Of a stretch of DNA of 64,000 nt, positions 1-64,000 are shown piece after piece. Positions within the stretch are counted from its first letter, which is position 1. Each line of letters opens with the position of its first letter. The stretch spans positions 124,001-188,000 of the forward strand of contig CM074804.1 of the NCBI GenBank assembly GCA_037447605.1. The letters run 5' to 3'. Source of the DNA: Zygnema circumcarinatum SAG 698-1b (Eukaryota > Plantae > Zygnematophyceae). The position numbers and the translations under genes were made by a program. Under the pieces are notes generated by a model. The model did no database searches. It saw only the letters and a program-made list of their open reading frames with translations, and was not told the origin of the DNA.

Positions 1-867
1 GTGCCAAGCATCAGATCGGGCAGCGCACGCGCCGCCACGTGGCCCACAAATGAAGGGCTCCTCGTACCACCTCGTTCGTTGGTATGAGGTACGAGGAGCC
101 GCGGCGGCTTTCATCGTGGGTCGGGGAGGAGGAGGAGGAGGGGGAGGAGGAGGGGGAGGGGAGGAGGGGGAGGGGAGGAGGGGGAAGGAAGGAGCAGGAG
201 GGGGAGGGGGAGGAAGAGGGGGGGGAGAAGGAGGGGGAGGAGAGGAGCAGGAGGGGGAGGAGGAGGAGGAGGAGGAGGAGGAGGAGGAGGAGGGGGAGGA
301 GAAGGAGGAGGGGGAGGAGTAGGGGGGCCAGCAGCCAGAGGGCCAGGGGCCATAGCTCCTCTTCTTCTCCCACGAGTTCGGAGGCAACCATCAGATATGG
401 GGAAGTGTTTTGGAAGACATGGACGTTTTGAACAAGTACCGAGTCATTATGTAGGACCTCATGGGAGCATACAGGTGAGAGAGTGAAGCTTCCCATTCGT
501 TTATCTCGTTGGAAAGTTCTGCTTTTTCCTTTTTATTTGGTAGGTTCAGCGCTCTTATGTTTTTGGGGTACTTTTTGAGTGCAGTACAATGCGGAGGGCA
601 TCAACTTCCAGCTCTATAGCACCCTCCATGGCTACGCAGACGAACATTATAGGCATAAAGTTGTGAGAGAAATAGGGTGGAAAAGTGGAGGCAGGGTGAG
701 GAATGGCGGAGGGAGACGGGTGGGAAGGTGAGGGTAACGGAGGGAGGGGGAAAGGTAAGTTAAGGAGGCGCGAGAAGGTTCAAGAGAGGAAGGTGGGGGG
801 ATATGCAGAGTCAAAGAGAGAGAGGGGGAGTCTGTGAAGCGGCAGAGGAAGTTGGGGTGGGGGCTAG

Positions 868-1467
868 GTGGGTGAGCAAGCTGATAAAGAAGAAGCACTC
901 CTCCTCCGTCACCAGCGTGGCCTGGCACCCTAACAATGTGTGCGGCATAGCCCGCTCATTATATCACTGTGGGCCTCTACTGCGATTCCATTGCACTGCA
1001 GCTGCCTATGCTTTCCTTCTCTCCCCCTCTTCTCTTTCCCCCCCTCCCCCTCTCTCTCTCTCTCCCGCTCGTTCTCTCTCCTTTTCTCCCTCACACGCAC
1101 GCTTTTTTTCTTTAGATCAACTTTTCACCCCATGTCTCCATTCCCTGTCGGCTTTCCCTCGTCTCCTCTCGTCCCTGTCTCACCTCTTTTTTTTCTCACT
1201 TTCTCCAACCCCATCCTCCCCTCCCGCTTCTTTCTCCCACTCCTCTCTCTCCCTTCCGCCCCCTTCAATCGCTTCCACTGTTCTCTTTGACACACTCTCT
1301 CGCTTCTCCCTCCCCTCTTTCGCTACCTTTTTTCCATCGTCACCATGGTAACCTCCCCTCCCTTTCGTCGTATTTTCAATTGATGGGAAGCAGGTTATGC
1401 TGGCAACCACCTCCACAGACGGAAAATGCCGATTTTTTGCAGCTGGCATTAAGGGCGTCGATTCCAA
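868..1467 (+). CDS. ARPC1: Two internal exons (868-937, 1394-1467) of Arp2/3 complex subunit 1 (WD40); no other exons found
   Basis: AG/GT-bounded exons translate to (W)WVSKLIKKKHSSSVTSVAWHPNN|VMLATTSTDGKCRFFAAGIKGVDSK, matching the recalled ARPC1 segment WWVSKxIKK...WHPNNVLLATTSTDGKCR. Confidence 0.8.
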
Positions 1468-1621
1468 GTGAGCTTGTTACAAATACCAGATCCTTTTGCC
1501 GGAACTAAAAGCTACTCAAAGTCAACCCCTAAAGTTCGTATGGTGACATGCTTTACTCTCTGACATGTAAAAACCATGGAAGTCGTTATACCTTATGTTA
1601 TGCCGATCATCCCATCCGTAT

Positions 1622-2262
1622 TTATCCCATCCCTATCCCATCCCCATCCCTATCCCACCCCCATCCCCATCCCATCCCCATCCCATCCCCATCCCATCCC
1701 CATCCCATCCCCATCCATCCCATCCCAATCCCCATCCCATCCCCATCCATCCCATCCCAATCCCCATCCCATCCCCATCCATCCCATCTCCATCCCCATC
1801 CCCATCCCCATCTCCCCATCTATGCCATCTCCATCCCCATCCCTCCCATCTCCATCCCCATCCCCATCCCCATCCCCATCCCCATCCCCATCCCCATCCC
1901 CATCCCCATCCCCATCCCCATCCCCATCCCCATCCCCATCCCATCCTCATCAGCTATCCATCCCATCCCCATCCCCATCCCCATCCCATCCCCATCAGCT
2001 ATCCATCCCATTTCCATCCCCATCCCCATCCCATCCCCATCCATCCCATCTTCATCCCCATCCCCATCCCCATCTCCCCATCTATGCCATCTCCATCCCC
2101 ATCCCTCCCTTCTCCATCCCCATCCCATCCCCATCAGCTATCCATCTCCATCCCCATCCCCATCCCCATCCCATCCCCATCAGCTATCCATCCCATTTCC
2201 ATCCCCATCCCCATCCCCATCCCATCCCCATCCATCCCATCTCCATCCCCATTCCCATCCCC
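1622..2262. repeat. (CCCCAT)n compound hexamer microsatellite with internal duplicated blocks
   Basis: Read directly from the sequence. It generates the spurious PIPIP, HPHP and GWGW ORFs. Confidence 0.97.
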
Positions 2263-4258
2263 ATCGGACACCTGGCATGGAGCTTCCGTACAGCGCCTTC
2301 CCCCTCTCCTTTCCCTTCCTCCTCGCTCCTCGGCTTCGGCAAATCTCCACCGTCCGAGAGATCAACGGTCCAAACCGCCCCCCGCACTCCCACAGCGGAG
2401 CCGTCCGCTAAACCCTGCGTGTCCGCCGCCGTTTTTAGGGCGCTGTGCTTTCAGAATTTCTGATTTCACCTTACTTCAAGATGGCGGGAGAAGAACTAGA
2501 CAAGAAAATAGATTAATTGAACCTCCCAACAATACTGCTGAGAGACCTCCCGTGGTCTCAGAAGTAGGGCAGAGTCTCCCACGTGAGAAGGAGGAGGTTG
2601 CTGCTAGCATTCCTGCAGTATCTGGCGGAGCTCTTGATATGCAGGGGGAAAGACGAGGAAAGGGGGGCTGGTTGGAGGAGACAGCCAAACTCTTTTGGCG
2701 GAGCTCTTGATGTGCAGTGGGGAGAACGAAGGAAGGCGGAAATCAAAGCACTCGCTATAATGCTCGCTAGATCTAAACGACTATTAACTGAAGCACAATT
2801 GAAAGTGCAGGATAGGGAAGAACATCTAAAAGGAGGGGAGGAGCCAGTATCTGGCGGAGCTGAAGCTTAGGATGCAAGTGGAGCGGAGACTTTGGAGAAG
2901 CAAAAGGATGTACCAGATGAGCACAAAGAGGAGGAGGTCGATGACACTTTTCTCGATGAACAGCAAGATGAACTGATGGAGGAGGGAGAAATGCTGATGA
3001 ATACGAGGAAGAGGGAGAGATAAGGGATGATGGAAAGAAAGCAGCAGAGCTCCTACTCGATGAAGGATTGGTGAGCCTTGATCCTGCCAAAGAAAGCGAG
3101 CCAGCACCGACTGCAAAGGAGCCTGCTAACTTAGCCCCAAGACCTCCCAGAGTGACTAGAGGATCTCGAGTGAGGGCTACTTTTGCTCCGGGCATCTTAG
3201 GGCCCTCCGCTGCTGCTGGACTCCGTACATGGACAGCAAAGCTGGCTGGTGCTGGAAGAGGGGCGGAGGGTCCTCATGGAGGGGAAGCAGGCAGTGTATT
3301 ATCGGGAAGGGGTAGAATTGTCACTATTGCTGAACAAGCAAATGAGACTCCTGCTCTCAGGGAACAGCGCCGAGCCGAAAGGTTTGCAAAGAAGCCGACA
3401 TCACCCCGTGTTCGAGGGCGCGGCAAGGTCAGTTACAGAGGGGCCGTCCCTTTTTCTAAATCTGCAAGATGCTTCACTTAGCAGTCATCCATTTTGCTCA
3501 TCATTTCTGTTTCCACTAACTCACATTCTTCAGCTTTTGTGTTTTCGTAGGTCTAAGTGTCTAGCTTGCCTGTGTTGTTGCTTGAGTATTTACTTCTCCA
3601 AAGGCTAGGCAGCGAAACTTCTAGTCTGCATACAGTGATGAGGTTACGCGGTTTTTGCCTGTCTTCTGTTCTCTGTTCTAAATGTTCTCAGGTCTCTCGC
3701 ATTTCCTCTCCTTCCCCTCTCCCCCTGCCCCTGTGTTCACACATAGTGTGCATACATGTGTATCGCATGCGTATCTGACCAATTGGATCCGCCTTGTTTG
3801 ACTGCGGTTGAATGCAGGTGGTGTTGGGGTTGGTCGAGGAGATTGGCCTTCCGGCGAGTGCCTAGGGCTAGAACACATTCGCTCAAAGCCGAAGTGATTG
3901 CGACGAGGGTGGACGAAACTCTCAGCGGGAATGCACCCAGTGCTTTCTTTCTTGCGCCTGCGCAAGTGATCAGTGCGGCGCTTGACCTTATGGCAGCGCA
4001 ATGGTAGTGGGCAATGGCCTTGCCTTCTGCCCTGCCTGCCCTGCCCTGCCCCGCCCTGGCCACGTTAAAAAATAAGGAGTTTTCGCCGCTTTGGGGCTTT
4101 CTCCTCTCAGTTTTGCATTGCGCTTTGCATGTCCATTTCATGGCATCGCCATCGCGAGGCCAATGCCAAATCAGACTCAACCTTACATTGGTTTTACATA
4201 TTGCCTTTGATCATATGCAACTTGGTAGCAACGCCATCGTGAGATGAATGCCAATGCC

Positions 4259-4430
4259 AACATTGAACATTGAGCATTGGACATCGAACACCGAGCATTG
4301 AACATTGGAAATTGAACATTGAACATTGAACATTGAACATTGAACATTGAACATTGAACATTGAACATTGAACATTGAACATTGAACATTATCATTGAGT
4401 ATCCAAAATTGAACATTGAAAACATTGAAC
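4259..4430. repeat. (CATTGAA)n heptamer tandem repeat
   Basis: About 20 perfect or degenerate units upstream of IMPL1. Confidence 0.95.
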
Positions 4431-4566
4431 CACAACCCCACGTGCCGAACTTGTGCGCTCGCCCACGGAAAGGGCGGAGCACGGCACCCCGAGAGAAGGC
4501 GGCTCCTTAGGCTCACCTTGTCGGCTTTGCCTCCCTCCAGGGCGTTCGAAGCTCTAATACAAATCC

Positions 4567-7500
4567 ATGGCCGCGCAGCAATGCAGCAGTTTTTTGAAGC
4601 ACTTTCCTATTCAAACTTCTGCAAAATCCAATGAAACGTCCTGCAGAACATCCGCTGCATTAAACTCTAGCTTGAAGGCGGCAAAAGCTGCCTTGACCTT
4701 CACGTACAGAGCTCCAAACTATGGCTGGAATGCCAGAGACGTAATGCAACAGCAGCAAAGTGAGCTCAAGTTGATGACTATGAGAGGACATGCGTCATCA
4801 TCATCATCAGCAGCAGCAGCATGCAGAGCAATAGCATCCGTGGCTTCTGGAACTGTTTCCCGAGTCGGTGCAACAGAAACTGGGAGTGTGGCTGTGGCTG
4901 ATCTGGTGGCTGTGGCTGAGTCTGCTGCAAAGAGAGGTGCTGCTGTGAGTTACATTTTTTTGGAACCACTTTCCTTACTTTACTGTGCCCTTCGCTTGCT
5001 GCTCGGTTTCGTGATAGCTGTGAGAAAGCCCTTTTCTAGATGAAAATACCGCGTGTTGGAATGAAGCTCCATTTCTTTCATGACCAGCTCGGATATGAAG
5101 CATCTATTACCGCTTTAAGTTGTCAGTATTTTAAAAAACAGGTTGATGCAGTTGGTATTTTGGCGCTTTTGAAGGTTTTCATATTCGAAGAGCTCAACAG
5201 ATTGCCTGACATAGGAAATAAAACTAGATTTGGAGACTGTGCAGCTCATGCACTGGATTTCCATCATATGACAGGTGATTCTGGAGGCCGTGGATAAACC
5301 TCGAAATATCACATACAAAGGTGCCACGGATCTTGTTACAGAGTAAGTGCCTTGTCTTTGTCTATCCATTTTTTGTCGTCCTTTTCTTTTCTTTTGCTGC
5401 AGCTGGTGAGTCTTCGGGCTTCCAAACTCATACGCAGTATGTCCACATTGGAAGTTAGCCCTTGAAATGCTTTAGGGCTTGAGTATAAGTTCAGGTTTGT
5501 TGAGGCTGAGCGGAGGGACCGGGGGTGATGCAGCACAGACCGCAACACAGAGCTGGCAGTGCTGGCAGAAATTCGTGAGCGCTTTCCCGACCATCTCCTG
5601 CTGGGAGAGGAGGGGGGAGTCAGCGGAGATGCTTCATCAGAGTATCTCTGGTGCATTGATCCACTTGGTACAATCATCTTCTCTCCCTTTTCTCTCGCAC
5701 CTGCCTTTGCTTCTTCCTCTCACTCTCTCAATCTTTGTCCCTCTCTACGCACATAGATACAGACTGCATTCTTCATGGTTTTGCTGCTTACTGGTTTTGC
5801 TGCACCTGAACAGATACTGTTGCTGCTGATGTTGATGACAGATGGTACAACCAATTTTGCGCACGGTTATCCATGTTTTGCAACATCCGTTGCAGTGCTC
5901 AGTAAAGGTCGGCCAGTTGCGGGTTGCGTGGTGAGAAATTCTACACGAACTTTACGCAGTAACTTCTGGAAGATCTCTAACCACACATAACCCGAAACGA
6001 ACCTTATTTCGACCTAAAATACAAACTCTGACAACCGAAGGACCCTTACAATCCTAGAGAATCAAATGCATGAGAACGGAGAATATATGAATCACCTTCA
6101 GTTTCATTTTCGCGATTTTGCAAAACAAGCAAATCTTCTCATCTGTAGCTAGAGAAATGTTGACGCAGGTGGAATTTTCAGGTGGCCCAGGTCATTGGAT
6201 AACTCGTGTTTTCACGGCTGGTTCAGGTACTGTTGAACTGGCATCAAGAAAAAGAAATGCAATACTATCCAAGTTCTAAATAAGCCAAGTGAAGCTTACA
6301 GTATAATTGAATCATGAGCAATTTAAGTTCCATGCACACTTTTTTGTTTAACGGTTAGAGTGTTCTATGTGCAGGAACTGGTGCATTCTGTGACGGAAAG
6401 CCTATTCATGTCAGTCTTACTGACAAGGTATGCAATGTCTTTCTGATCCCTTTCCTCGATCACATGCGAACTTGGCCTCTACCCGTCATACTTCATTTAG
6501 ACTTTCAACATGGGATAGATAGCCTCCCGACAATCCTTGGAATGACATAATAAAAGTGGTAAATCATGCAGTCCGTGCCATTTAACTTCTTTCTTTATCC
6601 ACGGTTCCGAATACTCAATGCTGATTCCAGCTGCCTATTTGGGAAATTCAGGTGGAAAAGTCTCTTCTTGTTACGGGGTTCGGTTATGAACATGATGAAG
6701 CATGGTCAACGAATCTGGAGCTTTTTAAACACTTTACTGACGTGAGCCGGGTAAGCGCCAGCGCAATAACGTTGAACATCATCCAAATGTTTCCTATACA
6801 TTGTCGTAATTTCTGAAGGGAGCAGGAAAGGCCCGGGCATTGACGGACGAGGGGAGTGTGGGAGGCTGGCTGATGAGGAAGAAAGAGGGGAGATGGGAGA
6901 GCGATTGCAGAGAACAATAACTAGCCTTTTTACTATCTCTCGTCGGGGTTGTGTTGGCCCTATCAGGGAGTGAGGAGGCTCGGCGCAGCGGCTGTGGACA
7001 TGTGCCATGTGGCTCTCGGCATTGTGGATGGATACTGGGAGTACCGACTCAAACCCTGGGATATGGCTGCAGGCGTTCTTGTAAGCTCACTGTACTTTGT
7101 GGTCAGAAAGGTCTAGAGATGGAGTGGGAAGGAAGGAAATGGATGAGGCAGGCAGGAGTTTTGAGACAGGAAATTTGCAGTCCGTTATCAAATGACAATA
7201 GCTAGACAACACGTTGAATGTGCGAGATTGATTGAAATTTAAAATAATATGAAGGCAGCAGTTTGTCCTGTTGGGTTCTGCCGAAGGGAAGTTAACCATG
7301 GACAAAAAGTGAGGATTTCTAAGCTCAAATATTTCTTTCTTTCACATTACCTTGGTTTTCATGTTTGTTTGTTTGTCTCAGATAGTAGAAGAGGCTGGTG
7401 GCATTGTGACACGGATGGATGGTGGAGAATTTAACGTTTTCGATCGATCCGTGCTCGTTTCCAATGCAGCCCTCCACTCACAGGTGTGGTCCAATTCCTC

Positions 7501-7959
7501 CTGTTTTGTCCAAAGTAGTTTAGACTAGTACCCAGCTTATACCGAAAGGACCAAAAGTGTCCTTCAGCAGGGTTGTCTTGGACTGGAGATGATGTCGTTT
7601 GCTGGGGTCTCCTACCGATATCCCAACATGGACTGGATTTTGTACTTCAATCTATCCCTATGCTTCATCATGCTCCTGCGCTCTTCTGTTTCCGTTACCC
7701 TCCTCTCCTCCCTTTTTGCCTCTCATCACTTCTTGCCTTCTTGTCTTGTCTCCCAACCGTCTCTCCTACTCTTTCCCCTCCGCTCCTACTGGACTGGCGC
7801 AAAATTCCCCAATTCGTCCTAAAGACAACTTGACATCTTTGGACTGTTTGACCAATGCAGATTGTGGCGCAAACTGGCCCCGCCACAGAGCGGCTGATCA
7901 GTAAAAACTTCGACTTTTCCTTGTGGTTCAAACCTGCGGATTATGTCTGCCCTTTCTGA
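4567..7959 (+). CDS. IMPL1: Plastid inositol monophosphatase-like 1, 10 exons: 4567-4944, 5275-5342, 5534-5667, 5842-5930, 6169-6226, 6375-6427, 6652-6750, 6967-7080, 7382-7483, 7861-7959
   Basis: Spliced protein has [52 protein letters not shown] and C-terminal DFSLWFKP. N-terminus is transit-peptide-like. All junctions GT-AG. Confidence 0.95.
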
Positions 7960-8509
7960 GTAAGAGAAGCGTGGCGTTGTGGGATCTCATTCAATTTATA
8001 TCATGGCAGGCATCACTTTTTCTAATCTGAAACTGCTTATCAAATAGGTGTAGAGCAATTACAAAAATCCGGTTGCAAATGAGGAGAGTGAGGAGTCTTT
8101 GGAAATGATCCTCCAGTCCACCGCAAGCAGCAGTGCTTGGACGTCGATGTCTTTGAACTAGAATGCTAAGATGTTTATTTGGTGGTTTTTAAACAGTCTG
8201 CACACAATAGAGTAATGTTCCAGGGCATAGTGAAACGCGAAAGCTCATTCAACCAAAAAGGAGAAGATTAGATCCAAAACCACATGTTTTAATTGTCTTT
8301 CGTAACAATATGAAAAGAAACATATTTCTCTCTGTCGTTAATTTCTATCTTTCAACCCTAGGATATGAATGAGAGCAAGAACTTGTCCAAGGCGAGAGGC
8401 TGAGAGTGGAGGACGCTATATGCCACCTCCCATCCGCCCCTCCGATTGCGAAAAAGCAAGGCTACTTTTCTTCTATTCGCACTTTTTCCATGCGAGGATA
8501 AAAAGCCCC

Positions 8510-8580
8510 CGTGCCCCTGCTCAGACCTGTTCCATACCAACGTGGGTACTTACGAAACACGTCGTCATGCATCGCAACCT
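8510..8580 (-). promoter_or_regulatory. Eukaryotic SECIS element (form 2) in the thioredoxin reductase 3' UTR
   Basis: Minus strand reads AUGAC-GACGUGUUUCGU-AA-GUACCCACGUUGGU-AUGGAACAGGUC-UGAG. AUGA core at 8568-8565, helix II with 11 of 12 positions paired, AA at 8551-8550, ACC/GGU mini-stem, UGAG at 8523-8520. Confidence 0.9.
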
Positions 8581-8778
8581 TTCCCCTGCCAAAGCTCTCC
8601 GCTCGGTACAGAAGGCCCGCTGTCCGCTCCGTTCACAGCAACTCTCTCACGGAGGACGGTCTTCTCTCTCTATCTCCCAAGAAGACACTCTCACTCAGAG
8701 CCGAGCGTGAGTGAGAGAGAGACAGAGAAACCGCCAATGAGTGAGGAGGATGCCGTGACCGGTGACGTGACAGCGGGC

Positions 8779-14041
<5,263 letters not shown>

Positions 14042-14668
14042 CGCCTCTGCCACTGAGAATCCGCCGCTCTCACGTGTGAATCAACCGTATCAAGAAAACC
14101 GAGAACCATCAACATCCAAAATAATCTTCACCTCCTACATTACCACTTATTTAATAAACCCTAATAAAAAACTTTAAAAAAATAGAAGACGCACCTCTAA
14201 CAAAACCCCTAATTCTGACGCCCTGAAACTTGCTTTAACACCGCTGTTTAATTCCCATTAATTATTTCAATTTCCCCGCCCCCCCCTTCCCCTCCCCCTC
14301 CCCCCCCCCCCCACTTCCATTCCTTTCAGTTTAAAGGTGCGGAGGCCGCACCCGTTCCCATGGCGCGTCGCCCACCAATCACATCCCTCCCGCCAGCATG
14401 CGCGACGACCTGCGCCAGCCGCCACGTGGCCCGAGCACGGGCAGTCTGCCGGAGCAACAGGATGCCTCACCCGGCCCCGCCCGCTGATCGATGCGGCCGG
14501 GAAGTCCCTCGACCCGCAACCTCTGACGGCGCAGGCGGCAGACTCGCCCCCCCTCACCCGAAACCCTCCCTCTCTCCCTTCCTCCCTCTCTCTCTTCCTT
14601 CCTCCCCCTCTCTTCCTTTGCCTACGATAATGTTGGAAGGAAGCCTTTATATGCGCTACGCCCTCGAT

Positions 14669-14872
14669 GTACGCACTGTACGGACTGTCAGCTAAAGAAC
14701 AACCGAACGCCCGCTGGAAACTTCACGATGACGTCATCGAGTACCTTCGCAAAACGACAGCGTCGTGTTGCGACCGTACGGTCACTGAAAGTACAGTACA
14801 GTACTGTACCTTTTGGTTTCGTACCGTACGGTACCCCAACTGTTGGTTCAGTTCAGCTCCATCAAACTGTAC
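14669..14872. promoter_or_regulatory. GTAC motif cluster (12 copies in 204 bp) between the divergent TrxR and transporter genes
   Basis: Counted by eye. Regulatory function is inferred, not shown. Confidence 0.45.
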
Positions 14873-14977
14873 GGGTGGGAACCGCATGTGTCTCTCTGTG
14901 GCGCTGCCGCATGGCCACTCGTCCCCCCAACACGTGCGAACCGCCGCCCCCCTCCGGCCGGGGAGGACAGTCATCTC

Positions 14978-15292
14978 TGTTGAGAATCCGACATTCTCAG
15001 TTTTGTCGTACTATTTTGTCGTTTTCCCAGCCACGTGTACTTACACCTGGCTGTCCTTTTAGCTTGTACTTTCACTGTTAGTTTAGTTGTGCCTTTGCGG
15101 CTCTGTGCTTACACCCAGCCGCCCTTACTCAGGCTAGTTCCACACTCTTTTGTCGTGTAGCTCTAGCCGCAATGTATATAAAACAGATTAGGACATTGTA
15201 CTTTTTACCACGTTAATCACACATCTGTCTTTTGTGTCAACTCTCTCTGTCCTCACTTTGATCGTACAATGTCCACTCCGTCTTTTTCAATA
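14978..15292 (+). repeat. 5' LTR (TGTTGAG...TTCAATA)
   Basis: No mismatch to 19775-20089 found by eye. Confidence 0.95.
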
Positions 15293-15308
15293 GGTTATGG
15301 GCCCACTC

Positions 15309-18300
15309 ATGCCTCAAATGCGCTTGAAAAATTTGATGGGACAAACTAGCCGCGACTGGAAGTTTTTCGTGCCAGCAGCACTGAGAAGAGAATCTGTAGT
15401 GCAATAGATTCTTGGATGCACTGGGGCCGCATGCGCACGCCGCTTACACTCCACCGCCGGCCAGCGGCGCCTTGGCTGCAGCGCTGAGAAAGGAGATAGC
15501 GATGGGCCGAAAAGCGTATGAGAAGTACGTTTTCTCCGCGCATCACACTTTCGGCATTGGCGCGGTCTCGCGCTGGGGACGTCGTGGCGCCACCAGCTCC
15601 CGGCGCTTGGACTCTTGGGCCAATGCGTGCGAACCTCGAGGAAGTGGTCTCACAAACTCCGTTTGCGGCGTGCCTTCACTAACTGCGTAAAGGAATCCTC
15701 TGAAACCATGCTGACATATACTGACCGCGTCAAATCCTTTGCTAGACGGCTTCGCAGCATTGATTGCGTAGTTCATGATGATGAGATCATCTGTAATCTT
15801 TTAGGCGGGCTGCCCGACTCTTTCCGGTCCTTCATCTCGTCCATTGATGCTGCCTCGATCTCACTAACCGTCGCTGATCTGACCGACCTTCTTTTGAACG
15901 AGGAGGAAAAAGATTCCACCCCCTCCAGATCCTCCCACGCGTCCGCGCTTTTCGGATCTGGTCCTCCACCGCCCAAGTCTCCTGGCGCCCTCTTTTGTCG
16001 GTATTGCAAGGAACAGACTCACGTAAAGGACAACTGTCCCGCTCTGGCCAAAAAGGAGGCGCGCCGACTTTTGCCGCGCCCGTCCGTACCTCCGCCCGCT
16101 GGCGCGGCAAATATCGCGGCGCCCTCCGATTTGGCCCCTGCGATTCGGTCCCCCGCTGAACCTGTCGTACAGCTTACGTGGCCACCCTCCCTCACGTTCC
16201 CTACCGCTCCCTTGGTCCCGCCGCCGCCGCCCGCCGTACACCCCTCTCTTCACCCCGGCTTCCCCCCCCCGGCCGGCCCGCCTCCCACCCCGGGTGTCGT
16301 CTATGGTGCTCCCGAGTTCGGTCACGCTTTTCTGGCCGCGGACCCTTTTGGGTATGACCCTTCTCTCCCTGACTCCACTTGGCTTATTGACTCGGGTGCC
16401 TCCCATCATCTAACTTTTCGTCGTGACTGGTTCTCTCGGCTCTCTCCCCTCCCTCTCCCCATGACCATTTTCTTAGGGGATAACCGCTCCTTGACTGCCA
16501 CGCATGTCGGCCAGGTTTCCACTCTAATTGACGGCCAGCGCTTCATCATCGATGACGTCTACCTGGTGGATGGCCTCGCGAAGAATCTGTTTTCAGTAGC
16601 CTCCATCCTGATTTTAGGCATTTCAGCTCTTTTTAGGCCAGACGGGGTTACTTTCTTCACCCCAGACGCTGTAGTTGGGCACGGCCGCAAAACCGGCCGC
16701 TTGTTTTCCCTTACATCTTTTGCAGCCTCCCTTGGGCACGCCCATGCTCACACCACTGACCCCCCCCTTAACTATGCTCGGTGGCACCTCCGCTTTGGCC
16801 ACCTTGCTGAAAGTAGCCTCAGAACTCTCGGACAGGGCTTAGTGTTAGGTTTAGACTCTTTCTCTACCGACAAGTTAGACTTTTGTTCAGGCTGTATTCA
16901 AGGAAAAATGACCAGATTGCCTTTTCCCTCAAGCTCCACCCTTGTCTCTGAGCCTCTGGCACTCATTCATTCTGATGTCTGTGGCCCTATGCGTGATGTT
17001 AGCCTCGGCGGCGCATCATACTTTGTCACTTTCATTGACCAAGCGACTCATTTTTCCCATGTTTTTCCCATCGCTCACAAGTCTGACGTTTTCTCCCGCT
17101 TCCAAGAGTTCAAAGCCCGTGCAGAGACCCTTCTCGGTCGCCGCATCAAGACCCTTCGCACTGATAACGGCGGCGAGTTTATGTCCACCGCCTTCTCCAA
17201 ATACCTTCGCCTTCACGGCATCACCCATCAGACTACCGCTCCCTACACCCCCCAGCAAAATGGAGTCGCCGAGCGGTTTAACCGCACCATTCTCGACATG
17301 GCTCGCTCTATGCTTCATTTTGCCGACCTCCCTATGGCCTTCTGGGCGGAAGCCATCTCCACGGCCACTTACCTTCGGAACCTTTCCCCCACCTCTGCCC
17401 TTCCTCACAGCACTCCCTACGAGGCCTGGCAGGGCGGCAAGCCCTCCGTCTCCCACCTCCGTATCTTTGGCTGCGAGGCCTGGTACAAAGATCTCGTCCA
17501 GTCGTCTGGCAAATGGGGCCCGCGGGCCGTACGCGGCATTTTTCTTGGCTACGCGCTTACGTCCAAGGCCCTGCTCGTGTCTGGTGTTGTCGCGACAAAT
17601 CAGATTGTACTTTGTAGCGGCGTGGCATTTAATGAGGCTCCTCGTCGCGAGCTTCATTACCGCCACAGCGCCTTACGGCCATTACACCCGCCCGACTTCA
17701 CTCCCACGCCCGAATCCCAATCTTGCGCGTGCAGTTTACGCCTCGTGACCGTTGGATATGTTCCCTCCCAGCGGGCGCTCCCCATTGGCGCCGACGGTTT
17801 CTGTCCCGCCCGGTCGCGCTCCCCTTCCCTCCCGCCGGTGCCCTGCGTCCCCTCCGTCGACCCCCCCCTCCCCGCTCCCCCCTCCCCTGCGTCCTCTCTG
17901 CTTTCGGCCCTCCCTCTGCACCTGTTCCGGAGGGAGCTTTCCCTCACCCGAGCGGACGCGGACCCCTTCCTCGCCCTACGAGGGCCCCCCTCCCTTTTTC
18001 CCCTCGCCTTCTCGGCCTACCCGACTCCCTCCCCGCTTCACCCGTCGCGGCCTCCCACGCCACCCCGCCCCTCCGGCTGGCTCTCCCTGGAGTTCCCCGG
18101 CCACCTTATACTGGCGCTCCTTGATGTGACCGATGGAAAAGTGCTCGACAACTGCCGCCCGTACCTCGCCTTTCCTCGCCCATGGCCTTCATACGCCTCC
18201 TCGTCACGCCCCCCCCTACTTTTCTTGCCGCCCGCCAGCACTACGCCCTTTGGAAAACGCGGCGTGCTGAATTCCTCTCGCTTCAGAAAAACAACACGTG

Positions 18301-19767
18301 GGACCTTGTCCCCCTCCCACCCGGTCGTCGCGCCATCGGCTCTAAATGGGTATTTAAAATCAAACAAAAATCCGACGGCTCGGTTGACCGCTATAAAGCC
18401 CGTTTTGTAGCCAAGGGGTTCTCTCAGCTTGAAGGCATCGACTTCACCGAAACTTATGCCCCGGTGGCCAAATTCACCTCCATTCGCGTCCTCCTTGCTC
18501 TCTCCGCCACCCACGATTGGGAAATTCACCAGATGGATGTCAAAACCGCATTCCTCTACGGGGACCTTCAAGAAACGATCTTTATCGCCCGGCCCGGCGG
18601 GTAGCTGTCACTCCGGCGCCCGAACACCTCTTACGCGCCTCAACAAATCCATCCTCACGACCTCCGGCAAGCACCCGCAGCGTCACGGAACCGCGCACAG
18701 ATCGCGTCGCGCGCTGCCGCGCGGCTTCGATATCGGCAGCGATTTCGGCGGCATCTATCTTACCGTGGCGGTCAGACCCTCCTGCGTCCCCTTGCGTTTG
18801 CGTTGATGACCTCATTATCGTGGTCCCTCCCTTTCCCATTTCTGGACGCCAAATGCCTTTTCTCAGCTCATTTTGATACGACGGACTCCTAAAGGACCGT
18901 AATGGTGTCTCGGGATTCACGTCATTCGAGATCGGGCTGCTCGGACCCTTCACCTCAGTCAGGAAAAGTATGTTTCCGATCTCCTTGACCGTTTTGGGAT
19001 GGCCGCTTGCAACCCCATCTCCACCCCCCTGGACGCCCACATTCACCTTACCTCCCTTGTGGCTGGCTCCCCCGACCCCACGGAGCATGCCACTTACCGA
19101 TCCATCGTGGGCTCCCTTATGTATGCAATGTTGTGTACCCGGCCGACCCTAGGCGGCCGTCGGGCGGCTAAATAATACCTTCACACGCCCCTCTTACTTG
19201 CTCGCCCCAGTGGCGCCAGCGTGTCCATGGATTACCGCCGGGCGCAAAGCCACGAGCGCCCACCGCTACTCCTCCCCGGCTCCCCACGCCCCTCGTTGGA
19301 ATTTATTGTGACTCGGGGCCGGTGACCCGCTGAAACGTTAGGTTTACTGGCTGCGTGTTTTCTGCAGGCGGTGGCACTTATTTCATGGTCACTCACCGAG
19401 GCGGCCTACGGTGGCCACATCTTTATCACTGAGCCCGAGTATATGGCGCTCCGCACTTCTTTGCGCGAAGAGGTTTGTTTGGCTCCGATCCCTCCTCTCC
19501 AACCTCACCTTCCCTCCCCCTCACGCTACCACCGTCTTCACGGACTCTCAAGGTGCCCTTGCCCTCATGCAAAACCCCGTGCACCATCAACGTACCAAAC
19601 ACATCGACATTCAGTTCCACTTCACTCGGGACAAGATTGAAGACGGCACCCTTACCTTCCTCTACTGTCCTACCGGCAAGCAGACCGCCGATTTTCTTAC
19701 CAAGGCCTTACATCGGCCGGCTTTTGAGCTTCACCGCTCTTCTGCCGGACTCCACACTTTCGAATGA
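15309..19767 (+). pseudogene. Copia gag-pol with multiple frameshifts
   Basis: Zinc knuckle CRYCKEQTHVKDNC, protease WLIDSGASHH, integrase WHLRFGHL, HSDVCGP, LRTDNGGEF and QNGVAERFNRT in ORF 15615-18410. RT (KARFVAKGFSQ, HQMDVKTAFL) and RNase H (KHIDIQFHF) lie in other frames. Confidence 0.92.
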
Positions 19768-19774
19768 GAGGGAG

Positions 19775-20089
19775 TGTTGAGAATCCGACATTCTCAGTTT
19801 TGTCGTACTATTTTGTCGTTTTCCCAGCCACGTGTACTTACACCTGGCTGTCCTTTTAGCTTGTACTTTCACTGTTAGTTTAGTTGTGCCTTTGCGGCTC
19901 TGTGCTTACACCCAGCCGCCCTTACTCAGGCTAGTTCCACACTCTTTTGTCGTGTAGCTCTAGCCGCAATGTATATAAAACAGATTAGGACATTGTACTT
20001 TTTACCACGTTAATCACACATCTGTCTTTTGTGTCAACTCTCTCTGTCCTCACTTTGATCGTACAATGTCCACTCCGTCTTTTTCAATA
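19775..20089 (+). repeat. 3' LTR
   Basis: Copy of 14978-15292, followed directly by the TSD ATCTC. Confidence 0.95.
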
Positions 20090-20411
20090 ATCTCCCCCCC
20101 TCCCTCTCTCTTTCTCTCTCTCTGGCGCCATGGCGAACCTTTTCGCTTTACTTTGCGTTTTGAGAGTCGCGAACACCTAGCAAGCATCAAATAGAGAAAT
20201 CAATGCGTCGATTGCGTCTCTATGTTTGGTCAGCAATCAAATTATAAAAATATAGGGCAAAATTAGTGTGCAATTAGGATTCTACAGCGCTAAAAAGCCC
20301 TGTGGTGGTCCCAGAATCTCGTTTCAGACCTGCTCTCCCTCTCCTCCGTGCCCGCATCCGCTCCCTCTTCGCACCCCACCGCCCCCGCCCCCGGTCGCTC
20401 CCTCCTCCGCC

Positions 20412-22479
20412 ATGGACGGCGACGACTCGGTCCATTACCTCCCGGCGGCCAGCGGTGACGACGCGCGGCAGCAGCATGAGCATGAGCGCAGCGGCGTGGC
20501 ACATACCTTCAGCAACGTGATCATCTCCATATTGGGGGCGGGTGTGCTCGGCCTACCGTACGCCTTCAGCCGCAGCGGCTGGCTCATGGGGGCCGGGGCG
20601 GTCTGTCTCTGTGGAGGCATCTGCTACTACAGCATGCTGCTGCTGGTCGGCCCAGAAATCTCTTAAAACCTTAAATTTCTGAAACTTTCTTTGTTCTCAT
20701 GTTTGAAGCCGAAAACATTGCGAGTTTATGGCTCTGAAGCGGTGAAGCCAGTTAAGTGATGACATCTGCAGGCCTGAATCCATTTAAGTTCCTCAAGGAT
20801 ATTAGAAATGCAACGCATTGAAACTTTAAAGAACCCTTCGGAAATTCTGTTTTTTAATAAAATTCCGAACTTGCCAGACTCAAGGCTGCTACATTTGAAT
20901 GGTCTCTTTGTTTTGACGTTTCTTGAAATTTTGAACCTTCGTTTAAATTTATTTTTCATTCCTGAAGCAACGTGAATCGGACACCTCTTTGCCCCTCCTA
21001 ACCCGAATCCTCCAGCCGCCAGCAGCTCCCTCTATAAACTTACATTTCCAACCACTTCCCCCTCCTCTCGAACCATTCACAAGCGCAGCCTTTGGGGAGA
21101 GAAGAAAGAAACGAAAGAAAAAACCAAATAATTTAACCAATCTTTTTTTGAGCGTAACTAAACCAATTTGTATTTGCATGTCTTATTCCACTGCTCCTTG
21201 CAGGTGCTCTGCCGTCAGAAGCTCCGGTCAGCAGGCAATGATAATATTTGGTCTTATGGAGACCTCGGGTTCCATGCATACGGCCGTTCCGGGCAACGGA
21301 CTGTTGACATTTTTGTCCTTTTATCTCAAGGCGGCTGCTGCGTTTCCTACCTCCTCTTCATTGGCCAAAATCTCGCATCTATTTTTCGCCTCCCGTGGGC
21401 AAGCAAGCCGGCGTTCATTCTGCTCCTCGCTCCCTTTCAGGTCGTTTAAATTGAAGAAAAAAATAAAGCAACAACAACAGCAATCAACAATGGATTGGCC
21501 TTTCCTGCTCCTGCTTCGTTTGCCTTAAGCAAGAGCATATGTAAGGGAGGCTGTGAGAGAAGCTTGAATGCTACACATAGACTTTAAACTGATAACCTGA
21601 CGTCATCTTATTTTGTGGCATCAGGTCCTCCTCGCGTGGGTGCGCTCTCTTGCGGGGCTCGCCCCCTTCAGCATTCTTGCTGACGTCACTAACCTTATAG
21701 CCATGGCCATAGTGATTGGGGACGATTGGGCGACGCCGGGAAAGTTTTCACAAATCGAACCCTTTACGACATTTCAAACCGTGCCTTTCGCCCTTGGAGT
21801 TGCCTGCTACTGCTTTGAAGGCTTCTCCATGACCCTCCCCCTGGAGGCTTCCATGAAGGATCCTCGCCAGTTCCCAAAAACTCTTGGCTTCGCCATGTTC
21901 TGCATCACGGCTCTCTATGTCTGCTTCGGCATCTCCGGATATGTGGCATTCGGTAACAAAACTGAAGAAATTATCACTTTGAATCTTCCCAATGACTGGA
22001 CCACCATTGGGGTCAAGCTCGGCCTCTGCTTCGGCCTCTTCTTCACGTTCCCTGTAATGCTCCATCCAGTATACGAAATATTCGAGCGGTGGCTGCTCGG
22101 TTCCATGTGGTTCAAGAAGACTGTCGAACCAAATCTTTACATGGAAATCGTTTTCAAAGCCCTCCGGATGGCTGTGGTCCTCCTTGCAGCCGTGACAGCG
22201 GTCTACGTCCCCGGGTTTGCGACCTTTTGTGGCTTCCTTGGAGCCTCGGTCTGTGCTATGTTGGCCTTCGTTCTGCCCTCCGTAATTCACATGCGCATCT
22301 TTTGGGCAGATTTGGGGAAGCTCGTGTTTACCATCGACTTGTTTCTCGTTTTTTTTGGCGTATTGTTTGCGCTGTATGGGACATATGACACCATCGTGGG
22401 GATGTATGCGGAGCAGCCTTCGTCACCAGTTGCGCTGTCCATGGCGAGCACCCCGTTCATGGCGATGGCTCGCATGTAA
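20412..22479 (+). CDS. Amino-acid/auxin permease family transporter (ANT/AVT3-like), 3 exons: 20412-20645, 21204-21440, 21625-22479
   Basis: NVIISILGAGVLGLPYAF, SYGDLG, YCFEGFSMTLPLEASMKD, FTFPVMLHP, VPGFATF and AFVLP motifs with multiple hydrophobic segments. Confidence 0.92.
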
Positions 22480-23280
22480 CTCTAGGAAGTGGTGCAGCAA
22501 TTTTATATTTCTTCATGAACAGTTGTTTTGTGAAGGCAATTTTGACTCGAAAGGTAGAGTGTACACTTAGGCATTTGCGGCATTTTTTAGAGAACCTATC
22601 TGTGTATATAAACGCGGCAAAAGGCCGTCGTTTCTCTGACCATAATTGCAATCCCAGTACGCAATTAAATGCCGGCCATTGCTGTGCTCTGACACTGGAC
22701 TGTGGCATGTACGGTTGCTGCTTTAAAATGTGAGACCTGATCTGACGAGGTATGAAGGCATGCTCGGGGATGTGCCAATGTCCGGTTGGAAGCCACAACT
22801 AGAAGACAAGATTTTAAGAGGATATGAGTATCAAACATGCAGGATTCTGCATATGGTGTCCTTTGACAGGTCTGTGACTTTTGCAGTTTGCTTGGATGAG
22901 ATTTCAACAGCATTGATGGATGGTCTGAGGAACCTCAGCATCCTCTTCCTGAATTCACTTGAACATAGATCATGCCATGCCATCATGCCATGGCATGGCA
23001 TGACACATGATGCCAACTAGCTACCATATGTGAGTGAGAGAGAGTCCAGTGATACCACAAGATTAATAACCAGCTTTTCACTGAAGTCTGGTTAGTCATC
23101 TAACCAGACTAAGTTATCAACAAAGCCAGAAGACTGGACAAGGAACTGTACGGATGGAAATTCATCTGTACGACTCCGTACAAGGTGCACAGCGGAAGGA
23201 GAGAGGCGGGCAGTTAGGGCTAAGGGCCGACCGTTGGAAGCGCTGAGGGGCAGCTGCAGCTGTGAGCGGAGGCGGCAGCC

Positions 23281-26200
23281 ATGGTGGCCGTTAGATGGCA
23301 GCTCTCCCACCAGCATCGTCATCTCGCGGCCTCCCCGAGGCCGACGTTTGGTTGTCGATTGCGCTCTGCGGCTGCGCAGGTCTCCGTTTTCCGTCTTTCT
23401 CCACCGATTTCCTTAAGCTGCAATGGAGCAGAACCGGTAACACTTTCTCCACTTTCACTTTTCTTTGCATGTTTCTGATTTCTCGTTGGAAAGGAAGCTG
23501 ATAATTTGCATAATTTATATCATAATCTCTCTTGTCCTTGTAATATTCTTAATGTTTATCGTATGCATTTATCTTTTAAACAGTGTAACGTTATTGACGC
23601 ATCTGCATTATCACCACAGCAGAAGTTAACCATTCAAGTGACCTGTATTTAAACTTTCTTTAATCCGTTCATTAATAGTCGGTGCAATTTTCAAGTTCGT
23701 ACTATAATGCTTTCCTGTTAGCATTCGCGTGAAATGCAGTTCGAAGTTTTGGAGTTTAAGCGCTTCGACGGCGAGGCCGCCACGGCTGCGGCTGCTATAT
23801 CGGCTTTGGCGAGGAAGAGCTTACATGATTCGACGCCTTCAGCACTCCGAGGACGCGCCGTCCTGCTGCTTTCAGATGTTTTTAGGGTTCTACAGGAAGA
23901 TGGAAATGTTGGAGAAGACACATATACATTGAAGGCTGGAAGTGAATCCATGGCCTTTTTGGCCAAGGCCGGAGCTCGAGTGGTGGTCGCAGGCCACTGG
24001 CAACGGAACAGACGGCTTCCATGTGATGATTCCCGTTCACTTCGTGCAATAGCAGGTGCCAGTTTCTAGCACTGGGAACCTCTCTTTCCGAAAGACCAGT
24101 TGTATGAATGAAGCTAGTCTGCATTATGATAATCTTACGATTGTTCTGATCGAAGCTACAATTTTTGGGTGGACAGTTTTTCCTGAAGTGAATGTTTGTT
24201 GCGTTGTTGTACTCATTGCAGATGCTTTGGAAGCCATTCTTGAAACTCCGGTGGCGTGCGCCTCAGCCTGCATTGGAGCTTCAGTAAAAAAATCAATCAA
24301 GTCCATGCCACCTGGCAGCGTGCTGCTGCTGCCACCTATAAATAAGCATAAGGAAGACGTTTCAAATAATGCGAAATTTGCCAGAGAACTGGTAGAGGAA
24401 CTTGATGTTTTAGTGAACGACGCATTTTCCAGCTGCCACCGAGCACTAGCTTCCACGGTAGGGGTAGCACCATATGTGGATGAATGTATGGCGGGGTTTC
24501 GACTTCACAAGGAGCTGCAAGCGATTGATCGAATCGTATCACGGACTGGACGTCCTTTAGTGGCCATTGCAAGTACCCTCTCGGCCCTTTTTATCTCCAC
24601 ATCAAATATGTAAGCAAAAAATGGCGAGACTAGTATGTTATAAAGAACATGCAATCTATAATATGAAGGTTTGAGAAGTTTAGAGTTGATGCTGTTGATT
24701 TGGAGATCGGTAAGGAGAGAACATCAAATCCATCGGATCTTGCTAAGAGGACTCGTAGCCCTAGAGTCAGGCTAGGGTCAATGCTCTTCTTTCACCTATC
24801 TCTCCTTTAAGGTCAAGCTTCATCCTTTTGGCAGGCTCGCACAAGGAAGGATACGCAGCACTTTTATGTTGTTAAAACCACGCTTAGGCTACTTGGCTCT
24901 AAACGAAGATTTCGAAGCCAAGGCCAATTCTCATCCACGTTCTTTTTCCACAATTAAGACTGATCTCTCTCGTGCAGGTGGGAGGATCTCAAGTTTCGAC
25001 ACGGCTGCCTCTTCTACGGGCTCTGGTTGAGCACAGTGATCGCATTCTGGCTGTGGGGCCAATAGCTCCTCTGCTAGCAGGAGCATATCAGAATGAATCT
25101 TCAACTTGGGCTAATTCTGCACATTCGGAGTCCGAGTTGAGTTCAAACGAAGTCGGATCATTCCTCCACTATGCTGCGAAAAAAGGGTTGACTCCGTGCT
25201 TTCCGTCCATATCTCTAACAGAGATCGGCCCTCCAAGTGAGCTGCAAGGGACTCCTGAAGCTGTGGCATCGAACGAGGGATCTCTACCAGGTTCTTTACA
25301 TTCTCTCCATTTTCTTTTTCTCTACCTTTGTTCTGCTTTTGCTGACCATCACGAGCCACTTGCTTATTTCTGCTTAAACGTGCGCCACACAATCCCTTTT
25401 ATGCGTGTTAGCTGTTCTCCTTCATTTCAGTTCTTTTTTGTTTTGAGATTAGAGAAGTCTTTATCGTCGCAATAATGAAGTCTTTATCGTCGCAATAATG
25501 AAGTCAGTATTTCTATTTGTTGATAGGGATCCTCTCTCCTACAACACTTACATGCAGCAGGGAAGTCCAAGTGGCAAGATTCTTCAAAGGCAGTAGGGTA
25601 CACTTTTCCTTCCTTACACTTTCTACCTTAAAAAACATTCAAAATTTTATCACAATTTAAAGTCCATGGTAGTGCCTGGACAGTCATCTGAAACCTGCCT
25701 GTATCATCCTTTTGTGGCGTTCCCTACTCTAATGCATGAAGTGACCATCCTTAATTATTGAAAGCTAGAACCATTCTTAATGCTAGACACGTGCGTGACG
25801 GCGCTTGCAGACCATTTTATGGATGGGAGCCGCCTCTTCCCCAACATCCCTCGGAGGCAAGAAGGAGCTGAAAGTCCTAGCAGCTGCAGTGGCGATGCAT
25901 GCAGCACAGGGGAGGTGTGAGGTGGTAGTGGCCAGCAGAGAGGCCGCTTCATTGTTGAAGGAAATAGGAGTGTCTTATCAAAGTCCACACTTTCACTACC
26001 TCAGTGGAGGAACCGCACTTATGGAGCTTCTGCAGGGGAGACGGCTGCCAGGTCTCGCCGCTTTAGATCTTGTTCGTACCTGAACCCGTCCCCCTTTTGG
26101 GAGTGAGGGCGGGAGTGAGAGGTGGAGGAGAGGGGATATGAAAGGGTAGCAATAGGAAAGTCGAGTTCTCAGCATTTTCGTGGTTCTTTGGAAATTGTGG

Positions 26201-27922
26201 AGGAACAGGCAGATGCAGCAGTTCCTGTATGGAGTGAAGTCTTTGCGGATCCAACCCTGCCCCTTTCAGTGGACATTGGCTGTGGTGAGTTTTTTGTTTC
26301 CATTCATCGTTACGTTGGAGATTACGAGTTGCATGACTCTTTCTTCAGTTGTATAACCAAGGTTCTATGAGACGACAAAAGCTCTCTCTCCATTTCTGCC
26401 GCATGATTGTACCATGTGGGTATCTGCAGGTAATGGTGTTTTTCCACTCCAAATGGCCGCTCGTTTTCGAACGAGACGCAATTTCCTTGGCATCGAGATC
26501 ATCCAGAAGGTTAATGCGACTTTCATAAGCGCCGTTTCTCCTTTTTATGCAGTTGAGCGGCTTATTATGTATCATACTGATTGACGCCATGTGCATCCTG
26601 AGAAGAGCTGCAGAATAGAGACAGAGAAAGAAAGAAAGAAAGGAATTGGAAAACAGAAATCAATTTGATCTCTTTTGGTGGTGGCTGATCCTGCAGCTGG
26701 TGGAGCGCTGTGTGGTAGGAGCAAAGAGCCTGCGGCTGCCGAATGCGTAAGTGCAAAGTTAAGCAATGGGCGAAAGAGTGCATGGATTTGATTGAGCAGG
26801 GTGTGATGATGGTTTTAAAAGTTGTATCGTGGAATGATGTTTGAATTAGTATTGTCCTTTTCCATTTGTAGAGTTCAGGTTGGAGGTCAGATTTCAATCA
26901 TTATTTCCTCGGTGGTTTTTGAGTGCTACCTTTTGGAACCTTACAGTTGAGTTGGAGGATGCAATTTTGCAGACATTTTGTATCTGCCAATGCCACCCAT
27001 GCCCTTGGCCCTATTCTGAACTCCTATCCTGGCCCTCTCTCTCTGGTGGCGATACAGGTGACCCTCCAAAACTCATAAATTTCTAAAACCTCATGAACAC
27101 ATTTGTAAATCTTATTTGCTGGGAGAGGCTTTGCATTGCTGGTGTTTTCGTATGATTGGGATAGACACGGGTATGATGGACTTGAAACTGCAGTGAGACA
27201 GAAAGGAAGAAGAAAGGTTGGGGAGGGGGGGAGGGGGGATGAGCGGATTTAAGTGAGATGAATGTGCACGACGTTGGAAAATGTGTATTGACTTGGACTT
27301 GGGGGGTATGCAGTGTCCCGATCCGAGCTTTGCAAGACGGGATGACAGGTGGCGCATGCTCCAGCGCCCACTCATGGCTGCGATTGTGCGCCACCTTCAG
27401 CCGGGTGGGCTGGTGAGTGGTCGCAACAGAGAGAAGGAGGGGGGGGTTGAGGAGCTGAGGGGGAAGATAGAGGGAAAGACGGGGAAAGATCGAGATAGGG
27501 AGGGAGGTAGAGAAAACGGAAAGGAGGAGCGGAGATGGGGATGGAAGGGAAGGGAGTGATGGGGGAGAGGAGGGACGATAGGGGGAGAGAGGAAGAGCGC
27601 GAGCGCGAATTTCAAAGTGGTCAGTATTACAGGATGTTTCCTTCTCATGTTTGGTGATGGTTGTGGGGCATGAAAGCAGATATTTTTGCAGTCAGACATA
27701 GAGGAGGTGACAAGGAGAATGCAGCGGATGCTGGAAGGCTGCAGCAGGGGACTTGTTGAACTCAGTTCTCAGTATCATGGTCAAGGTAACAGCTATCTGT
27801 TGGAAAATCCATTCGACGCACCTACAGATTGGGAGGCACATGTGACCGCGAGAGGTGGTCCTATGTATCGAGTTATGTATGTAAAGCTGGACTCCGCTTT
27901 AGAACAGGATAGTGTTACATAG
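23281..27922 (+). CDS. Fusion protein: degenerate phosphoglycerate-kinase fold plus TrmB-type tRNA (guanine-N7) methyltransferase
   Basis: PGK-like exons (about 23721-24055, 24222-24568, 24978-25290, 25527-25597, 25811-26071: VNDAFSSCHRA, VGGSQVS, TILWMG, LSGGTALMELLQGRRLPGLAALD) splice in phase to TrmB exons (26209-26284, 26430-26509, 26697-26746, 26973-27057, 27314-27412, 27680-27922: VDIGCGNG, FLGIE, QCPDP, IFLQSD, PTDWE). The 5' exons are less certain. Confidence 0.85.
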
Positions 27923-28362
27923 ACGCACGGTTGTGTTCTACTAGGGGCTCAATGGTTGAGAGGTTTGCTTACCGTTTGGATGTATTGATATTTTTCATTC
28001 TCTTTGTCCTCGCCTCATTATGGAGTTCACGTTTCATGCAAGATTCCGCCAGTTGGGCAACTTGAGTGACCCAGAACGCAACATTCGTAACCGTGAGAAG
28101 AGACCACACTACTTTTCGCTCTGATTGACATTTTTTGTTGCCCAATACAAGCGACGAAGACTTTAAGACACGCAGTATGACTAACAGCCAAGCTCCCATT
28201 TTCCTGCCCTAACCGTAAGCAACCACTTCTGGTAAACCGTCATCCATTGGGGCACTCACTGACTGCAGCCGCTGCCTGTAACCCTGCTATAGCGGTGCTT
28301 GCTTGAGAGAGATGGGAAGAGCCACGGACGGCGTCGAGGACGTCACGGACGCCTTTCTTCGA

Positions 28363-28488
28363 GTACCGACGGCTCGAGTTTTACCCCCGAAGGATCAGTA
28401 CGGACAAGTCAGTTGATGGCCGTACGGTACAGCGCCCGTGGCTGCAAGTTGCGAGGTGCGGTCCGGGCCGTACCGTACGAAGGCGTAC
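28363..28488. promoter_or_regulatory. GTAC motif cluster (7 copies) upstream of the hydrolase gene
   Basis: Counted by eye. Function is inferred. Confidence 0.35.
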
Positions 28489-28874
28489 GGCCTTGGGCTG
28501 AGCGCGAGCAGTGGCAGTGGGCCTGCAACGCTGGGCGGCCCCTCACTTGCAGGAAACTGCTGCGTGCTGGGAAGGAATCGCTCTCATCAAAAGAGTGAAT
28601 AGAGAATCATCTGATGGTAGGAATGATACCTGATTAATTCTATGATATTTAGGGTAAGGTTGCATGCTGTACTTTTTGTATCAAAGCGCAGGATTCTGAT
28701 GGCGAAGCTGCTGATGCAAGAGGAGGTTGTCAAGCGGACAGGTGATGATGGTGATAGCTGATCAAATTGATCATTTTTTTCGGAGCTGAATAATTTTGAG
28801 GTTCTTATTTTTCATATTTCTGAATTTGCAGATATTGAAGTGCGGAGCAGCTACAGTGAAGAACTCTGGGAGCA

Positions 28875-30627
28875 ATGTCTACCGAGAGCAGCAATATCTC
28901 TGATGGGGTGACTAAATATGCGTACCTTGAAGGCGGAAGAAAAGTGGCTTATTTAGAGAAAGGATGTAATAAAGCGGAAGCGCAGAACTGTCTTCTCGTT
29001 CTGCACGGTGTCGGCTCTTCACGGCTCGCGAACATGCCTGGTGAGTCTTGAAGGGTGTCTTGCTTCAAGTGAAAAAGAATTGGACGGAAAAATTACGAGG
29101 TTTATAATTATTGAGTATTTGAATGCAGGTGATTTGCTTTCTTTTCCTTAACAGATGCTTGCAAGAGTGACATCAAGCGTAGAGTTAGCAGTGCTTTCAA
29201 GCTAAAAACGTTACCAGTTTGATGGTCAAGTAAAAAGCTACATTTAGCAGATACAAGAAGATTTCCCTCAAGAAGAGATTTGTTTGACGGTGTAAACAAC
29301 CTTCCGTTGTCCTTTTAGCACGAAAACTCTGACGTTTGGCACGCTCGTCGCTGACTTTGATCATTGCTTGAACGCCTGCTTGCAGGAGTTAATGATAGGC
29401 TTCTGCAGGAATTTAAGGTGCGGCTGGTTTCTATTGACAGAGCAGGCTACGGACGTTCTGATCCCGCACACGACTTAACACTCGAGTCCGCTGCTCGGGA
29501 CATTGCGAATCTCGGAGACGTTCTCGAACTGGGCGACAAGTTTTGGCTGCTTGGATATTCAGGCGGCGGAGCTTACTGCTGGGCTGCTGCTCGGTACATT
29601 CCTGAGCGCGTGCAAGGAATCGCACTTTGGGCGCCCATTGGCAATTATCATTGGCAGGTGATCACTGTCAGTCCTGTAGCATGCCCAATACCCAATATGT
29701 GTACGTGAGATTTATCATATGCGGTTGGTACTTACTGCGTTGCCGGTTGCTGATGCATTTGGTGCAAATGTGTGCTCTTTTCCTGAATTCGAATCTACCG
29801 CTGCTTCTATGTGATTTACAGGGCATTACAGACACCGCCCGCCTTGAAATGTTCAGTCATGCAAGAAGCGTCACCCGTTGGCTCATGAACATGGGCGGCT
29901 CGGTGCCTGGATGGATCACTCGTTTCTTTGTTGGCAGCTTTATCGTGCCGTTATCTGGAACTCCGTGGATGAGAAGGTGCCAGACAAGACTATCACTTCC
30001 AGACCGCAATCATTTGGCAGATCCTCGTGCAGCCGACATGATGGTGCGGGACAATCTTGAGTCGCTTGCCATGGGGAGGGCCGGAGCAGGCATGGCGAAG
30101 GTACACATTGGAATGCGTCCCTTTTCCACCACTTTCTCTTAAGTTCACGTTATTACTTGTATACTCGTTAATGTCTTCACCATCTTGTAACAAACCGATC
30201 ATGTTGAGGAATGAGATAGGTTCTGTAAGTCAATTCTTCCTTGCGAATCTTACCTTGCATTCAGGATTTGGAACTTTTCAACCGCCCCTGGGGCTTCGAG
30301 CTATCGGATATTGGGAATAAGTTTCCTGGTCCCATTCACATCTGGCAAGGAGAGGAGGATTGGCTCGTACCTGTGACACTTCAGCGTCATGTCGCACGCA
30401 GTCTTCCTAGCATAGTTCACTTACACGAACTACCCGGAGAAGGCCACTTATCGTGGTTCTGCTTCAACGACGAAAGTCACAGGAAAGTCCTATCGACTCT
30501 TTTTGGAGGCTCGTCTGCAAATTCTGTGCAAGGAGCTACTGGAGTGGAGGGAGTTGTGGAGGGAACAAGCCGGGACGTCAGCGTTCAAGTGAAAACGGAA
30601 AAAGGCGCTATTTTTGGGAAGTTATGA
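28875..30627 (+). CDS. Alpha/beta-fold hydrolase, 4 exons: 28875-29040, 29386-29657, 29822-30100, 30265-30627
   Basis: LHGVGSSR, DRAGYGRSD, nucleophile elbow GYSGGG, WQGEEDWLVP and GEGHLS motifs. Confidence 0.9.
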
Positions 30628-31201
30628 CCTTCAGCTTTTTTAGAAACCTTGGTTTATCTTTGATGCTGCTTTGGCGGTCAAAGGATTCCGAGCGCGATTA
30701 GTTGGAAGCTTAAAACTGCACGGTTTTGCAGAGGGAGGAAGAGATGCAGTGTTAGTTAGACTCGAAGGAGAAGGTGCGAGTTGGAACTGTTTGGTTGAAC
30801 CGGAGGCTCATTGTGTCCTGGCGGCAGCCGTAACTCTTGCGAGGACGTTAGGCTGTTAGCGGCGCTGCTCAAGCTCGTGCTTCAGCTGCCGTTGACATGG
30901 CGGACTCCATGCCCCTCTCCACCCCTGTGTGTGCTCGCGCCCGCCCACTGGTCCGTTGGACTTCGTTCGACCATCGCCACTTTTGCACGAGTGTGAACAA
31001 GACGGCGTCGCCATAGAGAGGTCGATCTTGCCAATCCACCCATCGTATCAGTGTGAACTGTGAAAGCGGTCCTCCACTGCGAGGCAGAGCCGAGTCACAG
31101 TCTGCGAATGTGCCTCGCCCCTCACCGTGTGTCCTCCCTCCTCCACTGCTCAGTATGGTCCCATAGATTCGATTTCACCTTCACTTTTTTTTGGGTGGCG
31201 G

Positions 31202-31379
31202 CATTCACTTCGGCAGCAGGCGGAGTGCCGCGTGTGCCGTATCGTACGGACAGGGCGCGCGTGCGTTTGTAACTTACAAACGCACTTACACATTCACTTC
31301 GGCAGCAGGCGGAGTGCCGCGTGTGCCGTATCGTACGGACAGGGCGCGCGTGCGTTTGTAACTTACAAACGCACTTACA
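31202..31379. repeat. 89-bp tandem duplication; each unit carries the 25-bp palindrome GTGCGTTTGTAA-C-TTACAAACGCAC
   Basis: Units at 31202-31290 and 31291-31379, read directly. Confidence 0.92.
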
Positions 31380-33957
31380 AATTGTAAGTGAACAGCAGTC
31401 AACGTTGTACGGCACTTTTTGTCGCGCAGCGGTTGCTATTGATCCGTATGGCGGTGGATCCCGATCGGATCTGGGCCGATTGGACGGTGTGGGGACCAGC
31501 TGGCGCCATGTGCCGCCACGTGGCGGTAGAGGCAACACCGGCACCGGTTGCCACGTCACACGCTCAGGCCTCGGAGGCGGGCGGGGGAGGGCTGTTGCCG
31601 GGCCCATCGGACGGCTGTGGATATCCGCACTTGCAAGAGACGCATCCGCGCGAGCTGCGGTGGCTTGTCGCGAGTCACTTTCGTTTATCCCGCAAACGCC
31701 AAAAGAAGGCGAGTACCGTACTTGTTTGTCGTTTTCTTTTCGGGAGAACGGACCGCCCCTTGTGGGCTCACCCCCACGCGCCGGTCCCGGGCCCGAGAGG
31801 CGTGGTCGCCGCTGGGAAAAGGAAAGGCCAGGCCGCGTCCTGCCCGAGAAAGGCGGGCAGACAAAACTTACTGACAAATGCAGTCCGTACCGTATGCCGG
31901 GTTTACGGCACCGTACGGGTATTCCAAAAAAAAATTGGGGGGAGGAAAAAACCCGAAGATCGCGGAGGCCGTTTCCCTGTTCTCACGGGGAGGGAAAAAG
32001 AGAGAGGGCGATTTGCAATGCGATTCGGCGGAGGCCTCGATATGTCCGCTTTCTTGTCGTTTCTGCCGAGTTTTGAGCTCAGCGATGTCGGTTTCGCACG
32101 CGTGAATACACGAACCGACAAAAATATGTGGGCCCCACAGGTCACCTCCAGCCCTCGTTTTCCGGCAAGCTCAAAGGTGGCGCAAAGTCCTCCACTGGAA
32201 TCAGGCCACGTTGGAAACCTGTGCGCGTATTGAGCACGTATCTCAAGGAAATGTCGGTGGCTCGACTGTTGGAGTTCAGAAACGTCCATCCGTACGCCTC
32301 ATAAGTACAAATCCGCTCCTGGGCTCCAATTTTGTCGTTTCCCAAAACGACAAAAATCTGCAATTCTTTTCAAACGGAACCCCTTCTGTCTTACTCGCGT
32401 TCACACTGCGGCTGTTTCCCCATTATTCGTCGTTCACATATTCACACGTGCGAAACCTCCCTGGGCCAATCGCATGCACGCAATCTTTTCCCGCGGCTTC
32501 AGTCGGCCTCCCTCCCTCCCGTTCAATCCCGGCGCTCTCCCGCACGTGTCCGTATCGCCCGACAGCAGCGCCACCAATCGTGTCCTTACGTTACACGCGC
32601 GAGAGTGCACGTCCGCGCTCTCCGCCAATCACAGCGCGCGCCGCCCGCGACCAACGGACTTTTTGAAGGTTCAGATCATGCGGGCGATGACGTGGCACTG
32701 CCACGTGACCGCTTCCCTCTTGTAAAATTGCGGAACCGATCGCCGGACGTGGCCCCCTACCGCTCACAGCCAATGGGAGCACGGCACCTGCGACGTGGCG
32801 ACATATGGTTGGTCTTGCCCTCTAGGGTCTGTCGTATTCGCAAAACCGACCAGTCTGGTACAATGTTCGTACGAAATTCGTACACTGGTCGAATAGCGTG
32901 GCAGGGCCGTACAGGGAGACCTGTACGGACACGCTGCGCAGGTTTCCCTTTGTCCGTTTTCGGTTTCCTTTCGGGCAAAACACGGGCAGCCGAAAACTGT
33001 TCGGCTGCCCGGCTAGTCTCGAGCACGTTAGGACGAACAGGTGCGCGGGGCCGGAGCTGCCCAGATGAGCGGGCAGAAAAAGAAACGTTTTAAGCTGCCC
33101 TTCGTCGGCCGCGACGAGGCGGCGCAAATTTGGAGTTCGGCGTCGCGACACGCGTCCTTGCGCTCAGGGGGGCTCCGATGCAGCGCTGACGGGGCAAGCG
33201 AGGCGGGCGTGGGAGGGGAGGGAGAGGGGGAAAGAGAGAGAGCGGGGGAGAGAGAGGGAGAGGGAGAGGGGGAGAGATAGGGGGAGGGAGAGGGAAACGG
33301 ATAGGGAGAGGGAGAGGGGGAGTGGAGAGAGGGGTAGGATTAGAGACAGGATGTTGTTGAGGCAGGGGCACGGAGAGAGGGGGCTAGAGGAAGGAGGAGA
33401 ATAGGAAAGCTCTTTGAGGAGAGTGGTGGAGGGTGAGGTGGTAGGATAGGGGGGAAGGGGAGTCCAGAAAATGGAGAAGCCGACGGGAAGGGCAAAGGAA
33501 AGTAGTGGTAGGAGGACGAAGGGAGTGAGGGAAACAGAGAGGTAGAGAGAGGGAGAGGGCGAGAGACCGGACGTAAACAAGAGAGATGGAATGCGTGCAA
33601 GAGAGATAAAGGAATTCAGAGCGGACACAGAGAGAAAGGCGTTGCAGGAGAGTGGCGACAGCTGGTGCCGTTGAACCACCGCGTCCTCCATTATGTCGTC
33701 CTCGATTCGAGAGAGAGAGAGAGCGTGAGAGCGAGAGAGAGAGAGCGATAGCCAAACTACAAATACATCCCGATACAACCACCCCCCTCCCCCTTCCCCT
33801 GCCTTCCCCCCTCCTCCCCCTCCAACACCTTCTGCCTTTCCCCCGTATGTCCCCCCCTCCTCCACCCCATCCCCATCCCCATCCCCATCCCCATCCCCAT
33901 CCCCAACCCTAACCTTCATCCCCTCCCCCTAACCCTAATCCGGACACCCTCCGTCCC

Positions 33958-41314
<7,357 letters not shown>

Positions 41315-41964
41315 CATTTGGTGGAATTTTTTTGTTTTAGAAAGATAATTTCAGTCCAATCCCGCATTTTTGGGGTTTTTTCTTTCGTCTTCTTCTTCTT
41401 TCTTTTTAATTTAGTCCAATGTTCCAAATGTGTACGAGACCAAATGTATGGTTAACTTGTGCAGTTGGTGTACATTTCTGAGAATTGTTTCGTCGATTTC
41501 TTTCCCAATTGCTGTGCTGTTTTTGGGCATTCGTGGTATCCTCACGTTCCCTGCCATGCAAAAGCCTCCGAGCCATGCGGCCATGCCCTCAGGACATTTC
41601 CCTGGAATGGCAAATTCTCCCTAAAGCAATAACTAACGACTGGTAAGAAATTAGCAGTCGTGCATTGACGAACGAAAGGAAATTTTGTATGACTAAGGGA
41701 GGCTACTAGCCACGGCTAATGACTCAATTTCTAGCCACTAAACTCATAAACTGACATAATGATGACATAAGGATACTAATGAAAAAAAAAAAAACTAATA
41801 CTTGCTAAGAATGACTAACTAAACGATTGTAAAACTTAGTTTCTCATCAACTCCGTCGTGCATTCCGCGAGATGAGAGCAGGCTGCCTTCATGACCTAAC
41901 CCCAATATCAGGAGGCCCTGAATTTTTTCCAGAATCGCCATAAACGAAAGCAGGAAACTCTGTT

Positions 41965-44340
41965 ATGGCTGCTTCCCTCCTTTCCTCGCGAACATTGGCG
42001 TGTCCCTTGGGGGCGCCATGGATGCGTGCTGACTTCCTTCAAGAGGGCCCGGCAGGAAGCCATGGAGTGCGAGATGGGAGGTACGCTTCGAGCCTGCAAC
42101 AGCGCCTTCCTTCAGGAGGAGCTGGATGGGGAGTGAAGGTGAACGCCGGATTTTGCCTCGGGTGAAATGGTAGGCAGAGTGAGGAGGCAGTGAGGGAGAG
42201 GGAGAGGGAGAGAGAGAGGGACAGGAGGGTCGCCAGTGAGGGAATGGAGAGAAGAAGGGGAGACTGTGCGGGAGCATGGGAGAGGAGAAGTAGCCGTAAA
42301 AGAAGCAGGTAAAGCGACAGGGCAGGTACAGGTATAGCAGGGGCAGGGATAACAGGTACATGTCGAACATGTCGCACGCTCAATCTTAAGCCATCCTCTT
42401 TCCTTGCGTTTTGCACTCTCTTGACCTTCGAAATCTGTTTCTGCTGAGGGATATGCAGTTGCAAGGCTGTAGGAGGAGATGCCAGGCAGCAGGGCTCGTG
42501 CGAAGTGGCAGCAGCGATGCAAGTGCTGTTGCAGGGGCAGATACAGAAAGTGCGCTGAAGGAGATGAAGCGCAAGCTGATGCGATCTTTGGGAGGTACAA
42601 AAGCTGGGCAGGTGCGTTAGCAGGTCATAATTGCCATGTCTGTCATCGTCGCCGTCATTGCCATCATCACTCGCACGACATCATCACCATTGTCTCATTA
42701 ACAGTCCCATTGTCATCTATCCGGAATTCTCGCAGAACGTGACGCCCGAGGAGCAGCTGGAGATTCAAGAGATGATTGAGGTGAGCCAATTTCTGTCGCT
42801 CAATGGTTTCATCATGTCCAATAACGTCTTCTTAAAATATTTTTCGTCTTTTAAGCATTTATCAGCTAACTACACACATTACGTGCATGCAAAGCTTTAG
42901 CCAAAACCCAGGATAAATGAAGTACGCGACCACCATAATCAATACTACTTCAACGTTTCGTCTCGACCATTTTTTAGCATTTTTTCCAAATGCATCGTTT
43001 TTCAGGTTTTGGAGGCACGTAATCCCACATCAGATCCGATCAAGTCAGCTCTTATCTCGGGGAAATGGGCGTTGATCTACACGGCTCCGACTTTACGCAG
43101 CAGTGATGGTGCCTCTGTCTCCTCTGGAGATTGGCCTTTCATGTGGGGGCTGACACTCGCTATGAATGCTGTCTTGTAGTTGAAGCTTAAGATTGTAGGG
43201 GGTTATACCGGTTGTCAAGAATAGGCAATGAATCAAGATCCCCGAAGGGAACGACATTTTCTATCTTCAATAACGTTGTTTCTTTCTATTCTTGACGGGT
43301 GACAGAGGTTAAAGTAGACAAGTATGCTGGGACCTTGGAGGGACCATTTCTTGCTCGGTTGAAGCCCGCTACCCTTGGTGCAGTTCGACGGAAGGGCGAA
43401 ATCCAGGTACATGAAGGCTCTCTCCCTTGCATCTTGCAAGTCTTTCTCCTCTTACCAATGGGAGGTTGGGGAGGGGAAGATGTTTCATCAAGGCTCGAGG
43501 AGAGGACATAAACAATCTTGAGACGTTGACATCCCTTTGTGATCCTTACAGCTCATTGGAGCCCGAAGTAGCCTGAGACCCCTAGAAACTCTCTTTCCTC
43601 TGAGAGCCCAGATGTGAACTTTTTTGGGGGGTTCAGACGGTTGATGCAGAAGCAGGAATAATTGACAACACTGCAAGTTTTTCAGTGCTGTCACAGTCAG
43701 GTGAGAAATTCAATGTTCAGTTCCTGCCAAATCCGTAGATTTTGCACCATGAGGTAAGTCTTGGCAATGAAGCACAATGAAGCGAAGGAGGAATTCAATC
43801 ATCCCATCACCGCCTTCATGCAAGAATTGACCACTCTCACTGAAACTCTCTCGCTCTCTCTCCCTCTCTCTCTCTCTCCCTCTCTCTCCCTCTCTCTCTC
43901 TCTCTCTCTTAGCCATGGAGCTGTCTCAGGTTACAGACTCGATATGCTGTCTTCTTCTCAGATGCGGCTAAGGCAGGGTGGGACAGGCTATTTAAGTATT
44001 CGTGGAAAGTTGATAGAGTACCCACCAATCCCAGGTCGAGGCTCTGTACGGCTGGACGTAGTTTTTGAGTCCTTTGTGCTCGCAATCGGTGATAATGTGA
44101 AGGTTACTGTTCCCCTCACCTGGATTAGTCCAAAAGGGTGAGCACCTCCCTCCTGCCTCTGCAATGCCCCAAGCTTTTTTGTTCCTTTCCCCGCATAGCA
44201 AACTCGGAAATTAGCTCTCAGTTGTGAGGCAGTGGAGGGCGTGCAGATGGGTCGAGACAACATTTTTGGATGCTGATCTGAGGATTGTTCGAGGGGATAA
44301 AGGCTCGATTTTCGTCACGTCACGTATTCGAGACCGATGA
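41965..44340 (+). CDS. Plastid lipid-associated (PAP/fibrillin) family protein, multi-exon
   Basis: NVTPEEQLEIQEMIE|VLEARNPT, ISGKWALIYT, and C-terminal GWVETTFLDADLRIVRGDKGSIFV-stop. N-terminus is transit-peptide-like. Middle exons are approximate. Confidence 0.82.
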
Positions 44341-44893
44341 TAGCTGTATCTATGGGGGGCATGTTTTGCCATGTCGAGGCCATCATGGCCTGTAACCTTG
44401 GTTGGAAGCATCCGTTGGATTGGTCTGTCCTCATTGAATGTGTCTCAAACCCTTACTTGTAACTAGTAGAGAAGCGAGAGGAATGTGTGAGTCGTTGATT
44501 GTACAGATTCTTTTGTTGTTGTTGTTAGGGTTTTTTAGGGTCATAAAAACCCTGAAAACCCTAGAAAGGGGCAGTTGCTGATTGTCTTCTCTGCGGAGGA
44601 GAGACGAGTGCAAGGTGTGAGTGAGAGCGATTGTGAGAGAGCGCGAGAGTTGATGCGATGTTGTTTTCAAAGAGTCAACAAGTGCAATGTATGGACCCAT
44701 TGGGGCGTGTGCGCATTTGCAACATTGTGGCGACCATGTGTCACCATGCGACCTTGTTGTTGTGTGGTCAATTCATGGCCATTTGAAGCATGGGAACATG
44801 TGGCCTGACAAGGGTCGCATGCATGCATCCCCAGGATTTGGGGTCCATGCGATCCCCCTCAAATGGGGCCTACTTACGTGGACGACCTTACAA

Positions 44894-45008
44894 TCCAACG
44901 GTCAATGTTGCGCCATCTAACGGTCTGCATCGCTGATATCCAACGGCCAAACGGCCCTATGACCACTTCCCCATATCGACGGTCAGACGCGCAGAAATCC
45001 GACGGTCT
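44894..45008 (+). promoter_or_regulatory. Cluster of MSA-like (YCYAACGGYYA) elements upstream of the glycosyltransferase-like gene
   Basis: Exact matches TCCAACGGTCA (44894) and TCCAACGGCCA (44939), near match TCTAACGGTCT (44916), and GACGG variants at 44976 and 44998. Confidence 0.45.
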
Positions 45009-45436
45009 TGAATGGCTGTCACTGCGAACCTTTCGCTGTTCCGTTCCAAGTTACACAAAAAGCGTAACTTCTGCGCATGTAGACGCACGCGCCTGTGTGC
45101 CAGCCAGGAGGAGAGCGAGCGTGGCAGAGGTAACAGTGTAGCCATGGCGGGCGGAGGGTCCCAGAGCATGCAAGGAGGCGGAGGCTGTTTCCGTCTGAAG
45201 CGTGGCGCCTCCAGCTGCAGGCGCTTTTAAAGGTTCCAGCGTAGGTCGTTGACTCTGCTGGATGATGGAAAGTAGGGTTCCGAAGATGCATTTTTGGGTG
45301 TTTCCGAAGACCATCATTCAGTGCGTTTCAAGAGGGATTTGAAACGGCATTCTTCGTACTTCTTAAGGCGGCCTGTTGCCTCGCTGTGGAATAGCATGCA
45401 CAACAGGCTTTCAGTGGAGAATTTTTAGGGTTCTCC

Positions 45437-48272
45437 ATGTCATCCAGGAAGCTGTTTGACCGAAATCAGTTCTTCTACGTCGTCCTTCTCGCTCTCATCT
45501 TCTCCGGCCTGCTCCGAATTGGCCTCGAATTCCGCGACAGAGACGGGTGCCATGGCCGGGACCAGGGCTTGCATCGGCTACCAGTGAACTCTACATTAGA
45601 AGGTGATAGGGGAGAGGAAGGTGAAAGAGGAGAAGGAGAAGGAGATATTCCTAATGGAGTCTTGCGGAGCCTTCACGGCTTACCTTCGTGGGAGCTTCCT
45701 GAACGCCTCGCTCCGGGCTTTGCTGATCACACAGTGGATCCAGCAAAGTTCCAGCTCCACATCAAATTGTTAACCTATGATAGAGCGGACTCGGTTGAGC
45801 GTTGCTTGAAATCCTTGGAAGCTGCCGCTTATGACGGAGATACGGTGCATCTGGATATCTTCGTGGATCATCCGTTTGATGAACTCAGGAGCAAGTGGAG
45901 TCCCAGTTATGTGAACAAGGTTAAAACTGCGCATGAGGTGTTGAGAAAAGTGGAATCGCTTCCGTGGACTCACGGACAAAAGAAAATTTACTATCGAACT
46001 CATAATGGGGGTATTCAATCGCAGTGGCTGGAGGCATGGTGGCCGAGTTCTGTAAATGAATTTGCATTCATCGTGGAGGATGACATGGAACTGTCGCCAG
46101 CATACTACAAGTATTTCAAGCATTTGGTGGCATTGTATTATTACGATCGATTGAACTACGATCCGGAGATTTATGGGTTGTCGTTTCAACGGCAGTATTT
46201 CGTGCCAGGTGCGGAATTATGGGGGTGGTAGTAGGGTGGGATCGGGGCGAAGAGAGGAAGGGAAGGGAGATGGAAAGGTCTGTAGAAAGACAGTGGAGAG
46301 GGAGAGGGTGTGGGAGAGGCGAGGGAAAAAGGGAGTTTGGAAAAGCTCATTGAGGATACATGGGAGGAGGAGGTGGAGGTGGAGGTGGAGGGAGAAGGAA
46401 AAGAAAGAAGAAAGGAAGGGAAGTAAGGGAGGGAGTGGGTAAAGTAGCATGAAATTGTGGGGCTTTCATAGGTTAAAAATTCACCAAAATAGCAAAAGAA
46501 ATAATATTGAAAAGTTTCTATGCTGGTGTTTATAATGCACGTTTTATGCAGGAGTTGGGGGCAGACAGGTCGGAACCCGTCGCCAACCCTTCCTTTATCA
46601 GCTAGTGGGTACATGGGGGCAGTTCCTGTTCCCTGTTCCGTGGAAGCAGTTCCGTGTGTGGTATGATACACGGCGGCATAATGAGTCGCGGGAGCCCATT
46701 TTGGAAGGCCTCAAAACTACGCAATGGTGGTACAATAAGGTGTGTCTTCTACAGCAAGAATTCAGGGTCTAGTCTTCAAGGGATCGTAAATCCGGAGGGT
46801 CTAGTACTTCATGTTACCAGGCCTTTAGGTTTGTAGAATTGTAAGAAATGTGGGAGGTATCGAGACAAACCTTCTCAAGCTCCCATTGAATGAAGCGAGT
46901 GTTCGAGGGCCTAGAATGAGATAAAATATAAAAGTTTATTGATTAACAGATGGAAATGAAAGAATCAAGTAAAGCTACAAATAAGTGCAACAGCACACGT
47001 GATGCTAAATCGAGGGCTGAGTGAGGCAGGAGTGCAGGGCAACAAGTTGTGGACGCCATGGATCATCAAATGGGCCCATGCGGAGCAAATGTACAACATA
47101 TACACTTTCTTTCCGCGGAATCTGTCTCTCAGTATTTCCCACAGAGAAGTCGGATCAAACTTCCGAATTCACCGAAAGGCGGATGGCCAACTCTTAACAC
47201 TAGAAGACTTCAAAAATCCGTCCAGTGAGTGGGTGGACCTCCCCCCAGCTTTCAACCTGCAGAGGTTTGACTTCTGCTACCATGAAGTGAAGAGGTTGGA
47301 AGCTGCGAGAACCACAGAGGAGCTGCAAACTCTCGTGGAGGGCATTCACCGGGTATGTTTCAGGTTTTGCAGAGTCCAGGCTTTCTGAAATGGAAGAAAA
47401 ACCCGTCCTCTCTGTTGAAGAATGATGCGTTCTCTCCATGCCTCTACTTACCCCTGCTTGCTATGTGGGTTCTTCTCCGTTCTCTCACGCTAACGATTTT
47501 TTTTCCCCTTTTTTTGTTTCCCTACCTGCAATGTAAAATGCAGGCGAAGGCGGTAGCACTCATTATGGTGCCTGTAGGGGGGTACGACCTTGCGCGGAAC
47601 TGGCTCTGCCATATAGAGGGGCTCGATCTGCAGAACTATCTTCTCGTGGTTCCTGAGGAAGAGATTGCCGAAGACTTAGCCAAAAGAGGCCACCCCGTCT
47701 ACTTTCTGCGCCTCAGCAAAGAGCAAAGCAGAGCCTCAGTCTCCCAGAGAGGGAGGGCTCTGCTGAGCTTAGAAGGGGAGTGGACGCAGGAGCACCTCCG
47801 AGTAGCTTTGCTCGTTCTTGCCATGGGGTACAATGTGCTTGTATGCAGCCCCGACACAGTATGGCATGGAAACCCCTTCCGTCAGCTAAAAGACAGCCAG
47901 TTCGACGTACAAGGAGTCCTCGACACGGAATCTCTCAGTCACAGCTTTCTGTTTGTTCGGAGTTCGGAGAAGACCATTGCAGCTTGGGGGGCGCTTCTAC
48001 AGAATGAGCGCCAGGAACGGAAGGTGCTGCAGAGCGTGGGGAGTCAAGTGCTGTCAAAGGCGACGAGCTTTCAGAGACTGTACATGGCGCCCTTCTCCAC
48101 TTTGGAGGATGCAAATCTTACAAGCGGATCCGTGCCCGTGGTGCTAGGAGTGAAGGCACTCACAAAAGAGGAGAAGATTCGGAGGATGGCGCATGCAGGG
48201 CTATGGGTCATAGATGACTATGACCATGCATGCAAGGCGGTCACATGCAGAAAGAAGGGGGTGGCAGTGTGA
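45437..48272 (+). CDS. Type II membrane glycosyltransferase-like protein (plant At5g12260-type), 4 exons: 45437-46208, 46552-46739, 47038-47352, 47544-48272
   Basis: N-terminal TM segment, LLTYDR, QWLEAWWP, FIVEDDMELSP, YQLVGTWGQ, WTPWIIK, FDFCY and C-terminal LWVIDDYDHACKAVTC. Confidence 0.88.
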
Positions 48273-48853
48273 GGGGAGGGAGGGGCAGCGAGGATATTAT
48301 ATTTTTTCTACGGCGGGTTTTAAGGTAAGGTTCGGGGTAGATTACAGGGCTCTGACACGTAACGTTAGGTCCTCAGCTCGATACACTTGTCAGGATGTGA
48401 AAATGAGATTTTGACATTTAGCTTTCCTTCCAGTCAAACTGACTGGTCAGCCAGTTTTTATGTATTGAATGACTGAAATCTTGCCCAACTCTTGGCTTGG
48501 CTAAAATGTTCAAATACTCTTCCGCCTTGGATGTTGCCCTTGGGAGGGAGGGATGGAAAGAGAGGGAGAGGGAGAGAGAGGGGAGGGAGAGGGAGGGGGA
48601 GAGAGTGGGAGTGAGGGGGAGAGGGAGAGGGAGGTGGAGAGATGGAAGCGGAGGAACGGGAGAGAACGAGAGGGGAGAAGGAAACAGGAGAGAGAGGGAG
48701 AGGAGGAGAGGGGAGTGGGACAATTGAAGTTTGACAGTCAACATTCCACAGTGAATATAACAACAGGAAAAACGTCTACTGTATTTTGTCGCGCACGGCT
48801 TCATAAAAATTGCATAGAAGCTTAAGGAAACTTCCTCTCATATGTGCAGAGGG

Positions 48854-51800
48854 CTACATGAGAGCGAGCAGCTTCTGTATTCGGCCCCTTCGCCGGTCCC
48901 TCTCGTCCACACCGTCTACATCGCCAATGTTGTCATGGTACTCCTGATCATGGACGACCAAAACCGGTCAAACTATGACCATGACCACATTTATCCTTGA
49001 CGTGTGACCAAGAGAAAGATACACTTATTTGAACTTCACTTTATTATCCTTTTAGAAGTCGAGCCAGTCCCCAACAGATGCTAGAAGGGGAGTGATTCAA
49101 GTGGAACAAGTTAAGCTGCATATGCGGAACTAGTACCTGCAGGACTGCTTTCACGTCAGTCCGAGAGAGGCGCTGCTGCTTGAGAAGAAGATCCATTCGA
49201 TCTCGCACCCCAGGAAGGCTGCAGCACAATAAACAAAGGCTTAGCTTGGCTGATTTTGTAGCATATGCTTAAGAATGAAAGGAAAAGGACCCGCTCATTA
49301 TTTCCCACGTCCCAACAGATTGCTACAGAGGGCTTCTTAGGTTTCTAAGTCTTATCCTCAACCAGGGTACAGGGTATTGATAGCTAAATGTGAAAATAGA
49401 ACTGGTTTCAGAGGCTTTAGAATTCAGGGATGAGCCACTCACTCTGCTGCCCATATGTGTGCCAGAATGAGAGCCAAAAGCTGCAGTCAATACACGTTAA
49501 CCATCTGTCAGCACACTTCAGAACACCCTCGACACATTGAAGTGGTAGAAACCCTAAAACCTCATTTGCTAGCAGTTCAGTGTGGCAAGGGATGCACCTG
49601 AAGAGTAAAGAGCCCCGCCTCCAGCTTCGCTAAATAGCGTTCGTCCTCTGTCATCTGCCGTAGACACATGTAGTTTCAATCAAGCCTTGCTTCGATAGAC
49701 CCAAAATGATCACATGGTAATGGTTTTATACAATTACATTGACACTGTGATGACACCACGATGGCAAAGTGAAGACGCGGATACAATGCCTTTGCGGCAG
49801 TAATGTTGTGCTGTGGTAATGTGATCATCATCAGATGACAAAAGCCATGAATGAATCACGTTGATGTAAATTAGCATCCATGATAATACAATAATTGTTT
49901 AAACCTACAAAGATGATTATCGACATTCGCAAGATCAGCAGTAGTCGACAATGCTCAGAGCTTTCACTCTACGTACAGAGCAGACAAAAACCCACCTCGA
50001 TATCATCCTGGACTTTCTGCTCTGTTTGCCGCCGTTCCTCATCCATCACCCAGTCTGAATACCTGAAGCCCAAACATCACCAACAGCAAGTGAGTACAAA
50101 AGGAACGGGAGCGTGCGTGACATCAAAACATTTGTGAAAGGAGGAGGAGGAAGAGGGCAAGGAGGTTGGAGGATCATCCGAGAAGCAGACGACGAGGAGT
50201 AGGAAAAGCAAAGGAAGCCAATGATAAGAAACGAAAAAAAGCACAAAGAAAAGAGAGTAATGAAGCCCACACCTCAAGTAGTATTCCATGAGGCGGTCCA
50301 CCTTCTCAAATTCGTCCTCCGTGAATTTGCTGAGCAGGCGTTCCCTCCTTGCTCCCTTGGAAAGACCGCCTGCAGAGCCCTCGTTCACCACAGCATTTCA
50401 CTGCGACCTGTCCCAATCCCTCCATGACCCCCATACGGCCCTCGGATTCTTTGCGAATGACCCAGGACCAGCCTCTCGAATCTACCAAACCATATCCTGA
50501 CTTCTCTCTACCCAACAGAGTCTTCACTACATTAAACAGTTCGAGCAAACGTCCCAGCTCACGACTCTGTAACGAGGGCTAGGAAAATGGACGCACCAAA
50601 AAGATTAGATACTATGGAAATTGAACGCTCGTCAATCTGCTTCTGCAACTGGGCGCTCTCTCCCTTAACCTTACGCTTCACCACAACCTGTCAAGCAGTT
50701 TGAAACATAAGTTCAGCCAAAATACTCGACGTAGCTACCTTCACGCAAAACCGCAGACATCCTCTACTAAACAATGCGAAGTTGATAAAATTGAAGATGC
50801 AAGTGAGAGTCATCCTTTGACAAGCAGTTTTACAAAAACATCAAAAAGAGGTGAAACAACTGTGTAGCTTAGCAACACATGCATGACGTGTTATAATCCA
50901 ACCTTTCCCATGAAGGCAGCGAAGAGCGTCTTCAAGCCGAGGACATCCACGAAACGTTCACAGGCAGCAGGACAGCGTGTTGTCGCAAAGTCAAGAGCTT
51001 TGAGAGCAGATGGAAAGGCTCGTTTTTTTTGCTTGATCACAATAATCATGAGTTCAACGCCTTCAGCCTTCACAAAGCGCTCTTTATTGTCAGCCGGCAT
51101 CACTACACTACACAACGCATCAAACAAATTCTCCACAAGCTCTTCCTCCTCACTGGTCTTCGGATCTCTTGACTTGTACATGGCAACCGCCTGCAAGAGC
51201 GTGTCCACGCCATTCAGCTGCCCGACTCTGCGCTGGTTCTGCACAGAGCTCTGCAAAATAATAGCCAAAATTTCGCTTGCATAGAGCTTATTGCTGTCAA
51301 ACTCGCGCTTTGTAACGCGAGCGAGCAGCCAACGAAGTAGCTTCGTCCGCTCACAAACTAGCTCTGCTACCGCCAGCTTCACTTCCACCATATTCTCCAT
51401 AATGCCGAGTGTCTGGAACACTGCAGCTGCTTCATCTGCATCAGCTTCATCCAAACGCGACAAGTTCTGAACCAGCAATTCCAGAGCATTGTTCTCCACT
51501 AAACTGTCTACCAGAACGAGCGCTTCCTCCTCATTATCTCCAACCACATCGCCATCCGTGAGGTCGTGGAGCAGATTCACAACATCTATGGCGATGTCCG
51601 TATTTTCGTGGCTTAGCAACCCTAAAATCGAGCTGACAGCGTTGTGCCGGACGAGCTCAGGATAATGCTCCGGCGCCCCTGCAAGCGCATGCAGCCGCTT
51701 CACTTCTTCATCCAGTTCCACTTCCGACTCCATGAACCGCTCAGGTTGATCCATAAACTTCATTCTTGCTTCCAAATTCTCTTTCAGTTTCTTCTCAAAT

Positions 51801-52036
51801 GCCAGAATGAGCTTCTTCACGCCTCGAGCGTCAAGAGTCTCTACCACCGTCTGCCTCTCCTTCTCCAGCGCCTCCAGCAGGGCCCAGTCCACCTCCTCTT
51901 CACCTCCTCCTCTTCCTCCTCCTCCCTCCGCCTCCACAGTCGCCATGGCGTGCTGCTGCTGCACCCGAGCTCGAGGAGCACCATTTCCAACACCTTCCGA
52001 GCCCTCCTCCCGCTTGCGCTTCACTTCCCCCGCCAT
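48854..52036 (-). CDS. CTNNBL1: Beta-catenin-like protein 1 (spliceosomal NTC component), 8 exons: 52036-50903, 50687-50597, 50369-50273, 50062-49996, 49654-49598, 49480-49443, 49218-49137, 48943-48854
   Basis: NLEARMKFMDQPERFMESEVELDEE, LLSHENTDIAIDVV, NKLYASEILAI, EKVDRLME, LEAGLFTLQ and EYHDNIGD; all phases consistent. Confidence 0.95.
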
Positions 52037-53425
52037 CCTACACTTCCCAAAACCCCTCCAAACCCTTCAAAGCCACCAAAATAAACCCAAACCAGCAGAG
52101 TTCCGAAACACTTCAAGGCTTTTTGCAGCACTTCTTCAAGCTTTCCCAAAATCCTAACACCTGTTCCTGCATCCCGACAGCCGCCCTCCCTCCCTTCCTT
52201 CCTCTCTCCTGCACACTTCCAGGCCCCCTTCCTCCTGCAGCTCGTTTGGGGTGTTGGCCCTGGGGTGTTGCTGGCTCGTCAACACCCCAGGGCCCCTATC
52301 AGAAAGCCGGGGGGTGCCCGTAGTACCATAGGTGTGGTCCTAGGCCCGACACGAACGGCGTGACCATGCACATGGAACCGTTCCAATACGGAATGCACGT
52401 TCATAGTAAAGCGTTGAATTCCGACATAGAAGTCGAAAAAGTTACCAGTTCGTATGGACGACGGATTTGTACGGTATGAGGACAGCGCATTGGCCACCGC
52501 GTGTCGGTGCGCCTCGTCGTTGGTCGGTGGATTTCAAACTTATTCGCTTATTAGGTCGGTGACGCCACCTGACGTCTGTACGGAATACGCCTATAGGTCG
52601 GTCACGGACCGCGGATGGATCCGTACAAGTCTCGGAGGCCAGGGCTTCCGGTTGAGACACGTGACCTGCCTCATGAATGAAACAAGGGCTGATGACGTCA
52701 CACTTGTCACCCTCTCTCTCTCTCTCGCTCTGTTGCTCTCCCTCGTCTCTCTTCCCCCCACTCCCTCTCCCTCTCCCTCTCTTGCCCCCACCCCCTCTCG
52801 GCGCTCTCTATGGCAGTGGAAATAAGGTTTGAATGGAGTCGCAGTTAGTAATGGGGCACGAGTGACGGAACTTTTCTCAGTGTAGATAAGCAATGGCCAT
52901 GTCCATAACCTTCAACTACTCAGGGGGTTCAGACTTCAGACTTAGGAAAGTTTCACACTTTTGAAAGTTCGGAATTGCAATCCTCGAAAGAAACCGAGGA
53001 AAGGGGAAGTCGATACCTGTCTGTGTACAGCTTTCCATTGAAGATCAGGAGTGTATAGTACAGGTGCTGTTTTTCAAATACGTTGCACGGAAGCTAATTT
53101 TGAAATTTCCTAAATATTTTAGTAACAGCTAATCAGAGCTAATTCCGTATTTGGGGTTTCTCGAGTTGGGCAAACGGGTGCCAGACTTGGGAAAGCTTCA
53201 CGCTGACGAATTCTAAACCAATGCCCTTCATGTAACTGAATTCAAAACATTTTGCACCCATAAAAGTAATGGCACTGAACCTTAGGGGGCCCTCATTTGG
53301 CAGAAGCTCATCTGATATATAAAACTCTGTCAGTAAATGGCATTTGATCTACGAAGATGGGAACAGATAGGCCAATTAGCAGAATACACGAGACAAAGAA
53401 TGCATGTATGTGCTCTGAGCAGAAA

Positions 53426-54722
53426 TGAGGACCAAATGTCCCTGATATAGCGCTTGTCATTCATCATGTCAGCGAGGTAAGAAACCGCCAAACTCTCCGT
53501 CAAGTTACCGTGCTCCGCCATGATGGACAGCAGGTGGCATGCACGTCCTTTGTCATATGGGCACCATCCCTGGAAGGAGGAAACGAGAAGAGAAGAAGGG
53601 AGAGAGGGAGGGAGAAACAGAGAGAAGAGGAGAAAGTTTTAGGGGAGGAAGGGGGAAGAGAGAGAGGCAGAGAGGGAGAAGAGAGAAAAAAAGAAGAGGA
53701 GAGGAAGTTCAGTCATCAGCTGACAGAAGGCTTTCTTTGGCTTGATATAGAACCGATGGCGTGTCCTAAGGCCTCCCAGCCGTAGAAAGCAACTAACTAA
53801 TCCAATTACACAAAACTATCCTTCGATAAAAGACAACTCTACAAGGTACTGGAGAATGGTTGTCTTCCGATGCACCTTAGAAATGTGAAGTGGACAAAGC
53901 CATTCTGAAGGAGTCTACTAATTGTGAGTGTGGTACATCAGGATCAAAGTTCGAATCTTTCCAGGCATGATTCTACGTGGACGAGCCATGGATCCATTAT
54001 CATACAATATTATCAAGTGCTTATCTTTTAACGGCCTCCAAACATGACCGGATAGCACACTCGAATGCCAGACAGAAATTACCCGCAGACAAAGATATAT
54101 GCTTGAGGATGACGTAGTAAAGAATACACCTCAGCGCCGTACTCCTTAAACTTATGCTGAACATTAACCAGCCCAAAGGGAGTTCAGCTTCGTTTTCACT
54201 CTGTCATAGTTATACTGCTCCATCAGATGACTCAGCCCGGTAACATCCTGCTTGGTCGTAGCACCTTCTCGACTACCACTTTTTCCACTTGATGGCTTTG
54301 TGAGGTTAAAAGACCCTACGAGGCTAAAAGCATATATGTAATTCACCAGAGGATTAGAGGGAACAGAGCTGATTCTAGAATATCGAGGGATGACTATGCA
54401 ATATCCAAAACTGCACTACTCCCCTCTGAATGAAGCTACTCAGTTTCATTCACGAAGTCAGGTAGTGAAGAAATTCGAGCATTTGAAGTAAGAAAATTCA
54501 CCTTCTCCGCCTGCGCTCGAGAAAATGCCACCGCCAGCTTCGTCGGTGTCTTGTCGGCCTTGAAGGCCTCAAAATCTTCTCTGAAAAGGTAATCTTCATT
54601 CTCACGCACGCACCCAAAGAACAGCCATGCGTCCGCAGCCTCCCTTAGCCCCCTGTCTCCTCTCTCCAGCAGAAGCGCTCTCCTTTCCTGACGAACGCCT
54701 CTAAAGGGACAGACTCCTGTTC
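53426..54722 (-). pseudogene. C-terminal NADPH-binding domain of a diflavin reductase (methionine synthase reductase / cytochrome P450 reductase family), 3 exons: 54722-54502, 54168-54083, 53569-53426
   Basis: GTGVCPFRG, WLFFGC, DYLFRED, AFSRAQAEK|VNVQHK, IFVCG|DGAHMTKDVH and KRYIRDIWS. Lesions: TG instead of AG at the second acceptor, a 1-nt deletion near 53533, and TCA where a stop is expected. Confidence 0.85.
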
Positions 54723-55047
54723 CTGGTTCACCTTCTATACACCCCCCTTCTTATCTGCACCACATTCAGTTCAACGGAACTTATTTTTTTCACAATTACA
54801 ACGTTCTCCAATTGCTGACTTCCCTCCACTATATTTTTTCACAATTATAGTGTTCGCCAATTGCTGACTTCCCTCCACTTGCGAAGGCATCTCTTTACTT
54901 CGTAAAAATTAGCGCCCTAATAGTACTATACGACTAGGTAGGTTTCAGCATTAAAGTGAGGGTTAGGATCCACGGTAGGGTTAGGGTTAGGGATAGGGTT
55001 TTTTTTTATGTACATATACATATATATACTGGAAAGACAATCTGAGA

Positions 55048-55087
<40 letters not shown>

Positions 55088-55100
<13 letters not shown>

Positions 55101-55382
55101 TTTGCATGCGAGTGGTCTTATCCTCTTCTATGTGCTGTCCCCTGTGCTGTGCTGTCTGCATACTCTCCCTCTCTAACACTCTCTCTCCCTCAACCTCTCC
55201 CTCTCCCTCGCCTCTCAATCTCTCTCCCTCACCCTCTCCCTCTCCCTCGCCAATCTCTCTCTCTCCCTCACCCTCTCCGCCAACTCGTTTTTGAGCCTTT
55301 CTGCTTCACATGTCAGCTCCTTCACTTTGGCCTTCAGCCATTTATTTTCCTCCACCGGGTCTGCCTGATCTCCTCCTTCCAT
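55088..55382 (-). other. Short coiled-coil-like coding segment (MEGGDQADPVEENKWLKAKVKELTCEAERLKNELAER...), possibly the 5' exon(s) joined to the reductase fragment
   Basis: ATG at 55382 with a heptad-like translation. The frame breaks in a GA tract, either from an intron or from slippage. Confidence 0.4.
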
Positions 55383-55469
55383 AATCTCAAAGCTTGCGTC
55401 AGATTCATGCACTGTTCTCCCTCCATTACTTTTTTGAACGAAACAGATGGCAAAGGAGAGGGAGGCTTC

Positions 55470-55937
55470 TAGGGTTGGGGGCACGGGGGCACGGGCATGC
55501 CCGGGGGGGGGGCATGCCCGGGGGGGGGGCATGCCCGGGGGGGGGGCATGCCCCCCATTTTTGACCGTCCGTGCCCGGGGCACGCCTCCAAAAATTTTCC
55601 CCATATATTTCGTGCCCCCCCCGTGCCCCCTGTCACGTGACGCTTACCTCGAGCGACCGGGCCCGGGCCGGTGACGATTGTTGTGTTGAGTACTGTCCGT
55701 ACTTTTCATATTTCCGTACATTTGTACCTTTATTCGTACATTTAGTACATTCATCTGTACTTTCCGTACCTTAATCCGTACCGATTTTTAAAATATTATA
55801 TTCTTTTTTGGGCCGATTTGAATTGCTCAATGCAGTCACGTCACGGGGCACGAAAAAGGGGCATGCCCCCCCCCCCTTGGGGGGGGGGGCACGTGCCCCT
55901 GGGCACGGGTCGGAGGGGGACCGTGCCCCCAACCCTA
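55470..55937. mobile_element. hAT-type MITE, 468 bp, with 17-bp TIR TAGGGTTGGGGGCACGG and 8-bp TSD GAGGCTTC
   Basis: Perfect inverted termini; TSD at 55462-55469 and 55938-55945; subterminal GGGGCATGCCC repeats; no transposase. An 8-bp TSD and TAGGG ends are hAT hallmarks. Confidence 0.92.
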
Positions 55938-58174
55938 GAGGCTTCATTTAAAAAACATTTTTCTTCCCTGCCCAAGCAGCCTGTATCTGACGTGGCGGCA
56001 GCAAAATCGCTACGTCAGATAATATTTGTGGGGACGAGAGATTTTTTCTGACGCTATTTTGGGCCAAAAAAAGATAGAAAGGGTCAGGAATGGAAATTGA
56101 TCGGCTTCAAATTCCGGTTCCGTACCAGGAAATGCAAAATTGAGATGAGATTCTCGGTACGGTAACGGTCAGAACCGCCGCCTCCTTAAAAATATACGAC
56201 GGTGCGGTATTAAAAACAAATTTTAAAAATGGTCCACCGGGAGGGAGGCTGAATCTCTCTCTTACGGGAACTTCAGAGCAGCACCGTACCAAACCAAAAA
56301 CCAAAAGCCAAAAACCAAAAACCAAAACCAGAAACCAAAATTTTGCAACTCTCAATTCTCGAATGCGAACTAACATGATGGAAAACAGAAAATGCGTCGC
56401 ACAAACACCAAAGAAGGAGTTGATTAATTTATTCCGAAATGAACAAGTTTTTTTTTTATTATTTTTTTGAGCTCTCCATCGCGAGTAACCAAACCAATCG
56501 AATTTTGCCGATTTTCCAGCATTCGGAATGTACTATCTGACTATGGAGGGTCCCCTCCTCCAAAACGTGCTATCCCCCTCTCAGCAGCGCTGACGGCCTA
56601 CCAACGCAGTCTTCATGGAACGGCTTGGACTCAGGATTGAGGAAATTAGGTTTCTGGACATCTTCTGCAAGCTCTCATTCCCAAGGCCTCTACATCATCC
56701 TGTCATTAGCTGCTCCCCTTCTATGGCCCCCCTCCGAACCCCCGGAGGAATCTCTCCTCCCTTCTTCCCTCCCACTTCTAATTTGATAAATAGAGAGTGT
56801 CAAGCCTACAAAAAGTGAAACTGCAACTAGGAACGGGCCTTACCAGCCTCNNNNNNNNNNGGGGGGGGGGCATGCCCCCCATTTTTGACCGTCCGTGCCC
56901 GGGGCACGCCTCCAAAAATTTTCCCCATATATTTCGTGCCCCCCCCGTGCCCCCTGTCACGTGACGCTTACCTCGAGCGACCGGGCCCGGGCCGGTGACG
57001 ATTGTTGTGTTGAGTACTGTCCGTACTTTTCATATTTCCGTACATTTGTACCTTTATTCGTACATTTAGTACATTCATCTGTACTTTCCGTACCTTAATC
57101 CGTACCGATTTTTAAAATATTATATTCTTTTTTGGGCCGATTTGAATTGCTCAATGCAGTCACGTCACGGGGCACGAAAAAGGGGCATGCCCCCCCCCCC
57201 TTGGGGGGGGGGGCACGTGCCCCTGGGCACGGGTCGGAGGGGGACCGTGCCCCCAACCCTAGAGGCTTCATTTAAAAAACATTTTTCTTCCCTGCCCAAG
57301 CAGCCTGTATCTGACGTGGCGGCAGCAAAATCGCTACGTCAGATAATATTTGTGGGGACGAGAGATTTTTTCTGACGCTATTTTGGGCCAAAAAAAGATA
57401 GAAAGGGTCAGGAATGGAAATTGATCGGCTTCAAATTCCGGTTCCGTACCAGGAAATGCAAAATTGAGATGAGATTCTCGGTACGGTAACGGTCAGAACC
57501 GCCGCCTCCTTAAAAATATACGACGGTGCGGTATTAAAAACAAATTTTAAAAATGGTCCACCGGGAGGGAGGCTGAATCTCTCTCTTACGGGAACTTCAG
57601 AGCAGCACCGTACCAAACCAAAAACCAAAAGCCAAAAACCAAAAACCAAAACCAGAAACCAAAATTTTGCAACTCTCAATTCTCGAATGCGAACTAACAT
57701 GATGGAAAACAGAAAATGCGTCGCACAAACACCAAAGAAGGAGTTGATTAATTTATTCCGAAATGAACAAGTTTTTTTTTTATTATTTTTTTGAGCTCTC
57801 CATCGCGAGTAACCAAACCAATCGAATTTTGCCGATTTTCCAGCATTCGGAATGTACTATCTGACTATGGAGGGTCCCCTCCTCCAAAACGTGCTATCCC
57901 CCTCTCAGCAGCGCTGACGGCCTACCAACGCAGTCTTCATGGAACGGCTTGGACTCAGGATTGAGGAAATTAGGTTTCTGGACATCTTCTGCAAGCTCTC
58001 ATTCCCAAGGCCTCTACATCATCCTGTCATTAGCTGCTCCCCTTCTATGGCCCCCCTCCGAACCCCCGGAGGAATCTCTCCTCCCTTCTTCCCTCCCACT
58101 TCTAATTTGATAAATAGAGAGTGTCAAGCCTACAAAAAGTGAAACTGCAACTAGGAACGGGCCTTACCAGCCTC
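55537..58174. repeat. Direct duplication of 1314 bp (55537-56850 and 56861-58174) separated by a 10-N gap
   Basis: Identical ORF-track entries at a 1324-bp offset; the junction is the gap itself. Confidence 0.95.
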
Positions 58175-58398
58175 TATGCGCTACCACTTTGGAGAGTCTC
58201 GAGCGCCGCAAAGCTCAAAGACACCTAAAAGTAAACCACGAAACACTTAAAGAGTAACGACTGACGCCCAAGAATGCAAAAATAGGAGCACCTTCGCGGC
58301 ATCTGACAAAGCCAAAGCCTGGTCAAATCAATCTTTCTCTCACACCTCTCTCCCTCTCCTTCTCCCTCTCCTCCTGCAGTGCCTTAACCTGACATTAT

Positions 58399-60966
58399 CT
58401 ATCTCTGCCATGCAATCTGGGCCATGTCCGGCTTCAGGAGCAGCACTTGAGCTGTTCTGACGCTCTGCGGCCTCCATGTCCATAGCAGGAGACGCCATGC
58501 CCTCTGCTGTGCCCCCATGGGGAGAGCTAAAGAGCAGCTCTCCGCCGAGCCCGCCACACAGGCCACCACTCTCAGCCTCTTCAACACATCCTGCAAGGGT
58601 TCAGCTAAACCCCTCCGAATGCTCTGCCCGTCGACCCACCCCCCCGGCTGCACGTCTGTCCCTCGCAGCAGCCGATGCCGCAATGTCATGAACATGCGCT
58701 GCGGGGAGGGGTCTCTTTCAAGATGCCTCACATACATCCATGCGCGGTAATGCTGCTCATTGCGATGACAAGGGCGGCCCCCAGGCATCAGCAAATAGCC
58801 CTTCTGCTGGGCTCCCTCGGACCCGTCTCCCTCCCTCACACAATGCTCTTGAATCACAATCGACATCCCATCCATCACCCGCCCCAATCCCTGCTCTGCT
58901 TCAAGCCCCCGGCTGCCTCCTTTCGACAGCATCAACTCGAACTCTATCAGCAAAAATGGCAGATAAAGCCGCGTAAGCATGGGCAGCTCAGGCGCCTTCC
59001 TCCCTGCATGCTTATCCCCTCTCTTCACCATTCCCCTCCTTACTCCGAACAGGTCTCCACTCTGCAGAGCATAAGCGCGCTGCGAGTCCTTCACCTTGTT
59101 CAATCGTAAAGGCAACTGCAGCTCTACTCTGCCCATCCATAGCTGAGGTCCTCCCCGAGAAGCATTCACAGTTGCAATTCCCGCCTGAACTTGCGCATGG
59201 AGCTCCGTTAAAGCTGCTTCTATTCGAGGGAGAGCTGTCAGCATTCCCACAGAATCTGAGCCACTTTCCATCCACTTCGTAATATGAGGACAATTCTTCC
59301 GATTTCGACTTTTGCACCGAATGGGGGGGCCTCTGGGGGGGGGAACCCATGTTTGCAAGAACCGCATTTGAAAACGATTAAGTCCCATGAGTGTGAACAT
59401 GGCCACTAACAGCCGCGTTTGTTCTCCCTGATCCACAGGGAGCTCCTTCTCTCCCCACACCACTCTTCGGAGGACTCCATCGATAAATCCCCGGCAGAGC
59501 TGCCCCGTAATGATCCCCCATTTCCGTCGTAACTGAACTAAATTTTCCGCACATGTATCCTCACAACTCTGTGATGCAAAGAAAGGGAGATCTGCAGGAG
59601 TAATCTTTACTGAAGGGTGCTGGTAGATTACTTCTGATTGCGGTACAAAAAAGGCCTTTCGCTTCTCGTAGCGGAGAGTGAGAGCAAGCTCCACATCTTG
59701 TCGAGTGAAACCTGCGAGAGTGTCCCACAGAACCGCTTCCCGCAGAAAGTCTCTGCGCACTAGTAAGCAGTGATCTTCCAAAAATGAATCCACTTCTCTA
59801 GCTGCGAGTCCTCCTGGCTCCACTTTACGCTCTGATTCTGCAAGATTTATGTACAGCTTTCCGTCGTTACTGTAATCGTCGAAACTGAGTTCGCGTGTGA
59901 ACCCGACATGTGGCTGCAAAGGCCACTCAGACTCCCCTGCTATTGCTGCTGCAGCCCCGCCCATGATTCGACTATTTTCAACACTTGAAGAACCTCCGGC
60001 GATCCCCGTTCCCATGCGGTGCCTTTCCCATATGAATGGAGCAAACACGTCTCCGTCGGAACAGTTTTCCGCGAAAGCATGGAGCTCATGTAGCCATTTG
60101 CGGTTGGCAGGCATCACATCGTTAAAGATAAAGAGACCGTACTTTGTCTTAATTCGATCCAAAGATGCATTTCTAGAGCTGTATCCGCTTGCGAACAGCC
60201 CTGCGTCCACCAACTCCAGTCGCGAACACTGACTTTCCTTTTCTAGCAAATACCTGCGTGTGTTGTTATCCATGGGGCCCGACATTGCGTAAATCACACG
60301 CACTAAGGGTGAACTCTTGAGCACCTCCTCCAGATGCATCTGAGCCATAGCAAAGCTGTGCTTTCCACTTATAATTATCGTCACGTCCTGCGCGATCCGC
60401 TTATCCTCCTTCGTCACATCCTCCGCCTCCTTCTCCGCCTCCCCCCTCCCCTTCCTCTCCTTCTCCCACCTTTCCATCTCCCGCAACCGCCCGCCCCTAA
60501 ATCCTCCCCCGTCCTCCAGTGCCCTCCCTCGCCCCCTATTACCCGCATCCCCCTTTCCATCCCCTCCTACCCCACTTCCAGCTCTCACCCCACCTCCCCC
60601 TTCCTTCCCCTCCCCCACTTCCCCCACTTTACCTCCCCTCCCCCCTCCTCCCCCTCGTCCTCTTCCCTCCCCCTCCCTCTCTCCTCCCCTCTCTTTTCCC
60701 CCCGCCGCTGCTCTCTCTTCCTCCCCACCTCCCTCCAGCGGAATGGCGTCTGCCGTCCGCAGCTGCAGGTGCGAGATGGGCCAATCGCCGGCATCGGGGT
60801 CGTCCGTGAGGTCGGTCAGCACCTCGATCTCGCGCCGGAGCAGCAGCAGGGACACGGCCACGGCCAGCAGCAGCAGCAGCGCGCCCACTGACACAGAGGG
60901 CTGCCAAAGCAGCAATGCCGGCCGCCGCCGGGCCCTCCGCCGCCCGGGGCTGTGCCCCCCGCTCAT
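58399..60966 (-). CDS. Intronless 855-aa type II membrane protein with a GT2/GT-A glycosyltransferase-like domain
   Basis: N-terminal TM segment and Gly/Glu-rich stem, then DVTIIIS, SRNASLDRIKTKYGLFIFNDV, WLHEL, FLEDHCLLVRRD, FFVPQSEVIY and LRRKWG, followed by an unassigned C-terminal region. Confidence 0.75.
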   Translation of the reverse strand: MSGGHSPGRRRARRRPALLLWQPSVSVGALLLLLAVAVSLLLLRREIEVLTDLTDDPDAGDWPISHLQLRTADAIPLEGGGEEERAAAGGKERGGEREGEGRGRGGGGGRGGKVGEVGEGKEGGGGVRAGSGVGGDGKGDAGNRGRGRALEDGGGFRGGRLREMERWEKERKGRGEAEKEAEDVTKEDKRIAQDVTIIISGKHSFAMAQMHLEEVLKSSPLVRVIYAMSGPMDNNTRRYLLEKESQCSRLELVDAGLFASGYSSRNASLDRIKTKYGLFIFNDVMPANRKWLHELHAFAENCSDGDVFAPFIWERHRMGTGIAGGSSSVENSRIMGGAAAAIAGESEWPLQPHVGFTRELSFDDYSNDGKLYINLAESERKVEPGGLAAREVDSFLEDHCLLVRRDFLREAVLWDTLAGFTRQDVELALTLRYEKRKAFFVPQSEVIYQHPSVKITPADLPFFASQSCEDTCAENLVQLRRKWGIITGQLCRGFIDGVLRRVVWGEKELPVDQGEQTRLLVAMFTLMGLNRFQMRFLQTWVPPPRGPPIRCKSRNRKNCPHITKWMESGSDSVGMLTALPRIEAALTELHAQVQAGIATVNASRGGPQLWMGRVELQLPLRLNKVKDSQRAYALQSGDLFGVRRGMVKRGDKHAGRKAPELPMLTRLYLPFLLIEFELMLSKGGSRGLEAEQGLGRVMDGMSIVIQEHCVREGDGSEGAQQKGYLLMPGGRPCHRNEQHYRAWMYVRHLERDPSPQRMFMTLRHRLLRGTDVQPGGWVDGQSIRRGLAEPLQDVLKRLRVVACVAGSAESCSLALPMGAQQRAWRLLLWTWRPQSVRTAQVLLLKPDMAQIAWQR

Positions 60967-61247
60967 CGCAGCAGCAGCAGACCATGGCGCCGCGGCATTG
61001 CTCCTCTCTCCCCTCTCCCTGCCGCTTTTCCGCCTTCAAGCGAGCTTCTGCGCCTCCGACGACTTTCTGACACCTGCACCGAATTCAGTGTCTTCCTTCT
61101 GGTCGAATCCCTCCTGCTAGCCTGCGGCGGCAACAGCGGGAGAGGGCGAGGAGGGCGAGGGAGTGAGGGTGGGAGTGAGCGAGACGGAGGGAGGGAGACG
61201 GGGAGAGAGAGGGATCCGCTCACTAGGGTGGTGCGAGGCGAGCGGCG

Positions 61248-61386
61248 GTACGGTCTCCCATTTTCGGAAGGCCGCTGGAGGCCGTACGTACTAGTACAGT
61301 ACTGTACCGGAAAGTACGAAAAAATTACGAGAAAAGTACGATCAATGTACGGTAAAGCACCTGTCGTACAGCACCCTGGTCCGTAC
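61248..61386. promoter_or_regulatory. GTAC motif cluster (11 copies in 139 bp) between the divergent GT2 and DnaJ genes
   Basis: Counted by eye. Function is inferred. Confidence 0.45.
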
Positions 61387-61915
61387 AACTAATTACACGT
61401 GAGCCCGTTTGATTACAGTTCTCTGTTTCGCGTTTCGCCGTCGAATTGTGCACATGGAGCTTTCTGACCAGATTATGACCATATTACTAAGTTGACTGAC
61501 TAGCCGGTTAGCCAGTCAAGTCCACTCTGCAGGAAATACCAAAAATATTTTCGCTGCCCGAAAACTCTACATCGTCCTGCCCCGTCCAATGAGTATCGCT
61601 TAAGAAATGTCCTTACCTGCCCTGATCCCTCTCCAGCCATACATATGTCCATCTCGCAAGTGTAAAATGTCCGGTCAGCTGCCCAAAAAACCTTGGCACC
61701 CTCGACCCTCGACTTGTGGCCATTTTGTCCTGAAGCTCTTCCCCCTCTCACCACCCCCCCCCCACTCCCTCTCCCTCTCCCTCTCCCTCTCCCTTTCCCA
61801 ATTTCTCTCCCTATTTTGCTCTGTGAAGGCCGGCAGACGGAGTCCTGTCGCTCAGAAGTAGACCGACAGAATCCCTCCCGTTGAGTTCGGGTTGGAATTA
61901 GGGTTTGGAGCAACT

Positions 61916-64000
61916 ATGGCGCACGCGTTTTTGAGCATATGCGGGTCGACGCAGGCGATTCTTAGCAGTTCCGCTGCTGTTTCACAGATTTCCGCTCATG
62001 TGCCCCCTACTGTGAGGGAGAGAGCCTCTGCTTTGAAGGCATGGCCGCCCTCTGCGTCCTTGTCAGGGAGCTCCTCGGGCTTTCGAGGGCTAGAGCAGGA
62101 CGCATATTTTCTCGCAGCCAAAAAGAGGAGGAGCAGAAGTTCCAGCAGTAGAAGCCGCCGTGAAGTCACCGTGACGGCCATGGCCGCCGACTTCTACTCT
62201 ACGCTTGGAGTGCAGAAGTCGGCCAGCAAGCAGGACATTAAGAGTGCGTATAGACGTTTGGCTCGCCAGGTGAACTGAACTAACTTGCTCCGCAGCATGC
62301 TTGAACTCCCCTCCCCTCCCNNNNNNNNNNACTCCCCTCCCCTCCCCTCCCCTCCCCTCCCCTCCCCTCCCCTCCCCTCCAATGAATTTGTGGCAGCCAC
62401 GTGGTAGACCCATGAATTTTGATGACGTAATTAGTGATGTTTTGACGAGCTATTTTGCTGCTCTCCTCTATGGAATTATTCGCATTTGCAGTTTCATCCA
62501 GATGTGAATAAGGAGCCGGGTGCGGAGGACAAGTTTAAAGAAATCAGCAATGCCTATGAGGTACAGTTCCTTTTAATCATCAAAACATTCGAATCTCTGC
62601 GTCCATTGATTTCAAATTTTAAATTTTACAAGTAATTACACGTCCATTGGTTTCCTATTTATTTTTCATTTTTTGTTGTCAGTTTCCCATCTTTTGGCAC
62701 AGTCTCTCTTCGTCCAAAGAGTTTTTGGGACTGCAAGATTCAATGGGAAAAAATACGGCTTCCTGCTGTTGCTGCTATTTTTTGGGTATTGTGAGCTTAC
62801 TAGGTTTTTTCATCAGTGGATGCTTCTAGATACAATCCTTGAACTTTCTGGATGATTTTTGGAATGCAGGTATTATCAGACGATGAGAAGAGGTCACTTT
62901 ACGACCGCTTTGGAGAAGAGGGAGTGAAATCAGGCGGAATGGGAGGGGGTCAGGGACAGGCCTACACGGTAAAGGATGGATGTGATTTGCAGTTATTTTC
63001 TTTAAATAGTAACCTCTTGTAGCTATTCATGTACTCTTGTTTTTGCTTCCTGTCTTTCTGATTCCTACAATTTTATGCTGTTTTTATGATTTTCACGTTG
63101 CTTTCTGCTTGTTGTAGGCCTCACACTTATGGCTGTCTGTATAGGGGCGAGAGCAAATGTCCTGGTTCCTTGCTGTGCTTACATTCGACAGTTTTTTGCT
63201 CTCTTTTCTGGCAGACAAATCCATTTGACTTATTTGAATCAATTTTTGGAGCGTCCATGGGAACAATGGGAGGAAGGGGAGGCATGGGGGGCATGGGCTC
63301 TGGGACCAAGAGGAGAGGACCAATGGAAGGCCAGAGTGTAAGGTTAGTGAGAATATATTGGCTCTATCCCACTCCCCTCCACGTCACTCTCTCTCCATCT
63401 CTCCCGTCCTCTGGTATGTACCATCACAATCTGTATGATCGTCCTGAAGTCCTTAAACATAGTGAATGGTATACAGAACACAAGAGTAATGCTGGGCATA
63501 TCTCGGAGATCTGTGTGCAGGATGGACTTAACTCTCGACCTGATGGAGGCGGTTTTTGGGGTCGAAAAAACGCTCGAAGTTCAGCGACTTGAGTCTTGCC
63601 AACAGTGCTTTGGTTCGGGATCAAAGTCCGGAACAAGCCCCAAAAAGTGTCCTTCATGCGGAGGAATGGGACAAGTGATGCGGGTTCAGCAAACAGCATT
63701 TGGAACTTTCTCGCAGGCATGGAGTCTTTTCGCAGAACTGCTTTCCCCTTCCTTTTGCGGCTTTTGGTGGTTGACATCTTTATTGGTATTATCATATCAA
63801 AGCCAAAAGTTTGTATTTTCTTTTTAACCAAAAGGTTGTACTAACCGAACGCCTGGATTGTAAGGATTTGGAGCTTTGTGGTTTTTGGAATTTCACATCC
63901 GTTATGGGGCCGGCACAGGTGACGATATGTGGTGAGTGTCAAGGGCAAGGAGAGATCATCTCCGAATTTTGCAGAAGATGTGGGGGGGAGGGGCGTGTGA
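61916..64000 (+). CDS. dnaJ: Plastid type-A DnaJ chaperone, 5' part: exons 61916-62269, 62492-62560, 62870-62968, 63215-63342, 63521-63716, 63919-end
   Basis: Transit peptide, J domain DFYSTLGV...RQ|FHPDVNK, G/F-rich region, and CxxCxGxG zinc-finger repeats. Confidence 0.95.

What the first reader, a model, noticed from the sequence alone, without database searches (positions are those of the whole stretch)
8510..8580. Form-2 SECIS element about 215 nt downstream of the Sec codon
Seen on the minus strand: AUGAC / GACGUGUUUCGU / AA GU ACC CACGUU GGU / AUGGAACAGGUC / UGAG. This gives a tandem G.A quartet, a 12-position helix II (9 Watson-Crick, 2 G.U, 1 G/G mismatch), unpaired AA at the canonical distance and a 3-bp apical mini-stem. 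Established: this is the eukaryotic SECIS consensus. It is an independent second signal that the UGA is recoded. Helix I could not be resolved firmly by eye.
Basis: partly seen in the sequence, partly recalled or inferred. Interest (0 to 1): 0.8.

Follow-up and report, generated by a model that had tools for sequence, protein, structure and literature searches.

The report
SECIS element of algal thioredoxin reductase
This RNA hairpin is very probably a working selenocysteine-insertion signal (SECIS) in the 3' UTR of an expressed thioredoxin reductase gene of a Closterium-like green alga. It is a correct catch of a well-known element, and a conserved second hairpin starts right after the stop codon.

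Summary
Observation confirmed; interpretation supported.

**The element.**
- A simple SECIS descriptor finds it as the only hit in both strands of the window. Shuffles give 0.31 hits per 128 kb.

**The gene.**
- It lies 219 nt after the UGA of a spliced, expressed 15-exon high-Mr thioredoxin reductase gene ending ...KTGC-UGA-GGU-UAA.
- The RNA contig holding the last coding exon runs unbroken through the element to at least 7858.

**Model scores.**
- Rfam SECIS_1 gives only 17.7 bits (gathering score 35). The matching elements of three relatives also fall below 35 (22-30 bits).
- A covariance model built from seven TR SECIS elements of other organisms, without the window, ranks this site first: 18.8 bits, E about 0.001.
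- In the 11-sequence alignment 93% of cells pair, and 11 of 14 pairs show changes on both sides.

**Novelty.** Selenoproteins in streptophyte algae are already documented, and this scan has noted other SECIS elements elsewhere in the same genome. This is an ordinary new member of a known kind.

**More unusual.** A very stable 164-nt hairpin (8615-8778, z -7.3) starts on the first base after the stop codon, 6 nt after the UGA. It recurs in both Closterium-like relatives and in many Sec-TR mRNAs. It may be an SRE-like recoding helper; this is untested.

The parts
8779..14361 (-). High-Mr thioredoxin reductase coding region, 15 exons. Active site CVNVGC; C-terminus GC-U-G. Exons in plus-strand coordinates: 8779-8928, 9232-9309, 9626-9721, 10032-10124, 10545-10682, 11133-11198, 11396-11497, 11740-11838, 12151-12301, 12425-12519, 12730-12880, 13064-13184, 13536-13593, 13922-14052/3, and a first exon holding ATG 14361-14359.
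   Evidence: Thirteen GT..AG joints are seen in RNA contigs and refined. The first exon was placed from a loose contig end. The last exon matches the C-terminus of solved TR/TGR structures at E 8.5e-15.
8785..8787 (-). UGA read as selenocysteine, the penultimate codon. It is followed by GGU (8784-8782) and UAA (8781-8779).
   Evidence: The same TGA-GGN-stop ending (TAA in all but one locus, which has TAG) occurs in all 10 loci fetched for four relatives and in 11 metagenomic TR loci.
8615..8778 (-). Long, stable hairpin filling the 3' UTR between the stop codon and the SECIS. Its base helix is GCCCGCUGUC/GACAGCGGGC, and its first paired base is the first base after UAA (6 nt after the UGA).
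   Evidence: MFE -93 kcal/mol, z -7.28, 0 of 200 shuffles as stable. Equivalent hairpins occur in L003 (z -7.5) and L001 (z -7.1). The anchored helix is in the top 1% of positions.
8520..8568 (-). SECIS core and apical part. AUGA 8568-8565; helix II 8563-8554 with 8533-8524; internal loop GUAA with AA at 8551-8550; helix III 8549-8545 with 8538-8534; apical loop 8544-8539; 3' core UGAG 8523-8520.
8496..8586 (-). Outer limits of the element if the predicted helix I forms (8586-8569 with 8514-8496). This pairing is weak, G.U-rich and not verified.
   Evidence: Constrained fold only. No conserved counterpart could be shown in L001 or L003.
7858..8778 (-). Transcribed 3' UTR, at least as far as the RNA contigs run. 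The true poly(A) site is not mapped.
   Evidence: A 1074-nt contig covers 7858-8931 in X1 and X6 at word depth 307 and 113. An 1824-nt contig in X2 runs on to about 7108, into the convergent gene.

Best explanation
The hairpin at 8520-8568 (minus strand) is a type II (form 2) eukaryotic SECIS element. It sits in the 3' UTR of the mRNA for a selenocysteine-containing high-Mr thioredoxin reductase of a Closterium-like zygnematophycean alga.

**Shown here.**
- The gene is spliced and expressed.
- It ends GC-UGA-G-UAA.
- The element lies in the same RNA contig as the last coding exon.
- It has all the sequence hallmarks of a SECIS.
- It is conserved, with compensatory changes, in related algae and in Sec-TR genes of many other eukaryotes.

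**Inferred from established knowledge of the eukaryotic Sec pathway.**
- The AUGA/GA core folds into a kink-turn with tandem sheared G.A pairs.
- That core binds SECIS-binding protein 2.
- SBP2 recruits eEFSec carrying Sec-tRNA[Ser]Sec to a ribosome paused at UGA 8787-8785.
- Sec is inserted, one Gly is added, and translation ends at UAA.
- The product carries the redox-active Cys-Sec pair at its C-terminus.

**Added hypothesis, not shown.** The 164-nt hairpin that starts on the first base after the stop codon may shorten the effective UGA-to-SECIS distance from about 210 nt to about 50 nt. It may also act like a selenocysteine redefinition element, slowing termination at the UGA.
For: - **Sequence and geometry** are exact.
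- **Chance.** It is the only descriptor hit in 128 kb, against 0.31 expected.
- **Rfam.** SECIS_1 aligns end to end at 17.7 bits. E is 1.2 for 451 nt times 4227 families, so about 3e-4 for this one family.
- **Relatives under Rfam.** The SECIS elements found at the matching place in relatives score 30.2, 27.2 and 22.4 bits, also below the gathering score.
- **Independent model.** R2 was built from seven TR SECIS elements without the window. It puts 8518-8570(-) first in the window at 18.8 bits, E about 0.001; the next hit has E 0.15. Other SECIS candidates not used in training, all downstream of TR Sec codons, score 17-21 bits.
- **Covariation.** In the 11-sequence alignment 93.1% of cells pair, against 69% in shuffles and 26-46% when partners are slid. 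Eleven of 14 pairs have changes on both sides, and no shuffle of 500 reaches the observed covariation score.
- **Gene.** There are 13 GT..AG joints in RNA contigs. The last-exon contig 7858-8931 has depth 307, against 10-24 for unspliced intron contigs. The translation carries CVNVGC and GC-U-G. The last exon matches TR/TGR structures.
[quoted passage not shown] Sec-TXNRD is among the most widespread algal selenoproteins (PMC7539508).
Against: - The Rfam score is half the gathering score.
- Helix II has a G/G mismatch.
- The 3' core UGAG misses the W of the KGAW consensus.
- Helix I is only weakly predicted.
- The contigs are unstranded and give mean depth only. A convergent inositol-monophosphatase gene ends at 7528. 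So the TR poly(A) site is not mapped, and transcription of 8520-8568 on the TR strand is inferred rather than shown.
- E-values of the home-made models are rough, and the A8 alignment was fitted to the model's structure.
- No SBP2 binding, selenium labelling or peptide evidence exists.
Confidence: 0.93

Rival explanations
1. The hairpin is a chance SECIS look-alike. The UGA is a true stop, so the enzyme ends at ...KTGC, two residues short and without selenium.
For: The Rfam score is below gathering. There is one mismatch in helix II, and helix I is weak.
Against: Chance expectation is about 0.002 per 3' UTR. The element is conserved, with compensatory changes, at the matching place in relatives. 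TGA-GGN-stop is conserved in every TR locus examined. An independent model ranks the site first in the window.
Confidence: 0.03
2. It is a relic SECIS. The element and the UGA are inherited but no longer decoded, because this lineage is losing selenocysteine use as land plants did.
For: Zygnematophyceae are sister to land plants, which lost the machinery, and selenoprotein counts in streptophyte algae are low (PMC6627142).
Against: The gene is intact over 15 exons and strongly expressed. Core, AA and pairing are all kept in three diverged Closterium-like sequences. Notes from this scan report several other expressed selenoprotein genes in the same genome (I did not check them).
Confidence: 0.03
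3. The working SECIS lies elsewhere in the long 3' UTR, and this hairpin is a secondary or inactive copy.
For: The 3' UTR is at least 920 nt long, and some selenoprotein mRNAs carry two SECIS elements.
Against: Neither the descriptor nor models R1 and R2 find a second candidate between 7858 and 8778. The only other R1 and R2 matches on this strand near the gene overlap the coding end at 8782-8817 and 8856-8882 and are weak. The relatives have a single element at the matching place.
Confidence: 0.01

Closest known systems
Eukaryotic SECIS element, type II / form 2 (Rfam RF00031 SECIS_1; SECISearch3 description, PMC3753652)
   Same: Location in the 3' UTR; AUGA...GA kink-turn core; helix II of 10 bp; unpaired AA in a 5' internal loop followed by a short helix III and a small apical loop. 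It is linked to a UGA at a known Sec position.
   Different: It scores 17.7 bits against a gathering score of 35. The 3' core is UGAG rather than KGAW. Helix II has one G/G mismatch. Helix I is not resolved.
SECIS elements of Sec-thioredoxin reductase genes of other eukaryotes (Closterium sp. Naga37s-1 locus L003, Logan contig L001, metagenomic loci L004, L011, L013, L014, L016, L017, L027, L053)
   Same: Shared AUGACG start. The form-2 members share a 10-bp helix II with compensatory changes, two bases then AA, a 4-5 bp helix III and a 3' GA. The window scores in the same range under R2 as the members not used for training.
   Different: The window has a 6-nt apical loop and no 3' bulge base, where its two closest relatives have a 4-nt loop and a bulged C. 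Helix II sequence is only about half identical to theirs.
Selenocysteine redefinition element (SRE) of SELENON, and stem-loop SL1 of SELENOS (PMC3628699, PMC8704476)
   Same: This comparison applies to the hairpin at 8615-8778, not to the SECIS. It is a stem-loop starting 6 nt after the Sec UGA, the spacing reported for the SELENON SRE. As in SELENOS, the UGA is the penultimate codon and the stem lies at the start of the 3' UTR.
   Different: It is far longer (164 nt here) than I remember the SELENON SRE and SELENOS SL1 to be; I did not check their sizes. No functional test exists. I found no paper describing such an element for thioredoxin reductase, but the key paper (Howard et al. 2005) was not readable here.

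Membership tests
Eukaryotic SECIS element | Lies in the 3' UTR of an mRNA with an in-frame UGA at a position known to hold Sec | tested here: met
   The gene is a spliced TR ending GC-UGA-G-UAA. The element is 219 nt downstream, in the same RNA contig as the last exon. The strand of that contig and the poly(A) site are not determined.
Eukaryotic SECIS element | Core: 5' (A/G)UGAN opposite 3' NGAN, able to form tandem G.A/A.G pairs (published consensus UGAN/KGAW) | tested here: met
   AUGAC at 8568-8564 lies opposite UGAG at 8523-8520. The last base G departs from W. The non-Watson-Crick geometry itself cannot be tested with these tools.
Eukaryotic SECIS element | Helix II of about 9-12 bp between the core and the conserved unpaired As | tested here: met
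   Nine of 10 positions pair (8 Watson-Crick, 1 G.U, 1 G/G). The pairs covary across 11 TR SECIS elements.
Eukaryotic SECIS element | Unpaired AA at 10-13 nt from AUGA | tested here: met
   AA at 8551-8550 lies 13 nt after AUGA. It aligns with the AA of all aligned form-2 relatives.
Eukaryotic SECIS element | Type II: an extra short helix III above the AA-containing internal loop | tested here: met
Helix III columns are 96% paired, with changes on both sides in all 4 pairs.
Eukaryotic SECIS element | Helix I below the core | tested here: inconclusive
   The constrained fold pairs 8586-8569 with 8514-8496, mostly through G.U and A-U pairs. L001 and L003 form other arrangements.
Eukaryotic SECIS element | Reaches the curated score of a SECIS covariance model | tested here: not met
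   Rfam SECIS_1 gives 17.7 bits against a gathering score of 35. The matching elements of relatives also miss it at 22.4-30.2 bits, so the threshold is too strict for these algae. The independent TR-SECIS model R2 gives 18.8 bits, E about 0.001, top of the window. SECISearch3 could not be run.
Eukaryotic SECIS element | Binds SBP2 and directs Sec insertion at UGA | not testable with these tools
   This needs a reporter assay, a gel shift, 75Se labelling or mass spectrometry.
Selenocysteine redefinition element (SRE-like stem-loop) | Stable stem-loop starting a few nt (6 in SELENON, 9 in SELENOS) 3' of the Sec UGA | tested here: met
   The hairpin at 8778-8615 starts 6 nt after the UGA, with z -7.28. 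It still starts there when 45 nt of coding sequence are included in the fold.
Selenocysteine redefinition element (SRE-like stem-loop) | Conserved in orthologues | tested here: met
   Hairpins are present in L003 and L001 with z -7.5 and -7.1. In 12 of 14 Sec-TR spacers the first base after the stop is the first paired base. An uninterrupted helix anchored there is in the top 5% of positions in 8 of 18 loci, with rough combined p about 4e-8. The three long hairpins cannot be aligned, so no column-wise covariation test was possible.
Selenocysteine redefinition element (SRE-like stem-loop) | Raises UGA recoding or lowers termination | not testable with these tools
   This needs reporter assays with stem-breaking and stem-restoring mutants.

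The most novel reading that the evidence does not exclude
The SECIS may not act alone. A structured element starting on the first base after the stop codon, 6 nt after the Sec UGA, may be a conserved and so far undescribed SRE-like recoding helper of selenocysteine thioredoxin reductase mRNAs across eukaryotes. In Closterium-like algae it has grown into a 160-215 nt hairpin that also folds away most of the spacer between the UGA and the SECIS.
Probability: 0.3. Interest if true: 0.6.

Novelty: new member of a known kind. Interest (0 to 1): 0.3.

Why it matters
- **Gene model.** The element confirms that the UGA of this thioredoxin reductase gene should be annotated as selenocysteine. In the related public Closterium genome the last exon is filed as a 71-residue unnamed protein.
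- **Biology.** It adds a well-supported Sec-TR with its SECIS to the Zygnematophyceae, the algae closest to land plants. Land plants lost selenocysteine altogether.
- **Method.** Rfam's SECIS_1 gathering score misses true algal SECIS elements.
- **New question.** The conserved hairpin after the stop codon would matter more if it is functional. It would suggest that penultimate-codon Sec insertion in TR uses a local recoding structure as well as the distant SECIS.

Tried and rejected
- **Rfam at gathering thresholds.** It found nothing in the window. Only the E-value mode showed the SECIS_1 match.
- **Other weak Rfam hits.** MIR538, mir-67 and SNORA64 hits at 8626-8765 are generic responses to the long hairpin. 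All are far below their gathering scores.
- **Plain MAFFT alignment of nine diverse TR SECIS elements.** It misaligned the 3' arms and was not used. Structure-aware alignments from cmsearch were used instead.
- **Two-sequence model R1.** It ranked the site first, but only at E 0.17 for the whole window.
- **Second-best R2 hit at 58763-58824(+).** At 12.5 bits and E 0.15 it has no AA at the right place, so I rejected it as a SECIS.
- **The search for homologous proteins with the 47-residue last exon.** It returned only two proteins, so close relatives are few.
- **SECIS in other relatives.** I could not locate one downstream of L005/L006, L007, L010 or L012 with confidence.
- **Three-way alignment of the long hairpins.** It was uninformative because the sequences are not alignable.
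- **Control for the hairpin.** Cys-type TR homologues were sought among the metagenomic loci. Only glutathione reductases and one Plasmodium-type TR turned up.
- **Literature.** Howard et al. 2005 and 2007 on SREs were not held in the library. So I cannot say whether a TR stem-loop was already listed there.

Full report
**What is in the sequence**

Read on the minus strand, the stretch 8568-8520 contains these parts in order:
- AUGA (8568-8565), then C.
- GACGUGUUUC (8563-8554).
- GU, then AA (8551-8550).
- GUACC (8549-8545).
- CACGUU (8544-8539).
- GGUAU (8538-8534).
- GGAACAGGUC (8533-8524).
- UGAG (8523-8520).

Upstream, the same strand reads ...AAG ACG GGU UGC UGA GGU UAA. The UGA is at 8787-8785 and the UAA at 8781-8779. 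From U of UGA to A of AUGA is 219 nt.

**Is it more than chance?**

I wrote a simple SECIS descriptor. It requires ATGA, AA 10-13 nt later, a 3' GA, and at least 9 of 10 pairs in helix II.
- It hits only this site in both strands of the 64-kb window.
- 200 dinucleotide-preserving shuffles give 0.31 hits per 128 kb.
- That is about 0.002 for a 900-nt 3' UTR.

**The gene**

Contigs from three public runs of the same organism join 13 introns, all GT..AG on the minus strand.

The spliced reading frame is a complete high-Mr thioredoxin reductase. It has the CVNVGC active site and the C-terminus ...KTGC-U-G.

A loose contig end places a further first exon with the ATG at 14361-14359.

The last exon matches the C-terminus of solved thioredoxin and thioredoxin-glutathione reductases at E 8.5e-15. 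The alignment ends exactly at the Cys that precedes Sec.

**Is the element in the mRNA?**

- The contig holding the last coding exon runs unbroken from 8931 to 7858 in two runs. It is 1074 nt long, with mean word depth 307 and 113.
- In a third run it runs on to about 7108.
- Unspliced intron contigs have depth 7-26.

So most of that contig is at exon level, and the 3' UTR is at least about 920 nt long.

Two caveats remain. The contigs are unstranded and give only mean depth. A convergent inositol-monophosphatase-family gene ends at 7528. The poly(A) site is therefore not mapped.

**Model scores**

*Rfam*
- At gathering thresholds Rfam finds nothing in the window.
- In E-value mode SECIS_1 aligns end to end with 8577-8511(-) at 17.7 bits, against a gathering score of 35.
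- The E-value is 1.2 for 451 nt times 4227 families, which is about 3e-4 for this single family.
- The threshold is too strict for these algae. The matching elements of three relatives score 30.2, 27.2 and 22.4 bits.

*An independent model*
1. I built model R1 from the two closest relatives.
2. I used R1 to collect TR SECIS elements from other loci in a structure-aware alignment.
3. I rebuilt the model as R2 from seven sequences, none from the window.

With filters off, R2 ranks 8518-8570(-) first in the whole window at 18.8 bits, E about 0.001. The runner-up has E 0.15.

Three SECIS candidates that were not used for training also lie downstream of TR Sec codons. They score 17.2-20.6 bits, the same range as the window.

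**Relatives and covariation**

A search of 1.84 billion representative proteins with the 47-residue last exon returned many proteins that end exactly at ...GC.

The two closest are:
- P0002, from Closterium sp. Naga37s-1, 74% identical.
- P0001, from a Logan assembly, 79% identical.

Their contigs read TGA-GGC-TAA. Each has one SECIS, 296 and 283 nt after the UGA, with the same build:
- AUGACG.
- A 10-bp helix II.
- Two bases, then AA.
- A short helix III.
- A 3' GA.

Helix II differs at most positions, yet it stays paired apart from one mismatch in each sequence.

The model-fitted alignment holds 11 TR SECIS elements, including the window. Its pair counts are:
- 93.1% of cells form standard pairs. 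Shuffles give 69%, and sliding the partners gives 26-46%.
- 11 of 14 pairs show changes on both sides.
- No shuffle of 500 reaches the observed covariation score.

The alignment was fitted to the model's structure, which favours pairing. The slid controls and the raw sequences show the same picture.

The relatives support a different partition:
- A 10-bp helix II.
- A 5' internal loop GUAA.
- A 4-5 bp helix III.
- A 6-nt apical loop.

The two folds have almost the same energy, -15.1 and -15.5 kcal/mol.

The 3' core UGAG misses the last letter of the published UGAN/KGAW consensus (PMC3753652). Several relatives deviate there too.

Helix I is only weakly predicted, as 8586-8569 pairing with 8514-8496, rich in G.U. 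I could not show that it is conserved.

**How it most likely works**

*Shown:* an expressed TR mRNA with a penultimate UGA and a conserved, covarying type II SECIS downstream of it.

*Inferred from the established eukaryotic pathway:*
1. The AUGA/GA core forms a kink-turn.
2. The kink-turn binds SBP2.
3. SBP2 brings eEFSec with Sec-tRNA to the ribosome at the UGA.
4. Sec is inserted, Gly is added, and UAA ends the chain.
5. The product carries the Cys-Sec redox centre.

**A second structure**

The 3' UTR between the stop codon and the SECIS folds into one long hairpin, 8778-8615.
- MFE is -93 kcal/mol and z is -7.28.
- None of 200 shuffles is as stable.
- Its first paired base is the first base after UAA, 6 nt after the UGA.
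- This holds when 45 nt of coding sequence are added to the fold.

The two Closterium-like relatives have their own long hairpins at the same place, with z -7.5 and -7.1. The three sequences cannot be aligned.

Looking wider:
- In 12 of 14 Sec-TR spacers from varied eukaryotes the fold starts on the first base after the stop. Base helices include GCCUGCUGCUGCA/UGCAGUAGCAGGC and GCCUUCUCAAACUU/AAGUUUGAGAAGGC.
- An uninterrupted helix anchored exactly there is in the top 5% of all nearby positions in 8 of 18 loci.
- The rough combined p is about 4e-8. The positions are not independent.

The spacing equals that reported for the SELENON redefinition element. The position at the start of the 3' UTR after a penultimate UGA recalls SL1 of SELENOS (PMC3628699; PMC8704476).

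I found no paper describing such an element for thioredoxin reductase. The founding SRE papers were not readable here.

A role in recoding, or in bringing the SECIS close to the UGA, is a hypothesis only.

**Comparison with what is known, and novelty**

- Sec-TXNRD is among the most widespread algal selenoproteins (PMC7539508).
- No paper in the library links SECIS and Closterium.
- Notes from this scan already list SECIS elements and selenoprotein genes (SelH, SelU, SelT, GPX) on other pieces of the same genome.

The element is therefore a sound but ordinary new member of a known kind. The hairpin after the stop codon is the only part that might be new.

**Verdict**

- Observation: confirmed.
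- Interpretation: supported.
- Confidence that this is the working SECIS of a Sec-TR mRNA: 0.93.
- Interest: 0.3.

Noticed in passing
window 8615-8778 (-); L003 2301-2481; L001 2211-2426: A very stable long hairpin (z about -7 in all three) starts on the first base after the TR stop codon, 6 nt after the Sec UGA. Shorter stems anchored at the same base occur in many Sec-TR 3' UTRs of other eukaryotes, and the bases UAA-GCC after the stop are widely conserved. It may be an SRE-like recoding element.
   Followed up: partly
L003 2001-2294 (Closterium sp. Naga37s-1, GCA_947471745.1): The public annotation carries only a 71-residue 'unnamed protein product' made of intron read-through plus the last TR exon, stopping at the Sec UGA. 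The selenoprotein gene appears to be mis-annotated there.
   Followed up: partly
window 6949-7528 (+): A convergent inositol-monophosphatase-family gene (Pfam PF00459, E 5.8e-13) ends at 7528. One RNA contig (X2, 1824 nt) runs from about 7108 to 8931, so the 3' ends of the two genes abut or overlap.
   Followed up: partly
window 10475-10484: A 10-base run of N (assembly gap) lies inside a TR intron (10125-10544), next to proline-codon-rich, CT-rich low-complexity sequence. RNA contigs seem to be cut there.
   Followed up: no
window 8902-9260 and other introns of the TR gene: Low-depth unspliced contigs (depth 7-26, against 110-490 for spliced ones) cover several introns in the same runs. They could be pre-mRNA, intron retention or DNA carry-over.
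   Followed up: no
window 58763-58824 (+): This is the second-best match to the TR-SECIS model R2 (12.5 bits, E 0.15). It is GC-rich, has AUGAC and a 3' GGAC, but no AA at the proper distance. It is probably chance.
   Followed up: partly
L004 2376-2417; L016 1714-1756: Some Sec-TR genes of other organisms carry a type I SECIS, with AA in the apical loop and no helix III, where the Closterium-like genes carry type II. Both forms occur within one orthologous gene family.
   Followed up: no
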